A stretch of DNA of 64,000 bases from Phycisphaerae bacterium (GCA_050115495.1 JASFQK010000009.1:1-64000), one strand, 5' to 3'; positions 1 to 64,000 are shown, counted from the first letter of the stretch. Numbers and translations are program-made. The notes: a model not told the origin generated them from the sequence alone.

Positions 1-233
1 TCAAGTCGACGGTCCGAGCCGATTCCGCCGAGTCGGGAACAGCTTCGCAGCCTGGTGTCCTTCGCCACGATCGCCGGCAAATGACCTTGATCGCCGCGGG
101 CAATTCTTTCACAAGCTCTCTCGCCCGACATTCCTTGATTTCGGGCCGGAAACGGCAGGCGAGACGCCTGCCCCACCCGGTGTTAGAGATTGCCTCACAA
201 GCTCGCCCGCCCAGACTGGCGCCTGAGGAGCCC

Positions 234-2558
234 ATGGACGTCTCGACCTGGCTGCAACGGATCAAGGTCCATCGTCATTACCGCGGCCAGATCGCCGCCG
301 CCCGCACACTCCCTGCCCGACCCGCCGTGCATCGTTCGCCGACGCAGCCGCTGCCGCCGCCGCTGGCCGCTCTGCTGCAACAAGAAGGCATCGACGAGCT
401 CTACGGCCACCAGGCGGAGAGCTACGACGCCATTCTCGCCGGTGAGAACGTCGTCATCGCCACCGGCACCGCTTCCGGCAAGAGCCTTTGCTATCACCTG
501 CCCGTCCTCAGCGCCCTCCTCGCCGACCCGCGAGCCCGCGCACTCTACGTCTATCCGGCGAAGGCCCTCGCCCACGACCAACTGGGCAACCTCGAACGCA
601 TGACCACCGCCGCCGGCCTCGCCGACGCGGCCCGCCCCGCCTGCTACGACGGCGACACGCCCACGCACCGCCGGCCGGGCATCCGTCGCAACGCTTCGAT
701 CCTGCTCACCAATCCCGACATGCTGCACCAGGGCATCCTCCCCTACCACGCCAAGTGGGCCGCCTTCCTCGGCCAGCTCCGCTACGTCGTTCTCGACGAG
801 ATCCATACCTACCGCGGCATCTTCGGCAGCCACGTCGCCGGCGTCGTCCGCCGACTCCAGCGCCTTTGCCGCCACTACGGTGCCGACCCGCAATTCGTCT
901 GCTGCTCGGCGACGCTCGGCAACCCGCGCGACCTGGCCGAGCGCCTCACCAGCCGACCCATGCACCTCGTCGATCAGGACGCCTCGCCCCGCGGTCAACG
1001 CTGGTTCGTCCTCTGGAATCCGCCCTGGCTCGAAACCGAGACGCGCGTCTCACGCCGCAGCGCCAACGTCGAGGCCCAAGCCCTCATGCAGGCTCTCATC
1101 GAAGCCGGCGCCGGCACCATCACGTTCACCAAGGCCCGCGTCGTCGCCGAGCTGCTCTACAAATACGTCACCGACGCCTTGCAGCGCCGCCGACCCGACC
1201 TCGCCCGCAAGATCCGCCCTTACCGCGGCGGCTACCTACCGCAGGAACGTCGCGACATCGAACGCGCCCTCTTCTCCGGCGAGCTTCTCGGCGTATGCAG
1301 CACGAACGCCCTCGAGCTCGGCATCGACGTCGGCGCCCTCGACGCCGCCCTCATCGTCGGCTTCCCCGGCACGCTGTGCAGCCTGTGGCAGCAGGCCGGC
1401 CGCGCCGGCCGCCGGCGCGACGAATCGCTCGCGATCTTCATCGCCCACGACGACCCGGTCGACCAGTACCTGATGCGCAACCCCGAGTTCCTCTTCGCTC
1501 GCTCCGTCGAGCAAGCCATCATCGACCCCGGCAACCCGCACATCCTCGCCGCCCAGCTCGCCTGCGCCGCCCGCGAACTGCCGCTGACGCCCGCCGACCT
1601 CACCGACTTCAGCCCCGTCGCCACCGGCGTCGTCGAGGCCCTCGTCGAAGAGGGCCGTCTCCGCGGCGGCGAGAACCGCTACGACTACGCCCAGGCCGGC
1701 CTGCCCCAGCAAGAGACCAACCTCCGGACCATCAGCGACGCCACCTACGCCATCATCGACGTCACCGACGACCGCAACGAAATCCTCGGCCAGGTCGACG
1801 CCATCTCGGCCCCCGAGCTCGTCTATCCCGAAGCGGTCTACCTGCACCAGGGCGCCAGCTATCTCGTCCGCGAGCTCGACCAGACCGCCCATCTCGCCCG
1901 CGTCGAGCGCCTCGACGCCGACTACTACACGCAACCCGTCCTCGCCGACGAATGCCGCGTCAACGAGCAGCGTCTGACGGCCGACTGCCTCGGCGGCCAG
2001 CGCTTCTTCGGCAACGTCACCGTGCGCTGGCAGACGGTCGCCTTCCGCAAGTTCAAGTTCCAGACGATGGAGCTGATCGGCCAGACCGCGCTCGACCTCC
2101 CGGCGCAGCAGATCGACACCGCCGGCTGCTGGCTTCAACCGCCGCCGCCCGCCCTCGCCGCCGTGCGCGAGGCCGATCGCGAAGTGTGGGACGCCATGAG
2201 CGGCGTGCGCAACCTGCTCCTCGTCGCCCTACCGACCGTGGCCATGTGCGACCGCTACGACATCGGCGGCGTGGTCAACTCGTCCCAGTTCGGCGTGATG
2301 ACCATCATCCTCTACGACCGTTACGCCGGCGGCGTCGGCTACGCTCGACACGGCTACGAGTCGGCGGCCGACCTGCTCTCTCTCACCCGCGATCTCATCG
2401 CCGGTTGCGAGTGTGAGAACGGCTGCCCCGGCTGCGTCGGCCCGCCCAACCTGCGCATCGCCATCCACCACGACCCCGACGTCGGCTACGGCTACAAAAT
2501 CCCCGACAAGGCCGCCACCCGCACATTGCTCGACGCCTGGCTCGCGCCGCCCCCCTGA
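234..2558 (+). CDS. DEAD/DEAH-box helicase with C-terminal DUF1998 Zn domain (MrfA/Hrq1-like)
   Basis: Motifs ATGTASGKS, DEIH, SAT, QQAGRAGR; C-terminal CDRYD...CECENGCPGC. ATG 234 follows GAGGAG. Confidence 0.9.
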   Translation: MDVSTWLQRIKVHRHYRGQIAAARTLPARPAVHRSPTQPLPPPLAALLQQEGIDELYGHQAESYDAILAGENVVIATGTASGKSLCYHLPVLSALLADPRARALYVYPAKALAHDQLGNLERMTTAAGLADAARPACYDGDTPTHRRPGIRRNASILLTNPDMLHQGILPYHAKWAAFLGQLRYVVLDEIHTYRGIFGSHVAGVVRRLQRLCRHYGADPQFVCCSATLGNPRDLAERLTSRPMHLVDQDASPRGQRWFVLWNPPWLETETRVSRRSANVEAQALMQALIEAGAGTITFTKARVVAELLYKYVTDALQRRRPDLARKIRPYRGGYLPQERRDIERALFSGELLGVCSTNALELGIDVGALDAALIVGFPGTLCSLWQQAGRAGRRRDESLAIFIAHDDPVDQYLMRNPEFLFARSVEQAIIDPGNPHILAAQLACAARELPLTPADLTDFSPVATGVVEALVEEGRLRGGENRYDYAQAGLPQQETNLRTISDATYAIIDVTDDRNEILGQVDAISAPELVYPEAVYLHQGASYLVRELDQTAHLARVERLDADYYTQPVLADECRVNEQRLTADCLGGQRFFGNVTVRWQTVAFRKFKFQTMELIGQTALDLPAQQIDTAGCWLQPPPPALAAVREADREVWDAMSGVRNLLLVALPTVAMCDRYDIGGVVNSSQFGVMTIILYDRYAGGVGYARHGYESAADLLSLTRDLIAGCECENGCPGCVGPPNLRIAIHHDPDVGYGYKIPDKAATRTLLDAWLAPPP

Positions 2559-2639
2559 CGCGCCTCAGTGTGCCACTGCTCTGCGAGCAGTGTCTTCATT
2601 CAGCCGGAAACGCCCCGTTCTCCACCCTTTGCTCCTCAC

Positions 2640-3812
2640 TCACTCGCCCCGCAACGTTCCCCTCACCTTCCTCACCACAAACATCGGGTACTGCCCAACG
2701 CTCCCCATCAGCCGCGGCGCCGCGTTCTCCAGCCAATACAGCAACCCCACGACCGCCCGCCCCGCCAGCCACCTATGCACGTACATCTTCAGAAAATCAA
2801 CATGCACGCTCCGCCAGCAGCGCAGCTCAATCTCGAACCCCAGCCGCTGCCGCCGCCACCAGGACACGGGATGCGCGTGAAAGTACAGCCGTGGCGGCGG
2901 CGTCCCGCCCGTCGCTGACGGCCCGCCCAGCATCTGCCGCAACCGCCGCCCGTACCAGCGCAACCGCCGTTGCAGCGGCCGCAATAGCCCGAACCGCAGC
3001 AGCGGCAGTTTCATCAGTGCACAGCGATCCCCCGCCGAATACACGACGACCGCCGACCCGCCCGGCCGCAGCACGCGATGCAGCTCACGCAGCGCTTTCG
3101 GCTGCTCGTCCTGCGGCACGTGGAACAATGTGTGAATCGACACGACGCCGTCCATCGTCCCGTCTTTCAACGGCAGGTTCGTCACGTCGCCCAGCACAAA
3201 GATCCCCCGCCCGCCGAGCCGCCGCCGCGCCGCCCGCAGCGCCACCAGCGACAGGTCCACGCACACCCGATGCGTGTAGCCCTCGGAATACTCGACGTAC
3301 TCCGGGAATTGCAGCGGCCCTGACGCCACGTCCAGCAGGTACTTCCCGCACGGCGGAATGTGCTGCATCACCCGGCGGTTGCACTGCCGCAGATACTCCC
3401 GCGACACCGGCCGCATATCCTCGTGCAACGCCGCATCGACGAAGTCCTCGCTTGCATCGTCCTGCGGCTGCCAGCCGTGCGCATCGTAGAACGCCTGCGC
3501 GTCGCGCTTCTCCGCGCGCAAGTGCGTCGTCTCGGCATGGTCCGCCCCGCGCGCGACGATCGCCTGCGTCTCGGTGAGAATGACGATCCCGTCCACGATC
3601 GCATACGCCCACCGCCCGTCGTCCGTCAGCAGCGCTGCCTCGAGCGCCCGCGGCACAGCCGACCCATCCCGACAACGCAGCGTCCCGTCGGCGACGCGCG
3701 CGTTCAGCGCCGCCAACTCGTCGGCGTCGGCCAGTCGCAAATCTGTCCCGCTCACCGGACAGCGCAGCACCGCCTGCGCATCGATCACCCACGACTGCAT
3801 CGCCGGCGGCAT
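2640..3812 (-). CDS. Class I SAM-dependent methyltransferase with N-terminal Trm112-like domain
   Basis: N-terminal LRCPVSG...YAIVDGIVIL; LLDVASGP SAM motif; GDVTNLPL. Start uncertain (3812 or 3800). Confidence 0.75.
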   Translation of the reverse strand: MPPAMQSWVIDAQAVLRCPVSGTDLRLADADELAALNARVADGTLRCRDGSAVPRALEAALLTDDGRWAYAIVDGIVILTETQAIVARGADHAETTHLRAEKRDAQAFYDAHGWQPQDDASEDFVDAALHEDMRPVSREYLRQCNRRVMQHIPPCGKYLLDVASGPLQFPEYVEYSEGYTHRVCVDLSLVALRAARRRLGGRGIFVLGDVTNLPLKDGTMDGVVSIHTLFHVPQDEQPKALRELHRVLRPGGSAVVVYSAGDRCALMKLPLLRFGLLRPLQRRLRWYGRRLRQMLGGPSATGGTPPPRLYFHAHPVSWWRRQRLGFEIELRCWRSVHVDFLKMYVHRWLAGRAVVGLLYWLENAAPRLMGSVGQYPMFVVRKVRGTLRGE

Positions 3813-4004
3813 CCCCCGCGATCCGGGCACACTCGCCGGGCGGTCGGCGACGGCCGTGTTGCCGGCGGCGGTTAGCGGCATGTGTGCGGTCCCTTCAGCG
3901 CAGGGAGCGTTCCCGGGCCGCGCTGGCCCGCATCCTGTCTTATCGGGTGCCCCACCCCCACCCTTAAGACCCCCCGCCAACGTCCGGCCCCGTAGCGTTC
4001 TCCG

Positions 4005-4266
4005 GTGCGGCATGCTGAAACCTCAGGGGCCGGCATGGCTCCTGCTCGCGTCGGGAGGAACATGCCGGCGCTGCGCTTCGGCATGCCACACTCCGAAGAC
4101 GTCCGGTGTTCCGGCGCGCCGGGAGACGCTACCGGCTCGGGGCCCGCCACCGACCCACACGCGGCGGCAGAACCAAGCCGAGCCCTGAGCGGTAGCGACG
4201 GGTCGTACGCCGGTAACGCCACGCACCTCGTCCGCGCGGTGCCACTGGTGGCTTGCCCACCAGTGC
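4005..4266. repeat. Mosaic cluster of REP-like palindromes
   Basis: GCATGCTGAAACC...CATGCCGGCGCTGCGCTTCGGCATGCCACA, GAGCGGTAGCGACGGGTCG and GTGCCACTGGTGGCTTGCCCACCAGTGC recur elsewhere in the window. Confidence 0.85.
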
Positions 4267-4333
4267 TCCACGTTCCCTCCACGCGACGCCCGACACGCCG
4301 GATCACCCCCGACAAACAGCCGCCCCCCCCAGT

Positions 4334-4361
4334 TTGACACCTCCCCGCATCGAGATAGAAT
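4334..4361 (+). promoter_or_regulatory. Putative sigma70-type promoter of trxA
   Basis: TTGACA-N16-TAGAAT about 55 nt upstream of the ATG. Confidence 0.6.
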
Positions 4362-4414
4362 CCAACCGAACGTGGTCGGAACCCGTTGACCCTCGAACCG
4401 AACAGGAACCACCG

Positions 4415-4750
4415 ATGGCCGGCGAAAACACCCTCCATTTTGACGAGAGCAACTTCGAAGCCGAGGTGCTGCAGTCCGACGTCCCCGTGCTCGTGGACTT
4501 CTGGGCTGAATGGTGCGGCCCCTGCCTCATGGTCGCCCCCACGATCGAGGAGCTCGCCAACGAATACCAGGGCAAGGCCAAGATCGGCAAGTGCGACGTC
4601 GACAAGGCCCAGCAGCTCGCCGTGCAGTTCGGCGTCCAGAACATCCCCACCGTGATCGTCTTCAAGGGCGGCCAGCCCCTGCACAAGATCGTCGGCGCCA
4701 AGAACAAGCGCGAATACTGCGCCGTCCTCGACGAGATCCTGGCCGGCTAG
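4415..4750 (+). CDS. trxA: Thioredoxin
   Basis: VLVDFWAEWCGPC and IPT motifs, 111 aa. Confidence 0.95.
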   Translation: MAGENTLHFDESNFEAEVLQSDVPVLVDFWAEWCGPCLMVAPTIEELANEYQGKAKIGKCDVDKAQQLAVQFGVQNIPTVIVFKGGQPLHKIVGAKNKREYCAVLDEILAG

Positions 4751-4850
4751 CGCCGCGCGCGCGCAACGATCGTCAGTCTTCCTCAAAAAGAACGTGGCCG
4801 GCATCCATATGCCGGCCACGGTGCTTCCCTGGAGGAGCGAACGGTTCCGC

Positions 4851-5870
4851 CTACTTCACTTCCCAGCTATCGCCCGCATCGAGCAGCTTATCGAGCGTCC
4901 CTTCGCCGATCGACTTCGTCGTCCGCTCGATCTGCCCGAAGAGCAGCTCCTCGTACACCGGGGCCTCGACGTCGCGGAAGATACCGAGCGGCGTCGGGAA
5001 ATCCGGGTAGTGCAGCCGTGAAAGCTGGAACGCCAGGCACGGCGACTTGCAGTGCTCGTCGTGGACCAGCAGATCCTCTTCCTTGATCCCGTCGCCCAAC
5101 CGCACGACTTCGACGTGCGGGCCGTTCAGACGAATGCCCCGATCGCGGTTCTTGCCGAAGATCATCGGCTTGCCGTGCTCGAGGTAGAGAATGTTGTCGT
5201 CGCGCGTCTGCCGGTCGGTCAGGTAGTTGAACGCCGCGTGGTTGTACACGACGCAGTCCTGGTACACCTCGACCAGGGCCATGCCGCGGTGCTGGTACGC
5301 CCGATCCATGACGCGTTCCAGCATTTTCAGATCGTTGTAAATCACGCGGGCCGCGAACGTCACCTCCGCCCCGATGGCGAGCGAGATGGCGTGCGCCGGG
5401 TTCCCGATCGAGCCGAACGGCGTCGACTTGGTCTTCTTGCCCAACTCGCCCGTCGGCGAGGCCTGCCCCTTCGTCAGCCCGTAGATGCGGTTGTTGAACA
5501 GCACCATCTTCAGGCTGATGTTCCGCCGCACTGTGTGCAGGAAGTGATTCCCGCCGATGCTGAGGGCGTCGCCGTCGCCGGTGATGACCCACACGTCGAG
5601 ATCCGGGTTGCCCAGCTTCACGCCCGTGGCGATCGCCGGGGCGCGGCCGTGAATCCCGTGGATCCCGTAGGTGTTCATGTAGTACGGAAACCGGCTGGAG
5701 CAGCCGATGCCCGACACGAACACCACGTTCTCCTTGTGGGCCTGATGCGCGGCCAGCGTCCGTTGCAGCGCGGTGAGAATCGAGTAGTCACCGCAGCCCG
5801 GGCACCAGCGCACGTCCTGGGCGGTCTTGAAGTCCTTCGCGGTTATCGCATTGGCAACACACGTACTCAC
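4851..5870 (-). CDS. korB: 2-oxoacid:ferredoxin oxidoreductase beta subunit (KorB type)
   Basis: WCPGCGD, SGIGCS, HGR, TPP motif GDGD...NN, YGLTKGQASPT. Confidence 0.9.
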   Translation of the reverse strand: MSTCVANAITAKDFKTAQDVRWCPGCGDYSILTALQRTLAAHQAHKENVVFVSGIGCSSRFPYYMNTYGIHGIHGRAPAIATGVKLGNPDLDVWVITGDGDALSIGGNHFLHTVRRNISLKMVLFNNRIYGLTKGQASPTGELGKKTKSTPFGSIGNPAHAISLAIGAEVTFAARVIYNDLKMLERVMDRAYQHRGMALVEVYQDCVVYNHAAFNYLTDRQTRDDNILYLEHGKPMIFGKNRDRGIRLNGPHVEVVRLGDGIKEEDLLVHDEHCKSPCLAFQLSRLHYPDFPTPLGIFRDVEAPVYEELLFGQIERTTKSIGEGTLDKLLDAGDSWEVK

Positions 5871-7747
5871 GGCTGTTGACCTCCGAGAATCTCGTCGATG
5901 CGGGCGAGAATCTCACTGATCAGGAACGGCTTGCCCTGGACCTTGCTCATGCCGATGGCGTCCACCAGGTAGCGCGCCCGCAGCACCCACATGAGTTGCC
6001 CCATGTTCAATTCACACACCAGGACGGTGCGGTAGCTCTTCAGCATCTCACCCAGGTTGGCCGGCATCGGGTTCAGCCAGCGGATGTGGGCGTGCGACAC
6101 GTCCTTGCCGGCCGCCCGCGCCCTCTCCACCGCCGTCCGCACCGCCCCGTACGTCCCGCCCCACGACACGAGCAGCAAGTCGCCCTTCGTGTCGCCGTAC
6201 ACTTCCTGGTCCGGCACGTCCTGCAGAACGTTGTCGATCTTCTCCGCCCGGTGATGCGTCATGCGCTCGTGGTTCACCGGGTCGTAGCTCACCAGTCCCG
6301 TGCGGTCGCCCTTCTCCAGACCGCCGATGCGGTGATGCAAACCCGGCGTGCCCGGAATCGCCCACGGCCGCGATCCGATCTCCGACCGGGCGTACGGCTG
6401 GAACGTCGCCGCATCCGTCGGGTGCGCAACCTCGATCGGCGCCAGCGAGTCCGTCTCTGGAATCCGCCATGGCTCCGAGCCCTGCGCCAGGTACCCGTCC
6501 GTCAGCAGGAACACCGGCGTCATGTACTTCACCGCGATCCGCACGGCCTCGATCGCACCCCAGAAGCAATCGCCCGGCGACTGCGCCGCGAGCACCGGCA
6601 GCGGGCAATCCCCGTGCCGGCCCATGAGCGCCTGAAACAGGTCCGACTGCTCCGTCTTCGTCGGCAAACCCGTGCTCGGCCCACCGCGCTGCACGTTCAC
6701 GATCACCGACGGAAGCTCGACCATGACGCCCAGACCGACGCCTTCCTGCTTCAGGGCCACGCCCGGACCGCTCGTCCCGGTGACCGCGATGCAGCCGGTG
6801 AACGCCGCCCCGATCACGGCACAGTACGCCGCGATCTCGTCCTCCGCCTGGAACGTCCGCACGTCGAAGTTCTTCAGCCGGGCCAGCTCGTGCAGAATCT
6901 CGCTCGCCGGCGTGATCGGATAGCTGCCGTAGAACAGCGGCTTGCCCGCCAGCCGCGCCGCCGTCACCAGCCCCAGCGCCGTCGCCAGGTTGCCGGTCAC
7001 GTTGCGATAGCGGCCCGGCCGCAGATCCGCCTTGGCCACCCGGTACCGCACGGCGAACATCTCGGCCGTTTCGCCGAAGTTGTACCCGGCCTTCAGAGCC
7101 AGCGAGTTCGCACTGGCCACCGCCGGGATCTTCGCAAACTTCTGGTCGATCCAGCGCAGCGTCACGTCCAGGGGCCGGTCGTACAGCCAGCACACCAGGC
7201 CCAGGGCGTAGAAGTTCTTGCAGCGCTCCGCACCCTTCTGGTTCAGCCCGGACTCTTTCACCGCTGCACACGTCTGCGACGTGATCGGCACACGGTGCAC
7301 GCGATACGCCGCCAGCCCATCACCTTCCAGCGGGTTCGAGTCATACCCCGCCTTCGCCAGGTTCTGGGCGTTGAACTCGTCCGTGTTCACCACCAGCACG
7401 CCGCCCGGCGCCAGTTCCGGCAGGCACACCTTCAGCGCCGCCGGGTTCATCGCGATCAACGCATCGATCTTGTCGCCGGGCGTGCGCACCGACCGGCTGC
7501 CGATGTTGATCTGGTAGCCGGACACGCCGCCCAGCGATCCCGCTGGAGCGCGAATCTCCGCCGGAAAATCCGGGAACGTCGCGATGTCGTTCCCCAGCAC
7601 CGCGCTCGCGTTCGTGAGCTGCGTGCCGGCGAGCTGCATGCCGTCGCCCGAATCACCGGCGAAGCGGATCACAACCTGGTCGAGAACTTCGGCTGGCTTG
7701 ATAGAAGAGGGTTCGGTGTGCGTGTCCTCTGAAGACACAGTGCTCAT
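5867..7747 (-). CDS. korA: 2-oxoacid:ferredoxin oxidoreductase alpha (gamma-alpha fusion) subunit
   Basis: FAGDSGDGMQL, YPITPASE, QAEDEIAA, QRGGPSTGLPT; 4-nt overlap with korB. Confidence 0.9.
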   Translation of the reverse strand: MSTVSSEDTHTEPSSIKPAEVLDQVVIRFAGDSGDGMQLAGTQLTNASAVLGNDIATFPDFPAEIRAPAGSLGGVSGYQINIGSRSVRTPGDKIDALIAMNPAALKVCLPELAPGGVLVVNTDEFNAQNLAKAGYDSNPLEGDGLAAYRVHRVPITSQTCAAVKESGLNQKGAERCKNFYALGLVCWLYDRPLDVTLRWIDQKFAKIPAVASANSLALKAGYNFGETAEMFAVRYRVAKADLRPGRYRNVTGNLATALGLVTAARLAGKPLFYGSYPITPASEILHELARLKNFDVRTFQAEDEIAAYCAVIGAAFTGCIAVTGTSGPGVALKQEGVGLGVMVELPSVIVNVQRGGPSTGLPTKTEQSDLFQALMGRHGDCPLPVLAAQSPGDCFWGAIEAVRIAVKYMTPVFLLTDGYLAQGSEPWRIPETDSLAPIEVAHPTDAATFQPYARSEIGSRPWAIPGTPGLHHRIGGLEKGDRTGLVSYDPVNHERMTHHRAEKIDNVLQDVPDQEVYGDTKGDLLLVSWGGTYGAVRTAVERARAAGKDVSHAHIRWLNPMPANLGEMLKSYRTVLVCELNMGQLMWVLRARYLVDAIGMSKVQGKPFLISEILARIDEILGGQQP

Positions 7748-8140
7748 CAGCGTGACTCTCAATCTGGCCCGGCCGGCGCGGCCGTACGCTGCGCCACCCG
7801 GTCGGACTCGGCGGTAACGATGGAAACGGAGACCTGATTTCCCACGATGCCTCGCTCGCCAGCCAGGAGCTGCCTGCTGACGCAAAACGATTAGCTTAGC
7901 ATTTTCATCCAGGCGAAGCCAGACCGCGCTCCACCGCGCCAATCCACGCAGCCGGTGCGGCAAGCCGGCGGCCATCTTCGCCAACGGCCGGTACTCCCGC
8001 AGGAGCCCGGCCGATCTCGCGGCAACATCCCAGATAATAGCAATCCCTGTGCCATCGCCCAGGTTGCCCCCGCTGGGCCCCTGTCCTAGACTCAGCGCCC
8101 CGCCGGCACCCCGCTGGCCCAACCCCAAGCAGGCACCAAC

Positions 8141-9310
8141 ATGGCTTTCTCACAGTCCGACCGTCTCAAAGCCTTGCCCCCCTACCTCTTCGTCGAAATC
8201 GACCGCAAACGCCGCGCCGCCCTCGACACCGGCCACGACGTTATCGACCTGGGTATCGGCGATCCCGACCAGCCTACACCGTCCTTCATCGTCGACCGCA
8301 TGGCCGCCGCCATCCGCGTCTCCGCCAACCACCGCTACCCCGCGAACGAAGGCAGCCCTGCCTTCCGCCGCGAGATCGCCGCCTTTTTCCACCGCCGCTA
8401 CGGCGTGACGCTCGACCCGGCCCGCGAGATCCTCGCCCTCATCGGCACCAAGGAGGGGTTGGGGCATCTGCCGCTGGCGGTGGTGAACCCCGGCCGCACC
8501 GTCCTCGTCCCCGACCCCGGCTATCCGGTGTACCAGGCTGGCGCCATCCTCGCCGGCGGCCGGTCGTGCCCGTTCCGCCTGCGAGCCGAGGGCGGTTGGT
8601 TACCGGACTTTGACGCCATCCCCGCCGACGACGCCCGCGACGCCGTCCTCCTCTACCTCAATTACCCGAACAACCCCACTGGCGCCCTGGCCACGCGCGA
8701 CTGCTTCGAGCGGGCCGTCGCCTTCGCCCGCCGGCACGACCTCATCATCGCCCACGACGCCGCGTACGCCGAGACGTACTTCGCCGGTGACCGTCCGCCC
8801 AGCATCCTTGAAACCCCCGGCGGCCGCGACGTCGCCGTCGAGTTCCACTCGCTCTCCAAGACCTTCAACATGACCGGCTGGCGGCTGGGCTTCGCCGCCG
8901 GCCAGCCCGACGTCCTGGCCGCCCTCGCCCGCGTGAAGTCCAACGTCGACAGCGGCGCCTTCACCGCCGTCCAGGACGCCGGCATCGAAGCGTACCAAGG
9001 CCTCGATCGACCCGAACTTGCTCAGGCTCGCGAGGCTGTCCGCCAACGAGCCGAGACTCTCGCCGACGCCCTCGGCCAGGTCGGCTTCAGCGTCGCCTCG
9101 CCCCGCGCAACCTTCTACGTCTGGGCCGGCGCCCCGACCGGGCACAACGACATGGACACCGTCAATAAGCTCCTCGACGAGGCCCGCATCGTCTGCATCC
9201 CGGGCACCGGTTTCGGCGCCGGTGGCACGGGCTTCGTCCGCTTCGCTGTCACCGTGGACATCGAGCGCATCCGTCAGGCCTGCACCCGTTTGCGAGAATT
9301 GAAGTGGTGA
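8141..9310 (+). CDS. dapL: LL-diaminopimelate aminotransferase (class I/II PLP aminotransferase)
   Basis: LPPYLF, DLGIGDPD, NYPNNPTG, SLSKTFNMTGWRLG, KSNVDSG. Confidence 0.8.
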   Translation: MAFSQSDRLKALPPYLFVEIDRKRRAALDTGHDVIDLGIGDPDQPTPSFIVDRMAAAIRVSANHRYPANEGSPAFRREIAAFFHRRYGVTLDPAREILALIGTKEGLGHLPLAVVNPGRTVLVPDPGYPVYQAGAILAGGRSCPFRLRAEGGWLPDFDAIPADDARDAVLLYLNYPNNPTGALATRDCFERAVAFARRHDLIIAHDAAYAETYFAGDRPPSILETPGGRDVAVEFHSLSKTFNMTGWRLGFAAGQPDVLAALARVKSNVDSGAFTAVQDAGIEAYQGLDRPELAQAREAVRQRAETLADALGQVGFSVASPRATFYVWAGAPTGHNDMDTVNKLLDEARIVCIPGTGFGAGGTGFVRFAVTVDIERIRQACTRLRELKW

Positions 9311-9774
9311 ACCCAACCGCCGCCGGCGGAATCTACATCGGCCTCGGCGCCAATCTGGGGGACCGTGAGGCGAACATCGCGCTCGCCATCGCCGCCCTCG
9401 CCGCCGACGATCGCATCTGCGTTCGCTGTTGTTCGTCGCTTCACGAAACCGATCCCGTCGGCGGCCCCGACGACCAGCCGCGGTACATGAACGCCGCCGC
9501 CGAGCTCGCCACGGATTTGCCGCCGCGAGCGCTGCTTGAGCGCATGCTGGCGATCGAAGTCCGTCTCGGGCGGGTCCGCAGCGTCGCCAACGGCCCGCGT
9601 CCGATCGACCTCGACCTGCTGCTGTACCGTGAAGAGTCGATTGACGAGCAAGACCTGGTCATCCCGCACCCGCGCATGTGGGACCGCCCGTTCGTCCTCG
9701 ACCCGCTGGCGGAAATCTGCCCCCCCGAGCGCCTGGCCGCCGCCCGCCGCCTCGGTGGCCGGACGTCTTCGTAG
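9307..9774 (+). CDS. folK: 2-amino-4-hydroxy-6-hydroxymethyldihydropteridine diphosphokinase
   Basis: YIGLGANLGDR, GPRPIDLDLL, IPHPRMWDRPFVL. Confidence 0.92.
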   Translation: MNPTAAGGIYIGLGANLGDREANIALAIAALAADDRICVRCCSSLHETDPVGGPDDQPRYMNAAAELATDLPPRALLERMLAIEVRLGRVRSVANGPRPIDLDLLLYREESIDEQDLVIPHPRMWDRPFVLDPLAEICPPERLAAARRLGGRTSS

Positions 9775-10040
9775 CGGCCGGTCTCCGTGCCGGCCGTCTT
9801 GGGAAAGCCGTGAGCCTTGAGCCGGAGCGTGGCATGCTGAAGCCGAAGGCGCGCGGGTGCCACTGGTGGCTTGCCCACCAGTGCCGAACGCTGACAATCG
9901 CAAGACCGGGAATGTAGCGTCGGCCCCCCGTGGCCGACGTCGATCGCCATTGGATACGCACCGCGCCAAGCGATCCCGGGCCGCAATGCCTCGTTGCCTT
10001 CTTCCCGCTGCGTGCCACTGGTGGCTTGCCCACCAGTGCC
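9771..10040. repeat. Mosaic cluster of REP-like palindromes
   Basis: GTAGCGGCCGGTCTCCGTGCCGGCCG, GTAGCGTCGGCCCCCCGTGGCCGACG and two copies of GTGCCACTGGTGGCTTGCCCACCAGTGCC. Confidence 0.85.
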
Positions 10041-10068
10041 GATCGTCGACCGCCGCAGGAGACTCTCG

Positions 10069-10710
10069 ATGTTCCTCGACCTCACCACCACCGACCGCGA
10101 CTGGCGTGACGTCTACCAACTTCTCATCGGCTCCGTGAATCCGCGCCCGATCGCCCTCGTCTCCACCATCTCCGCGGCGGGTCAGCGCAACCTCGCCCCC
10201 TTCAGCTTCTTCAACATGGTCTCCGGCAATCCGCCGGTGCTGATCATCTGCCCCAGCTTTCGGCGAAACGGCTCGCCCAAGGACACGCTGCTCAATATCC
10301 GCGAGGTCCCCGAGTTCGTCGTCGCCGTCGTTACCGAGGCGATCGTCGAACCCATGACGCGGGCGGCGGCCGACCTCCCGCGCGGCGACGACGAGTTCGC
10401 CTTCGCCGGTCTGAGGCCGGCGGACGCCAGCCTCGTCCGCCCGCCGCTCGTGGCCGAATCGCCCGTGAACATCGAGTGCCGCCTGCGCCAAACGGTCGAA
10501 ATCAGCCCCCTCCCCGGCGGCGGCACCGTCCTCTTCGGCGATCTCGTGGCGTTGCACATCGCCGACGAGGTCCTCAACCCCAAAGGCCGCATCGACCCGC
10601 GTCTCCTCCCCACCATCGGCCGCCTCGGCGCCCAGAACTACGCCACCGTCCGCCACCCCTACCCCCTCCACGTCCCCCCGCCGCCCGACGCACAAGGCCC
10701 CGCCGAGTGA
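10069..10710 (+). CDS. Flavin reductase family protein
   Basis: PRPIALVST, NLAPFSFFN, KDTLLNI, IGRLG. Confidence 0.88.
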   Translation: MFLDLTTTDRDWRDVYQLLIGSVNPRPIALVSTISAAGQRNLAPFSFFNMVSGNPPVLIICPSFRRNGSPKDTLLNIREVPEFVVAVVTEAIVEPMTRAAADLPRGDDEFAFAGLRPADASLVRPPLVAESPVNIECRLRQTVEISPLPGGGTVLFGDLVALHIADEVLNPKGRIDPRLLPTIGRLGAQNYATVRHPYPLHVPPPPDAQGPAE

Positions 10711-10833
10711 GTCGTCAGCCGTCAGCTGGGAGCTGGGAGCCTCCTGCCGTCCGCCGGCTTCGCCTTCCCTTCCGCCCCCGCAACCTCCGTGCGGCCAGAC
10801 CCTCTTGCCGCTTTGTTGGCCCGCTCTAATGGG

Positions 10834-11835
10834 CTACTGCTCGAATGGCGTGAAATACTCGGCCAGGCAGTATTTGGGCACTTCGTTGGACCAGAAGAGC
10901 TCAGGCTCTGCGTCATGAGTAATCAGAACGTGGTAGTGGCGCACGGACCCGTCAGCGTGGCATGTTGCCTTAGTGTGCTTGAGGAACTCTGTCAGCGTCC
11001 CCAGCGGCACTCGCACAAACCCGTAGTTGCCCATCACGAAAACAACGTGAGTGACACCAAACTCGTCGAAATGCTCTAGTGCCGAGGGCCCAATTCCATA
11101 CCAGTAGTAGTTCTGCCGTTCGTGATACTTCGATTTCTTCATATGAATGACGGAGCCATCAGCAAGTCGGTAGCACTTGAACCGACCCACTTCACCCGCA
11201 AGTTCCCCTCCACCGAGAAGCTCAATGACGCCGTATTCGGTCACCTCGTTGCCGGTGGACGTATCGGGCTCCGTAGCGAATGTCGGTAGGTTGCGATCAG
11301 GAGAGTGATACTCCGGACGCCCGTCCACAAGGAACTTCTGGACTCGAAACACGAGCGTCGGAGAATCGAGCGCCGTTGCCATGTCCTGTAGGTCTCGGTT
11401 CGTCTTGTCAATGAAGATCACAAACCGCGGAGGTATCCCTTCGACAAACAGCTCCATTTCTTGCAGCAGTCGCTCTGGTACACACCCCAGCGTTCTCGCT
11501 ACGTCAGCCGTGGACTGCGTCCCCATGACGTGCTCGAACAGCCGATCACGGACGACCCGAAGAGTGGCGGGGTTCTTCATGGCGACAACGAATCGCGTGA
11601 TTTGCTCGGCAATGTGCGGCCACACCTCGTGCTTGAGCAATTCGCACTCGATCACATACCACATCCGGCCGTCGAAGTCGAAAGCGAAGCCGTCAGGGAC
11701 GCCCTTCTTGCCCGATCCCGTGGACACGTAGAAACCATCGAGCAACACGGAGACGGGAAGAAACGTCCCGAACTCGCCTTTCACCCAGTCCTCGAGTTCC
11801 TTTTCGGATTCGAATTCCGCTTCGACGATTGCCAT
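10834..11835 (-). CDS. Hypothetical protein with putative PD-(D/E)xK nuclease N-terminal domain
   Basis: FESEKELE...PDGFAFD...VIECEL...QITRF; visibly lower GC and atypical codons versus neighbours. Confidence 0.55.
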   Translation of the reverse strand: MAIVEAEFESEKELEDWVKGEFGTFLPVSVLLDGFYVSTGSGKKGVPDGFAFDFDGRMWYVIECELLKHEVWPHIAEQITRFVVAMKNPATLRVVRDRLFEHVMGTQSTADVARTLGCVPERLLQEMELFVEGIPPRFVIFIDKTNRDLQDMATALDSPTLVFRVQKFLVDGRPEYHSPDRNLPTFATEPDTSTGNEVTEYGVIELLGGGELAGEVGRFKCYRLADGSVIHMKKSKYHERQNYYWYGIGPSALEHFDEFGVTHVVFVMGNYGFVRVPLGTLTEFLKHTKATCHADGSVRHYHVLITHDAEPELFWSNEVPKYCLAEYFTPFEQ

Positions 11836-11945
11836 GTTCACAGCTCCTGACACGTGTCCGCCACGGACACACCTTAGCGGATAGACCGCCCGAGAACCAC
11901 CCTATCCGCATCACCCTGCGGATGCCGCGGTTCGTTAATCTGGGC

Positions 11946-12150
11946 TGTGGCACGCCGAAGCCCTGAGGCGCCCGCATGTCTTCCGCTCTCGTCAATCCGT
12001 GCTTGCGCTCCGTGGGGTACACCACACAGTGTAGCGTCCGGGCTCCGCACCGGACGTCTTCCGGCAGCGTCGCCTTCCGTCGTGGCCGACGTCGATTATC
12101 AACAGACGTACACCACGCCAGCCAATCCCGGGCCGAAATGCCTCGTTGCC
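11946..12150. repeat. Mosaic cluster of REP-like palindromes (partly degenerate)
   Basis: GTAGCGTCCGGGCTCCGCACCGGACG, GTGGCCGACGTCGAT and ATCCCGGGCCGAAATGCCTCGTTGCC (near-copy at ~9972). Confidence 0.75.
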
Positions 12151-12155
12151 GCATC

Positions 12156-12449
12156 TCAACCCCCGCCGCCGTCAGCACCGGGACCGTCGGCGTCCCCGGT
12201 CCGCTTCGTCCCCGGCGGGACGCTGGTGCCGCACTCCGGACACCGGCCGCTTGTGTTTCCGGTGAGGTTGTACCCGCACTTCCTGCAATGTCCCGGCGGG
12301 ATCCCGGGCCGCGACGGCCACCAGATGATCAGCATCACCGGCACGGTGAAGAACAGGAGAACCGGCCAATCAAGCACGAGCAGCGGTACGACGACCGCGA
12401 GCCACACACCGGTCACGGACAGCTTGCTGCGGAGCGACTCCAGTGGCAC
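12156..12449 (-). CDS. Small membrane protein with CxxC...CPEC zinc finger
   Basis: Hydrophobic stretch then CRKCGYNLTGNTSGRCPECG; GAGGGG upstream of GTG. Confidence 0.65.
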   Translation of the reverse strand: MPLESLRSKLSVTGVWLAVVVPLLVLDWPVLLFFTVPVMLIIWWPSRPGIPPGHCRKCGYNLTGNTSGRCPECGTSVPPGTKRTGDADGPGADGGGG

Positions 12450-12479
12450 CGACTACCCCTCACGACGCATCGCCGCCCC

Positions 12480-14312
12480 TCACTTCGTCAACATCTGCAC
12501 GAACTGCGCGATGTCGAAGTTGTTGAATATGCCGTCGCCGTTCACGTCGCCAAGGTTGCGGTCGCAGGTTGGGAAGGCCAATTCGTAGCCGGCGGGATCG
12601 GTCAGGGCCTTGACGAACGCGCTGATGTCGAAGTTGTTCACCAGCCCGTCGCAGTTCAGATCGCCCACCAGCCCCGTCACGTGCAGACGCCAATTCACCA
12701 CGCCGTTGCCGATGGCGTTCGTGGCCCGAATGCTCACCTGATACGGCGTCGCCGCGTAGCGCGGCCGATTCCACCACACGACGCCGGTCATGTGGTCGAT
12801 CGTCATCCCCGCCGGTGCCGAGTCGAGCGACCAGTTCAGAACCGGCAGCATGCACGGACCGTTGGTCAGCACCGGCGTCGGACCCGTGTAAGGCAGCGTG
12901 TGCGGCGTAGACTGGTCCGCGATCGGCTGCATGTGCGGTGTGTCCTGCTCGACACCCAGGTAAAGGACCTGCGTGCTGCTGCCGGCGGAGTTTGTGGCCC
13001 GCACGATGATCGTGTACAGGTACTCCGCGCGCACCGGGTTCGGCCAGTAGACCACGCCCGTGCTCGAGTTGATGCTCATGCCCGATTCCGGATTGTCGAT
13101 GCTCCAGGTGAGCGGCGCCATGTTCAGCGGGTGCGTCACCGTCGGCGTCGGCCCGATGTACGTGACGCCGCACGCCGCCAGATCCTGCCCCAATTCGTTG
13201 ACGACCGGTGCCAGCCGCTGAATGGCGAGCGCGTTGCAGTAGACATGCGTGTTGTTGTCTTCGTACTCCTCGGCCACCTCGTCCAGGTCGTCGAAGATCG
13301 TCCCGACGTAATAGACGCCGGCGGCGATATCGGCGGGCATGTCCAGCTCGGCGTCGAAATCGAAGCCGGCGCCGTACGGCAGATCCCAGAACGCCGTCCC
13401 CAGCAGCAAATCACTGGTGTTCACGTCGGCATCCGTGGACAAGTAGAACCCCTGCCGCACGTTGAAGGTGTTCGTGTTGCCGTAGTTCTCGATCACACTG
13501 CGCAGCGTCAGCACCTCACCCGGATGCACGGCGGCGGGCGAGAAGGAACAGGGCACCGCCCGTCCGATGACGTCGCCGCTCGAATAGCCCGGATTCGCCA
13601 GGTCGGTGACCCAGGTGGTCCCGCCGGCGTGCGGATAGAGGAAACGCGTGCCGTTGCGGTCGTCGGAGTGCACCTCGACGATGGCCTCGTTGCCGGTCGG
13701 TCCGCCCGCCGGGTAACGCGGGTTCATCGTGCCGATGAACCAAGGCGTGCCGGGCGACTCGGTGCCCTGCGGGTCGTGCCCGAGGCCGAGCGCGTGACCC
13801 AGCTCGTGTGTGGCGACCAGCAGGAACGAGTAACCGTACGCCTCGGGATAGCGGATCATGTCGCAATCCGGGTTCGGCTCCATCGTCCACCCGACGTTCG
13901 CCGGGTAATCGCTGAAAACCATATCCATGTCGTACCACTGGTCCGCGTAGGACACCATGTACGTCTCGCCGAGCACGCCGGGATCGAGCTCCTGGGCGGC
14001 GACGGCGGCGGTATCGCTGTAACCGTCGTAGTGGTCGATCTCCGGATCGAAGTCGAGGTTCTCGTAGTAGTAAAGGAAGTCCGCCGACGGCACGAGCACC
14101 CACAGGCCCATCGCGCCCTTGTAGAGCGTATCCGTGTCGCTGCCGACCGGAAACGTCGACGCCGACATGTAGCGCACGCTGTACGCCCCCGGCCAGATCA
14201 CCGTGTAGCCGCTGTACGCGAAGTACGAGAAGCCGCTCGCCGACTGCCCGCTCACCCACAGCAGCGCGAGCCCCACGACCGACAACGCCACCCGACGCCA
14301 TCCGGTTCTCAT
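12480..14312 (-). CDS. Secreted matrixin-like (M10) zinc metalloprotease with CARDB-like, two Ig/cadherin-like and dockerin-like domains
   Basis: Signal peptide; HELGHALGLGH plus Met-turn GTMNP; EEYEDNN; twice W...P.GM.I...TGVV.W; GDLNCDG..NNFDI / GDVNGDG..NNFDI. Confidence 0.85.
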   Translation of the reverse strand: MRTGWRRVALSVVGLALLWVSGQSASGFSYFAYSGYTVIWPGAYSVRYMSASTFPVGSDTDTLYKGAMGLWVLVPSADFLYYYENLDFDPEIDHYDGYSDTAAVAAQELDPGVLGETYMVSYADQWYDMDMVFSDYPANVGWTMEPNPDCDMIRYPEAYGYSFLLVATHELGHALGLGHDPQGTESPGTPWFIGTMNPRYPAGGPTGNEAIVEVHSDDRNGTRFLYPHAGGTTWVTDLANPGYSSGDVIGRAVPCSFSPAAVHPGEVLTLRSVIENYGNTNTFNVRQGFYLSTDADVNTSDLLLGTAFWDLPYGAGFDFDAELDMPADIAAGVYYVGTIFDDLDEVAEEYEDNNTHVYCNALAIQRLAPVVNELGQDLAACGVTYIGPTPTVTHPLNMAPLTWSIDNPESGMSINSSTGVVYWPNPVRAEYLYTIIVRATNSAGSSTQVLYLGVEQDTPHMQPIADQSTPHTLPYTGPTPVLTNGPCMLPVLNWSLDSAPAGMTIDHMTGVVWWNRPRYAATPYQVSIRATNAIGNGVVNWRLHVTGLVGDLNCDGLVNNFDISAFVKALTDPAGYELAFPTCDRNLGDVNGDGIFNNFDIAQFVQMLTK

Positions 14313-15124
14313 GGCCGGGCCCTCCGCTGCTTGCTGTCGGCCGGAAGCGGCTGGGCGGCGTCCGCCCCGCGCAACGAACCGCTAGCGGAAACCGACCCCG
14401 TCGTGCGCAACGGCACGGGCCGCAGCTTGGCGGGCACCGGGCGACCGGCGGGGACCTTCAGCTCGTGGTCCTTGCTGCGGTTCAGCACCGGCTCCACAAC
14501 GGTCCGGAACTCGTCCAGCGTCAGCGCCGGTCGCGTCGGCCCTTTCGGCTCCGCCGGTCGAACGCGCACGCCTTCGGCAGACACAAGCCGCTCGTCGATC
14601 GACGGCCGCGGCGGTTCGGCTACCTGCACCATGCCCTCGTCATTGATGCCGACGACCGGCTTGCCGGAGGCATCATGCACGCGGAGCACACCCTCCTCAT
14701 CCGCCACGACTCGAAACGCCCCCTGCCACAACCCGACGACGGGATAGGTCTTGTACTCGGGCAGCAGGAACAGCACCCACGTCTGGCCGACCGCCGGCTC
14801 CGGCGCCCCGGACAGGCGCATGGTCATGTCGCCGACCGTACCGCCGGGAACGAGGAGCGTGAACGTATCGTCCGCGTCGGGCAGGCGGCCTTTCAGGTAC
14901 GTGACGCCGGTGAGCCGTAGCTCGGTCTCGATCCGCCGCGGGTTCTCCGCCCAATACGACCGCGTCTCGGCGACCTCGCCGACGATGACCTGGCCGGCGT
15001 ATTCGGCCATGGTGGCGACGTCCATCGGCACCACGACCGTCCCCATCGCCACACCCGCCGCCCAGGCGGCTGCCAGCATCGCCAGGCCGGCGACGCCACT
15101 GAGCCGAAGTTGCCTGTCGTTCAT
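14309..15124 (-). CDS. Secreted protein resembling the N-terminal pro-domain often fused to matrixin-like proteases
   Basis: Signal peptide; TVVVPM...VIVGEV...S.W...T...VPGG.VG...G.P....G...VLFL...VVGLWQGAF; 4-nt overlap with the protease gene. Confidence 0.65.
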   Translation of the reverse strand: MNDRQLRLSGVAGLAMLAAAWAAGVAMGTVVVPMDVATMAEYAGQVIVGEVAETRSYWAENPRRIETELRLTGVTYLKGRLPDADDTFTLLVPGGTVGDMTMRLSGAPEPAVGQTWVLFLLPEYKTYPVVGLWQGAFRVVADEEGVLRVHDASGKPVVGINDEGMVQVAEPPRPSIDERLVSAEGVRVRPAEPKGPTRPALTLDEFRTVVEPVLNRSKDHELKVPAGRPVPAKLRPVPLRTTGSVSASGSLRGADAAQPLPADSKQRRARP

Positions 15125-15346
15125 CTCGGGATTACCTCATGACATCTGATGGCCTGCCCCGGCGGCGCTGCGTCCGCCGGTGCGGCCCATCATAGCTTAT
15201 CGAACCCAAACTTCGCGGACTTAGCGGCGTGCGCGCCGCCGCGGCGTTGTTATCGTGCAAAGGGTGCGGAAGGTCCGAGAACTACGCCGCGCCGGTGGCC
15301 GTGCTCGCCGGTACAATACGCCGACCTTTACGCGGAGACCGCAATC

Positions 15347-16336
15347 ATGCCGACGCCGACGCGAGACGAGTTGCTGCAACTGGCCCGCGGGTTCATGGAG
15401 GCCCGCATCCTGCTGACCGCCGCCGAACTGGACGTGTTCACGCTCCTGGCCGGCGACTGGCTCGACGTCGAGCAGGTTGCGGCCCGTTGCGGCGGGACGC
15501 GGCGCGGCCTGACGATCCTGCTCGACGCCCTCGCCGGCATGGGGCTACTGGCCAAGCGCGACGGGCGTTACCACTGCGAGTCGCCGATCGCCCAGCACCT
15601 TGCCGCCGACAGCCGCGAGTCGGTCCTGCCCATGGTCCGACACAGCGCGTCGCTCTGGCACCGCTGGTCGGAGCTGACCGAGGTTGTTCGTGGCGAGGCT
15701 GAGTCGCCGGCGCGATCGCGTTCGACGTGGGACGAGCGGGCGTTCATCGAGGCGATGGCCGTGGTCGCCGGCCCGATGGCGGCGTCGGTCGCCGAGGTCA
15801 TCGCGCCCGCGTCGGCCCGGCGGCTGCTGGACGTCGGCACGGGACCGGGTTCGTACACGGCGGCGTTGCTGCGCGTCGCCCCACGATTGCACGCCACCGC
15901 TTTCGATCTTCCAAGCGTCATCGAGATCGCCCGCGAGCGTCTGCGCGCCGCCGGCCTCGAACAGCGCGTGACCTTCGTTCCCGGCGATTTCTACGCCGAC
16001 GAGCTGCCGCCCGGTCACGATCTCGCCCTCTTGTCGGCGATCATCCACCAGAACAGCCCCCAGCAGAACGTCGATCTGTACCGCAAGGTCTGGCGGGCCC
16101 TCGAGCCCGGCGGCCGCATCATCGTCCGCGACCACATTCTCCAGCCTGACCGCGCCGGCTCGCGCCCGGCGACGATCTTCGCCGTCAACATGCTGGTCGG
16201 CACCGAGGGCGGCAACTGCTACACGTTCGCAGAGATTGAAGCGAATCTCGAAGAGGCTGGCTTCGAGCGCGTCGGGCTGCTCCAGGCGTCGGAGCAGATG
16301 GCCGGGGTGGTCGAAGCGTTCAAGCCCGGCAAGTGA
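15347..16336 (+). CDS. O-methyltransferase (dimerisation + Methyltransf_2 domains)
   Basis: AAELDVF, LLDVGTGPG, FDLP, GDFY, SAIIH. Confidence 0.88.
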   Translation: MPTPTRDELLQLARGFMEARILLTAAELDVFTLLAGDWLDVEQVAARCGGTRRGLTILLDALAGMGLLAKRDGRYHCESPIAQHLAADSRESVLPMVRHSASLWHRWSELTEVVRGEAESPARSRSTWDERAFIEAMAVVAGPMAASVAEVIAPASARRLLDVGTGPGSYTAALLRVAPRLHATAFDLPSVIEIARERLRAAGLEQRVTFVPGDFYADELPPGHDLALLSAIIHQNSPQQNVDLYRKVWRALEPGGRIIVRDHILQPDRAGSRPATIFAVNMLVGTEGGNCYTFAEIEANLEEAGFERVGLLQASEQMAGVVEAFKPGK

Positions 16337-16367
16337 AACGGACGAGCGAGATAGATGAGGGGCACGC

Positions 16368-17153
16368 ATGTCCGACGAGTCGCGCGAGCCGAAGGTTCCG
16401 CCGGAGAGTGAGCCGCCGGGCGTGCCGCCGCTCGACGAACCTGCGCCGTTGGACTACGCGGCTCGTTCCACCCATCCGCCGAGCCTTACGCTGGCGTGCG
16501 CAGCGGTTGTCTGCGCAGCGAGCGCGCAGTTCACGTTTGGCTTCGTCCAAAGCTCCGGTGTGATCAAGTGGGTGCTGGCCGGCGCCGCCTGCGGTGGCGC
16601 CGTCGCACTGGGTGTCGCGGCCCTGATGTGGGGCCGACGGGCGCCGCAACGCTACGGCGGCCGGCTGATCGCGGTCGGCGCAATCGTCCTGGCCGTACTC
16701 GTCCCAGTGGCGGCCGTGGTATCGAACCACCGCCAGCAGGTCATGCAGATGAAAGCCAGACGTCTTGTGTGCGCCACGAATCTCCGGCTTCTCGGAGACG
16801 CCTGCCGGGCCTACGCCAACTACGAGGGATACCCGGCGCCGCCGGATCCGCGCATGCTCGTGGCGGGCAACATGGTCCCGCCGAGCGCCCTGCAATCGCC
16901 CCTGGAGGGCGACTCGCTGACGCTGTGCGATTATGCGTACGTCGCCGGCCTGAACCCCGCGGAGGATCCTGGCGACTGGATCCTGGCCTACGGCGATCCG
17001 GCGCACCGCAACGGGTACGGTGCGAACGTGCTGTACCTCGATGGCACCGTCGAGTTTCTCGAACCCAAGCAGTTCGGCGAAGCCCTCGCCGCCTTCCGCA
17101 AATCCTACGAAGCCGCCCGCGGCCAGCCGCCGACGATCGTGCCGGCGGACTGA
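16368..17153 (+). CDS. Membrane protein with C-terminal H-X9-DG-like motif
   Basis: Three hydrophobic helices; CATNLRLLG.A...Y and HRNGYGANVLYLDG, typical of the planctomycete DUF1559-related C-terminus. Confidence 0.65.
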   Translation: MSDESREPKVPPESEPPGVPPLDEPAPLDYAARSTHPPSLTLACAAVVCAASAQFTFGFVQSSGVIKWVLAGAACGGAVALGVAALMWGRRAPQRYGGRLIAVGAIVLAVLVPVAAVVSNHRQQVMQMKARRLVCATNLRLLGDACRAYANYEGYPAPPDPRMLVAGNMVPPSALQSPLEGDSLTLCDYAYVAGLNPAEDPGDWILAYGDPAHRNGYGANVLYLDGTVEFLEPKQFGEALAAFRKSYEAARGQPPTIVPAD

Positions 17154-17167
17154 CACGCGGGGGGAAG

Positions 17168-17240
17168 ACACTGGTGGGCAAGCCACCAGTGGCACGCAGC
17201 GCAGCGCGAAGGCACTGGTGGACGAGCCACCAGTGGCACC
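17168..17240. repeat. Two tandem REP-like palindromes
   Basis: CACTGGTGGGCAAGCCACCAGTGGCAC and CACTGGTGGACGAGCCACCAGTGGCAC. Confidence 0.85.
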
Positions 17241-17281
17241 CAGTGCGCGTCTTTTTCCACGAACCCCTGCGTTGATGAGAT

Positions 17282-17355
17282 CGCGCCCGACAGGACTCGA
17301 ACCTGTAACCCTCGGTTCCGAAGACCGATGCTCTGTCCAATTGAGCTACGGGCGC
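17282..17355 (-). tRNA. tRNA-Arg(UCG)
   Basis: Reverse complement GCGCCCG TAGCTCAATTGGACAGAGCA TCGGT CT-TCG-GA ACCGA GGGTT ACAGG TTCGAGT CCTGT CGGGCGC G; CCA not encoded. Confidence 0.95.
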
Positions 17356-17387
17356 TCATGGCCGGCACGAGCCGGCGGCAACGGTGC

Positions 17388-17416
17388 AATATACCGCCCG
17401 TGGCGTGGCGTCACAA
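17388..17416 (-). promoter_or_regulatory. Putative promoter of tRNA-Arg
   Basis: TTGTGA-N17-TATATT on the minus strand just upstream of the tRNA. Confidence 0.45.
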
Positions 17417-17462
17417 TTGCGCACGCGCCGCACCCACCGCGAGGTCGAGCGCGTTTCGGCGG

Positions 17463-17612
17463 TCGACGTCGGCCACGGGGGGCCGACGCTACGGGAAGAC
17501 GGCCGACACGGAGACCGGCCGCTACGCTGTGTGGCATGTCGAAGCGCAGCGCCGGCATGGATTGACGACAGCGGGAAGACATGCCGGCGCCTAAGGCTTC
17601 AGCATGCCACAC
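17463..17612. repeat. Mosaic cluster of REP-like palindromes
   Basis: GACGTCGGCCACGGGGGCCGACGCTAC, CGGCCGACACGGAGACCGGCCGCTAC and GTGGCATGTCGAAG...CATGCCACAC. Confidence 0.85.
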
Positions 17613-18776
17613 TCACGTCCGAGACTTCGTCGCCGACGTTGGCGGGCCGGGCGGGGCGTCCGGGGCCGGTATGAACGGCGGCCAGTCGGGGCGGGCGATG
17701 CGCTGTTTTGTCGCCGGCAGGCGCGGAAACGCGGCGTGTGGCTCAAACTGGTACCAATACGCCGTGCTGCTGTAATCGTTGCTCAGCTTGTTGTTGTGCC
17801 CGTGCTCGATCGTGACCCGGATCGACTTCTCGAACCGGATCGGGTCCTCGATGTGAAACCGATACAGCGAGTTCTTCCCGCGAAACGGCCAGTTCTCCTC
17901 TTCCGGCCCCCATTCCGGCGAGCCGCTGTACTGCGTGATGCCGCAATACGGCGAGCTGTACACCGTCCGCGGGCAGTACGCCGTCGAGAAGTAATCCTCG
18001 GTGCCCGTGCCGTGCAGGCTCGGCGGCCACGGCTCACCATCGATGAAGATCATGTCGTCGCCTTCGCCGTACCAGTCATTCTTCTCGCGGGCGAAGCAGT
18101 CGACGTCGAGATGGCAGCCGACGTACTGACCCCGACCTCGCGCGTCGAGAATGACGTAATTCTCCGCACCGGTCGTGTTCGGCGTCTTCCAGTACCACTC
18201 GAGGTTGGCGCGGTTCTTCGGCCCCTTCAGGTCCTTTCGCCCCCAGCCGACCGTCGGGTTCTCCCGCCGCCACTGGGCGTGGAAGTACGCGAGATCGTCC
18301 GTCCACTCGCGATACGCCTCGTAATCTACGTAGTAGAACAGGTCGATCGGCTCGTGCCAGCCGTTATGCATCTCGATCCGGGCATGCCGACGAAACGGCA
18401 TCGGGAACCAGCAATTCATGCCGCGCCCGCGGTCGGGGTTCATCTGCAGCGGCAGCGACCAGAAGTCCTTGCAGATGCCGAAGCCGCCGCCGAAGAAATC
18501 CACCAGCGGCACTTCGACGCTCGGCCGCCGCTCGCCGTCCCACCACATCCGCAGCACGCACGAGCGCATGGCGTCGCGCACGTGGGCGTGGCTGTTGGTG
18601 CTCCAGATGTGCTTGATGCAGCCGGGGCCGTCGATTTCGGCCACGGTGTGTCGCTCGCCGGGTGCGACGGGAAACGCGTCGCGGTTGCCGCCCCGCCGGT
18701 CGAAGCTGCTCACCCGCCGCGAGCGAAAATCGCGCAGCCGGGCAAGCTGGGCCAATGTCGAATAGCCGATCTGCAT
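17613..18776 (-). CDS. DUF2961 / glycoside hydrolase family 172-like protein
   Basis: SSFDRRGGNRD, GPGCIKHIW, NCWFPMPF, WYGEGDDMIFIDGE, GTGTEDYF, YRFHIEDPI. Confidence 0.88.
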   Translation of the reverse strand: MQIGYSTLAQLARLRDFRSRRVSSFDRRGGNRDAFPVAPGERHTVAEIDGPGCIKHIWSTNSHAHVRDAMRSCVLRMWWDGERRPSVEVPLVDFFGGGFGICKDFWSLPLQMNPDRGRGMNCWFPMPFRRHARIEMHNGWHEPIDLFYYVDYEAYREWTDDLAYFHAQWRRENPTVGWGRKDLKGPKNRANLEWYWKTPNTTGAENYVILDARGRGQYVGCHLDVDCFAREKNDWYGEGDDMIFIDGEPWPPSLHGTGTEDYFSTAYCPRTVYSSPYCGITQYSGSPEWGPEEENWPFRGKNSLYRFHIEDPIRFEKSIRVTIEHGHNNKLSNDYSSTAYWYQFEPHAAFPRLPATKQRIARPDWPPFIPAPDAPPGPPTSATKSRT

Positions 18777-18800
18777 GGATGAATCTCCGGTTGGGGAAGG

Positions 18801-21755
18801 TCAGTCTTCGCCGCGGAGCCGCTCGGCGAGGTCGGGGTACGTCCGGCCGAGCGCGTAGCGAATCGCACGAACGTCGTCGCGTTCGAGCCCGGCCCGCACC
18901 CCCTCGGCGAGCGTCGCCCGCACGGCGTCCACGTCCCCCCGCTCCGCCGCCAGCCAGCACCGCCAGTACCACGCCCCCACGTGCGCCGGCTCCAGCTTGA
19001 GCGCCGCATCGATCCACGGTTCGAGCGCCGGACGCTCCGCCGGCGGCATGCCGGCGAACAGGGCGACCAGACCGCCCGTGTACGCGTCGGCCAGGGCGCT
19101 CGAAATGTCCGCATCTTCGCCGACCAACGCCCGCAGGATGTCCGCCGCCTCCGTCTCGCGTCCCGCGGTCAGCAGGGCAACGACCAGCCGGCTGCGGAAC
19201 GGCCGCAACAGCGCTTCGTACTTCTGCTCCTGAATGACCGGCAGCCGCTTGATCGCCAGCCGCAGCAGTTCGGCGGCCTCGTCCGCCCGTTCGTACGGCG
19301 CCTCGCGCAGTGTGAAGTCCGCCTCCTCGGCCAGGGCGAACGAATGCAGCGTCGGGAAACGTTGGCGCATCGGCTCGTACAGCAGGGCCGCCCGCGCCGC
19401 ATACCGCCGCGCCTCCTCGTAGTTCCCCGCCGCCGCCTCGACGTACGCCTTCAGCCGATACACCTCCGGCGCGCCCGAGGCAATCAGACTATCCAGGTCC
19501 GTCTCCGGCGAAATCGGACCGGCGGCATTCAGAAAGTCGTCCAGCACATGGTTGAAATCAGGTTCGTCGGCGTACTGGGCCAGCGCCGCCTGCCAATCCT
19601 GTGTCACCGGCGGCGAACGCAGCGCGTCACGCAGCAGGCTGATGCGGAAGCCGAGCTCCGCCGGGTAGTTCTCGTTCGTCAGAGCCAGCAGCGTCTCCAC
19701 GTCGTACGGCCGCCAGCGCCGCTGCTTCAGCCACGCCTGCCCGGCACGCTGCGCCCATTCCTGCGCTTCCGGCGCGTTCGCCAAGGTGAGCAGGTTGGCC
19801 AGCAGCTCGGCGGCGCTGGCCCCAATCGCCGCCGAATGCATGAGTGTGGGGGCGCGCTCGGCGAGCCGGGCCGCGGCACCGTAAGCGCGCTCGCACTGCT
19901 GGACCGCGGACCACCACAGCTTGCCCGATTCCTCGTCGGCGATGGACGTGGTCGGCTGCGACGTCTGGGCGGCGAGGACGCTCTGCCGCATCCCCAGTTC
20001 GTCGTACGTGGTCCGGGCCAGGGCCATCTGCGCGTACACCGACTCCCCGTCGTTGATGATCTGCCGCACCGGATCGAGCAGGCTCGCCGACGCCGCGGAG
20101 TACTCGCCGACGGCTTCCACCAGCCGCCCCTCCTCGGAGTGCAGCCGGGCCCGCTCTTCGCGCAGCACGCCCGCCCAGTTCTGACTCGTCAGCGACATCC
20201 CCCCGATCGCACAAACCACGACAGCGATGCACGCCACCAACGGCCGCAACGCTCGACCGCCGCCCAGCCGCCCCGGATCAGCCAGCAGGTCGGCCACACC
20301 CTGCCCCGCCGGCGGTCGCGACGCCGATCGCCCCGACGCCCAGATCACCCCCAACAGCGTATAGAACACCGCCGGCGTCCCGGATAGCCGCAGGCTCGGC
20401 GACACCATCGACTCGGTCATCATCGCCCCGAGTGCCCCCAGCAGCGCCAGGTCAAGCCAGCGCCGCTCCTGGCTGCGCCGTTGCCGCAGCAGCGCCGCGG
20501 CGGCCGCCAGCGATGCCAGCCATCCGCCAACGAACGTCACCCCGCCGACGAGGCCGATCTCGGTCAGCACCTCCAGCAATTCGTTATGGCAGTGCTCGAC
20601 CAGTTCGCCCATGAACGCTGCCGGATCGAGCGCCCGATCGCGAATCGACAACTGCCCCGCCAGCCGCGGATACGATCCGGCCCCCTGCCCGGCTATCGAG
20701 CTCAGCCAATCCTGTCCCCACAGCTCGGCGGCGTAGCGCCATGCGTACAGCCGGAAGCGGATCGTCGCCCCGCGGGCCATCGCCGTGTCCAGCCGCGAAT
20801 ACGTATTGAGCCACCACCCCGCCCCGCTGAGCCCGGCGAGCATGACGGCGATGATCGCCCAGCGCAGCCGGCGGCCGGCCCGCATCAGCAGCATCGCCCC
20901 GACGCCCACGCCGAGCCCGACCGTCGCCGCCCGCGAGTTCGTCAATCCAAAGCACCCCAGCAGCGGCACCAGCGCCACGACCGCCCCGATCGTCGGCCAC
21001 AGCGGCCCGACGCCGCGGCGTAGCCACAGCCGCTCTGCCGTCGCGGCCAGCGTCGCCGCACAGACGAGGATGGCCGGCAGCAGCGCTGCCGCCAGCGTCG
21101 CCGGATTGCCCAGCGGGAAACCCGGCCGGTGATAGGGGTTGCGCTCGAAGTAGTACCAGATGCACAACGCCCCGGCGAGCGCCGACACTACGACCAAGCC
21201 GGTTAGCAGCCGCGGCACATCCCGCCCGTCCAACGTCCACGCCAGCCCCAGGGCCCAGCCGAGCGCCAGCGCGTACAGCCCCGCCTGCCCGAACGAGCAC
21301 GCCCGATCGCCCGACCACAGCGCACTCAGCGCCGACAATGCCACCCAACCTGCCAGCAGAACCTGTGCCGCGAACCACGGCCCCGCCAGCCGGCGCCGTT
21401 GCAGCACGCCGTCCCGGGCGAACCACAGCCGCCCCGCGAACAGCAGCAGCCCCAGCACCGCCGCCAGGTGCAGCGCCAGGTCCTTGATCTCCGTGCCGCG
21501 AGCGGTCGAGGCCCGTCCACCAAACGATAGCAGGTCGGTCAGCGGCTTCAGCAGCGACGTCGTGCGCCAGGGGATCGCTCCCGGGTACGTCTCGCCGCGC
21601 GGCGGACTCATGAGAAAGAACGTCGCCGCCAGCAGGGCCAGGGCCACGAGCAGGCTGGCCCGGGAGAACCGGCTGCGGAGCCGCTCGTCACGTACCAGCG
21701 GCGCGTCCGGCTGCGCCGGCGCGGGAGAGGCAGATTCAGTGTCGGACGTGGGCAA
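18801..21755 (-). CDS. O-antigen ligase (Wzy_C) family membrane protein with long helical/TPR-like C-terminus
   Basis: Many TM helices, GNPATLA, TNSRAA, R...W..A, GQGAGSY, HCHNELLE..TEIGLVG; TTG start after GAGGTG. Confidence 0.8.
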   Translation of the reverse strand: MPTSDTESASPAPAQPDAPLVRDERLRSRFSRASLLVALALLAATFFLMSPPRGETYPGAIPWRTTSLLKPLTDLLSFGGRASTARGTEIKDLALHLAAVLGLLLFAGRLWFARDGVLQRRRLAGPWFAAQVLLAGWVALSALSALWSGDRACSFGQAGLYALALGWALGLAWTLDGRDVPRLLTGLVVVSALAGALCIWYYFERNPYHRPGFPLGNPATLAAALLPAILVCAATLAATAERLWLRRGVGPLWPTIGAVVALVPLLGCFGLTNSRAATVGLGVGVGAMLLMRAGRRLRWAIIAVMLAGLSGAGWWLNTYSRLDTAMARGATIRFRLYAWRYAAELWGQDWLSSIAGQGAGSYPRLAGQLSIRDRALDPAAFMGELVEHCHNELLEVLTEIGLVGGVTFVGGWLASLAAAAALLRQRRSQERRWLDLALLGALGAMMTESMVSPSLRLSGTPAVFYTLLGVIWASGRSASRPPAGQGVADLLADPGRLGGGRALRPLVACIAVVVCAIGGMSLTSQNWAGVLREERARLHSEEGRLVEAVGEYSAASASLLDPVRQIINDGESVYAQMALARTTYDELGMRQSVLAAQTSQPTTSIADEESGKLWWSAVQQCERAYGAAARLAERAPTLMHSAAIGASAAELLANLLTLANAPEAQEWAQRAGQAWLKQRRWRPYDVETLLALTNENYPAELGFRISLLRDALRSPPVTQDWQAALAQYADEPDFNHVLDDFLNAAGPISPETDLDSLIASGAPEVYRLKAYVEAAAGNYEEARRYAARAALLYEPMRQRFPTLHSFALAEEADFTLREAPYERADEAAELLRLAIKRLPVIQEQKYEALLRPFRSRLVVALLTAGRETEAADILRALVGEDADISSALADAYTGGLVALFAGMPPAERPALEPWIDAALKLEPAHVGAWYWRCWLAAERGDVDAVRATLAEGVRAGLERDDVRAIRYALGRTYPDLAERLRGED

Positions 21756-21938
21756 TCAGCACCTCGGCGTCCGGCGTAACCCCCGACGGGGATAGGGCCG
21801 CACGGTGCCGTTTTGTGCAGCGCCGGCCCGTGGTTGTCAAATCCGGTCGAAGGCGCGACATGATGCCGGAGTTGCGCTTGTCGTTTGCGCTGCGGGCAGA
21901 TATTCTGCGTGAGCCAGGGCTCACGAAGGCGCTCCACG

Positions 21939-23372
21939 ATGACTACGATCGAGATGTTGGCAGACGGGGTGCTTGTACTGCCGCGAGCACTCGACGCCCT
22001 GCGCGTCCACCTGATTGGAATTGGCGGCAGCGGTATGGCCGGATTGGCCGCGTTTCTGCTGCGCCGCGGTTCGAGCGTCAGCGGCTCGGATATGCAGCCC
22101 GGCGATGAGGTCCGCCGCCTCGCCGAAGCCGGTGTGCACGTCGCCGAGCCCGGCACCGAGGCAATCCCGCCCGACGTAGATCTCGTCGTGCGCTCCGCCG
22201 CCGTGCCCGACACGCAGCCGGAAGTGGTCGAAGCCCGCCGCCGCGGCGTACCCGTGGTGAAATACGCCCAGGCGCTCGGGGCACTCATGTCCCACTGCGC
22301 CGGCGTGGCCATCAGCGGCACCCACGGCAAGAGCACGACCACCGGCTGGCTCAGCTACGTCCTGCGCGAAGCCGGGCTCGACCCCAGCTTCGTCATCGGC
22401 GCCAGCGTTCCCCAGCTTGGCGGCGGCAGCGGCGCCGGCGACGGACCGCACTTCGTCGCCGAAGCCTGCGAGTACGATCGCTCGTTCCTCAACCTCCGGC
22501 CGCAACGCGCCGCCATCCTCAACATCGAGGAAGACCACCTCGACTGCTACCGCAACCTGGCGGCGATCGAGGCCGCGTTCGCCGAGTTCGCCGCCCGCGT
22601 GCCGGCCGACGGTCTGCTGGTCACCAACGCGAATGACGCAAGCTGCCGCCGCGTCGCCGCTCACGCCACCTGCCGCGTCGAGACCTTCGGCTTCACCGAT
22701 GCGGCAGACTGGTCGGCCAGCGAACTCGTCCCCGAGCGCGGCTGCTACGCCTTCAGCGTCTCGCACCGCACGAAGATGCTCGGCCGCATTTCCGTTGGTC
22801 TGCCTGGCCGGCACAACGTCGCCAACGCCCTCGCCGTTATGGCCCTGGCCACGGACTGCGGCGCCCAGTGGGAGCAGATCGTGCCCGCCCTGGCCAGTTT
22901 CCGCGGCGTCCGCCGGCGGCTCGAGCTGCGCGGCAAGGCCCGCGGCGTGCGCGTACTCGACGACTACGCCCACCATCCGACCGAAATCCGGGCCACCCTC
23001 GCCGCCGCCCGGCAGCGCTACGAGCCGCGCCAGCTCTGGTGCCTCTTCCAGCCGCACCAGCACTCGCGAACGCGCTTCCTGCTGTCCGCCTTCGCCGAGA
23101 GCTTCGCCCAGGCCGACCACGTCGTCGTGCCCGACATCTACTTCGTCCGCGACAGCGAGCGGGAACGCGAAGCGGTCAGCGCCGAGGACCTCGTCGAACG
23201 CATCCGCGCCCGCGGCGACGACGCCGAGTTCCTCCCCTCCTTCGACAGCATCGTGACCCGCGTCGTGGCGGCGGCACAGCCGGGCGACGTGGTCATCACC
23301 ATGGGCGCCGGGAACATCTGGAAGGTCGCCGATGAGCTGCTTCGCCGGCTTCGAGAAGATCTGCCAGCCTGA
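21939..23372 (+). CDS. murC: UDP-N-acetylmuramate--L-alanine ligase
   Basis: HLIGIGGSGMAGLA, SGTHGKSTT, EACEYDRSFL, DDYAHHPTE, FQPHQHSRT. Confidence 0.95.
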   Translation: MTTIEMLADGVLVLPRALDALRVHLIGIGGSGMAGLAAFLLRRGSSVSGSDMQPGDEVRRLAEAGVHVAEPGTEAIPPDVDLVVRSAAVPDTQPEVVEARRRGVPVVKYAQALGALMSHCAGVAISGTHGKSTTTGWLSYVLREAGLDPSFVIGASVPQLGGGSGAGDGPHFVAEACEYDRSFLNLRPQRAAILNIEEDHLDCYRNLAAIEAAFAEFAARVPADGLLVTNANDASCRRVAAHATCRVETFGFTDAADWSASELVPERGCYAFSVSHRTKMLGRISVGLPGRHNVANALAVMALATDCGAQWEQIVPALASFRGVRRRLELRGKARGVRVLDDYAHHPTEIRATLAAARQRYEPRQLWCLFQPHQHSRTRFLLSAFAESFAQADHVVVPDIYFVRDSEREREAVSAEDLVERIRARGDDAEFLPSFDSIVTRVVAAAQPGDVVITMGAGNIWKVADELLRRLREDLPA

Positions 23373-24216
23373 CGCCCCGCTGGCCCCGCTCACCTGGTAT
23401 CGGCTGGGCGGACCGGCCCGCTGGCTGCTGAGCCCGCGCGACGAGGCGGAACTCGCCGCCGTGCTCGAACGCTGCCGCGCACATGGCGTCTCCTGGCGAT
23501 TGCTCGGCCGCGGGGCGAACGTGCTCGTCCGTGACGAGGGCGTCGACGCCGCGGTGATCCACCTGTGCGGCCCGACCTGGGAAGAGATCCGCTGGGAAGA
23601 TCCGCTGGTGACGGCGGCGGCCGGCGTCGACTTCCCCCGCCTTCAGAAACAGAGCGTCGAACGCGGTCTCGGCGGCCTCGAAAACCTCGCCGGCATCCCC
23701 GGTACGCTCGGCGGCATCCTCCGCATGAACGCCGGCGGCCGATACGGGCAGATCAGCGACTACGTACGGCAGGTCCGCGTCATGGATGGCGATGGCCGCG
23801 TAACCACACGCACCGCCGGGGAGGCCGGCTTCGGCTATCGCCACTCGGCCCTGACCGGCGTGGTCATCCTCGGGGCGACGCTCGCCCTGCAACCCGGTTC
23901 ACGCGAAGACCTGGTCGCCCGGTCGCAGGCCATTTGGAAGGAGAAGAGCACCTCGCAGGTCGCCCTTGGCGCGCGCTCCGCCGGCTGCATCTTCCGCAAC
24001 CCGCCGAACGCCCCGCCCGCCGGACGCCTGCTGGACGAAGCCGGGCTGAAAGGCACGCGCATCGGCGGCGCGGAGATCAGCCCGCGGCATGCGAATTTCA
24101 TTGTCGCCCGGGAAGGCACCACCGCCCGGGACGTGCTAGAATTAATCATGCACGCGAAGGAACGCGTGCGGCAGAGCGTGGGAATCGAGCTCAAGCTCGA
24201 AATCGACATCTGGTAG
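23332..24216 (+). CDS. murB: UDP-N-acetylenolpyruvoylglucosamine reductase
   Basis: GGPA, LGRGANVL, GIPGTLGG..RMNAG, SAGCIFRNP, HANFIV. Confidence 0.95.
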   Translation: MSCFAGFEKICQPDAPLAPLTWYRLGGPARWLLSPRDEAELAAVLERCRAHGVSWRLLGRGANVLVRDEGVDAAVIHLCGPTWEEIRWEDPLVTAAAGVDFPRLQKQSVERGLGGLENLAGIPGTLGGILRMNAGGRYGQISDYVRQVRVMDGDGRVTTRTAGEAGFGYRHSALTGVVILGATLALQPGSREDLVARSQAIWKEKSTSQVALGARSAGCIFRNPPNAPPAGRLLDEAGLKGTRIGGAEISPRHANFIVAREGTTARDVLELIMHAKERVRQSVGIELKLEIDIW

Positions 24217-24266
24217 CCGGCCCCGCGGCGAATGCCGCCGAGGCAGGCCCGCGTTCTGGTGAACGG

Positions 24267-25217
24267 ATGCACAAGACGCAAACCGTGAACAGTCCACACA
24301 CGACCACTGAGCGGCGTTTACGCGTCACCGTCCTACGCGGCGGGCCCAGTCCCGAACGCGACGTCAGCCTTGTTTCCGGCCAGGCTGTCGCCGACGCCCT
24401 CCGCCGACGCGGCCACGACGTCTTCGAGGCCGACATCCATCCCGACCACCTCGAAGCCCTGTCTCAGCCGGCGGACATGGTCTTTCCGGCGTTGCACGGC
24501 ACGTTCGGCGAAGACGGCGTGCTTCAACACATCATGGAATCGCGCGGCATCCGCTTCGTCGGCTCGGGGGCGCAAGCCTCCGCCCTGGCCATGGACAAGG
24601 TCGCCTCCAAGCAGCGCGTTCTGGACATGGGCCTGCCAACGCCGGCCTACGAGGTCTGGACCACCGACGCCACGCCGGACAACCTCCCGAAACTCCCCCT
24701 GCCCCTGGTGGTCAAACCGGCCGACCAGGGCAGCAGCGTGGACACGTTCGTTGTCCGCGAGCCGGCTGAGCTGCCGCCGGCGATCACAACCGTCGTCCAG
24801 CACTTCGGCCGGGCTCTCGTCGAGCAGTACATCGCCGGCGACGAGCTCACCGTCGGCATCATCGGCGGCGAGGCCCTGCCGCCCATCTGTGTCCGCCCGC
24901 GGCGGGCCTTCTATGATTACACGGCGAAATACCAGGACGACGCCACCGAATACCTGTTCGACGCCGGCCACCCGGAGAGTCTGCTCACCCAGGCCCAGGA
25001 GTGGAGCCGGCGCGTGTTCGAGGGCTTCGGCTGCCGCCACCTCGGCCGTATCGACTGGATGGTCGACGCCGACGGCCGGCTGTGGTTCCTCGAGGTGAAC
25101 ACGATCCCAGGGTTCACGACGCACTCGCTCGTGCCCAAGGCGGCCGCACGCGTGGGCGTGAGCTTCGACGAACTGGTGGAACGGCTCGTGCGCATGGCCC
25201 TGGCGGAGACATCGTGA
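24267..25217 (+). CDS. ddl: D-alanine--D-alanine ligase
   Basis: GGPSPERDVSLVSG, LHGTFGEDG, MDKV, FYDYTAKY, LEVNTIPG. Confidence 0.95.
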   Translation: MHKTQTVNSPHTTTERRLRVTVLRGGPSPERDVSLVSGQAVADALRRRGHDVFEADIHPDHLEALSQPADMVFPALHGTFGEDGVLQHIMESRGIRFVGSGAQASALAMDKVASKQRVLDMGLPTPAYEVWTTDATPDNLPKLPLPLVVKPADQGSSVDTFVVREPAELPPAITTVVQHFGRALVEQYIAGDELTVGIIGGEALPPICVRPRRAFYDYTAKYQDDATEYLFDAGHPESLLTQAQEWSRRVFEGFGCRHLGRIDWMVDADGRLWFLEVNTIPGFTTHSLVPKAAARVGVSFDELVERLVRMALAETS

Positions 25218-26167
25218 AGCGCACCAGCAAGAAACGAACGACGAAGGCGACGACGCGCCGGTCGCGCACGACCCGCGCCTCGACCCCCTCCCTGGCCATG
25301 ACCATGTCGAAGGCCGCCGCCCGCCGGCTCGCCTTCGCCTCCCTCTGGCTCATCGCCCTCGCCGGCGCAGTCTACGGCCTGCACCGGCTCGAACCGTACG
25401 CCCTCGCCGCCAATACCAAGGGGCCCTGGACACTCAGTTGGATCAACCCGCCAGCGGACAGTGCCTGGATGCTCAAGGAGATCGAGGACGAGCGGCTCAC
25501 CGCAACCTTCCGCCAAACCGACATCCACGACCCGAATCTTTGTGAGCGCATCAAGGACGCCCTCGAGCAGTCCGCCTGGATCGAAAAGGTCGAACGCGTC
25601 GCGAAACGTTCCGACGGCGTTGTGAATGTGACAGCGGTGTTCCGCCGGTACGTGTCTTTTGTTGTAAAGGACGGAATGGGTTATCTGGTCGACGCCCAGG
25701 GCACGCGTCTACCGCGGCAGGTGCCGGCCTCGTCCCTCGGCGAATACGGGCTGCTGCTCATCGAGGGCGCAAGCGGGCCCGTTCCTTCCGTAGGCCAGGC
25801 ATGGTCCTGTAAACCCTTCAGCAAGCGGTCATGGTCCGGTACCGATGTGCAGGCCGGCCTGGCACTGGTGACGTTCCTCAGGGAGAAGTGCCCACCGGAG
25901 CTGCTAGGCCTGCTCGTCGCCGTGGACGTGTCGAACTGCGATGACCGCCTGAACGGCCTGGACGGTTGGCTTTCCGTGCGCACGATATACCCCGGTATGT
26001 GGATTCGCTGGGGGCTGCCACCGGGTAAGGAATATGGTATAGAAGCTACCAGCAATACGAAGTTTGAGCATCTATGGTCGGCGTATCGCAACGGGAGCCA
26101 GTTCCACGAACGCTCCCTGATCGATGTGCGGCCCCGAAAGGGCATCATCGTTCCGAGCACACCGTAG
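25214..26167 (+). CDS. ftsQ: Divergent FtsQ/DivIB-like cell division protein
   Basis: Directly after ddl; basic N-terminus, one TM helix, POTRA-like WIEKVERVAK..V...FR, YLVDAQG..LP. Confidence 0.6.
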   Translation: MKRTSKKRTTKATTRRSRTTRASTPSLAMTMSKAAARRLAFASLWLIALAGAVYGLHRLEPYALAANTKGPWTLSWINPPADSAWMLKEIEDERLTATFRQTDIHDPNLCERIKDALEQSAWIEKVERVAKRSDGVVNVTAVFRRYVSFVVKDGMGYLVDAQGTRLPRQVPASSLGEYGLLLIEGASGPVPSVGQAWSCKPFSKRSWSGTDVQAGLALVTFLREKCPPELLGLLVAVDVSNCDDRLNGLDGWLSVRTIYPGMWIRWGLPPGKEYGIEATSNTKFEHLWSAYRNGSQFHERSLIDVRPRKGIIVPSTP

Positions 26168-26193
26168 GGCGCCGGCGCATGGGAGCGTGCACG

Positions 26194-27027
26194 ATGAATG
26201 ATTACCTGAACATGTTCTTCGAGACCGCCAAGCAGCACATCCCCGAGTCCGCGGTGTGGATGCCGCAGGTCGGGACGGGCGTCCTGGCCCTCGTCGGCCT
26301 CATCCTGATGCTGCGCGGCGGCAAGCTGGCACCCTTCGTCGCCGCCTGTGCGTTTCTGGGGATCGGAGGACTCGGCGGGTGGTACGCCTCGGCGTGGATC
26401 GGCACCCCGTTGTGGCCTTCCGTCGCCGTCACCGGCCTGATCGGACTCGTGCTCGGACTGCTGCTGTTTCGCGTGTGGCTCGGCCTGCTCACCGGGGCCT
26501 GCTTCATTGCCGCAGCACTCACCGTATACGGTGTGCGCGTGGTGGCGCCGTACATCGAGAACTACGCGTCGCAGGGCTATGACGCTCAGGCCGGCCTGAT
26601 GGGCGTGAGCCTGGCCGACCCCGGCACGCTCGCCGCCTCGACCGGCACACGCGGCGCCGAGCTCGCCCACTTGTGGAGCTACCTCGTCAGCACCGTTCCG
26701 GCGTTCCAGACGAACTTCTGGGCGATTACGGCGTCGACGGGACTGGCCGGCCTGCTCGTCGGATTGCTGCTCCCGCGGCTGTCGCGAGCGCTCTTCGCGG
26801 CCACGGCAGGCACATTTTGCATGTTCCTGGCGCTGGTGATGGCGCTCAAGGTGATATGGCCGTCGGCACTGGCCTGGCTGACGACGCTCGGGACGTGGTC
26901 CTGGGGCATCGTCGCCGCAGTCTGGCTGTTCTCCCTGCTGCACAACTTCTTCACGATGCGTCGCCGTCACGTCCGGCGAAAGGCCGCGGAAGAAGAGGCC
27001 CCCGAGGGCGAACCGGCCACGGCGTAA
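26194..27027 (+). CDS. Multi-pass membrane protein (DUF4203-like)
   Basis: About 7 Gly-rich hydrophobic helices; start uncertain (26179 or 26194). Confidence 0.6.
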   Translation: MNDYLNMFFETAKQHIPESAVWMPQVGTGVLALVGLILMLRGGKLAPFVAACAFLGIGGLGGWYASAWIGTPLWPSVAVTGLIGLVLGLLLFRVWLGLLTGACFIAAALTVYGVRVVAPYIENYASQGYDAQAGLMGVSLADPGTLAASTGTRGAELAHLWSYLVSTVPAFQTNFWAITASTGLAGLLVGLLLPRLSRALFAATAGTFCMFLALVMALKVIWPSALAWLTTLGTWSWGIVAAVWLFSLLHNFFTMRRRHVRRKAAEEEAPEGEPATA

Positions 27028-27129
27028 GGCTCAACGTCGTCCGATAAGCCACCAACTTTCCAATCATCCCCCCTGCTCGATTCCACGATACATCCTCTGG
27101 CGCTGCGCGCGCTCGCCGGAGACACCACC

Positions 27130-27750
27130 TTGACCGACGTACAGCGAGAGTTGTTCTGTTGGGCGGCCAGCCAGCCGCCGTTGACGGGGGTCGTCGTGAT
27201 GGCGGCCGGGGTGGTCTACGCCTTTTTCGGATTTCGCCTGTTCAGATTCCTGCTAGCCATCTCCTGTGGCGGGCTGGGATATCTGGCGGGAGCGATCGCG
27301 ACGCAGTACGTCGACGTCCCCGAGTTGTACCTGTGTGCTGCGGGAGCGGTTTTGTTCTGCGTCATCGCCGCCAAGTGGGAACGCGTCGGCGTCGTCATTT
27401 CCGCCGCCGCCACCTGGGCCCTGCTGGGCGGTTACCTCAGCATGCAGCTCGGCATACCGCGAACGGGCATCTGGATCACGATGGGGGTGACGGGCCTGCT
27501 TGGGATGCTGTTCGCCCTACTGTGTTATCGGACGACGACCGTCGTCCTCACCACTCTCCAGGGCGTCGTCATCATGATCGTCGGCTTCGTCACCGTGAGC
27601 ACCAAGTTCCTGCCGGCCATCGGCACGACCTTCACCCGCTGGGCGAACTCGCAGTCGCTGCTGGTGCCGGTCTTCCTGATCATGCTGTTCGCGGCGGCAT
27701 ATTCATATCAAACGATGCATCAGCAAGGAGATATCCGAACAGGGCGTTAA
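27130..27750 (+). CDS. Multi-pass membrane protein (DUF4203/TMEM198-like)
   Basis: G.VYAFFGFRLFRFLL...GG.GY.AG; T.LQG; C-terminal YSYQ. Confidence 0.7.
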   Translation: MTDVQRELFCWAASQPPLTGVVVMAAGVVYAFFGFRLFRFLLAISCGGLGYLAGAIATQYVDVPELYLCAAGAVLFCVIAAKWERVGVVISAAATWALLGGYLSMQLGIPRTGIWITMGVTGLLGMLFALLCYRTTTVVLTTLQGVVIMIVGFVTVSTKFLPAIGTTFTRWANSQSLLVPVFLIMLFAAAYSYQTMHQQGDIRTGR

Positions 27751-27816
27751 AGGACGCCGGTGGGCGCCGGGGCGGCAGCACGCCGATATTGCGCTTGGGC
27801 ACTCGGGAAGTCCGGG

Positions 27817-27844
27817 TTGACGTGTCGCTTGCTGCCGATAAACT
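27817..27844 (+). promoter_or_regulatory. Putative sigma70-type promoter upstream of thrS leader
   Basis: TTGACG-N16-TAAACT. Confidence 0.55.
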
Positions 27845-28061
27845 GGAGTGCAGTCAGGGAACCGCGGAGGTTTCCGCTGAACAGAGATCAGGACGAATGA
27901 CACGGACATCCGGTACATGATCCGGGAGACAGTGGAGCGGCTCGCCTGGCCGCCGTCTCGCCGTGACGTCCGTCCTGAATCGCGCAAGTACTTGTCCTGT
28001 ATGCAATTCTCTTCGGCGTCGGCGACTGTGGCGAACCCGCTCCCATGAGGAACAGATCCAC

Positions 28062-30227
28062 ATGGTGAAGGTGCAGTTGCCCGACGGCAAAATGGTCGAG
28101 CATTCGGACGGCGTGACCGTAGCAGAGGTCCTGCGCGCGATCAGTCCGCGCCTGGAACAGGCCGCCGTTGCCGCCAAGCTCAATGACCAGGTGGTGGACC
28201 TGAGCACCCGGCTGACTGAGCCGGTCAGCACGGTGGTCGCGCTGAAGCTCAGCGACCGCGACGGTCTGGAGGTCGCTCGGCACAGTTGTGCCCACGTGAT
28301 GGCCGAGGCGATTTGCAGCCTCTGGCCCCAGACGAAGCTCGTCTATGGTCCGCCCGTTGAGAACGGTTTCTATTACGACATTGACCTCGATCATTCGCTG
28401 ACGCCGGAAGACTTCGACCGGATCGAGAAGCGGATGGACGAGATCGTCGCCGAGGACCGGCCGTTCCGCCGGTACGAGATGCCGCGCGCCGAGGGCATGA
28501 CCAAGCTCCAGGCGGAAGGCAACGAGTACAAGCTGGACAACGCCGAGCGGGCCGGTGGCGACACGCTGAGCTTCTACGTGACCGGCGAGCCGGGCACGAG
28601 CGCCTTCGAGGACTTGTGCCGCGGGCCGCACGTGCCGAGCTCGGGACGGGTCGGGGCGTACAAGATCATGCAGGTGGCCGGGGCGTACCACCACGGCGAC
28701 GCCAGCCGCAGGATGCTGCAACGCATCTACGGCACGACGTGGCCGGACAAGAAGGCGCTGCGGCAATACCTCAACATGCTCGAAGAGGCCAAGAAGCGCG
28801 ATCACCGGCGCATCGGCCAGGAGCTGGGGCTGTTCACGATCAGTCCGCTGGTCGGAACGGGCTTGGCCCTGTGGAAGCCGCGCGGGGCGATGATCCGCTA
28901 CATTCTCGAAGAAACGCTCCGCCGCGAGTTGCTGGCGCACGGCTATCAGCCGGTGTATACGCCGCACATCGGGCGGCTCGACCTGTACCGCACGAGCGGG
29001 CATTTCCCCTACTACAAGGATGCCCAGTATCCGCCGCTGTTCGAATCCGAGCGGGCGCGGCTGCTGAACATGCTGTGGGAGATGGCCAGGGCGTCGCCGG
29101 ACGGCAAGGCGCAGCCGGAGGAGATCGCGCTTTACGAGCGACTGGCCGAGCAGCACGCTGACCTGCGCAACGACGGCTATCCGGCCGAGGCGCCGGCGGC
29201 CGAGCGGCAGCGGCGCATCCGCTCGTGGCTGGCCGTGGAAGACGGCTATCTGCTCAAGCCGATGAACTGCCCGCACCACATCCAGATCTACAACTCGGAG
29301 GCGCGGAGCTACCGCGACCTGCCGGTGAAGCTGGCCGAGTTCGGGCAGGTGTACCGCTACGAGCAGTCGGGTGAGGTCAGCGGGCTGACGCGCGTGCGCG
29401 GCTTCTGCCAGGACGACGCTCACGTGTTCTGCACGCCCGAGCAACTGCCGGCGGAAATCGCCGAATGCGTCGAGCTGTCGCAGTACGTGCTGCACCTGAT
29501 CGGGCTGAACGACTACCGCGTGCGGATCGGTCTGCGTGATCCGGCGAGCGACAAGTACATCGGCACGGACAAGAACTGGGAGATGGCGCAGGAGGCCCTG
29601 CGGGCTTCGGTGCGCTCGACCGACCTGGAGTGGTCGGAAGAGGTCGGCGAGGCGGCGTTCTACGGGCCGAAGATCGACTTCGTGGCCCGCGACTGCATCG
29701 GCCGCGAGTGGCAGCTCGGCACCGTGCAGGTCGACTACAACCTGCCCGAGCGCTTCGCCCTGACCTACGCCGGCGACGACAACAACGAACACCGGCCGGT
29801 GATGGTGCACCGCACGCTCTTCGGCAGCATGGAGCGGTTCGTCGGTATCCTGATCGAGCATTACGCGGGCAAGTTCCCGCTGTGGCTGTCGCCGATCCAG
29901 GTGACGGTCTGCAACGTCAGCGACAAGTCGGCCGCGTACGCCCGGCAGGTGTACGACAAGTGCCGAGAGGCGAGCCTGCGGGTCGAGCTGGATGACAGCG
30001 ACGACCGGATCGGGGCGAAGATCCGCCGGGCGACGCTGATGAGAGTTCCGTACATCCTGGTCGTTGGCGAGCAGGAGGTCGAGAACGGCCAGGTCAATGT
30101 GCGTACGCGCGAAGGAGAGCAGCAGGGAAGTCACCGGCTGCCGGAGTTCCTGGCCGCGTGTGCGCTGGAGATTATCAACCGGGGCCAGGCGTGCCCCGCC
30201 GGTGAAGGCCAGGCGCCGGCGACGTAG
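28062..30227 (+). CDS. thrS: Threonine--tRNA ligase
   Basis: TGS N-terminus, RHSCAHVMA, DLCRGPH, KPMNCPHH, YRYEQSGE, AFYGPKIDF, GSMERF. Confidence 0.97.
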   Translation: MVKVQLPDGKMVEHSDGVTVAEVLRAISPRLEQAAVAAKLNDQVVDLSTRLTEPVSTVVALKLSDRDGLEVARHSCAHVMAEAICSLWPQTKLVYGPPVENGFYYDIDLDHSLTPEDFDRIEKRMDEIVAEDRPFRRYEMPRAEGMTKLQAEGNEYKLDNAERAGGDTLSFYVTGEPGTSAFEDLCRGPHVPSSGRVGAYKIMQVAGAYHHGDASRRMLQRIYGTTWPDKKALRQYLNMLEEAKKRDHRRIGQELGLFTISPLVGTGLALWKPRGAMIRYILEETLRRELLAHGYQPVYTPHIGRLDLYRTSGHFPYYKDAQYPPLFESERARLLNMLWEMARASPDGKAQPEEIALYERLAEQHADLRNDGYPAEAPAAERQRRIRSWLAVEDGYLLKPMNCPHHIQIYNSEARSYRDLPVKLAEFGQVYRYEQSGEVSGLTRVRGFCQDDAHVFCTPEQLPAEIAECVELSQYVLHLIGLNDYRVRIGLRDPASDKYIGTDKNWEMAQEALRASVRSTDLEWSEEVGEAAFYGPKIDFVARDCIGREWQLGTVQVDYNLPERFALTYAGDDNNEHRPVMVHRTLFGSMERFVGILIEHYAGKFPLWLSPIQVTVCNVSDKSAAYARQVYDKCREASLRVELDDSDDRIGAKIRRATLMRVPYILVVGEQEVENGQVNVRTREGEQQGSHRLPEFLAACALEIINRGQACPAGEGQAPAT

Positions 30228-30272
30228 CGGTCCGCGAGTGGCGGGCCGCCGCCAGAAAGGACGGTAAAGCCC

Positions 30273-30872
30273 ATTCAGGAATTTCGCCGCAACGAGCAGA
30301 TCCGCATCTCACCGGTGCGGGTGATCGGGCCGGACGGGCAGCAGTTGGGCGTGTTGTCCAACGATGAGGCCCAGCGCGTGGCCCGCGATGCTGGAATGGA
30401 CCTGGTGGAGGTGGCCCCTACCGTGCGGCCGCCCGTATGCCGGGTGATGGACTACGGAAAGTGGAAGTACCTCCAGAAGAAGAAGTCGAGCAAAAGCGCC
30501 GACCAGCTCTTCAAAGAGGTGCGTCTGCGGCCGAAAACGGACGACCACGACCGCGAGATCAAGGTCAAGCGCGCCACGCTCTTCTTCGGTAAGGGCGCCA
30601 AGGTGCAGTTCACCATGCGCTTCCGCGGCCGTGAGCGGGCCCATCGCGAGGTGGCTTTCGCCATTCTGCGCGGCATCGCCGATCATTTCGGCGAGCGCGT
30701 GAAGGTCGAGCGTCCGCCAAGCATGGACGGGCGCAACATGATCATGGTGCTGAGCCCGATCAAGGGGGCCTTCAAGGACGCGGCCGTCAAGGCAGCCACT
30801 ATGCCGGAGCCGCCCGATGACCCGGACGAGGACGATCTGGACGACGAGCCGGAAGAGTCCAGCCCGGAATAG
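30273..30872 (+). CDS. infC: Translation initiation factor IF-3 (AUU start)
   Basis: Reading ATT CAG GAA TTT CGC CGC AAC GAG CAG ATC CGC restores the conserved N..IR; AGAAAGGA upstream; DLVEV, MDYGK, FRGRE. Confidence 0.92.
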   Translation: MQEFRRNEQIRISPVRVIGPDGQQLGVLSNDEAQRVARDAGMDLVEVAPTVRPPVCRVMDYGKWKYLQKKKSSKSADQLFKEVRLRPKTDDHDREIKVKRATLFFGKGAKVQFTMRFRGRERAHREVAFAILRGIADHFGERVKVERPPSMDGRNMIMVLSPIKGAFKDAAVKAATMPEPPDDPDEDDLDDEPEESSPE

Positions 30873-31025
30873 ACAGTCACGCTGAGTGGCCTGACGTGAA
30901 TCAGCGCCTGGCCGCTTTGCTGCGGGCTCGCCGAACGTGACGCCGCGGGCTAGACTCTGCGGTGGATCGCGTGGGTGGCCAAGGGGAGAACTGGGGTTGC
31001 CCGGCGGTCGCCGGGAGTACCCATT

Positions 31026-32216
31026 GTGCGTATCGCGTATTTCGACTGCTTCAGCGGGGCGGCCGGAGACATGATCGTCGCCGCCCTGATTGACGCTGGT
31101 TGTCCGCTGGGGTTCCTGCAAGATGCCGTGGCCGGCCTGAAGCTGCCGGGCGTGGCGCTGTCGACGGAACAGGTCCGCCGCGGGAGCATCGCCGCGACGC
31201 GGGTGCGCGTCGACGTCCTGCCCGAGGCGCAGACAAAGCACCGACACCTGCCCGACATCGTGCAACGGATCGAGGCGGCGGGCCTGCCCGCAGCCGTGGC
31301 CCAGCGAGCCGTCCAGGTATTCCGGCGGCTGGCCGAGGCCGAGGCCGCCGTTCACGGTATCTCGGAAGACAAGGTGCACTTCCACGAAGTGGGGGCCGCG
31401 GACGCGATGGTGGACGTGGTCGCCGCCTGCGCCGGTCTGGCGCAGCTTGGCGTCCAGCGCGTCCATTGTTCGCCCATTCCCACCGGAACCGGGACCGTGC
31501 ACTGCGCCCACGGCGAATTGCCCGTGCCGGCACCGGCGACCGCCCTGCTCCTCCGCGGCGTGCCCCTGGCGGCGTGCGACGAGCCGGCGGAGCTGACCAC
31601 CCCCACCGGGGCCGCAGTCCTGACAACCTTCGCCGAGAGCTACGGCGTCCTGCCGGCCATGCGGCTGGAGCGGATCGGGCATGGGGCCGGCACGCGTGAG
31701 GGCGGCCGACGGCCGAATTTCCTGCGCGTTCTCATCGGCGACGCCGAAACCCCGGCAGACACCGCCGAGGACGTCATCGTCGTCCTCGAAGCCCAGGTGG
31801 ACGACGCAACCGGCCAAACCCTGGCCCACGCCGCCGAGCGGCTCCTCGCCGGCGGTGCACTCGACGCGCACATTGTGCCGATAATCATGAAGAAAGGACG
31901 GCCCGGCCAGATCCTCACCGTGCTCTGCCGGCCGCCGGACGCCGACCGTCTCGAAGCGGTGCTGTTCGGCGAGACGACGACGTTTGGCGTGCGGCGGCAC
32001 GAGTGCCGGCGACGGGAATTGGCCCGCGGCCACGAGACGGTGGCGACCGCGTACGGCCCGATCCGCGTGAAGGTCGGGCGGCTGGCGGGCACGCTCGTGC
32101 AGGCCTGGCCGGAATACGAGGATTGCGCCGCAGCCGCCCGGGAGCACGAAACGGCTCTGCGGACGGTGCAGCAGGAAGCGCTACGGGTCTGGAAGCTGGG
32201 TGATGATGCTCGGTGA
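31026..32216 (+). CDS. larC: Nickel pincer cofactor biosynthesis / nickel insertion protein (DUF111)
   Basis: YFDCFSGAAGDM, VHFHEVGAAD, CAHGELPVPAPAT, ELTTPTGAA, MKKGRPG, PEYEDC. Confidence 0.9.
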   Translation: MRIAYFDCFSGAAGDMIVAALIDAGCPLGFLQDAVAGLKLPGVALSTEQVRRGSIAATRVRVDVLPEAQTKHRHLPDIVQRIEAAGLPAAVAQRAVQVFRRLAEAEAAVHGISEDKVHFHEVGAADAMVDVVAACAGLAQLGVQRVHCSPIPTGTGTVHCAHGELPVPAPATALLLRGVPLAACDEPAELTTPTGAAVLTTFAESYGVLPAMRLERIGHGAGTREGGRRPNFLRVLIGDAETPADTAEDVIVVLEAQVDDATGQTLAHAAERLLAGGALDAHIVPIIMKKGRPGQILTVLCRPPDADRLEAVLFGETTTFGVRRHECRRRELARGHETVATAYGPIRVKVGRLAGTLVQAWPEYEDCAAAAREHETALRTVQQEALRVWKLGDDAR

Positions 32217-32826
32217 GGCGATCACGTTCGAAAACGGGATGCTGTTCCTCGCGGGCGCGCTCTCCCTCACGTTCTTCTCGCTCCGCTGGGTGCGACGCAA
32301 CCAGCGGCGCGTGGCGGCGTCGGCGGAGCATTCGCGCGACGAGCTGCGCACCCTCCGCGAACAGGCCGCCCTGCCCTCCACCATGAGCGAATTGATGGTG
32401 CAGCTCGAGGAGTTCTCCCGGCGAATCAACGCCCAGCTCGATACGAAGTTCGCCCGGCTCGAAACGGTCGTGCGCGACGCGGACGACCGCATCGCCAAGC
32501 TGAAGCAGTTGCTCACGCAGCTCGGCGAAGCTCCGCCGCAGGCCGTCCGGAAAGCGCCGCCGGCCGCACGGGCGCCCCGTTCGGAAGTACGTCCGGCGAC
32601 CGACAACGATGCCCCGCCGAAGCGACCGGCGCCCCCCGCCGCAGCGCCGCCGGCGAAGCCGTCAGCCGACCCCGTCGCCGTCAATCCTGACCTGCTGCCG
32701 CGACACGAGACGGCACAGCGTGTGTACGCCCTCGCCGACCGCGGCGCCACGCCCATCCAGATCGCCGAAGAGACGGACCTGCCACTCGGCGAAGTGGAGC
32801 TGCTGCTGAACCTGCGGCAGATGTAG
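32203..32826 (+). CDS. Hypothetical single-TM coiled-coil protein with C-terminal HTH-like motif
   Basis: N-terminal TM, coiled coil, Pro/Ala linker, VYALADRG....IAEE.....GEVELLL.L. Confidence 0.7.
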   Translation: MMLGEAITFENGMLFLAGALSLTFFSLRWVRRNQRRVAASAEHSRDELRTLREQAALPSTMSELMVQLEEFSRRINAQLDTKFARLETVVRDADDRIAKLKQLLTQLGEAPPQAVRKAPPAARAPRSEVRPATDNDAPPKRPAPPAAAPPAKPSADPVAVNPDLLPRHETAQRVYALADRGATPIQIAEETDLPLGEVELLLNLRQM

Positions 32827-32940
32827 GGATCCCTGCGAAATACCGGCGAACCGCGGAAATAGTGCGAGTTGCGCCCACCGCGTGGTTCTGCGCGTGAACG
32901 GCGTTCCCCCGCAACGTGCGATCGGCGGGCCGAGACCGCC

Positions 32941-34770
32941 CTACGGTTCGGCGTCTTCCGACGCGTCTTCGGCGGCGTCGTCGGAGGGCTCTTCCGCCGG
33001 GGCGGCTGCGCTGGCCGGACGCATCAGGCCGGCGAGGCGCTCGAAGTAGCGCTGGACGGCGGTGTGGTACTGGCGGGGAACGAGGTTCTGATCGATGGCG
33101 TCCTGGGCGTCGCGCTGGGCGGCGTTGACGGCGCTGCGCTCTTCAGCCGTGGCCTGACCGCGCTGCTGCGGGCCGTCGATGAGCATCTGCCCGATGATGG
33201 AGCCGGGCCGCTGCTGCGTCTGGGCCTTAGTCGGCTGGAGATCGTGGGCGACGCGCTCGGCGCCGATGTTGGCGCCGATGCCGCGGCCGTACTGCGGCCC
33301 CTGCGAGCCGACCCGGTTGCCTGGCGGGCCCTGGCAAGACCCGTTGCGGCAGCAGTTGCCCTGGCAGACGTCCTGTCGCAAACTCTGGAGGTCGGCGAGC
33401 TGCGCCTCCAGTTCGTTCATGAGCTGCTCGCTCATTTCGAGTTCGGACATCTGGCCCATGGCGTCGGACAGCGCTGCCGACGCGCACTGGGCATCCGCCG
33501 AGCTGCAGCCGGACTTGCAGCAGCTTTGCATGGCCTGGGCCGCCTGGGACATGCACTTGCAGAGCTTCTGGCACTGCTTGCAAGCCTTCTGCTGCTGCTG
33601 CACCTTCTTGACCAGCTCCTTGATCTGCTCGGGCGTGAGGTTCTTGTTGGAAAGCTGGGCCTGAAGCTGCTTCTCGATGTCCTTGGGGTCCATCTTCTTC
33701 AGAGCTTCGGCCAGTTCGCGAGCCTGCTCGGGCGTGAGGCCGACCTTGTTCTCCAGCTCTTTGCGCAGGTACAGGGCGTCGTCCAACTCGGCCAACTGGT
33801 CGGCCAGACGCTGCATCTGGCTCTGCAACTGCTCGAGGCGCGCGCGGGCGGCGGGGTCGCCCTTGGCGGCGGCCTCCTCGAGTTCCTGCTTCATCTTCTC
33901 CAGCGCGTCGCGGGCGCCCTTGAAGTCGCCGTTGTTCAGGGCCTTGGACAATTCGCTGACGGGATTGTCGCCGGCCTGCGGATCGAGACGGGAAAGCGTG
34001 CGCTGGAGATCGTTCACGGCACCGAGCTGCGGGTCTTCCTTCTGAGCGGCCAGCTTGTCGGCGACGTTGTCGATCTTCTTGACGGCGTCGCGGCGAACGT
34101 CCTGCGGCGTGAGCGTGGCGTGCTCCGGCGTCTCGAGCGCCTCGAGCTCGCGGGCGAGATCGTCGAGGGCCGGATTGTTCTCGGCCATCTCCTTGATGCG
34201 GTTGACGCGGTCCTCAAGCTCCAGGTTGATGGCCGCCCGCTCTTCCTCGGCCTGGGCCCGGCCGATGCCGTCGTTCGCGTTCGGATCGCCGGCCAGCAGA
34301 TCGAGCTGCGGCATGAACAGGGCCAGCAGGACGGCGACGACCACCGTGGCCGCCGACCAGGGCCAGAGCTCCGGGGCCCGATAACGCAAATGCGAAGGAA
34401 CGTGCACGCGGCCGGCGGCACGCTCGGCGTCGGCGATCACGGCCCTCGCAAACGGGTCGGGGCTCGCCCCCATGGCCCACGCGGAGCTTAACCGCTCTCG
34501 CAGACCCGCCGCCTCGTCAATCGCCACCGCCGCCTGCAACGGTGCCACCCGTCCGACAGCCGTCCCGATGATGGCGATCAGCACAAACGCCCCAGCGGCC
34601 GCCCACATCGCCGGCATGACCGGAATGCCCAGGGCAAACAGCCGTTCGACGAGCAGGACCAGCGCCCACGTACCGGACGCGATCAGCAAGCCGATCGCGG
34701 CACGGTGCATGAAGACGTTCGTAGTCAGCCGCCGAGAAGCCCGAGCGATCTGTTGACGGAGCACGGACAT
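32941..34770 (-). CDS. Hypothetical membrane-anchored coiled-coil protein with Cys-rich segments
   Basis: 2-3 TM helices, D...GL.ERLSSA, long coiled coil, C-terminal VPRQYH.AVQRYF. Confidence 0.75.
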   Translation of the reverse strand: MSVLRQQIARASRRLTTNVFMHRAAIGLLIASGTWALVLLVERLFALGIPVMPAMWAAAGAFVLIAIIGTAVGRVAPLQAAVAIDEAAGLRERLSSAWAMGASPDPFARAVIADAERAAGRVHVPSHLRYRAPELWPWSAATVVVAVLLALFMPQLDLLAGDPNANDGIGRAQAEEERAAINLELEDRVNRIKEMAENNPALDDLARELEALETPEHATLTPQDVRRDAVKKIDNVADKLAAQKEDPQLGAVNDLQRTLSRLDPQAGDNPVSELSKALNNGDFKGARDALEKMKQELEEAAAKGDPAARARLEQLQSQMQRLADQLAELDDALYLRKELENKVGLTPEQARELAEALKKMDPKDIEKQLQAQLSNKNLTPEQIKELVKKVQQQQKACKQCQKLCKCMSQAAQAMQSCCKSGCSSADAQCASAALSDAMGQMSELEMSEQLMNELEAQLADLQSLRQDVCQGNCCRNGSCQGPPGNRVGSQGPQYGRGIGANIGAERVAHDLQPTKAQTQQRPGSIIGQMLIDGPQQRGQATAEERSAVNAAQRDAQDAIDQNLVPRQYHTAVQRYFERLAGLMRPASAAAPAEEPSDDAAEDASEDAEP

Positions 34771-34794
34771 GGTGAACCCTCGCCTGACGGCACG

Positions 34795-34921
34795 ATGCCA
34801 CTGGTGGCTTGTCCACCAGTGCGATAGCTACCCGGCCAACGACGGCCGACACGGAGGTCGGCCGCTACGGACGTCCGGTATGGAGCCCGGACGCTACGAA
34901 TGACCGGTACGGACCGCTACG
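34795..34921. repeat. Mosaic cluster of REP-like palindromes
   Basis: TGCCACTGGTGGCTTGTCCACCAGTGC, CGGCCGACACGGAGGTCGGCCGCTAC and GACGTCCGGTATGGAGCCCGGACGCTAC. Confidence 0.85.
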
Positions 34922-35039
34922 GGCGGGGATGCACCCCCACCACCCACATAGTAGATCGGCCCAGCGTCCATCTCAATTGGATTCGGCCGGGACCGGGAAT
35001 GTTCCCGGGAAATCCCTATCATGACCGCCGGTGGCAGGT

Positions 35040-35939
35040 ATGAGCGAGGCAGCACGCGCCAGGTTGTGGATCGGACCGTCCGGGTGGAGCTATGACGATT
35101 GGTCCGGCGTCGTCTACCCGCAACGGAAACCTCGCGGGTTCAAGCCGCTGGCGCATATCGCCCGCTACTTCAACGCCGTCGAGGTCAACAGCAGCTTCTA
35201 CCGCATCCCCATGGCGCGGATGACGGCGGCGTGGGTGCCGCTCGTGCCGGCGGATTTCCGGTTCGCGTTCAAGCTGACCCAGATCTTCACGCACGAGCGC
35301 GGGAGCTTCCCGGATCGCCCGGAAGTGGACGCCTTCACGGCGGCGCTCGAACCCATCCGCGAGGCCGACCGGCTGGGGCCCCTGCTGATGCAGTTCCCGT
35401 GGTCGTTCCGGTTCACGCCGGTGGCGGTGGACTGGCTGCGGCGGCTGGCGGAAGCGTTCCCGCAATTCGACCGGTTCGTCGAGGTGCGGCATGCGTCGTG
35501 GGCGACGCCGGAAGCGCTGGCCGTGCTGGCCGAGGTCGGCGGATACTGCAACATCGACCAGCCGCGGCTGCGTGATTGTCTCGGACCGACCGGGCACGTG
35601 CTCGGCCGCGACGCGTACGTTCGGCTGCACGGGCGGAACGCGCGGAGCTGGTTCGCGGAGAACGTACCGAGCTACGAGCGGTACAACTACCTGTACACGG
35701 ACGCGGAGCTGCGCGAGTGGGTGGAGCGGATCGAGGCAATCTGCGCCAAGGCGGAAAGCGCGTACGTGTTCGCGAACAACCACTTCCGCGGCCAGGGGCC
35801 GGTGAACGCGCTGGAGCTGCGGGCGCTGCTGGAAGGCCGACAGGTGGCGGTGCCGGAGAAGTTGCTGGAGGCGTACCCGCGCCTCCGCGAGATCGCCCTC
35901 CCGCCGGCGGAACCGGGATTGCCGTTCGGACCGGCGTAA
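35040..35939 (+). CDS. DUF72 family protein
   Basis: IGPSGWSYDDW, VEVNSSFY, LMQFP, EVRH, YVRLHGRN, YNYLY, FANNH. Confidence 0.92.
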   Translation: MSEAARARLWIGPSGWSYDDWSGVVYPQRKPRGFKPLAHIARYFNAVEVNSSFYRIPMARMTAAWVPLVPADFRFAFKLTQIFTHERGSFPDRPEVDAFTAALEPIREADRLGPLLMQFPWSFRFTPVAVDWLRRLAEAFPQFDRFVEVRHASWATPEALAVLAEVGGYCNIDQPRLRDCLGPTGHVLGRDAYVRLHGRNARSWFAENVPSYERYNYLYTDAELREWVERIEAICAKAESAYVFANNHFRGQGPVNALELRALLEGRQVAVPEKLLEAYPRLREIALPPAEPGLPFGPA

Positions 35940-35963
35940 GCGTGCGTGGCGTTTCGCGCATTC

Positions 35964-36079
35964 GACGTCGGCCACGGGGGGCCGACGCTACGGAAGACGT
36001 CCGGTGCGGAGCCCGGACGCCACAGGGACGGCCGGCACGGAGACCGGCCGCTACCGTCCGGTGCGGAGCTCGGGCGCTA
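35964..36079. repeat. Mosaic cluster of REP-like palindromes between convergent genes
   Basis: Same units as at 17463 and 34842. Confidence 0.85.
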
Positions 36080-37348
36080 TACGCCGCGGAGGGTGTGACC
36101 CATCTTGCGTTTCTTGGCTTCGAGGTAGCGGCGGTTCTCGTCGGTCGCGGCGACTTCCAGCGGAAGCTGCTGCACGACGTGCAGGCCGTACACCTCGAGG
36201 CGGCTGATCTTCTTGGGGTTGTTCGTCAGGATCCGCACCTCGGACAGGCCCAGGTCGCGCAGGATTTGCGCCCCGATGCCATAGTCTCGGCGATCCGCAG
36301 GGAAACCCATCGCCTCGTTCGCCTCGACCGTGTCCAAGCCGCCGTCCTGGAGGCGGTAGGCGTGCAGCTTGTTGACCAGGCCGATGCCGCGGCCCTCCTG
36401 GCGAAGGTAAACGAGCACGCCGCGGCCCTCGCGGGCAATCATCTCCATCGCACCGCGAAGCTGCTGGCCGCACTCGCACCGCAGCGAGCCGAACACGTCG
36501 CCGGTGAGACACTCGGAATGGACGCGGGCCAGCACGGGCTCGCTGACCGGGCGGACGGAGCCGTCGGCGTCGAGGTCGCCGATGCCGCCGTAGCAAAGGG
36601 CGACATGCTCTTCGCGGTCGGCCTGCGAGCGGTAGGCAATGAGCAGCCACTCGCCAAACTCGTTGCGCAGCGGGACGGTTTCGACGCGTTCGACGAGACG
36701 CTCGCGGCGCATGCGATATTCGATAAGGTCGGCAACGGTGCACATCTTGAGGCCGTGTTCGCCACAGAAGCGGGTCAGTTCGGGCACGCGGGCCATGGTG
36801 CCGTCGTCGTTGAGGATCTCGATGAGGACGGCGCCAGGCAACAGGCCGGCAAGACGGCAGAGATCGACCGAACCTTCGGTCTGACCGGCGCGGACGAGGA
36901 CGCCGCCGTCACGAGCGATCAGCGGATTCACGTGGCCGGGGCGAACGAAATCCTCGGGGACGGCCTCTTCGGCGACGGCGTGGCGGATGGTGGCGGCCCG
37001 GTCCCAGGCGGACACGCCGGTGGTGACGCCGAGGTGCGGGGCGCCGTCGACGGTCACGGTGAAAGCGGTTCCGAGCCGGGTGGTGTTCACGGGCACCTGC
37101 GGCTGGAAGTGCAGGCGTTCACAGCGGCTGTGGGTCAGGGGGATGCAGAGCGTCCCACGGCCGTAGCGGAGCATGAAGTTGATCTTCTCCGGCGTGATGG
37201 ACTGGGCGGCGCAAACGAGGTCGCCCTCGTTCTCGCGGTCCTTATCGTCGACGAGGACGATGAGGCGGCCCTGGCGAAGCTCTTCGAGGATCTCGTCGAT
37301 AGGGCTAAAGGGGCCCGCGGCGCCGGCCGGGGTCTCGTTCTGAGGCAT
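36077..37348 (-). CDS. ribBA: Bifunctional DHBP synthase / GTP cyclohydrolase II
   Basis: DDKDRENEGD, RPGH, RAGQTEGSVDL, RVHSECLTGD..GSLRCECG, QEGRGIGL, LTNNP. Confidence 0.95.
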   Translation of the reverse strand: MPQNETPAGAAGPFSPIDEILEELRQGRLIVLVDDKDRENEGDLVCAAQSITPEKINFMLRYGRGTLCIPLTHSRCERLHFQPQVPVNTTRLGTAFTVTVDGAPHLGVTTGVSAWDRAATIRHAVAEEAVPEDFVRPGHVNPLIARDGGVLVRAGQTEGSVDLCRLAGLLPGAVLIEILNDDGTMARVPELTRFCGEHGLKMCTVADLIEYRMRRERLVERVETVPLRNEFGEWLLIAYRSQADREEHVALCYGGIGDLDADGSVRPVSEPVLARVHSECLTGDVFGSLRCECGQQLRGAMEMIAREGRGVLVYLRQEGRGIGLVNKLHAYRLQDGGLDTVEANEAMGFPADRRDYGIGAQILRDLGLSEVRILTNNPKKISRLEVYGLHVVQQLPLEVAATDENRRYLEAKKRKMGHTLRGV

Positions 37349-37540
37349 TCTGGTCTCCTGCACATCCCCTCCTGAAGGGTAGCGACTGGCAAACCGGATG
37401 CCAAGCCGGACCGAACGAGGCGGGAAAAGAGGGGACAGCGATCGGAATAGCGGTGCCGGGCCCGGTTTACAGGTTTCACCCGGGACGATAAAATCGAACT
37501 GCGCGCCGTGTTCCGTACGAACGCAATGAGGAGGACCGTC

Positions 37541-37882
37541 ATGGATGATGGCCGAATCGCAAGCGTCGAGTTGTTGCCGCAGCAAGCGCCGAAGGTGCGG
37601 CAGACGCCACTGTGGCACATCGTGCTGCTCGACGACGACGAGCACACGTACGACTACGTGATGGAGATGCTGACCAAGCTCTTCCGTCACGATGCGGACA
37701 CGGCGTATCGGATGGCCTGTGAGGTTGACTCCACTGGGCGCGTGGTTGTGGAGACCACCGTCCTGGAGCGTGCGGAATTCAAACGCGACCAGATCCACGC
37801 CTACGGCAAGGACTGGCGACTGGCTTACTCGCCTGGGTCGATGCGGGCCACGTTGGAACCGGCGAACCCGGCGAGTCCATGA
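37541..37882 (+). CDS. clpS: ATP-dependent Clp protease adaptor
   Basis: WHIVLLDDDEHTYDYV, EVDSTGR; GAGGAGG SD. Confidence 0.88.
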   Translation: MDDGRIASVELLPQQAPKVRQTPLWHIVLLDDDEHTYDYVMEMLTKLFRHDADTAYRMACEVDSTGRVVVETTVLERAEFKRDQIHAYGKDWRLAYSPGSMRATLEPANPASP

Positions 37883-38064
37883 CACGCGGCAGCGGAGGTG
37901 CTCGTGAACAGATCGGCCAAGCGAACCCAGAGGAAACACCGCAAGAACCGCGAGCGCCTCAAGAGAAAGGCCCGCGAACGCCGCGCCGCCGCGAAATAGA
38001 CGGGTTGGACGACCTTCCCCGGGGGGGATATGAACCGGTCACCACAAGCGTGAGGGAGCGTGCC

Positions 38065-40404
38065 ATGGGCGCAGGGCGCCTGTTGCTTTGGGCGGTCATC
38101 GGGCAGATGGTGCTGGCCGGTGTCGGGCCCGGGGCAGCCGGCCAGGACGGCGCGCTACCCACCGCCGAACTCCTGGTCGACCTGGCCCGTGACCACGGCG
38201 TCAACGTCGCCGGACGGCAGTCCCCCGCCGACGTCGTGCACATTGAGACGCTGCTGACGGCGGCCACGCGGCTCGATCCGCAGCTCGCCGAGGCGTATGC
38301 CTGGCTGCACGAATTGGCCGTACTGCGCGGCGATCGCAGCGGAGCGGCGACGGCGGCACGACAACTGCTCGTGGCCGACCCTGCGCACGTCTCTGCGTTC
38401 GACTGCTTCCTCGATGCCGGCCTGGCCGGCGTCAATACGGTCGAGCAACGCCGCGACTGGCTCGACGTTCAGCTCAACTCCTGCCCCGCCCGACCCGACT
38501 TCCAGGCCATGGTGCTCGTCCACGCCGCCCGGCTGGCCGTTTCCTGCATGGATCCGGCGACGGCCCGGTCCCAGGTACGGCGGGCGGTGGCGCTCGATCC
38601 CAACAACCTCGACGCGGCCGCGCTGGATATCCAGCTTCTGGAAGATGGAACACCGCCGGCCGAGCGTCTCCGGTCCCTGTTGCGCTTCCTGCGGCTCAGC
38701 CCGCTGCACATGGACACCACCTGGCAGATCGCCTGCCTGCTGGATAGCTGCGGCTACTACGAAGAGGCCGAGCTGTTCTACGAGCACGCCATCGAGCTGC
38801 ACCGGTTGGCCAACCCGCAAGCCACGCTCCCTGGCGAGTTGCTCATGCAGCTCAGCCGGCACGCCCTGGCCCGCGGCGATCTCGAAGCGGCTGCGCAGCG
38901 AGCCTCCGAAGGCATCAACGCCGACCGCAGCCTGGCCAGCGAAGGCGGCATGTACCTGTACTGGCTGATGCAGGAGCGGGGGCTGGCCAGCCAGGCGGAG
39001 TTCATCGGCCACCAACTGGCCCAGCGCTTCGCCGCCGTACGCGAGCCGGCCGAGTGGTCGGTCAACGAGGTCGCCCAGGCGGCGTGGTATCACTGTACGA
39101 TCGACCCGCAGCCGCAACGGGCCCTGATGCTCGCCGAGAACGCCGCCCAGCGTGCCCCGGACGATGTGTTCGTGACGCGCGTCCTCGGCTGGGCGCAACT
39201 GGCCAACCTCCAGGCCGCGCAGGCCGAGCGGACCCTGATGCCGATCGCCGGCCAGGACGTGTACGCCGCGGCGGCGCTGGCCCGCATCCTGCACGACATG
39301 GGCGAGGTTGAGGCTGCCGACCGCCTGCTGCGTGAGGCCGGCCCGCTGCCCACGATCGGCCCCGTGCGTGACCTGCTCATCGGCTTCGGCGGCGACGCCG
39401 CAGCCTCGCAACCCACGACGCACCGGGACGAAGGCATCCCCGCCATCCTGGCCGAGTTCGATCCGACGGTGCTGGGCTTCTACCGCGAGCCGGCCCAGTT
39501 CGTTGAAGCGTCGATCAGCGTGCCTCGCCCCGCCGTGAGCCCGGGCGAACCGTGGTGGCTCGAATTCAAGCTGACCAACCGGGCGAGCTTCCCCATCACG
39601 CTCGGACCGAACGGGATGATCAACCCCGTCTTCCTGGTCTCGATCGACATGGAAGGCGACCGCGCCCGCAGCTATCCGTACCTGCTCAACATCAACCTCA
39701 CCGAGCGGCGTGTGCTGCTGCCGGGCGAGACGGTGCAGATGCGCCGGACAATCGACAGCGGTCCGCCGCGGCTGGCCTCGCGCCTGACGCCGCAACAGAT
39801 CCAGCGCGTTACCGTGCGGGCGATCCTCGACCCCGTCGCCACCCCGGACGGCAAGTGGCAGCCGGGCCTCGGCGGTCAGAAGCTGGGCCCGGTGTACTTC
39901 AACCGGCTGCCCGCGGGAACGACGCGCGAAGCGTTGCGAGCGGTGCTGGCGGCTTTCCGCGGCACTTCGGACACGGTCCGTTTCGGGGCGGTCGAGGCCA
40001 TCGCCGAACTGCTCGGCGAAAGCCAGCGAGCCACCTTTACAAAACTTAACTACCGGCCGGAAGCGGTACCGAATGACCGGCTGGGTGAGGCGCTGCTGGC
40101 CGGGTTGCGGGCCGAGTCGTGGGAACTGCGAGCACGGACGCTGGACGCGCTCCAGGTCGCGGGACTGGACGCCACGCTGCTCGGCGCGGTGGACGAGTGC
40201 CTGAAACATCCGCACTGGCTGGTGCGGCTGATGTCGGTGCGGCTGCTGGGGATGCGACAGGGTCCGGCCGCGGCCGAGAAGCTCCGGCCACTGGTCGAAG
40301 GCGACGAGGACATGCTCGTCCGCAGCCTCTCCGGCGCGTTCCTGAGTTCGTGGACCACCTCACCGCCGACGAGCCAGCCGGCCGAGAGCGAGCCGAACGA
40401 CTGA
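38065..40404 (+). CDS. Secreted TPR-like protein with C-terminal HEAT repeats
   Basis: Signal peptide, A..LDP repeats, L....W.VR HEAT-like motifs. Confidence 0.7.
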   Translation: MGAGRLLLWAVIGQMVLAGVGPGAAGQDGALPTAELLVDLARDHGVNVAGRQSPADVVHIETLLTAATRLDPQLAEAYAWLHELAVLRGDRSGAATAARQLLVADPAHVSAFDCFLDAGLAGVNTVEQRRDWLDVQLNSCPARPDFQAMVLVHAARLAVSCMDPATARSQVRRAVALDPNNLDAAALDIQLLEDGTPPAERLRSLLRFLRLSPLHMDTTWQIACLLDSCGYYEEAELFYEHAIELHRLANPQATLPGELLMQLSRHALARGDLEAAAQRASEGINADRSLASEGGMYLYWLMQERGLASQAEFIGHQLAQRFAAVREPAEWSVNEVAQAAWYHCTIDPQPQRALMLAENAAQRAPDDVFVTRVLGWAQLANLQAAQAERTLMPIAGQDVYAAAALARILHDMGEVEAADRLLREAGPLPTIGPVRDLLIGFGGDAAASQPTTHRDEGIPAILAEFDPTVLGFYREPAQFVEASISVPRPAVSPGEPWWLEFKLTNRASFPITLGPNGMINPVFLVSIDMEGDRARSYPYLLNINLTERRVLLPGETVQMRRTIDSGPPRLASRLTPQQIQRVTVRAILDPVATPDGKWQPGLGGQKLGPVYFNRLPAGTTREALRAVLAAFRGTSDTVRFGAVEAIAELLGESQRATFTKLNYRPEAVPNDRLGEALLAGLRAESWELRARTLDALQVAGLDATLLGAVDECLKHPHWLVRLMSVRLLGMRQGPAAAEKLRPLVEGDEDMLVRSLSGAFLSSWTTSPPTSQPAESEPND

Positions 40405-40580
40405 CCGATCGGCGACGCTGAAGACGGGGCGAACGAACTTCCGATAAGTAGAGACGACCTGTCATGCGCTCGTCGGCGTCATTGACGCCAACCCGCGGCA
40501 GGTGGTAAATACCCGGTTCGGCACGGGGCGCGGCCCGTGCGAAAGGTGTCTTCGCCGACGAGGGGATAGCGGGAGCAGCC

Positions 40581-41582
40581 GTGTCCAGACGAACCATAGG
40601 CAGGCGTTGGATGCTCGTGACCTGCACAGCGGTGCTGGTCTGCACCGGGTGTACGCTCACGCGTGAGCAGGCGCGGGTCCGACTGGCCCAGGGCGACGCG
40701 GCCCTGGCAGCGAGGAACGTCGAGCTCGCCGTCGCCGAGTTCCGCGAAGCGGTCGCCCTCGATCCCAACTACGCCGACGCGCACACAAAACTCGGCCAGG
40801 CCTACCGCGAGGCGGGCGACCTGGGCCGGGCCGCCGACGAGCTGAAGACGGCGGTGCGGCTGAGCCCGCGCGACTTCGTGCCCGTGTTCGAGCTCGGCGA
40901 GGTGTACCGTCTGCTCGATCGGCTCGCGCAAGCCATCAGCGCCTACGTGATCGCCTGCGAGATACAGCCGGAGAACTTCGACGCCCGCGCCCGGCTGGCC
41001 GACTGCTACTACCGATCCGGTGATCTCGGGGCCGCCGCGGAAGCCTACGACGCCGCCCTCAGGCTGAACGACACCGACGCCCGCTGCTGGAGCAACCTCG
41101 GCGCCGTATATCACATGCAGAGCAAACCGTACGAGGCGATCCGGGCGTACAAGCGGGCCCTCGAACGCGGCTCGCCGCAGCCGGCCGTGCTGGTCAACCT
41201 CGCCACCGTGTACCTCCAGCAGGAGCGCTGGACCACGGCGCACCGAGCCCTGCTCCGGGCCATCGACCTCGACCCCAGACTGTCCGCCGCCCACGAGCGG
41301 CTGGGCTACTGCCTCTGGCGGCAGGAGCTGTACGACGACGCCGCCCGCGAATATCGGCAGGCCATCGACCTCGACGCCCGCAACGCCGCCGCTCACGCCG
41401 GCCTCGGCGTCGTGCGCATGACGCAGTACCTCAACGAGCCGGCAACGGTAGCCTTTCGCAACGAAGCCGTCGAATCGTGGCACATCAGCCTCGAACTCAA
41501 CCCTGACCAGCCCAAGCTGCGCAGCCTGCTGGAAAAGTATCGGCCCAAGCAGCAGCAGCCGACGCTGACGTACGAGCCATAG
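40581..41582 (+). CDS. TPR-repeat protein, probable lipoprotein
   Basis: VCTGC lipobox-like motif; many canonical TPRs. Confidence 0.85.
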   Translation: MSRRTIGRRWMLVTCTAVLVCTGCTLTREQARVRLAQGDAALAARNVELAVAEFREAVALDPNYADAHTKLGQAYREAGDLGRAADELKTAVRLSPRDFVPVFELGEVYRLLDRLAQAISAYVIACEIQPENFDARARLADCYYRSGDLGAAAEAYDAALRLNDTDARCWSNLGAVYHMQSKPYEAIRAYKRALERGSPQPAVLVNLATVYLQQERWTTAHRALLRAIDLDPRLSAAHERLGYCLWRQELYDDAAREYRQAIDLDARNAAAHAGLGVVRMTQYLNEPATVAFRNEAVESWHISLELNPDQPKLRSLLEKYRPKQQQPTLTYEP

Positions 41583-41673
41583 ACCGCGACGACCGGGCGA
41601 CCGCCCCGCCGCGGTTGGCGTGAGCGTGGGAACGCCTAAGATAGGGGTGGAGTTCGGGCACGGAGTTGCGAGC

Positions 41674-42417
41674 ATGCGTTCCCGGCACAACAGGCCCCCC
41701 CTTCTCAACCGCCGCCAGCCGCCGTCTGCGAGAAGCGGCTTCACGCTGATCGAGCTGCTGGTGGTCATCGCCATCATCTCGCTGCTGATGTCGATTCTGA
41801 CGCCGTCGTTGAGCCGGGCCCGGCAGCAGGCGAAGTCGGCCTTGTGCCTGACGCGGTTGTCGGAGTTCATGAAGGCGACCACGGCCTACGGGAACGACAA
41901 CAACTTCCTGCTGCCGCCGACGATGTACGAGGTGGCCCAGCCCGACGACGCCAGCCCGCCGCCCGGCATGGCCCCGCTGCACGGCTGGGCCGAGGCGCTA
42001 TACCAATACCTCTACGGCGACAAAGACTATCCGATGGACGAGGATTTCCCCGTCCAGCGCAACCGCCGCGGCCGCTACGAGCTGTGGCTGTGCAAGGAAG
42101 GCATCCCGCTGGCCAACAGCACGGGCCACTATCGCGTCTACGAGCTGAGCTGGAACAAGGGCACGCTCGACCTGATCAACCCCCGTCTGCCGCTCATCAT
42201 GGACGCCAACCCGAAGGTCACCGATCCGTACGACCTGCGGATGAGCTACATCCCGCGTGAACACCTGGCCGGGCTCGAAGGCGAAGCCTACATCGACGAG
42301 CGGCATTACGGCGGCACGAACTACGCCTTCAACGACGGCCACGCCGTGCGCAGCACGAACCTCAAGGAACAGCTCGCCGAAGACTGGGACCTCAACCCGG
42401 ACACGCTCAACCGATGA
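41674..42417 (+). CDS. Prepilin-type N-terminal cleavage/methylation protein with H-X9-DG C-terminus (DUF1559-like)
   Basis: GFTLIELLVVIAIISLL..IL.PSL..AR; RHYGGTNYAFNDGH. Confidence 0.9.
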   Translation: MRSRHNRPPLLNRRQPPSARSGFTLIELLVVIAIISLLMSILTPSLSRARQQAKSALCLTRLSEFMKATTAYGNDNNFLLPPTMYEVAQPDDASPPPGMAPLHGWAEALYQYLYGDKDYPMDEDFPVQRNRRGRYELWLCKEGIPLANSTGHYRVYELSWNKGTLDLINPRLPLIMDANPKVTDPYDLRMSYIPREHLAGLEGEAYIDERHYGGTNYAFNDGHAVRSTNLKEQLAEDWDLNPDTLNR

Positions 42418-43568
42418 ACGCACCACCCCTCACGTACCTCGACAACAACGCGACCACGCGCGTTGACCCGCGCGTCGTCGATGCCCTCGTCCCGCTGCTC
42501 GCCGAGCAGTACGGCAATCCGTCCAGCGCCCATCACTTCGGGGCGCAGGTCGCCGTGCAGATCGAGCAGTCCCGTCGACAGGTGGCCGCGCTGATCGGCG
42601 CCCGCGACGCCGAAATCGTCTTCACGTGCGGTGGCACGGAGGCGGACAACACGGCTCTGCGCGGCGTGCTGACGGCCCTGCCGGAAAAGCGGCACGTCAT
42701 CATCTCGCCCGTCGAGCACCACGCGATCTTCGAGACGTGCGAGCGGCTCGAAGAAGGCGGGCTGACGGTGACGCGATTGCGCGTCGACCGCGAGGGCCGG
42801 CTCGACCTCGATCACCTGGCGAGCAGCCTGCGCGACGACACGGCCCTGGTCTCGGTCATGCTGGCCAACAACGAGACGGGCGTCGTCTTTCCGCTACGAC
42901 AGATCAGCGAGATCGCCCACGCCCGCGGCGTGCTCGTGCACACCGACGCCGTCAACGCGACGGGCAAGCTCGCCTACGATGTGAACGAGCTTGGTGTCGA
43001 CCTGCTCTCGCTCAGCGCCCACAAGTTCCACGGACCCAAGGGCGTCGGCGCACTGTACATCCGCCGGGGGACGCCGTTCCGCTCGGTACAGATCGGCGGA
43101 GCCCAGGAGCGCGGTCGGCGCGGCGGCACGCTGAACGCCCCGGGCATCGTCGCCCTCGGCGCGGCCTGTGCCCTGCTGAGCGAACTCGGCGATGCAGTTC
43201 ACGAACGGATGCGCGTTCTGCGCGACCAGCTCGAAACGCGGCTGCGCGAACGGCTGCCCGACGTGTACATCTGCGGCAGCGGCGTTGAACGCCTGCCGAA
43301 CACGACGTGCGCCTGCTTCCCGGGTGTGAGTTCCGAGGCGATCCTGATGCTGCTCAGCGAGGCGGGCATCTGCGTCTCGACCGGCTCGGCGTGCGCCAGC
43401 GGCACGCTCGATCCGTCGCACGTCCTGGTCGCCATGGGCATCGATCCGCACGTCGCCCAGGGGCAGATTCGCTTCTCGCTCGGCCGGTTCAACACAAAGG
43501 CCGATATCGACCGGCTCTTCGAGGTCCTGCCGAATATCGTGGCCCGCGCGGCGACGTCGAACGTCTGA
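42414..43568 (+). CDS. Cysteine desulfurase (NifS/IscS family)
   Basis: YLDNNATT, GNPSS.H, SAHKFHGPKG, STGSAC.S. Confidence 0.92.
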   Translation: MNAPPLTYLDNNATTRVDPRVVDALVPLLAEQYGNPSSAHHFGAQVAVQIEQSRRQVAALIGARDAEIVFTCGGTEADNTALRGVLTALPEKRHVIISPVEHHAIFETCERLEEGGLTVTRLRVDREGRLDLDHLASSLRDDTALVSVMLANNETGVVFPLRQISEIAHARGVLVHTDAVNATGKLAYDVNELGVDLLSLSAHKFHGPKGVGALYIRRGTPFRSVQIGGAQERGRRGGTLNAPGIVALGAACALLSELGDAVHERMRVLRDQLETRLRERLPDVYICGSGVERLPNTTCACFPGVSSEAILMLLSEAGICVSTGSACASGTLDPSHVLVAMGIDPHVAQGQIRFSLGRFNTKADIDRLFEVLPNIVARAATSNV

Positions 43569-43665
43569 CGCCGACCGCCGCCATCTCCGGCAGAATATCC
43601 TCGGGCCGACCCCGAATACGGTTCAGGCAGGACGGCCGGCGTTCACCGGCACGGCGAGGTATACG

Positions 43666-44202
43666 ATGATCCACCTCTGCATATTCAGCGGACACAACGC
43701 CCCACTCGCTCCCGGGCGGCGCGTCTACCTGACGGTGTTCGGCGGAGCCGACCTCAGCCGCCCCACGCTGGCCAAGCAGATGATCGAACGGTTCCGCCGA
43801 CAACAGGCCGGCGACACCGTGCCGGGGCACTTCTTCATCACGCTATTCGGGGGCGTGTCCATCAAGGTACCGACACTGGCGGAGGAGTTCCTCGACCTCC
43901 AGCACGCCGTGCGCGGCGGGCAGCTCACGCTGACCCAATGGGACCAGGCGCTCGCCGAAGTCGGCCACTACAACGTCTGGCCGCTCGGGTCGCTCACGCT
44001 GTTCGGCGGGTACGACGCTGAGGAGTTGCCGTCGGAGAATACCGAGGTCGAGCAGATCGCCCAGAGCCGGCACCTCGGGTATCTGTCCGATGAGGCGGCG
44101 ACACTGCTGGCCGGTGCGATCGGCACACGCGGCACGCCGCGTGGAACCGTCGTTCGCCAGGCCGTGGCGACGTCAATGGCACCGGACAGCGTCGAACGGT
44201 AG
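43666..44202 (+). CDS. Hypothetical protein
   Basis: GAGG SD, typical codon usage, repeated T(L/V)FGG motifs. Confidence 0.65.
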   Translation: MIHLCIFSGHNAPLAPGRRVYLTVFGGADLSRPTLAKQMIERFRRQQAGDTVPGHFFITLFGGVSIKVPTLAEEFLDLQHAVRGGQLTLTQWDQALAEVGHYNVWPLGSLTLFGGYDAEELPSENTEVEQIAQSRHLGYLSDEAATLLAGAIGTRGTPRGTVVRQAVATSMAPDSVER

Positions 44203-44258
44203 CGGCGTCTGGTAAGCCCCCCACCGCAACTCGTAACTCTTGCTGCTTCCCTCGCGAC

Positions 44259-45176
44259 CTACTCGCCCTTGCGAGCGGGGAAGGCCCGTTCCATTGCTTC
44301 GAGGTAGGCCCACTTCTCGCGGATCTGGGTCTTGATGCTCTCCGCGTCGATGGTCTCGGACTTGTAGCGGCGCTGGCCGGCGAGGTAGTCCTCGAGCGGC
44401 GTGCCGTCGGGACGCTCGTTAATGCGGTAGCGAACGCCGTCGAAGACCTCATAGACGGGGAACAGGCCGCAGCCGACCGCCGCCCGGATCAGGTCGACGC
44501 TCTGCGTCGGGTCCGATTTCCAGCCGGTCGGACACGGCGAGAGCATCAGCAGGAACTTGAAGCCGCGGATGGACCGCGCCGTCCGCACTTTGCGGAGGAA
44601 GTCGTCGCGGTTGGCGACGGAGAGCGTGGCGGCGTAGGGAATGCGGTGCGCCGCCATGATGCTCATGATGTCCTTCTTCGGCTCGGTCTTGCCGCTGGCG
44701 GTGGTCGTCGTCTTCACGCCCTGCGGCGTGGCGCTGGAGCGCTGCCCGCCGGTGTTGCCGTAGATCTCGTTGTCGTAGCAGACGTAGATGATGTTCTCGT
44801 TGCGTTCGGCGGCGGCGGAGAGGGTGGCCATGCCGATGTCGTAGGTGCCGCCGTCGCCGGTCCAGCAGACGGTGGCCCGGTTCTCATCGTTGAGGTCGTA
44901 GACGACGCTGACGCCGGTGGCGACCGCCGGCGAGCTGGCGAACGTCGCCGCCGCGGTGGGCACACCGAAAGCGCTGGTCGGGAAGGCGCCGGCGGTGACG
45001 ATGCCACAGCAGGCGGGAATGACCATCGTGGGCCGGTCGTCCTCGCCCAGGGCCTGGTCGAGCCACTGCAGGCCGAGCGACATGCCGCAGCCGGCGCAGT
45101 TGGTGTTGCCCGGGCGAAGCACGCCGTCACAGCGGGCGAAGTCGTTGGCGAAGTCTCGGGTGGTTGTGGTGGTCAT
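44259..45176 (-). CDS. porB: Pyruvate/2-ketoisovalerate:ferredoxin oxidoreductase beta subunit
   Basis: CAGCG, GDGGTYDIG, YDNEIYGNTGGQRS, SPCPTGW. Confidence 0.88.
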   Translation of the reverse strand: MTTTTTRDFANDFARCDGVLRPGNTNCAGCGMSLGLQWLDQALGEDDRPTMVIPACCGIVTAGAFPTSAFGVPTAAATFASSPAVATGVSVVYDLNDENRATVCWTGDGGTYDIGMATLSAAAERNENIIYVCYDNEIYGNTGGQRSSATPQGVKTTTTASGKTEPKKDIMSIMAAHRIPYAATLSVANRDDFLRKVRTARSIRGFKFLLMLSPCPTGWKSDPTQSVDLIRAAVGCGLFPVYEVFDGVRYRINERPDGTPLEDYLAGQRRYKSETIDAESIKTQIREKWAYLEAMERAFPARKGE

Positions 45177-46345
45177 GCGGCCACCTCCTTGAACAGCGGT
45201 GCGGTGGCCTGCTTGCGGGTGTTGAGGTCTTCGAAGATCTCGTCGATGAAGCGGGGCGTGACGTCGCCGCCGCCGAGGCCGACCAGGTAATCCTGCAGGA
45301 GCACGTCGGGGCGCTCGCGCAGGGTCGTGGCGATCTCATTCCAGAAGATGCCGCCGGAACCGGGCGAGTGGTTGCGGTCGAGCACGCCCACGCGCTTGGC
45401 CGAACCGATAGCCTTCAGGAAGAGCTCCCGCTCGAAGGGGCGGAACATCTTCAGCTTGATCATGCCGACCTTCTCGCCGCGCTCGCGACGGGCCTTCACC
45501 ACGCGGCGGAGCGTGCGGGCCATCGTGTTGCAGGCCACCAGCACGGTGTCGGCGTCCTCGGTGTGCTCGGCGGAGAAGATGCCGTGCGGCCGGCGGCCGA
45601 AGACCTTCTCGAACTCGTCGATGGCCTCGGCCAGCACCGTCGGCACATTTTCCATGGCCGCCTGGATTTCCTCACGGTGCTTCTCGGTCTCGCGCGGCCA
45701 GGTCAGCCCGCCGACCGTGGTCGGGTGTTCGTAGTTCAGGCGGTGCGGCACCACGCATGGCGGCAGGTAGCGGTCGACCAATTCCTGCTCGGGCAGGTCG
45801 ACGACCATCTGCGTGTGCGACAGAACGAAGCCGTCCATCGCCACCATCGCCGGCAGCAGCACGCGGGGATCCTCGGCGACGCGGAACGACAGCAGGATCG
45901 TGTCGACCAGATCCTGGTGCGACTCGCAGTAGAACTGCATCCACGCCGCGTCACGCAGCGAGAGGCTGTCGCCCTGGTCCACCCAGATGTTCCACGGCGG
46001 GCCCAGCGTGCGGTTGACGGCGATCATCACGATCGGCAACCGGTAGTAGCCGGCAGCGAAGACGTTCTCGTTCATGTACGCCAGGCCGTTGGCCGAGCTG
46101 GCCGTGAAGGCCCGCGCTCCGGCCAGCGACGCTCCGATGCACACCGCCATGGCACTGTGCTCGGACTCGACCGGCACAACGCGGCCCCGCGTGAAGTTGA
46201 ACCCGCGGAGAAACTCGATGATTTCGGTTTGCGGCGTAATCGGATAGGCGCCGGCACAGCAGCCCCGGGTGCCGCGGTTAGCCTCGCCGGCCCGGGCCAG
46301 AGTGTATCCGGCAGCGTGATTCCCGGTCACCAACGTGCGTGCCAC
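45173..46345 (-). CDS. porA: Pyruvate/2-ketoisovalerate:ferredoxin oxidoreductase alpha subunit
   Basis: GNHAA, AYPITPQT, VESEHSAM, DGFVLSH; GGAGG SD before GTG. Confidence 0.88.
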   Translation of the reverse strand: MARTLVTGNHAAGYTLARAGEANRGTRGCCAGAYPITPQTEIIEFLRGFNFTRGRVVPVESEHSAMAVCIGASLAGARAFTASSANGLAYMNENVFAAGYYRLPIVMIAVNRTLGPPWNIWVDQGDSLSLRDAAWMQFYCESHQDLVDTILLSFRVAEDPRVLLPAMVAMDGFVLSHTQMVVDLPEQELVDRYLPPCVVPHRLNYEHPTTVGGLTWPRETEKHREEIQAAMENVPTVLAEAIDEFEKVFGRRPHGIFSAEHTEDADTVLVACNTMARTLRRVVKARRERGEKVGMIKLKMFRPFERELFLKAIGSAKRVGVLDRNHSPGSGGIFWNEIATTLRERPDVLLQDYLVGLGGGDVTPRFIDEIFEDLNTRKQATAPLFKEVAA

Positions 46346-46359
46346 CAGGCACCTCCTTC

Positions 46360-48579
46360 CTACAGCTCCCTGAGGTAGATCACGCCGCGCGGACACTGCG
46401 AAGCGCAGATGCCGCAGCCCTTGCAGTAATCGAAGTTGAACGTGTAGCGGTCCATGCCCTCGTGCAGCATCACACCCTCGGGGCAGTACGTCAGGCAGCG
46501 ATCACATTCGTTGCAGACGCCGCAACTGAAGCAGCGCTCCGCCTCGGCCACCGCCGCCTCGTGACCCGGCTCGTCCACCAGGCCCAGCCGCACCTCCGAG
46601 AACGACCGTCGCCGCACATTCGGCGGCAGCACTGTCGCCTGCTCCCGCGGCACGTGCGTGAACACGTGCATGTGAATCTCGTCGGCGCCGGCGACGGGCG
46701 GTGCCGCCGGCGGGAAGAGATCCTCGCCGGTCAGTGTCTTGTGCACGTGCAGCGCGGCCCGGTGACCGCTGCCGATGGCCGCGGTCACGGTGCCCTCGTT
46801 CGTGGCAAAATCGCCGCCGGAGAAGACCGGTGCCCCGGTCAGCCCGAGCAGCGCCTCGCCCTCGTGCACGTCGGAGCCCTCGGGCAGAATCGACAGGTCG
46901 CTCGACTGACCGAGAGCCAGCAGGACCTTGTCGCACTCGACGTCGAAGATGGCGTCTTCGCTCTCCAGCGGCAGCGGGCGACGGCGGCCGGACTCATCCG
47001 GCTCGCCCAGCTTCATCCGCTGGCAGGTCAGCACCGGGCCGTTGCTCCCCTTCTCCAGACGCAACGGGTTCACAAGCTCGTCGAGCTGGATCTTCTCCTC
47101 GATGGCTTCCTCGATTTCCTCTTCGATGGCCGGCATTTCGGCCCGCGTGCGGCGGTAGATAATGCGGACGTTCTGGGCCCCGACGCGGAGGGCCGTGCGG
47201 GCCGCATCCATCGCCGTGTTGCCGCCGCCCACCACCACGACGCGCTGGCCGCTGAGCGGGAACTCGCCCCGGCGGGCCCGATCGAGGAAGTCGATGCCCT
47301 GCAGGACCATGTCGTCGGCAAGGTTGCCCAGGTTCAGCGCCCGCAGCTCCTGGAGGCCGGTGCCGATGAAAACGGCGGCGAACTCGTGCGTCAGCTTGAG
47401 TAGCGCCTTGCGGTCGATCGTGCAATTCGTCTCGACCTCGACGCCGTGCCGCAGAATGAAGCTGATCTCGCGATCGAGCACGTTGCGCGGCAGGCGGTAC
47501 GGCGGAATGCCCGTGCGGAGCACGCCGCCGAGCTCGGCCGCGGCCTCGAAGAGCTTCACGCGATAGCCGAGGCGGGCCAGGTGATACGCCGCGCTGAGGC
47601 CCGCCGGCCCGGAACCGACGACCGCGATGCGCTCCTGGCGTGTCGGGTTGGCGGGCTCGGGCCAGAGGGCGTGGTCGGCGACGTAGCGTTCGATCTCGCG
47701 GACGTTGACGGCCTCGTCGTGCAGCCGGCGGTTGCAGGCCTCCATGCACGGTGCGGGGCAGACACGGCCGCAGATGCCCGGCAGCGGCGACGTTTGCAGA
47801 ATCGTTTGCAGCGCCGCGTCGTAGTCCTTCTTCACCACCGCCTGCACGAAGCCGCGGACGTCGTTGCCCGCCGGACAGCCGTCGTTGCACGGCGGCGTGA
47901 GCTGGTGGCGGTCGGGTTGGAACGAGGCCCACGAGCCGGTGCGGATGACCGGCATGCCGCCGACATCGGCGTCGAGGATGCTGGCCACGGCTCCGCCGCC
48001 GCCGCCACCCGTCGTCGCCTGCACCTTGCCTTTGAGCGTGGCGATCTGCACGGTGTCATAGGCCTCGCGGGCACCGGCGAGGTTGGGCCCGCCGAACTTC
48101 ATCTCCGCCAGCGTCGCCTCGACGTCGGCGAAGGGCATGTCGAAGACCTTGGCCACGGCGCCGAGCAGAATCGTGTTGACGATGGGCACGGCCTTGCTGC
48201 CGAGCTTGTTCTTGATGGCGATGGCGTTGGCGTCGATCGTCGCCACGCGGCGGCCGGCGAAGAGCTCGGCGTAGTCCTGTGGCGGCTGCGGCGTGTTCAG
48301 GATCGCCCAGCCCTCGGGCTTCAGGCCGGTGAGCACCCGCGGGGCGATGAGCGTGCTGTCCAGGACGATGATGTGGTCCGGCGACTCGATCTGGTTGTGG
48401 TTGTCGATCTCGGCGTCGTCGGCCCGCATGAAGGCCTGGATCGGTGCTCCGGAGCGTTCGGCCCCGTACACGCCGAAAGCCTGTACGTGCTTGCCGCGGA
48501 GGAAGTAGGCCGTGGCGATGAGCTTGGCGAGAGTGACGCCGCCTCGGCCGCCACGTCCGTAGATGGTCAATTCGATCAT
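46360..48579 (-). CDS. Fusion of oxidoreductase gamma subunit + GltD/DsrL-like FAD/NAD(P) oxidoreductase + 2[4Fe-4S] ferredoxin
   Basis: GRGGRGG...YGAERSGAP (gamma); PPC...CPAG, CGRVCPAPC..AC; GSGPAG; GGGNTAMD..R, YRR; C-terminal CxxCxxCxxC clusters. Confidence 0.85.
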   Translation of the reverse strand: MIELTIYGRGGRGGVTLAKLIATAYFLRGKHVQAFGVYGAERSGAPIQAFMRADDAEIDNHNQIESPDHIIVLDSTLIAPRVLTGLKPEGWAILNTPQPPQDYAELFAGRRVATIDANAIAIKNKLGSKAVPIVNTILLGAVAKVFDMPFADVEATLAEMKFGGPNLAGAREAYDTVQIATLKGKVQATTGGGGGGAVASILDADVGGMPVIRTGSWASFQPDRHQLTPPCNDGCPAGNDVRGFVQAVVKKDYDAALQTILQTSPLPGICGRVCPAPCMEACNRRLHDEAVNVREIERYVADHALWPEPANPTRQERIAVVGSGPAGLSAAYHLARLGYRVKLFEAAAELGGVLRTGIPPYRLPRNVLDREISFILRHGVEVETNCTIDRKALLKLTHEFAAVFIGTGLQELRALNLGNLADDMVLQGIDFLDRARRGEFPLSGQRVVVVGGGNTAMDAARTALRVGAQNVRIIYRRTRAEMPAIEEEIEEAIEEKIQLDELVNPLRLEKGSNGPVLTCQRMKLGEPDESGRRRPLPLESEDAIFDVECDKVLLALGQSSDLSILPEGSDVHEGEALLGLTGAPVFSGGDFATNEGTVTAAIGSGHRAALHVHKTLTGEDLFPPAAPPVAGADEIHMHVFTHVPREQATVLPPNVRRRSFSEVRLGLVDEPGHEAAVAEAERCFSCGVCNECDRCLTYCPEGVMLHEGMDRYTFNFDYCKGCGICASQCPRGVIYLREL

Positions 48580-48874
48580 GCCGCACCCAATTTGGTTTTG
48601 AGCCGCTGGCCGGGCGAGAGCACCGGACTCCGCCGATGGCGCCGCGGGCCAGGGAGATGACAGACGGGCCTGGTCCGGGTCAGCGCATAGCCCGTCGGTC
48701 GGCACGAGATCGCGGGCAAGATTCGTTCCGTGTCCGGTATTCGGAATCCCCCCCACCGGGGCCACGCCGGGCAGGTTTCCTGCCACCGGAACCGATTTCG
48801 GCAGTAAGGCGACACCATAAGTCCGAAAGAGATGGGGATTTTCGTCCGACCGCTGCGCCAACCGGCGCTGCGGA

Positions 48875-49942
48875 TCAGAACGCCACCCGGACCTTCCCCT
48901 CCTGCCACTCCTTCATGAGGACCCGGATTTCCTCGGCGGCCTCGCCCAGCCGCTCTGCCGTCAGGACCAGGGACTCGTAGAGCTTGGCGTCGTTGAGCAG
49001 GAGGCCGACGGTGCCTTCACCCCGTTTCAGGCCATCTGCGATCTCTTGTGTCGTGTCCAGCAGCCGGCTGCCGCGTTCGAGCGTGTCCCGGGCATCCCGG
49101 CCGATCGCCACAACCTCCTCATCCAGGTGCTCAATGGTCCCTTGGGCCTTGCCAACGGCCGTCCGGGCGTCGGCGAAGAACCCCCGCGCCTCCTCGGCCG
49201 TAGCGCGGAAGTCGGCCACGGCCGCCTTGCCGTCCTCGCTCATGGCGTAGAGGTTGTCGATGGTCTCCTTGAGCCGGCTGCGGGTCTCCGGATCACCCAG
49301 AACGTCGTTGACATGCTTGATCGTGCCGTCGAAGCGGGCCATGGCACTGGAGAGGTTGCCCTGCTGTCCACCGGGCCGATCCACCTCCGTTGGGCTGCGC
49401 TTGACCATGATTTCGTGGAGATCCTGGAGCACCGGTGTCAGGTTCTCGGCGGCTTCTCCGAGTTGTGTTGCCGTCTTCTCCAGCGTCTTGACGATCTGGG
49501 CGGGGACGATGGACTCGACTGCCCCGCGAACCTCACCCGGAATGGTCGAATTGGGCGGCAGCGCCGACAGGCCGGCGTCGCCGGGAATGATTTCGATGGG
49601 CGGACGGCTCAACCCGAGGGCTGGCTCCGTTGTGATAGCCCGGCTGCCGTTGCGAAGAACGATGTCCTTGCGCATCTGAACGACGACGCGGACGCCGGCA
49701 TCGAGGTTATTGGGGTCGATAAAACCGACATCCAGGACGCGGCCGACCTCGATGCCGCCGAGCGTGACCTGGTTGTCCTGCCGAACGCCGGCGGCAGATT
49801 TGAAGTGAATGTTGAGCGGGTAGCCGCCGCCGCTGAAAAACGCGGTCGCCCCGCTGCCGAACAAAATGGCGAGCGCGCCGACGATCAGGAGGCCGCAGAG
49901 GACAAACAAGCCGACATAGAGATTCCGGCGTGCTTCTTGCAT
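48875..49942 (-). CDS. MlaD/MCE family protein
   Basis: N-terminal VGLFV TM, F.SAAG.....V.LGGIEVGRV, helical tail GEGTVG.L.ND..LY. Confidence 0.88.
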   Translation of the reverse strand: MQEARRNLYVGLFVLCGLLIVGALAILFGSGATAFFSGGGYPLNIHFKSAAGVRQDNQVTLGGIEVGRVLDVGFIDPNNLDAGVRVVVQMRKDIVLRNGSRAITTEPALGLSRPPIEIIPGDAGLSALPPNSTIPGEVRGAVESIVPAQIVKTLEKTATQLGEAAENLTPVLQDLHEIMVKRSPTEVDRPGGQQGNLSSAMARFDGTIKHVNDVLGDPETRSRLKETIDNLYAMSEDGKAAVADFRATAEEARGFFADARTAVGKAQGTIEHLDEEVVAIGRDARDTLERGSRLLDTTQEIADGLKRGEGTVGLLLNDAKLYESLVLTAERLGEAAEEIRVLMKEWQEGKVRVAF

Positions 49943-50076
49943 GGTCAGTTCTCCCGTGTTTGCCAGGCGCCGCACGAGCGGTGCCCCCGGGGCGGCGGCG
50001 TGAGGCGGCCGCCCCTCGTTGTCTTGTGCGAGTGGCAATACTACACTATCGGAGTAAGCGGCATAAGGAGGACGTC

Positions 50077-50463
50077 GTGGCCCAGAGCCTGGAAGGCAAA
50101 ACCATTCTCGTCGTGGACGACGACCCGGACATCATCACCGCCATTTCCGCCAGTCTGTCGGAGACGGGGGCGGCGATCGAGACCGCCGGGGACGGCGCCG
50201 CGGCCGTAACCAAGGCCGAGAGCCTCGACCCGGACCTGGTGATCCTGGACATCATGCTGCCGCAGAAGAGCGGTTTTCTCGTGCTGGAGAAGCTGCGGCA
50301 GAACCGCCCGCGCGGCAGTAAGCCGGCGGTAATCATGATCACCGGTAATGAGGGCCGCCGCCACCGTCAGTACGCCGAGGCGTTGGGGGTCGACGCCTAC
50401 CTGAACAAGCCGTTCAAGATGGAGCGGCTGCTCGAGCTGAGCGAGAAGTTGTTGGCTGATTGA
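50077..50463 (+). CDS. Single-domain response regulator
   Basis: ILVVDDD, LDIMLP, MIT, KPF; AAGGAGG SD. Confidence 0.9.
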   Translation: MAQSLEGKTILVVDDDPDIITAISASLSETGAAIETAGDGAAAVTKAESLDPDLVILDIMLPQKSGFLVLEKLRQNRPRGSKPAVIMITGNEGRRHRQYAEALGVDAYLNKPFKMERLLELSEKLLAD

Positions 50464-50729
50464 GGGGGCCGCTCAAGGCGGCGCGCGGCACTTTCCGGGG
50501 AGCAGGCGCGGACGGTTCGGTGCGGGCCGGCCGTGGGGGTCCCTGGCCGGGCACGAGGACGGACAGTCCACGCCCCCGGCAGGCATTGACGTACCCCGCC
50601 AAGGTCGCGAATATACCGGTTCTTTGGCTGCCCGCCGGGGAGGACGGCGGGGCCGGTGGCGGCCGGTCGCGCCGGAGCGCGGCCGCGGCAAGGAACTGCT
50701 CGCTTTTGGAACTGGGAGGATACGCTCCG

Positions 50730-51617
50730 ATGTGGCAATTGCTCTGCACGCTCCTGTTGCTCATGCCCGCCGCCCCGCAGGAGGCGCGGCCTCAGGTCGT
50801 TCCGGTCCGCCCGGCCGATGCGGTCGCGCAGGAAACACCGCCGGTCACCTCGGCACCAACGTACGACGAGGGACCGCTGCGCTGTGAAGTGGCGGCGATC
50901 TTCGACGCCCGGTACTGGTACAAGGTCACCCCGCCGCGCGTGCAGCCCTCGGTGCTGCAGATGCGCCTGCAGGTGATGGGCGACCGCATCACACAGGTGG
51001 CCCGCGCCGGCGAAGTCATCTTCACCGAAGCGGTGGACGATACCGGCAAGGCCCTCATTGACCCGAACAGCTACACCGACGAGCAGCGAGAGGCCTTGCA
51101 CCCGCTGCGGCTCTCGCCGGAGCAGTTGCGGGCCCAGGGTCTGCTGCTGCCGGCGTCGTTCGACTCGCCCGACCGGGCGGCCCGCTCGATCAAGCTGCGC
51201 GGCACGGTGAAGGTCGTCCTGGCCGAAGGCCGGGAAGAGATCACCATCGACAACCCGCTGCAATACGCGGGCAAGACGATCGAGAACGAGCTGCTCCGCA
51301 AGCTGGGCGTCGTGGTCCGCATCGTGCCCCCCGACGAGCTGGAAGCCACCGGACCGGCGAAGACCCCCGCGGAGCTCCTGGCGCTCGAGTACGTCGAGAA
51401 GGGTGACCACATCAACACGGTCAACCTCGTCGACGCCTGGATGAAGCGGCTGGCCTTCCGTCAGCAGCCCATGAAGACCAAGGACGGCCGCGACGTCGTC
51501 ACCTTCACCCTGGGCCGCGAGAAGTTCACGGAAGAGACGCAGCTCGTGCTGGAGGTCTTCACCAGGTTCGAAGAGGTGGTCCTTCCGATCGACCAGGACA
51601 GCGTCACCCTGCCGTGA
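50730..51617 (+). CDS. Hypothetical secreted protein
   Basis: GGAGG SD, signal peptide, typical codon usage. Confidence 0.75.
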   Translation: MWQLLCTLLLLMPAAPQEARPQVVPVRPADAVAQETPPVTSAPTYDEGPLRCEVAAIFDARYWYKVTPPRVQPSVLQMRLQVMGDRITQVARAGEVIFTEAVDDTGKALIDPNSYTDEQREALHPLRLSPEQLRAQGLLLPASFDSPDRAARSIKLRGTVKVVLAEGREEITIDNPLQYAGKTIENELLRKLGVVVRIVPPDELEATGPAKTPAELLALEYVEKGDHINTVNLVDAWMKRLAFRQQPMKTKDGRDVVTFTLGREKFTEETQLVLEVFTRFEEVVLPIDQDSVTLP

Positions 51618-51742
51618 GTTCGGTCCAGCCCGAAGCGCGGCGCCGAGCGGCCCGCAGCCAAACGGCTTTCCATCGTCGGCGTCACGGCGTCCGCGGACGT
51701 TGTGACGCCGACGTTCGTTAACCGACCCTGTCGGAGACGCAC

Positions 51743-53140
51743 GTGTCCGACCGCGAGCGCCCGGCGACGATGAACGCCCCGCTCACGCACCGCCCCGGCG
51801 TCCGCTCGCTCAAGCTGAACACACTCTTCGCCGTCGGCGGCACCGGCCTGTTCCAGGCGTGCCAGTTCGGCGTCGTCGTGCTGCTGGCCAAGATCGCCCT
51901 GCCGGAGGTGCTCGGCCAGGTGCTGTACAGCCTGGCCGTGGCCACACCGCTCATCGTCTTCTGCTCGCTGGAGCTGCGCGGCGCGCTCGTGGCCGACACC
52001 GCGGCCGAGTTCACGTTCGGCACGTACCGCGCCCTGCGCCGGGCCACGATGGCCGTGGCCGGTTTCGCCCTCGTGGGGCTGGCTGCCTGGGACGCCCGCC
52101 GCGAGCCCAGCTTCGTCTACGCCATCATCTTCGTCGGCATGGGCGGCGGAAAGATCATCCTGCACCTGGCGGAGGCGAACTGGGGACTCCTGCAGAAACG
52201 CGAGCGCCTCGACCTCCTGGCCGGCTCGGTCGCCCTGCGCGGCATCGTGATGATGGTGGCCTTCGGCGTGATCGTGCCGCTGGCCGTGCTCTGGGGGCGG
52301 TCCGGTGAGACGCCGGTGAACCGCTCCGCGGAAGGTGCCGCGCTGGCGGTGAGCGTGTACGTGGCGATCTCGGCCCTCCTGCTGTTCGTCTACGACCGCC
52401 CGTGCGTCGCCGCCCGCCCGGACCACGACCCGAGCTGGAACTGGCCGGGGGTCTGGCGGCTGGCGCGGCAGACGTTCCCCCTGGGGCTCGTCGTGCTGAT
52501 GCTGCATCTGTGCAACAGCATCCCGCAACTGGTCATCGGTGGCGAAACGAACGGCAAGGCGGCGGTCGGTCGCTTCGGGGCGCTGGCCCTCGTGACGCTC
52601 GCCGGCAACCTCCTCGTGTTCCAGTCCGCGTACGCTGCCGCCAATCGCCTGTCAGCGTACTACCAAACGGATCTGCCGGCGTTCCTGCGGCTGCTGGGTA
52701 AGCTGCTGGCTCTGGCCGTCGGCGTCGGGGCGGTGGCGCTGGCCGTCACCTTCGGCTGCGGGCAGTGGTTGCTGCGCGTGCTGTTCCGGCCGGAGTACGT
52801 CGAGCACTACGCCGCCTTCCAGGTCATCGTCGTCGCCCAATGCCTGGCCCTGCTGACGAGCGTATTGGGGGTGACGGTCACGCAGATGCGGCTCTTCTGG
52901 CTCCAGGTGCCGGCCCAGGTGGTCGTGTTGGCCAGCACGGGCGTAGCCGCCCTGCTGCTCATCCACTCGGCGACGGACCTCGTCGCCGGCGGCGCGTGGA
53001 CCATGCTCGTGCGGTCCATCGTGCACCTGGCGTTGTACGTGGGTTGTGCAGCGGTCGGGCTGGCGCTTCGTTCGCGGCTGCGGCAGCGGCCGCCCGTCGC
53101 GGTCGAGGGCCCTCCCGCCGCGACCAGCGAACTCCCCTGA
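51743..53140 (+). CDS. Polysaccharide flippase (Wzx/MOP family)
   Basis: About 12 TM helices, SLKLN...QF....LLAK, TFPLG, AVG.F.A. Confidence 0.8.
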   Translation: MSDRERPATMNAPLTHRPGVRSLKLNTLFAVGGTGLFQACQFGVVVLLAKIALPEVLGQVLYSLAVATPLIVFCSLELRGALVADTAAEFTFGTYRALRRATMAVAGFALVGLAAWDARREPSFVYAIIFVGMGGGKIILHLAEANWGLLQKRERLDLLAGSVALRGIVMMVAFGVIVPLAVLWGRSGETPVNRSAEGAALAVSVYVAISALLLFVYDRPCVAARPDHDPSWNWPGVWRLARQTFPLGLVVLMLHLCNSIPQLVIGGETNGKAAVGRFGALALVTLAGNLLVFQSAYAAANRLSAYYQTDLPAFLRLLGKLLALAVGVGAVALAVTFGCGQWLLRVLFRPEYVEHYAAFQVIVVAQCLALLTSVLGVTVTQMRLFWLQVPAQVVVLASTGVAALLLIHSATDLVAGGAWTMLVRSIVHLALYVGCAAVGLALRSRLRQRPPVAVEGPPAATSELP

Positions 53141-53147
53141 CGAGCGC

Positions 53148-53177
53148 AAAAGAAAGGACCCCTGCCAGCAGGGGTCC
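53148..53177 (-). terminator. Intrinsic terminator downstream of tRNA-Asp
   Basis: Minus strand GGACCCCTG-CTGG-CAGGGGTCC followed by TTTCTTTT. Confidence 0.75.
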
Positions 53178-53188
53178 GATGGGGCTGA

Positions 53189-53263
53189 CGAGGCCGACGG
53201 GACTCGAACCCGCAACCTCCGGCGTGACAGGCCGGCGCTCTAGACCAATTGAGCTACGGCCCC
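53189..53263 (-). tRNA. tRNA-Asp(GUC)
   Basis: Reverse complement GGGGCCG TAGCTCAATTGGTCTAGAGCG CCGGC CT-GTC-AC GCCGG AGGTT GCGGG TTCGAGT CCCGT CGGCCTC G. Confidence 0.96.
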
Positions 53264-53309
53264 ATACGGAAGTCGGCCCTGGGTACACGATCCAGCCGAC
53301 AGACTCGCC

Positions 53310-53337
53310 ATTATATATCGGCTGGCGACCGTGTCAA
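53310..53337 (-). promoter_or_regulatory. Consensus sigma70 promoter of tRNA-Asp
   Basis: TTGACA-N16-TATAAT on the minus strand. Confidence 0.8.
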
Positions 53338-53540
53338 ACGACTCGAACCGGCAGCTCCGATTGTGAAAACCTGTCCGCGCCTACCTGACAGGCAAAGCCC
53401 CCCCCTGCCTGTTCCGATACTGCCTGCGGCCCCGGCCACCGAAGTGGTCCGACCGGGCACCGACCAGGGGACGCGGGGACGATCCCGTGATCGGTGCCGC
53501 CGATTCGACGGTTAAGTACCGGTGCGGACAGGAATGGCAG

Positions 53541-53882
53541 ATGGCGATTCTGAATGATTCGCGGACGTTGTTGCAGAGGCTGCTCGACCTCGGCCGATCG
53601 GAGCGGACGCCGGATTCGGACTCACCGGGAGCGAGAACGGACGCGCCGGTGGCGCAAATCCTGCTGCTCACCGAGTCGGACGGGGGCATGCCGGCCCACC
53701 TGGGGGACGTCACTCCGGTGGGAGCCAAGGTTCACGCCGACTACAAGCCGCGAATCGGTGAAGTCGTGGTGCTCTTCTACCGAAGCGGATTGGAGACGGC
53801 CTCCATCTCTGGCGAGGTGATCCACCTCGGACAGTCAGATGAGATGCCGTACTTCCGCATTCGGTTTGCGGATGTCGTCTAG
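53541..53882 (+). CDS. Hypothetical protein, possible PilZ-like barrel
   Basis: LGDVT..GA...GEV.H....RIRF resembles a PilZ core, but no RxxxR motif is seen. Confidence 0.5.
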   Translation: MAILNDSRTLLQRLLDLGRSERTPDSDSPGARTDAPVAQILLLTESDGGMPAHLGDVTPVGAKVHADYKPRIGEVVVLFYRSGLETASISGEVIHLGQSDEMPYFRIRFADVV

Positions 53883-53957
53883 GGGGTTCATCGCGGCGGG
53901 GGCCGCCGACGCGTCGTAACCGGCGGCCGCCGAAGCCGTCAACAAGGACCGAACAAG

Positions 53958-55058
53958 ATGCCCGCACTCGGCAATCGTCAAGGAGCTACCGGAAAGATCA
54001 GGGTGCTGGTCGTTGACGACAGTGCCATCGTCCGGTCCATCCTGCGCGGGGCGCTGGAACGACATCCGCGGATGGAGGTCGTCGGCGTCGCCGTGGACGG
54101 TCTCGACGCCCTGAAGAAGATCGCCGCCCTGCGGCCCGACGTGGTCACGCTGGACGTGGAAATGCCGCGGCTGAACGGGCTGGGCGTGCTGGAACGGGCG
54201 GCGGGCAAGCTGCCCGTCAGCTTCGTGATGATCTCAACGCTGACGCAGTCCGGCGCGCAGATCACGTTCGAAGCCCTGCGGCGCGGGGCGTTCGACTACG
54301 TACCCAAGCCGGAGACCGGTAATCAGGCGGCCCTGGAGCAGTTTCGCCGGGACGTGCAGCGAAAGGTCGCGACAGCGGCCAAGGCCAAGGGCCGGGCGCG
54401 GCGGATCTTCAGCAAGGGAGACGCGAAGAGCGCGGCCCCGACGCTGCCGCCGAACCAGGTTCGCGGTTGGGTGGTGGCCATCGGGATCAGTTGCGGGGGG
54501 CCGCCGACGTTGACGGAGATGATGCCGGCGTTTCCGAGCGATTTTGTCCCGATCGTCATCACGCAGCACATGCCTGCGGGGTTCACCAAGGCGTTCGCCA
54601 AGCAGCTCGATGGCTGCTGCGCAATGAAGGTGCAGGAGGCCGAGGACGGCCAGCCGCTGGTCCAGGGCACGGCCCTGATCGCCCCGGGCGATCGTCACCT
54701 GCGGCTGGTACGCCGCGGGTCCCTGCTGCTCACGAAGCTGGATGCCGGACCGCGTGTATCCGGACACTGCCCCTCGGTGGACGTCATGTTCACGTCGGTG
54801 GCGGAGGCCTGCGGGACGCGCAGCGTGGGCGTTATCATGACCGGCATGGGCCGGGACGGCTCCGACGGCATCCAGGCACTCCGCGCCGCCGGCGCCCAGA
54901 CCGTCGCCCAGGACCAGGAGAGCAGCCTGGTGTACGGCATGCCGAAGGCGGCGGCGGCCACGGGCTGCATCGACCACGTCCTGCCCTATTTGCAAATCCC
55001 GCAGGCTCTCGCACGACTGATAAAGAACGACCGGCGTCCCGTGTCAGCCGGTGTCTGA
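53958..55058 (+). CDS. cheB: Chemotaxis response regulator protein-glutamate methylesterase
   Basis: REC (VDDS, LDVEMP) plus IGISCGG, QHMP, PSVDV, TGMGRDG, VYGMP. Confidence 0.93.
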   Translation: MPALGNRQGATGKIRVLVVDDSAIVRSILRGALERHPRMEVVGVAVDGLDALKKIAALRPDVVTLDVEMPRLNGLGVLERAAGKLPVSFVMISTLTQSGAQITFEALRRGAFDYVPKPETGNQAALEQFRRDVQRKVATAAKAKGRARRIFSKGDAKSAAPTLPPNQVRGWVVAIGISCGGPPTLTEMMPAFPSDFVPIVITQHMPAGFTKAFAKQLDGCCAMKVQEAEDGQPLVQGTALIAPGDRHLRLVRRGSLLLTKLDAGPRVSGHCPSVDVMFTSVAEACGTRSVGVIMTGMGRDGSDGIQALRAAGAQTVAQDQESSLVYGMPKAAAATGCIDHVLPYLQIPQALARLIKNDRRPVSAGV

Positions 55059-55267
55059 GGCCGGCGGCGTGCCCGCGTGCCCCCCCCCGGCGGTTGCCGT
55101 CGGGCGACATAATACGCATAAATGAACGGGGCCCCCAAAGCGGTCGATGACTCAGACAGTTCTACGCCGCGGGTCACGCCCGCTGCGGGCGTGCGGCAAC
55201 CAGGGAGTGAATCAGCCTCCTCCAGCCAGCGGCGACGCCGCGAGGTACAGCTCCAGTTCTCGGAGGT

Positions 55268-55735
55268 ATGTGCGTGAACGTTGCCTACATCAACCCGTTT
55301 GTCGAAAGCGTCGCCTCGGTTTTCGAGACGATGTTGGGGGTGCAGCCCAGGCGAAACACGCTGAAGGTCGGTCCACAGCCGGTCCAGGGCGAGCGTCTGA
55401 CGTCCCTGATCGGGATCACGGGCCTGATGCACGGCTGCGTGGCCCTCAGCTTCCCGCCGCAGACCGCCCTGGCCCTGACCGGCAAGATGCTCGGTGAGAC
55501 GCCGGCGGAGATCAACGGCGAGGTGATCGACGCCATCTCCGAGCTGGTCAACATGGTGGCCGGTTCGGCGAAGGCGAAATTCAACACGGATCCGCCGCTG
55601 CAGTTGGGCCTGCCCACGGTGGTGGAGGGCGCGGCGTACCGCGTGAAATACCCGAGCAAGTCCGTCTGGCTGGAAGTGCCGTTCAGTTCCGAGGCCGGTG
55701 ATTTCAGCATGGAAGTGACCTACAGCGAGAATTGA
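55268..55735 (+). CDS. cheX: Chemotaxis phosphatase CheX
   Basis: YINPF, IGITG..G, DAISELVNMVAG, LPTVVEG. Confidence 0.9.
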   Translation: MCVNVAYINPFVESVASVFETMLGVQPRRNTLKVGPQPVQGERLTSLIGITGLMHGCVALSFPPQTALALTGKMLGETPAEINGEVIDAISELVNMVAGSAKAKFNTDPPLQLGLPTVVEGAAYRVKYPSKSVWLEVPFSSEAGDFSMEVTYSEN

Positions 55736-55745
55736 GGGCAAGCCC

Positions 55746-56114
55746 GTGAAAGCACTTGTAGTTGACGACTCGATGACCATTCGACGAATCGTCATCAAGG
55801 CCCTCGGCATCGTGGGCATCACAGATGCCACGGAAGCGGGCGACGGCGTGCAGGCGCTCGAGGCGCTCAAGCACGGGGAGTACGATCTGGTCCTGCTCGA
55901 CTGGAACATGCCACGTATGAGCGGCATCGACACGCTGCGCACGATACGGCAGTCGGGCAAGAAGGTGCCGGTCATCATGGTGACCACGGAGGCGGAGAAG
56001 GCCCGCGTCATCGAAGCGATCAAAACCGGCGCCAACGACTACCTCATCAAGCCCTTCTCCCCCGACCAGTTGGCCGACAAGGTCAAGAATGTCGTGGCCC
56101 TTCCCTCGTCGTAG
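55746..56114 (+). CDS. cheY: CheY-like response regulator
   Basis: VDDSMTIRRI, DWNMP, MVTTE, YLIKPF. Confidence 0.88.
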   Translation: MKALVVDDSMTIRRIVIKALGIVGITDATEAGDGVQALEALKHGEYDLVLLDWNMPRMSGIDTLRTIRQSGKKVPVIMVTTEAEKARVIEAIKTGANDYLIKPFSPDQLADKVKNVVALPSS

Positions 56115-56414
56115 GCCTGCGCCGCAAGGGGTCGGGCCGGCGTTACCGCCATCTTCGCGGGCGGCCGTCGGTTGTCAGTCAGAAAACTGTGAACCATCTG
56201 GTGACGGCCTCGCCGGGCGGCTACCATGTCGCCCATCGCCAAGAGGCTCCGGCCTGGACCGCAGGAACAGACCGCTGGTCCGTGCCGGGGGTGATGCAGT
56301 GGAAATGGATCTGCCCGGGCGGCGGAGTGCACCGGTGCGGTCGCCGGCTCTGCACAGGGGCCGCCGGTCGGGGTCCGGGGCTCGCCTCTGGACAGTGGGT
56401 GACGACAGCTACCG

Positions 56415-58034
56415 ATGCGCCTGGTAGTCCTGCGAGAGAGCGCGATGGTCGCCGACGTGGTCTGCGGTGAGCAGGCCGTCTACATCGGCGCGCGAGAGGA
56501 CTGTCTCGTCTGCCTCGACGATCCCCAGGTTCCACCCCAACAACTGGTTATCTATCCCGAAGGCCCGAGCGTCTGGGTCGTGCAGCAGCTCTCGCCCGAG
56601 CAAGAAGTCCTCGTCAACCAGACCCGTCTGATTGAAAAGGAAACGCTCAAGACCGGCGATGAGATCCAGGTGCGGGACTTCGTGATCCGGGTCTACCCCG
56701 AGCACGAGGATCAGCCCGGGGCCCGTAGCGGCGTCGGCACATCCCGGGCCCAGCTCGAACGCTTCGCCGCTGCGCGTCTCCCACCGGGCACCCTCATCAA
56801 GAAAGCAGATGAGCCCGTTGGTCTCCAGCATGGCGACCTGGCCCGGATCGGCGAGCTGACCCTGGGCCTGGCCGGCTGCACGCAGGTCGAGCAGCTCATG
56901 GACGTCGCCCTGCGGACGATGCTGGTCACGTTCGCCGCTCAGCGGGCGTGGATGGGCGTGCGCCGGGTGAACTACGGCTCGATGGAGTACGTCGAGGGCC
57001 GGCTGCTGACCGGGCCCTCCACCGACCTGCCCGAGACCGGCAACGTGCTCAAGCCGCGCGTGCTCGATCGCGGCCAGTTTGTGCTGGTGCCGATCTTCAG
57101 CGCCGAGGAGCGGGCCTCTGTGCTGGCCGGTCCCTTGCCCGGGCCCGACGGTACGCTGGGCATGGTCTACATCGACACCGGCAATACCAACCGCCGCTTC
57201 AGCACGCCCGAGCTCGACGTCTTCGTCGTGCTGTGCAGCCTGTTCGGCGTGCAGCTCGACGCGATCTTCAAGCAGATCGCCCGGAACCGCTCGGCGATGG
57301 TCGAGGGCGAGGTGGCCGTGGCCCACGCCATTCAGGCCCGCCTCACGCCGCGTAAGCTCCCCCAGTGGGACAAGCTCCAGTGGGGCGCTTTCCGCGAGCC
57401 CGGCCGCGTGAACACGGGCGACATCTACGACGTGGTGAAGCTGGGCAACAACATGGCGGCGTTCATGGTAGCCCATACGCCGGCCACCGGCCCCCTGCCC
57501 AGCATGCTCATGGGGCAGATGCAGGCCGCTTTCCGCTTCGGGGCGATGCACCAGGACCCGCCGCACGTGCTGCTGCGTTCGCTCAACCGCATCATGTACG
57601 ACGGCGAGACCGACCACGCCCTGAACGCGATCGTCGGCGTCATCGACCCCAACACCGGTGAGATGCGCTACGCCATGGCCGGCTCGACCGGATCGTACAT
57701 CATCTCCAACCGAGGCGAAGAACGGCCGCTCGCGCCGGAGAAACCGATCCCGGCGCTGGGCGTGAGCCGCAACGCCGTCTTCCCCCTGCTGCCCGAACAG
57801 CTCGATCCGGGCGAGACGCTGGTCGCCTTCACGCCCGGCGTGACGACCGCCAAGAACTGCGAGGAGGAGACGTTCGGCGAAGAGCGCTTCGTGAACATCC
57901 TCTGCGACGGCTTCGGCCAATTGGCCAGCGCCATGCTGAAGGAAATGCTGACCGATCTGCGCAACTTCACCGAGGCCGGTTCGCAGCCGGATGACATCAC
58001 GGTGCTGATGGCCCACCACGTGAACGTGGGCTAG
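56415..58034 (+). CDS. FHA-like + GAF-like + SpoIIE/PP2C-family protein (degenerate active site)
   Basis: L..GD.I FHA tail; G.VY.D GAF-like segment; A.AIQ..L.P, GDIYD, FGEER, DDIT. Confidence 0.8.
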   Translation: MRLVVLRESAMVADVVCGEQAVYIGAREDCLVCLDDPQVPPQQLVIYPEGPSVWVVQQLSPEQEVLVNQTRLIEKETLKTGDEIQVRDFVIRVYPEHEDQPGARSGVGTSRAQLERFAAARLPPGTLIKKADEPVGLQHGDLARIGELTLGLAGCTQVEQLMDVALRTMLVTFAAQRAWMGVRRVNYGSMEYVEGRLLTGPSTDLPETGNVLKPRVLDRGQFVLVPIFSAEERASVLAGPLPGPDGTLGMVYIDTGNTNRRFSTPELDVFVVLCSLFGVQLDAIFKQIARNRSAMVEGEVAVAHAIQARLTPRKLPQWDKLQWGAFREPGRVNTGDIYDVVKLGNNMAAFMVAHTPATGPLPSMLMGQMQAAFRFGAMHQDPPHVLLRSLNRIMYDGETDHALNAIVGVIDPNTGEMRYAMAGSTGSYIISNRGEERPLAPEKPIPALGVSRNAVFPLLPEQLDPGETLVAFTPGVTTAKNCEEETFGEERFVNILCDGFGQLASAMLKEMLTDLRNFTEAGSQPDDITVLMAHHVNVG

Positions 58035-58097
58035 CCCGGCCGCGGGCGGGGCTGCACGCCGAGCTGCCGCCGATCATGAGCCTGGATCGCTGGCAAC

Positions 58098-58649
58098 GTG
58101 TTCGACCCAACCCCTGCTGAGCCCGATGCTCGTACCGTCGCCCGGCTGCAAGCCGGTGACGTCGCCGCTCTCGGACGCGTGTACGAGAGCTGCGGGCTGC
58201 GTGTGCACCGCCTCTGCCGGCGAATGCTGGGCAGTGCGGCGGACGCAGACGACGCCACACAGGACATCTTCCTGCGGGCCTACGAGCGGGCGGGGAGCTT
58301 CGACGGACGATCGCGGTTTTCCACGTGGCTGTACCGGCTGGCGGTTCGATATTGCCTGAACTGGCTCCGGGAGCGGTCGCGGGAAGATGCTCGGCATCGA
58401 GCTGCGGCCCGCCGGGCGATCACGACCACGGAGCCCGCCGACGCCCTCGACGCCGCCGAGAGACACGACCTGGTCCATCGGCTACTTGCGGGGCTGCCGC
58501 CGCATTATCGGGCATGCGTCTTCCTCCGCGAGATCGACGGCCTTTCCTACGCCGACATTGCCGACCTCCTCGACATTCCCCGTGGCACGGTGATGTCCCG
58601 GCTGGCCCGGGCCCGGCTGCTGCTGGCGGGTCGGAAATTCGTGGAATAG
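58098..58649 (+). CDS. ECF RNA polymerase sigma factor
   Basis: DADDATQDIF, FSTWLYR, LREIDGLSY.DIA..L....GTVMSRL.RAR. Confidence 0.93.
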   Translation: MFDPTPAEPDARTVARLQAGDVAALGRVYESCGLRVHRLCRRMLGSAADADDATQDIFLRAYERAGSFDGRSRFSTWLYRLAVRYCLNWLRERSREDARHRAAARRAITTTEPADALDAAERHDLVHRLLAGLPPHYRACVFLREIDGLSYADIADLLDIPRGTVMSRLARARLLLAGRKFVE

Positions 58650-58685
58650 GCCCGCCGTCGGCGGTGTCCAATCGGAGAAGGAGCG

Positions 58686-59171
58686 ATGCCAGACGTGAGC
58701 TGTCGCGAGTTCCGCAATCGGCTGTCCGCGTACCACGACGGCGAGCTTGATGCCGCCGACCGGGACATGGTCGCTGCGCATCTGGCCGACTGTGCGGCGT
58801 GCCGGGCGTACCTGGACGAGTTCGGCCGACTGAGCAGCGTGCTGCGGGAGGGTCGGCAGGGACAGGTGTCGCCGGGGTTATGGGACCGCATCGCGGTCGC
58901 CGCCCAGACGGCCCGACGCCGACGACGTGTGCCGTGGGCTTTGCATGTCGGGGCGGTGGCGGCGGGGTTCGGCGTGTTCTGGGCAGGGTATGGCCTGTTG
59001 GCGGCGCGGATCCCGACACAGCAGGCCGGACAAGCCCAGGTCGAGCAGTTGCTGCACGACACCGCGCTGACCCTTTCCGGACAGGCGCTGACCGAGGATG
59101 TGCTCGTCGAGCTGGATCGCCGACCGGAGCTGGCCTTGCTCCGTGAACTCGGGGAGGAGACGGCCCCATGA
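58686..59171 (+). CDS. Zinc-binding (zf-HC2) membrane anti-sigma factor
   Basis: C.....LSAY.DGEL...HLADCAAC followed by a TM helix. Confidence 0.88.
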   Translation: MPDVSCREFRNRLSAYHDGELDAADRDMVAAHLADCAACRAYLDEFGRLSSVLREGRQGQVSPGLWDRIAVAAQTARRRRRVPWALHVGAVAAGFGVFWAGYGLLAARIPTQQAGQAQVEQLLHDTALTLSGQALTEDVLVELDRRPELALLRELGEETAP

Positions 59172-59617
59172 AAACGACTCTGGTTATCTGCGTTCTGGTC
59201 GGAGCGTTCACCGCCAGCGCGGGGCTGAACGTGTACCACGCGGCACAGCCCGTGCCGGTGCCAGCGGTGTGCGATCAGCCGTGCGGGCGCATGGCCGGCG
59301 GCGAGGGTGTTTGTCCGCTCACGCAGGCCGTCGGGTTAACGGAGGCACAGCGTGAGCGACTGAACGGCTGCTGCCGGGGGACGTGTGCCCGCCAGCGGAG
59401 CGCAGTCCGCGACAGGCTGCGCCAGTTGATGACGGAATTGCAGGACGCGCTAAACGCGAACCCGATCGATCTGGAACAGGTGGATAGCCTGACCGAGAAG
59501 ATCGCGGCGGCGCGAGCACAGGAGTGGCAGGAGCGAATACGGTGTGTCCTCCAGGTCCGCGAACTGCTGACGCCGGAACAGGTGCAGCAGCTCATGGCGG
59601 CAGTGGAAAGTCCGTAG
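59168..59617 (+). CDS. Periplasmic CpxP/Spy/heavy-metal-sensor-like protein, Cys-rich
   Basis: Signal anchor; LTEAQ and LTPEQ (LTxxQ) motifs; several Cys. Confidence 0.75.
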   Translation: MKTTLVICVLVGAFTASAGLNVYHAAQPVPVPAVCDQPCGRMAGGEGVCPLTQAVGLTEAQRERLNGCCRGTCARQRSAVRDRLRQLMTELQDALNANPIDLEQVDSLTEKIAAARAQEWQERIRCVLQVRELLTPEQVQQLMAAVESP

Positions 59618-59705
59618 GGGCGCGGGTCCCTGACTTGTATTGCAGAAGTTGTTGATGAGATTCCCGCTCGGGATCGTCCTGAGGCGGAGCACAGTTGGAA
59701 GGAGC

Positions 59706-60623
59706 ATGGTAATGAGCATTCGTTGTATGGGATGGATCGCGGCCGCCGGCTTGATGCTGGCCGCAACCGGTATCGTGGTGGCGGACACGCCGAAGGCGGA
59801 CGACGCGCTGACGCAGGCGAACGCGCTGCTGGCGAAGGCGGACTTCGACGGGGCGATGAAGGTGCTACTGGCGGCGGCGAAGGCCGAGCCCGACAACCAG
59901 GTCTATCGGGAGCAGGCGACGCTGCTGCGGCAGGTGATCCGCGTGCGCGAGGCACTGCCGAAGCTGGAAGGCACCGAGAAGTGGACGCTCAACGCCCAGG
60001 CGCTGTGCGCGTACTACAACGACAAGATGATCTACAGCGAGGCGCTGCCGCTGGCGCGGAAGCTGCACGAGCAGTCGCCGACGACCGACACGGCGGTGGT
60101 CCTGGCCCGCATCGAGCTGGCCCTGGACAAGAACGACGACGCGGCGAAACTGCTTGGCGGCCTGGTCGCGGAGCAGACGACGCCGGAGACGCGCGTGTTG
60201 CTGTGCCTGGCGTTGGCCCGGCAGAAAGAACTGGACGCGGCTCGCGGAGCGCTGGGTGAGTTCGAGGTGCCCGAGAACGCCGGCTGCGAGATGCTGTACG
60301 ACCTGGCCTGTGCGCAGGCCTGCCTGGGACAGAAGGACGAGTGCCTGGCGACGCTGACGCGCTGCTTCGAGTGCACGCCGCCAGGGCGGCTCGATTGCCT
60401 GAAGTGCCGGGCGCAGTGCTGCGGTGACTTCGCCAGCATGAAGGAGAGCTGCTGCTTCAACAAGGCGATGGCCACCGAGTCGAAGGTCGCGGATACGTGC
60501 AGCGGCGGGACGAGCTGCGGCAAGTGCCCGGCGCGCGGCGGGTGCTCGGGCAAGACCACCAGCTCGTGCCAGGACAAGTCGAAGGACGAGTGCAAGGACC
60601 ACGATCAGAAGCCGAAGCCGTAA
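59706..60623 (+). CDS. Secreted TPR-like protein with Cys-rich C-terminus
   Basis: Signal peptide, helical repeats, 18 Cys in the last ~113 aa including CSGGTSCGKCP. Confidence 0.75.
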   Translation: MVMSIRCMGWIAAAGLMLAATGIVVADTPKADDALTQANALLAKADFDGAMKVLLAAAKAEPDNQVYREQATLLRQVIRVREALPKLEGTEKWTLNAQALCAYYNDKMIYSEALPLARKLHEQSPTTDTAVVLARIELALDKNDDAAKLLGGLVAEQTTPETRVLLCLALARQKELDAARGALGEFEVPENAGCEMLYDLACAQACLGQKDECLATLTRCFECTPPGRLDCLKCRAQCCGDFASMKESCCFNKAMATESKVADTCSGGTSCGKCPARGGCSGKTTSSCQDKSKDECKDHDQKPKP

Positions 60624-60713
60624 CGCAGTGATCACCGCCTGAATCCCCCGGGCGCGGGTCGCGCTGCACCGTCGCCGCGCCACCCGCGCCTTCTTTGCCC
60701 CCCCCTGCCCCAC

Positions 60714-61892
60714 ATGAAATACACCCGCCGACTTATTCAGCTTGCGTTTCTTACGCTCACCGTGGTCGCCGTCTTTGTCGTACGCGGCAACGCCGAGCGG
60801 TGGTGCCCGTTCGGAGGCGTCGAGGCGATCTACCAGTACACGCAGGAAGGAAACCTGCTGTGCTCGCTGGGCGTGTCGAACTTCTACGTGCTGGCGGCGG
60901 TGCTGCTGAGCACGCTGCTGCTGCGGCGGGCGTTCTGCTCGTACATCTGCCCGCTGGGCACGGTGTCGGAGTGGCTCGGAGCGGGTGCCCGAAAGCTCGG
61001 CCTGCCCCAATGGCGGGTGCCGCATGCGCTGGACCGCGTGCTCGCCCTGCTGAAATACGTCGTGCTGGTCGCGATCCTGTACTTCACGTGGCGCGTGGGC
61101 GAATTGGTCTTCCGCGGGTACGACCCGTGCTACGCCCTGCTCAGCCGGCACGGTGAGGACATCACGATCTGGGCGTACGTCATCTGCGGCGTACTCGTCG
61201 TGGCGTCCCTGCTGGTGATGCTGCCGCTGTGCCGATGGCTGTGCCCGCTGGCGGCGGTGCTGAACCCGTTCTCCTGGCTGGGCCTGACCCGCATTCGCCG
61301 CGGCGACGAAGCGTGCATCGAGTGCGGCGCGTGCGCGGCTGCGTGCCCGATGGGCATTCGCGTCGATCGCGTGCGCGAGGTGACGGCCGCTCGCTGCACC
61401 GGGTGCTTCGAATGCACCGAGGCGTGCCCGACGCGCGGCGACGGGGCGCTCGTCTGGGGACCGCCGAAGAAGCTCGGCCGATCGTGGCCGCGCGGTGCGC
61501 TGGTCGCCGTGTTGCTGGCGTGTATCGGCGGAGCGGTCGTGCTGGCGTACGCGCTGCCATTGCCCTCGTTCGTGCACACGCGAGGCACGCCGCCGGCGGA
61601 GATCGCGAGCGTCGAGTTGGGCGTGCACGATCTGACGTGCCGGGGGCGGGCGAACCTGTTCGTCTACTACGTCGAACGGGATGACTACCTGGCCGTGCCG
61701 GGGTACCTGCGCATCGAGGCGTGGCCGGGGCCGGGAGCGGCACGCTGCGTCATTTCGTACGACCCGGCGGAGACGGACGAGAGCCAGATCAAGGCGGCGA
61801 TTACGGAGCCGTATTTCGATGCGCTGGGCGGTTCGTGGCGGCCGTCGCCGTTTCGGATCGAGGGGTATGATCCGTTGTTTGGAGAGGAGTAG
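60714..61892 (+). CDS. Membrane 4Fe-4S protein (NapH/MauN/YccM-like) with C-terminal HMA-like domain
   Basis: WCPFGG, FCSYICPLG, CRWLCP, CIECGACAAACP, CTGCFECTEACP; then V.DLTC...YDP.......I..AI. Confidence 0.85.
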   Translation: MKYTRRLIQLAFLTLTVVAVFVVRGNAERWCPFGGVEAIYQYTQEGNLLCSLGVSNFYVLAAVLLSTLLLRRAFCSYICPLGTVSEWLGAGARKLGLPQWRVPHALDRVLALLKYVVLVAILYFTWRVGELVFRGYDPCYALLSRHGEDITIWAYVICGVLVVASLLVMLPLCRWLCPLAAVLNPFSWLGLTRIRRGDEACIECGACAAACPMGIRVDRVREVTAARCTGCFECTEACPTRGDGALVWGPPKKLGRSWPRGALVAVLLACIGGAVVLAYALPLPSFVHTRGTPPAEIASVELGVHDLTCRGRANLFVYYVERDDYLAVPGYLRIEAWPGPGAARCVISYDPAETDESQIKAAITEPYFDALGGSWRPSPFRIEGYDPLFGEE

Positions 61893-61942
61893 AGGAGGGA
61901 GTCAGGGGTCAGAAGTTGCGGGCGGGGGGTGGTTGGGGGGAA

Positions 61943-62185
61943 GCCTTGAGCCTTGAGCCGGACGGTGTGGCATGCTGAAGCCTTAGGCGCCGGCATGTCT
62001 TTCCCTCGCGTCAGGAAGAACATGCCGGCGCTGCGCTTCGGCATGCCACACTCGGGCACTGGTGGGCGAGTCAGCGGTGACACCGACGCGGAGCGCCGTC
62101 TGTCCGAGCCGCGACCGGTGGGCAGTGGTCTGCGCAGACGGTGCGTTGCTGGCGACGACCCGCTCGCTACCGCTCGGGGCTCGGA
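61943..62185. repeat. Mosaic cluster of REP-like palindromes
   Basis: GTGGCATGCTGAAGCCTTAGGCGCCGGCATG...CATGCCGGCGCTGCGCTTCGGCATGCCACA (as at 4005 and 17530) and CGACCCGCTCGCTACCGCTC (as at ~4185). Confidence 0.85.
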
Positions 62186-62249
62186 TAGGCGTTGACACGC
62201 CGCGCCCGGCGCTACGGGTGGTGGGAGAAACCGGTTGTGGACGGGGGAT

Positions 62250-62298
62250 AAAAAAGCCGGCGGAGGGTTCCGCGTGAATAACGGAACGGCCTCCGCCG
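62250..62298 (-). terminator. Intrinsic terminator
   Basis: Minus strand CGGCGGAGG..GTTCCG / CGGAAC.CCTCCGCCG followed by GCTTTTTT. Confidence 0.7.
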
Positions 62299-62640
62299 AG
62301 CGGCAATACGTGCATCACTCTTCGTTAGGAAGGGGAGCCAGTGACGCACGAAAAAGCGGAAGGACCAGCGTGAAGCCGACCCTCCCAAAAAGCATTGCTT
62401 ATGCTCATCGTTGAAGCAGACGCGGCGAGAAACGACTGGTACCGCAGTCACCGACCTTTCGGCTCCCACTGAAAGGTGGAACTCGTACCGCTGCTGCCTA
62501 CCCTTCCGTTCGTTTGGCTCCCTTACTCTCCGCCGGAAGGGCGAGGGCTGTACTTACCTTCCCACGTGTTGGCTCCCATGTTGTGGAAGGTGTGCTTCTT
62601 GAACTACCTCCGCATCTGCCCCTCTCGAAAGAGCAACAGC
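62250..62640 (-). ncRNA. Putative novel structured non-coding RNA
   Basis: Eight or more stems, several completed only by G-U pairs on the minus strand; three GGGAGCC loops; U-tract terminators; no credible ORF. Confidence 0.65.
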
Positions 62641-62707
62641 GAAAAATGTTAGGCACGCTGGGCGGCGGATTTCCACTTCTGCCCCATAAAAAGTGGAGAA
62701 TAGAGCG

Positions 62708-62720
62708 CAAGCTCTTGATA
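62708..62720 (-). promoter_or_regulatory. IHF-consensus site between the putative ncRNA and efp
   Basis: TATCAA-GAGC-TTG matches WATCAANNNNTTR. Confidence 0.4.
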
Positions 62721-62957
62721 TTGCGATGGTTACAGTGCGAGATTCTCGGCAGAGTGCAATGGGACGGCCGCCGACGGCCATTGGCGACCGGCGGGCGTGG
62801 AAACCCGGCGGCGGCGCGGGCCCGCGGTCGCCAAGCGTCGGCGATTCAGCTATATTGTGTGGCTCGTCAACAAGTTACGTCGGCAGACCCCTGCGGAGCG
62901 CGTGCGCCGAGCCGCCGGGGCCCGGCGGCAGCACGGCAGGAACAGGAGCGGGCGCTC

Positions 62958-63521
62958 ATGGCCAAAGCGAGCGAACTGAAAAAGGGCAAGGTCATCCAGT
63001 ATCAGGACGGCCTCTACTCGATCTTCGACATTACGCGGGTCTCGAAGGGCAACTGGCGCAGCTACCTCCAGGCCAAGCTCAAGTCGCTGACGACCGGGCA
63101 GATCCTCGACGTCCGCTTCTCGGTCGACGACAAGGTCGAGACCCCCTTCGTCGACACCAAGCCGTACGAGTACCTCTACCGCGACGGCGAGGACTACGTG
63201 ATCATGGACCAGCAGAACTACGACCAAGTCACGATTCCGGCGGACGTCATGGGCGACGCCCATCTGTACCTGAAGGGCAACGAGCTCGTGACATGTTCGT
63301 TCGTCGACGGGAAAATCGTGAGCGTCGAGCTGCCGAACGTGGTGGAGCTAAGCGTGACCGATACACCGCCGGTGGCCCGCGGGGCCACGGCAACGAACCA
63401 GAGCAAGGATGCCACGCTGGAGACGGGGTTGCGCGTGCGCGTGCCGCCGTTCATCGAGAACGGCGAGCTGATTCGCGTCGACACCCGCACGGGTGAGTAT
63501 CTGGAGAGGGCCAAGGGGTGA
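62958..63521 (+). CDS. efp: Elongation factor P
   Basis: ASELKKG, YLYRDG, MD...YDQ, GATA....K.A.LETG....VP.FI..GE...VDTR.GEY..R; AGGAG SD. Confidence 0.93.
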   Translation: MAKASELKKGKVIQYQDGLYSIFDITRVSKGNWRSYLQAKLKSLTTGQILDVRFSVDDKVETPFVDTKPYEYLYRDGEDYVIMDQQNYDQVTIPADVMGDAHLYLKGNELVTCSFVDGKIVSVELPNVVELSVTDTPPVARGATATNQSKDATLETGLRVRVPPFIENGELIRVDTRTGEYLERAKG

Positions 63522-63567
63522 GCAACACCGAACGCTCCGCGGCCCGCCGTGCGGAGGCTATGCCCCG

Positions 63568-64000
63568 ATGAACTGGCTGCTCAGTGTCGGTGATACGGAC
63601 ATTCTGCGGGATGCGGTGAGCCCCGCGGCGGTCTTCTGGTACCGGGTCCGGCAGGGGTGGAAATGGGCGGTGGCGGCCGGCGGGCTGACCGCCCTGCTGA
63701 TCCTGCTGCTCGTGCTGCTCATCCTGGGCAACGAGGCGACGGATCTGGCGCTGCTGCGGCGCGAGATCGTGGCGATCGCCTTCGCCCTGTGCGTGGTGGT
63801 CTGGGGGATCTACCTGGGATGGCTGCTGTTCAAGTTCCTGCCGTCGCGGAATGACCGCGTGGTGATCGGTCTGCGCCGCTACGTCGTGAGCGAGATCGCG
63901 CCACTCGAAGAACGTATCCAGGCGCTCGGCGAGGAAGAGCTGCGGGCCAAGACGGCGGAGTTCCGGCAGCGGCTGGCCGAGGGCGAATCGCTCGACGACG
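63568..64000 (+). CDS. secA: Preprotein translocase SecA (5' part, runs off the window) with N-terminal hydrophobic extension
   Basis: Hand translation: ...FKFLPSRNDRVV...EIAPLEERIQALGEEELRAKTAEFRQRLAEGESLDD matches the SecA N-terminus; GGAGG 10 nt before ATG 63568. Confidence 0.85.
   Translation, partial: MNWLLSVGDTDILRDAVSPAAVFWYRVRQGWKWAVAAGGLTALLILLLVLLILGNEATDLALLRREIVAIAFALCVVVWGIYLGWLLFKFLPSRNDRVVIGLRRYVVSEIAPLEERIQALGEEELRAKTAEFRQRLAEGESLDD

What the first reader, a model, noticed from the sequence alone, without database searches (positions are those of the whole stretch)
62250..62640. Undescribed structured RNA: three periodic GGGAGCC-loop hairpins plus a complementary UGGCUCCC-loop hairpin
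Seen, reading the minus strand 5'->3': a 5' hairpin CUGUUGCUCU-UUCG-AGAGGGGCAG. Then three related hairpins (ACCUUCC/GGAAGGU, CCCUUCCG/CGGAAGGG, ACCUUUC/GAAAGGU), each showing GGGAGCC in the loop; plus-strand GGCTCCC starts at 62571, 62516 and 62461, exactly 55 nt apart, with variable flanks. The third sits in a multibranch closed by GCAG-GCGG-CGAG/CUCG-CCGC-CUGC. Next come a 12-bp stem needing four G-U pairs plus a U-tract (~62351-62386), a 10-bp hairpin CGUGCGUCAC/GUGAUGCACG whose loop carries UGGCUCCCCUUCC (complement of the three loops and of GGAAGG; 62333-62340), and a terminator. The G-U pairs fix the strand. A -10-like TAACAT (~62646-62651) and an IHF consensus lie upstream, divergent from efp. 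I saw no RNase P, tmRNA or SRP signature. Inference: one acceptor loop for three donor loops suggests kissing-loop switching or RNA multimerisation. Alternatives are a CsrA-type GGA sponge with a built-in antagonist, or a small guide-like array (constant-variable-constant units).
Basis: partly seen in the sequence, partly recalled or inferred. Interest (0 to 1): 0.85.

Follow-up and report, generated by a model that had tools for sequence, protein, structure and literature searches.

The report
Two-terminator small RNA with complementary loops
This is a real, expressed, previously uncatalogued small non-coding RNA of one family of uncultured Phycisphaerae, which shows a G-rich loop motif three times and its exact complement once, most likely so that the two kinds of loop can pair and hold each other in check.

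Summary
On the minus strand, 62640-62250, lies an RNA gene with its own promoter. It has three hairpins showing GGGAGCC, an internal terminator (T1), a hairpin showing GGCUCCC(C), and a second terminator (T2). Rfam 15 has no match and my literature searches found none.

A covariance model of the 3' part finds relatives in 38 of 72 genomes of the same family and in 0 of 118 genomes of ten other families of the order. 36 of 37 modelled pairs change on both sides (alignment fitted to the model).

The RNA is modular. In several genera the donor hairpin plus T1 and the acceptor hairpin plus T2 are separate, adjacent sRNA genes, often with a CCUCCUCC sRNA between them. The window's genus has them fused.

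A U-tract follows helix 1 in 23 of 24 RNAs with donors upstream and in 0 of 18 without. One paralogue changed donors and acceptor together (GGAAGCCC with GGGCUUCC). Metatranscriptome contigs of four studies cover 62332-62630.

Best reading: a G-rich decoy and a C-rich seed that pair loop to loop without Hfq, like RosA/RoxS or RsaI. Function is inferred, not shown. A CsrA sponge is weakly supported. Multimerisation is untested.

The parts
62250..62640 (-). Whole RNA gene, full-length form of about 390 nt from the predicted start to the T2 U-tract
   Evidence: Promoter and terminators. Folding z-score is -3.9 on this strand against -2.4 on the other. CM matches are on this strand only.
62646..62693 (-). 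Promoter: T-rich stretch (62693-62683), -35 TGGAAA (62675-62670), 17-nt spacer, -10 (C)TAACAT (62651-62646)
   Evidence: TGGA[AC]N-17 nt-CTAnnnT is found upstream of 36 of 42 family members by regex. The consensus scan did not list it.
62616..62639 (-). 5' hairpin CUGUUGCUCU-UUCG-AGAGGGGCAG, with one G-G mismatch
   Evidence: Read. Relatives have a 5' hairpin of different sequence. Not tested further.
62556..62591 (-). Donor hairpin 1, GGGAGCC at 62577-62571 in a 22-nt loop
   Evidence: 7-bp stem. The same hairpin is present in 6 of 6 close relatives.
62500..62542 (-). Donor hairpin 2, GGGAGCC at 62522-62516
   Evidence: 9-bp stem. In relatives the stem sequence differs but still pairs. One relative (G002) has GGAAGCC here.
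62416..62497 (-). Multibranch domain holding donor hairpin 3 (62477-62454, GGGAGCC at 62467-62461). The 3' stem strand starts directly after the motif.
   Evidence: fold; this geometry holds in 28 of 29 distinct terminal donor hairpins. Mean stem is 7.3 bp against 2.5 in shuffles.
62390..62406 (-). Small hairpin GAGCAU-AAGCA-AUGCUU before T1
   Evidence: Fold. Not conserved in sequence in relatives.
62347..62387 (-). T1: internal intrinsic terminator. 13-pair stem with five G-U/U-G pairs, then CUUUUU.
   Evidence: terminator scan. It is helix 1 of models R1/R2, where 12 of 12 pairs change on both sides. A U-run of 4 or more follows it in 23 of 24 RNAs with donors upstream and in 0 of 18 without. 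RNA contigs end at 62345, 62332 and 62382.
62309..62350 (-). Acceptor hairpin: 10-bp stem, GGCUCCC(C) at 62339-62332 unpaired on the 5' side, small inner helix CUUC/GAAG
   Evidence: Helix 2 of R2: 10 of 10 pairs change on both sides. The motif is kept in 41 of 42 members. Its unpaired probability is 0.83.
62250..62304 (-). T2: terminal intrinsic terminator with U-tract 62255-62250
   Evidence: Helices 3-5 of R2: 14 of 15 pairs change on both sides.

Best explanation
A stand-alone small-RNA gene, transcribed from the minus strand from about 62640. It is a fusion of two modules that are separate sRNA genes in sister genera.

Module D runs from the start to T1 (about 290 nt). It shows the G-rich word GGGAGCC in the loops of three hairpins and ends at the intrinsic terminator T1.

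Module B runs from the acceptor hairpin to T2. It shows the C-rich, anti-Shine-Dalgarno-like word GGCUCCC(C) in an unpaired loop and ends at terminator T2.

The two words pair loop to loop over 7-8 GC-rich pairs, with no Hfq needed. The G-rich RNA therefore acts as a decoy (sponge) for the C-rich seed RNA, whose other targets would be mRNAs.

In this genus, termination at T1 yields decoy-only RNA. Read-through yields an RNA that carries three decoys and one seed, so the seed is masked or titrated by its own transcript.

Shown: the gene, its structure, conservation, modularity, the complementarity, and presence in RNA libraries.

Inferred: that the loops pair in the cell, which partner regulates which, and any mRNA target.
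For: 1. Real structured RNA. No Rfam match. The 3' module covaries: 92.9% of cells are paired and 36 of 37 pairs change on both sides. The covariation score is 0.499, against 0.121 or less when partners are slid (41 distinct sequences).

2. Distribution. 38 of 72 genomes of family f1 in 23 of 40 genera. 0 of 118 genomes of ten other families of the order. An exact-pattern scan of 185,579 species gave 21 loci. The 13 from Phycisphaerae/Planctomycetota MAGs matched the full model; the 8 others did not.

3. Both words are the invariant letters. GGCUCCC is in 41 of 42 acceptors. GGGAGCC is in all 24 fused RNAs and in the donor-only genes.

4. Compensatory change. In the tandem paralogue L018:946-1093 the acceptor is GGGCUUCCC and the donors are GGAAGCCC and GGGAAGUC, while its neighbour keeps GGGAGCC/GGCUCCC.

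5. Separate genes. Donor hairpin plus T1 without an acceptor lies some 500-700 nt upstream of an acceptor-only RNA with its own promoter in L040, L043, L044, L049, L017 and L056.

6. The geometry suits loop pairing. The donor word sits at the 3' end of the loop next to the stem in 28 of 29 hairpins. The acceptor word sits at the 5' start of its loop. Unpaired probabilities are 0.65-0.72 and 0.83. The duplex energy is -16.8 kcal/mol.

7. T1 is a terminator only where donors lie upstream: 23 of 24 against 0 of 18.

8. Expression. Contigs from metatranscriptomes of four studies lie at 62345-62630 (depth 151, no mismatch), 62382-62615, 62332-62612 and 62454-62620. None lies on the flanking genes.

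9. No Hfq or ProQ was found in this 92%-complete genome.

10. Known precedent. G-rich sponge RNAs pair with C-rich seed sRNAs in Firmicutes, namely RosA with RoxS/FsrA (PMC8216469, passages read). RsaI combines G-tracks with a pyrimidine-rich seed in one RNA (10.1101/278127, passages read).
Against: - No experiment or cross-linking data shows that the loops pair.
- The complementarity is conserved mostly without variation, and invariance says nothing for pairing. The single compensatory case is one evolutionary event.
- The contigs show neither strand nor true ends, and DNA can be present in RNA libraries.
- No mRNA target was found. GGGAGCC upstream of candidate start codons occurs 12 times against about 6.6 expected, which is inconclusive.
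- Acceptor-only RNAs exist in genomes where my exact pattern found no donor gene (for example G079, G080, G048, G084). The acceptor therefore has a role that does not need the donor.
- Genomes are related, so the counts overstate independence.
- The A5 alignment is fitted to the model.
Confidence: 0.45

Rival explanations
1. One folded RNA with an internal tertiary contact. The donor and acceptor loops form an intramolecular kissing contact or pseudoknot that shapes a structured RNA whose real job is something else, for example binding an unknown protein or ligand. The extra donors are duplicates.
For: Many members have one donor and one acceptor in the same transcript (L020, L023-L026, L028, L055). 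The donor word abuts the 3' stem strand, as in an H-type pseudoknot. 9 of 17 acceptor-only RNAs start with a 5-7-nt complement of the acceptor within their first dozen bases. The paralogue pair in L018 keeps cognate specificities within each RNA.
Against: A conserved terminator lies between donors and acceptor in 23 of 24 fused RNAs. The laid contigs cover the donor part and stop at or just beyond T1, so the two would often be on different molecules (weak). Donor-only genes exist. The number of donors varies from 1 to 4, which is unusual for a fixed tertiary fold.
Confidence: 0.2
2. Protein decoy. The GGGAGCC hairpin loops are binding sites for an RNA-binding protein (CsrA or another), as in CsrB/RsmZ. 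The complementary loop is a built-in competitor.
For: Each loop holds GGA in its middle. CsrA is encoded in 71 of 72 genomes of the family. The purine strands of the donor stems hold further GGA. Some fused RNAs show mild GGA excess, with z up to 2.7.
Against: GGA is barely enriched. The window RNA has 10 against 7.2 expected (z 1.5) and the opposite strand also has 10. Acceptor-only RNAs are at z about 0. A 7-nt invariant word with an invariant complement is more than CsrA needs. CsrA lies next to fliW, the arrangement in which a protein, not an sRNA, antagonises CsrA (from general knowledge). CsrA is present in genomes with and without the RNA, so there is no co-occurrence signal.
Confidence: 0.13
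3. Multivalent self-assembly. Read-through RNA with three donors and one acceptor links head to tail or branches into RNA-only oligomers or condensates.
For: The valency is 3:1, the loop-loop duplex is strong (-16.8 kcal/mol), and all four loops are predicted unpaired.
Against: Most family members have one or two donors. Donor and acceptor are often separate genes. The RNA is small and its linkers are poorly conserved, unlike the ornate multimeric RNAs (recalled). It has no Rfam match to any family.
Confidence: 0.07
4. Guide-like array of constant-variable-constant units that serves an effector protein.
For: Repeat-like period of 49-57 nt with a constant word and variable flanks.
Against: The variable flanks pair with each other as stems. 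No neighbouring protein gene is conserved across genera: efp only in the window's genus, a MoxR-type ATPase, SpoIIE and others elsewhere. Unit number is 1-4.
Confidence: 0.02

Closest known systems
RosA sponge RNA and the C-rich sRNAs RoxS/FsrA of Bacillus subtilis (PMC8216469, passages read)
   Same: A stand-alone sRNA with accessible G-rich regions pairs with the C-rich regions that another sRNA uses to bind ribosome-binding sites. It works in an organism without an Hfq hub. Decoy and seed are separate genes, as in the Phycisphaerae genera with separate donor and acceptor genes.
   Different: No sequence or model similarity: there was no Rfam match at E up to 10 on the region. Here the G-rich word is a fixed 7-mer shown in hairpin loops. 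Decoy and seed genes are neighbours, or are fused with a terminator between them. The sponge effect is not shown here.
RsaI (RsaOG) of Staphylococcus aureus (bioRxiv 10.1101/278127, passages read)
   Same: One RNA carries both G-tracks that bind C-rich sRNAs and a pyrimidine-rich region that binds mRNAs. This matches the fused form in the window, which has G-rich donors and a C-rich loop.
   Different: In RsaI the two regions are not complementary to each other and no terminator separates them. Here they are exact complements and a conserved terminator lies between them. No homology was detected.
CsrB/RsmZ-type CsrA-sequestering RNAs
   Same: Repeated hairpins whose loops hold GGA. CsrA is present in the genome.
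   Different: GGA is not clearly enriched. There are only 1-4 sites. The conserved word is 7 nt and has a conserved complement. CsrA is paired with FliW.
'Cuckoo' anti-Shine-Dalgarno sRNAs (CcsR, NfeR1; Rfam ar14; PMC4615179 seen in search listing only)
   Same: The sRNA that sits between the donor and acceptor genes in relatives carries CCUCCUCC words like the cuckoo loops. The acceptor word CUCCCC is a related C-rich, anti-SD-like seed.
   Different: Different phylum. No Rfam match on five cluster loci. The CCUCCUCC RNA is a neighbour of this finding in other genomes, not part of the window locus.

Membership tests
Any Rfam 15 family (incl. RsaOG, RsaE/RoxS, CsrB/Rsm, ar14, 6S, tmRNA, RNase P, SRP, OLE/ROOL/GOLLD) | Covariance-model match at or near the family's gathering score | tested here: not met
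   no match on 62150-62750 other than two chance-level rows (E 0.46 and 1.7, far below gathering); 0 matches at E up to 0.1 on five related cluster loci.
Independent sRNA gene with intrinsic terminator | Own promoter, GC-rich stem plus U-tract, not part of a flanking coding gene | tested here: met
   Promoter conserved in 36 of 42 members. T1 and T2 found. The flanking genes are convergent (4Fe-4S protein) and divergent (efp).
sRNA / sponge-RNA pair (RosA-RoxS kind) | Accessible complementary regions on two separately transcribed RNAs | tested here: met
   Separate donor and acceptor genes in six loci. The words are complementary over 7-8 nt and are predicted unpaired.
sRNA / sponge-RNA pair (RosA-RoxS kind) | The sponge lowers the activity or stability of the partner and de-represses its targets | not testable with these tools
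   Needs genetics or in vitro assays. All members are uncultured MAGs by their record titles.
sRNA / sponge-RNA pair (RosA-RoxS kind) | The seed RNA pairs with mRNA targets, typically at ribosome-binding sites | tested here: inconclusive
   GGGAGCC lies 2-22 nt upstream of 12 of 7,567 candidate starts against about 6.6 expected. No conserved target was identified.
CsrA-sequestering RNA (CsrB/RsmZ kind) | Many GGA motifs, enriched and exposed in loops or linkers | tested here: not met
   the window RNA has 10 GGA against 7.2 in shuffles (z 1.5), and the reverse strand has 10. Across 36 members z runs from -1.0 to 2.7.
CsrA-sequestering RNA (CsrB/RsmZ kind) | CsrA present and bound by the RNA | tested here: inconclusive
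   CsrA is present in 71 of 72 genomes, whether or not the RNA is found. Binding was not testable.
Kissing-loop / loop-loop interacting RNAs | Complementary loop sequences that co-vary | tested here: inconclusive
   There is one compensatory case (L018:946 paralogue). Otherwise both words are invariant (41 of 42), which neither supports nor opposes pairing.

The most novel reading that the evidence does not exclude
A self-titrating riboregulator. Decoys and seed are encoded in one transcription unit and separated by a conserved intrinsic terminator. The termination/read-through ratio at T1, rather than two promoters, then sets how much free C-rich seed the cell has. With three decoys per seed, read-through molecules could further cross-link into RNA-only networks. 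This would be a regulatory logic not described for bacterial sRNAs, found in a phylum whose sRNA biology is essentially unknown.
Probability: 0.2. Interest if true: 0.75.

Novelty: new variant of a known kind. Interest (0 to 1): 0.58.

Why it matters
In the literature I searched, Planctomycetota, and Phycisphaerae in particular, have no characterised small RNAs. This locus gives a conserved, apparently highly expressed sRNA system in a clade that seems to lack Hfq and ProQ.

The system has a clear, testable pairing code: GGGAGCC with GGCUCCC. It also offers natural experiments, namely separate genes, fused genes, an orthogonal paralogue, and terminator presence tied to the donors. If the decoy/seed reading is right, G-rich sponges for C-rich anti-SD-like sRNAs, known from Firmicutes, arose independently in a distant phylum.

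The fused form with an internal terminator is a compact design that could also interest RNA engineers.

Tried and rejected
- **Rfam** at permissive thresholds on the region and on five related loci: nothing.
- **BLAST-level DNA search** in 40 relatives found only the 3' part, and only within the genus. Covariance models were needed.
- **Model R1** gave three false matches (L029, L032 = rpmE terminator, L033), recognised by inspection.
- **Target search.** GGGAGCC at Shine-Dalgarno distance occurs 12 times against 6.6 expected, so no conclusion.
- **Strong GGGAGCC-loop hairpins** downstream of paralogous repeat-protein genes in this genome looked like possible targets. The element is confined to this genome: 7 places in G000 and only short chance-level hits in 6 of 71 other genomes.
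- **No further acceptor-type hairpin** was found in the genome.
- **GGA enrichment** for CsrA is weak.
- **The IHF-like site** is not conserved.
- **RNA contigs.** The acceptor hairpin beyond 62332 and T2 were not covered in the four runs laid. Absence of cover proves nothing, so I draw no conclusion on read-through. Strand and true ends cannot be read from contigs.
- **Pattern scans.** 8 of 21 genome hits and 53 of 63 metagenome hits were chance matches by the model test.
- **Earlier-notes look-ups** by place and by sequence returned nothing.
- **Literature searches** found no description of this RNA. The library lacks most subscription journals.
- **Interrupted step.** The stem count was then done from stored loci by coordinates.

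Full report
**What is in the window.**
Read on the minus strand, the 1-kb gap between a convergent 4Fe-4S protein gene (60714-61892) and the divergent efp (62958-63521) holds a complete small-RNA gene.
- A T-rich stretch, TGGAAA (62675-62670), a 17-nt spacer and (C)TAACAT (62651-62646) precede it.
- From about 62640 come a 5' hairpin and then three hairpins whose loops hold GGGAGCC (62577-62571, 62522-62516, 62467-62461). The third lies inside a multibranch.
- A 13-pair stem with five G-U/U-G pairs and a U-tract follows (T1, 62387-62347).
- Next is a 10-bp hairpin with GGCUCCC(C) unpaired (62350-62309, word at 62339-62332).
- A strong terminator closes the gene (T2, 62304-62250).
- The minus strand folds better than shuffles (z -3.9) and better than the plus strand (z -2.4).
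- When 62640-62250 is folded, all four words stay unpaired (0.65-0.72 for donors, 0.83 for the acceptor). A donor-acceptor duplex is worth -16.8 kcal/mol.

Three details change. The 5' hairpin has a G-G mismatch. The exact 55-nt period is peculiar to this genome. The IHF-like site is not conserved.

**Not a known family.**
Rfam 15 gives nothing on the region at E up to 10 or on five related loci. Full-text searches for Planctomycetes/Phycisphaerae sRNAs and for the two words found no description (listings and abstract starts seen). The library lacks most subscription journals.

**Relatives.**
- Plain DNA search found only the 3' part, in 5 of 6 other genomes of the genus and in none of 34 further relatives.
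- A covariance model of the 3' module (T1 helix, acceptor hairpin, T2; R1) matched 25 of 72 genomes of the family. One of these was a false match.
- The model rebuilt from 27 true matches (R2) matched 38 of 72 genomes in 23 of 40 genera. It matched 18 of 32 family members but 0 of 118 genomes of ten other families of the order.
- On 42 matches (41 distinct), 92.9% of cells pair and 36 of 37 pairs change on both sides. The covariation score is 0.499, against 0.121 or less with slid partners and 0 of 500 shuffles. The alignment is fitted to the model and the genomes are related, so these figures lean high.
- An exact-pattern scan of one genome for each of 185,579 species returned 21 loci. The 13 from MAGs titled Phycisphaerae, Phycisphaerales or Planctomycetota are full model matches. 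The 8 from Actinomycetota and others are not.
- A metagenome scan added 10 true members out of 63 loci, including two more three-donor forms.

**The RNA is modular.**
Inspection of the loci shows three arrangements.
- *Fused form, as in the window.* One to four donor hairpins, T1, acceptor hairpin, T2.
- *Separate genes.* A donor RNA (promoter, one long hairpin with the loop NN(N)GGGAGCC, T1, and nothing more) lies about 500-700 nt upstream of an acceptor RNA. The acceptor RNA has its own promoter, a variable 55-77-nt 5' domain, the same helix 1, the acceptor hairpin and T2. This is seen in L040, L043, L044, L049, L017 and L056.
- *Acceptor RNA only.* Here my exact donor pattern finds nothing.

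Between the donor or fused gene and the acceptor gene there is often a third sRNA gene with two CCUCCUCC words. The same promoter type (TGGA[AC]N-17 nt-CTAnnnT) precedes 36 of 42 members.

**Evidence that the two words belong together.**
- GGCUCCC is kept in 41 of 42 acceptors.
- GGGAGCC, often GGGGAGCC, is in every fused RNA (24) and every donor gene seen.
- The one exception is informative. In G083 two fused RNAs lie in tandem. One has GGGAGCC with GGGCUCCCC. The other has GGAAGCCC and GGGAAGUC with GGGCUUCCC, that is, an extra A in the donors and an extra U in the acceptor. This is a single event, but three sites changed in step.
- In 28 of 29 distinct terminal donor hairpins the word ends exactly where the 3' stem strand begins, in a loop of 8-11 nt. 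Stems average 7.3 bp against 2.5 in shuffles, and they differ in sequence among relatives.
- In the seven three-donor RNAs the spacing is 49-57 nt, and the stems of hairpins 2 and 3 differ while still pairing.
- 9 of 17 acceptor-only RNAs begin with a 5-7-nt complement of their own acceptor loop. This leaves room for an internal contact.

**The internal terminator.**
Helix 1 of the model is followed by a U-run of four or more in 23 of 24 RNAs that have the donor word upstream. It is followed by one in 0 of 18 that do not. I defined the classes by the exact 7-mer within 260 nt, and the genomes are related. Selection therefore keeps a stop signal between donors and acceptor. That implies a donor-only transcript is a wanted product of the fused genes.

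**Expression.**
Six metatranscriptome runs of five studies hold part of the stretch. Four runs from four studies were laid. Their contigs lie at 62345-62630 (286 nt, depth 151, no mismatch), 62382-62615, 62332-62612 (one mismatch) and 62454-62620. None lies on efp or the other flank.
This fits a start near 62640 and an end at or just beyond T1. However, contigs show neither strand nor true ends, and an RNA library can hold DNA. I draw no conclusion from the lack of cover on T2.

**How it most likely works.**
- The organism has no detectable Hfq or ProQ in a 92%-complete genome.
- GC-rich loop-loop pairing of 7-8 bp needs no chaperone.
- C-rich loops are the seeds of Hfq-independent sRNAs that block ribosome-binding sites in Firmicutes. 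There, G-rich RNAs act as their sponges: RosA for RoxS/FsrA (PMC8216469, passages read), and RsaI, which has G-tracks and a pyrimidine-rich seed in one RNA (10.1101/278127, passages read).
- The 16S rRNA of this genome ends in CCUCCUUUCU, so CUCCCC is anti-SD-like and GGGAG is SD-like.
- I therefore read the donor module as a decoy for the acceptor module. I read the window's gene as a fusion in which T1 decides between decoy-only RNA and decoy-plus-seed RNA.
- Which partner is the regulator, and which mRNAs are hit, is not known. A crude test of GGGAGCC at SD distance gave 12 against about 6.6 expected.

**Rivals.**
- *Internal tertiary contact in an RNA with another job.* This fits the 1:1 members and the 5' complements of acceptor-only RNAs. 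It sits badly with a conserved terminator between the partners and with donor-only genes.
- *CsrA decoy.* CsrA is present in 71 of 72 genomes. But GGA is hardly enriched, the conserved word is longer than CsrA needs, CsrA lies beside fliW, and its presence does not track the RNA.
- *Multimerisation.* It is possible for the 3:1 read-through form but is untested.
- *Guide array.* Nothing favours it.

**Verdict.**
This is a genuine, conserved, expressed sRNA system restricted to one family of uncultured Phycisphaerae and absent from Rfam. Its kind, base-pairing sRNA with a sponge, is known. The fixed complementary loop code, the fusion, and the terminator tied to the donors are new variations. 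Function remains inferred.

Noticed in passing
L040, L042 (two copies), L043, L044, L049, L050, L051, L025, L026, L028 (between or upstream of the donor and acceptor genes); own genome G000 contig C19, minus strand, about 2,450-2,600: A third sRNA gene with the same promoter type. It has one to two CCUCCUCC(U) anti-Shine-Dalgarno-like words and a terminator, and resembles the alphaproteobacterial 'cuckoo' RNAs in motif only. No Rfam match on five of these loci.
   Followed up: partly
G000 C9 about 154,500-154,730 (outside the window), C13 about 69,755-69,964 and 64,562-64,677, C7 about 73,549-73,738, C53 about 29,130-29,340 and 23,130-23,210: A repeated structured element of about 230 nt downstream of paralogous genes with dockerin-like NNFDISPF repeats. 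It ends in a hairpin of up to 13 bp whose loop is CA(A)GGGAGCC, the same word as the donor loops. It is found only in this genome.
   Followed up: partly
L018 (G083:C27) 946-1093 and 1501-1642: Two fused RNAs lie in tandem with different, internally matched loop codes: GGAAGCCC/GGGCUUCC and GGGAGCC/GGCUCCC. The variant copy lacks the U-tract after helix 1.
   Followed up: partly
window 62708-62720 (-): The only WATCAANNNNTTR (IHF-like) match in the 64-kb window lies about 70 nt upstream of the RNA start. It is absent in 7 of 7 close relatives.
   Followed up: yes
5' ends of acceptor-only RNAs, e.g. L025:776-901 (-), L026:2157-2281, L040, L044, L054: 9 of 17 begin with (G)GGGAG(C), a 5-7-nt complement of their own acceptor loop. 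This could be a degenerate donor or a constraint of the initiation region.
   Followed up: partly
Terminal donor hairpins of several relatives (L016, L018, L020, L041, L052): The 5' stem strand reads CCUCCUUUC, identical to the 3' tail of this genome's 16S rRNA (CCUCCUUUCU), and is paired with a GAAAGGAGG-like strand. The stem thus looks like an SD/anti-SD duplex. The window's own hairpin 3 has CACCUUUC.
   Followed up: no
window 60852-60908 (+) and 59701-59821 (+): Two sub-threshold Rfam rows (IRES_Bip, E 0.0033, 21 bits against gathering 40; snoZ206, E 0.37) lie inside coding sequence. I treat them as chance.
   Followed up: no
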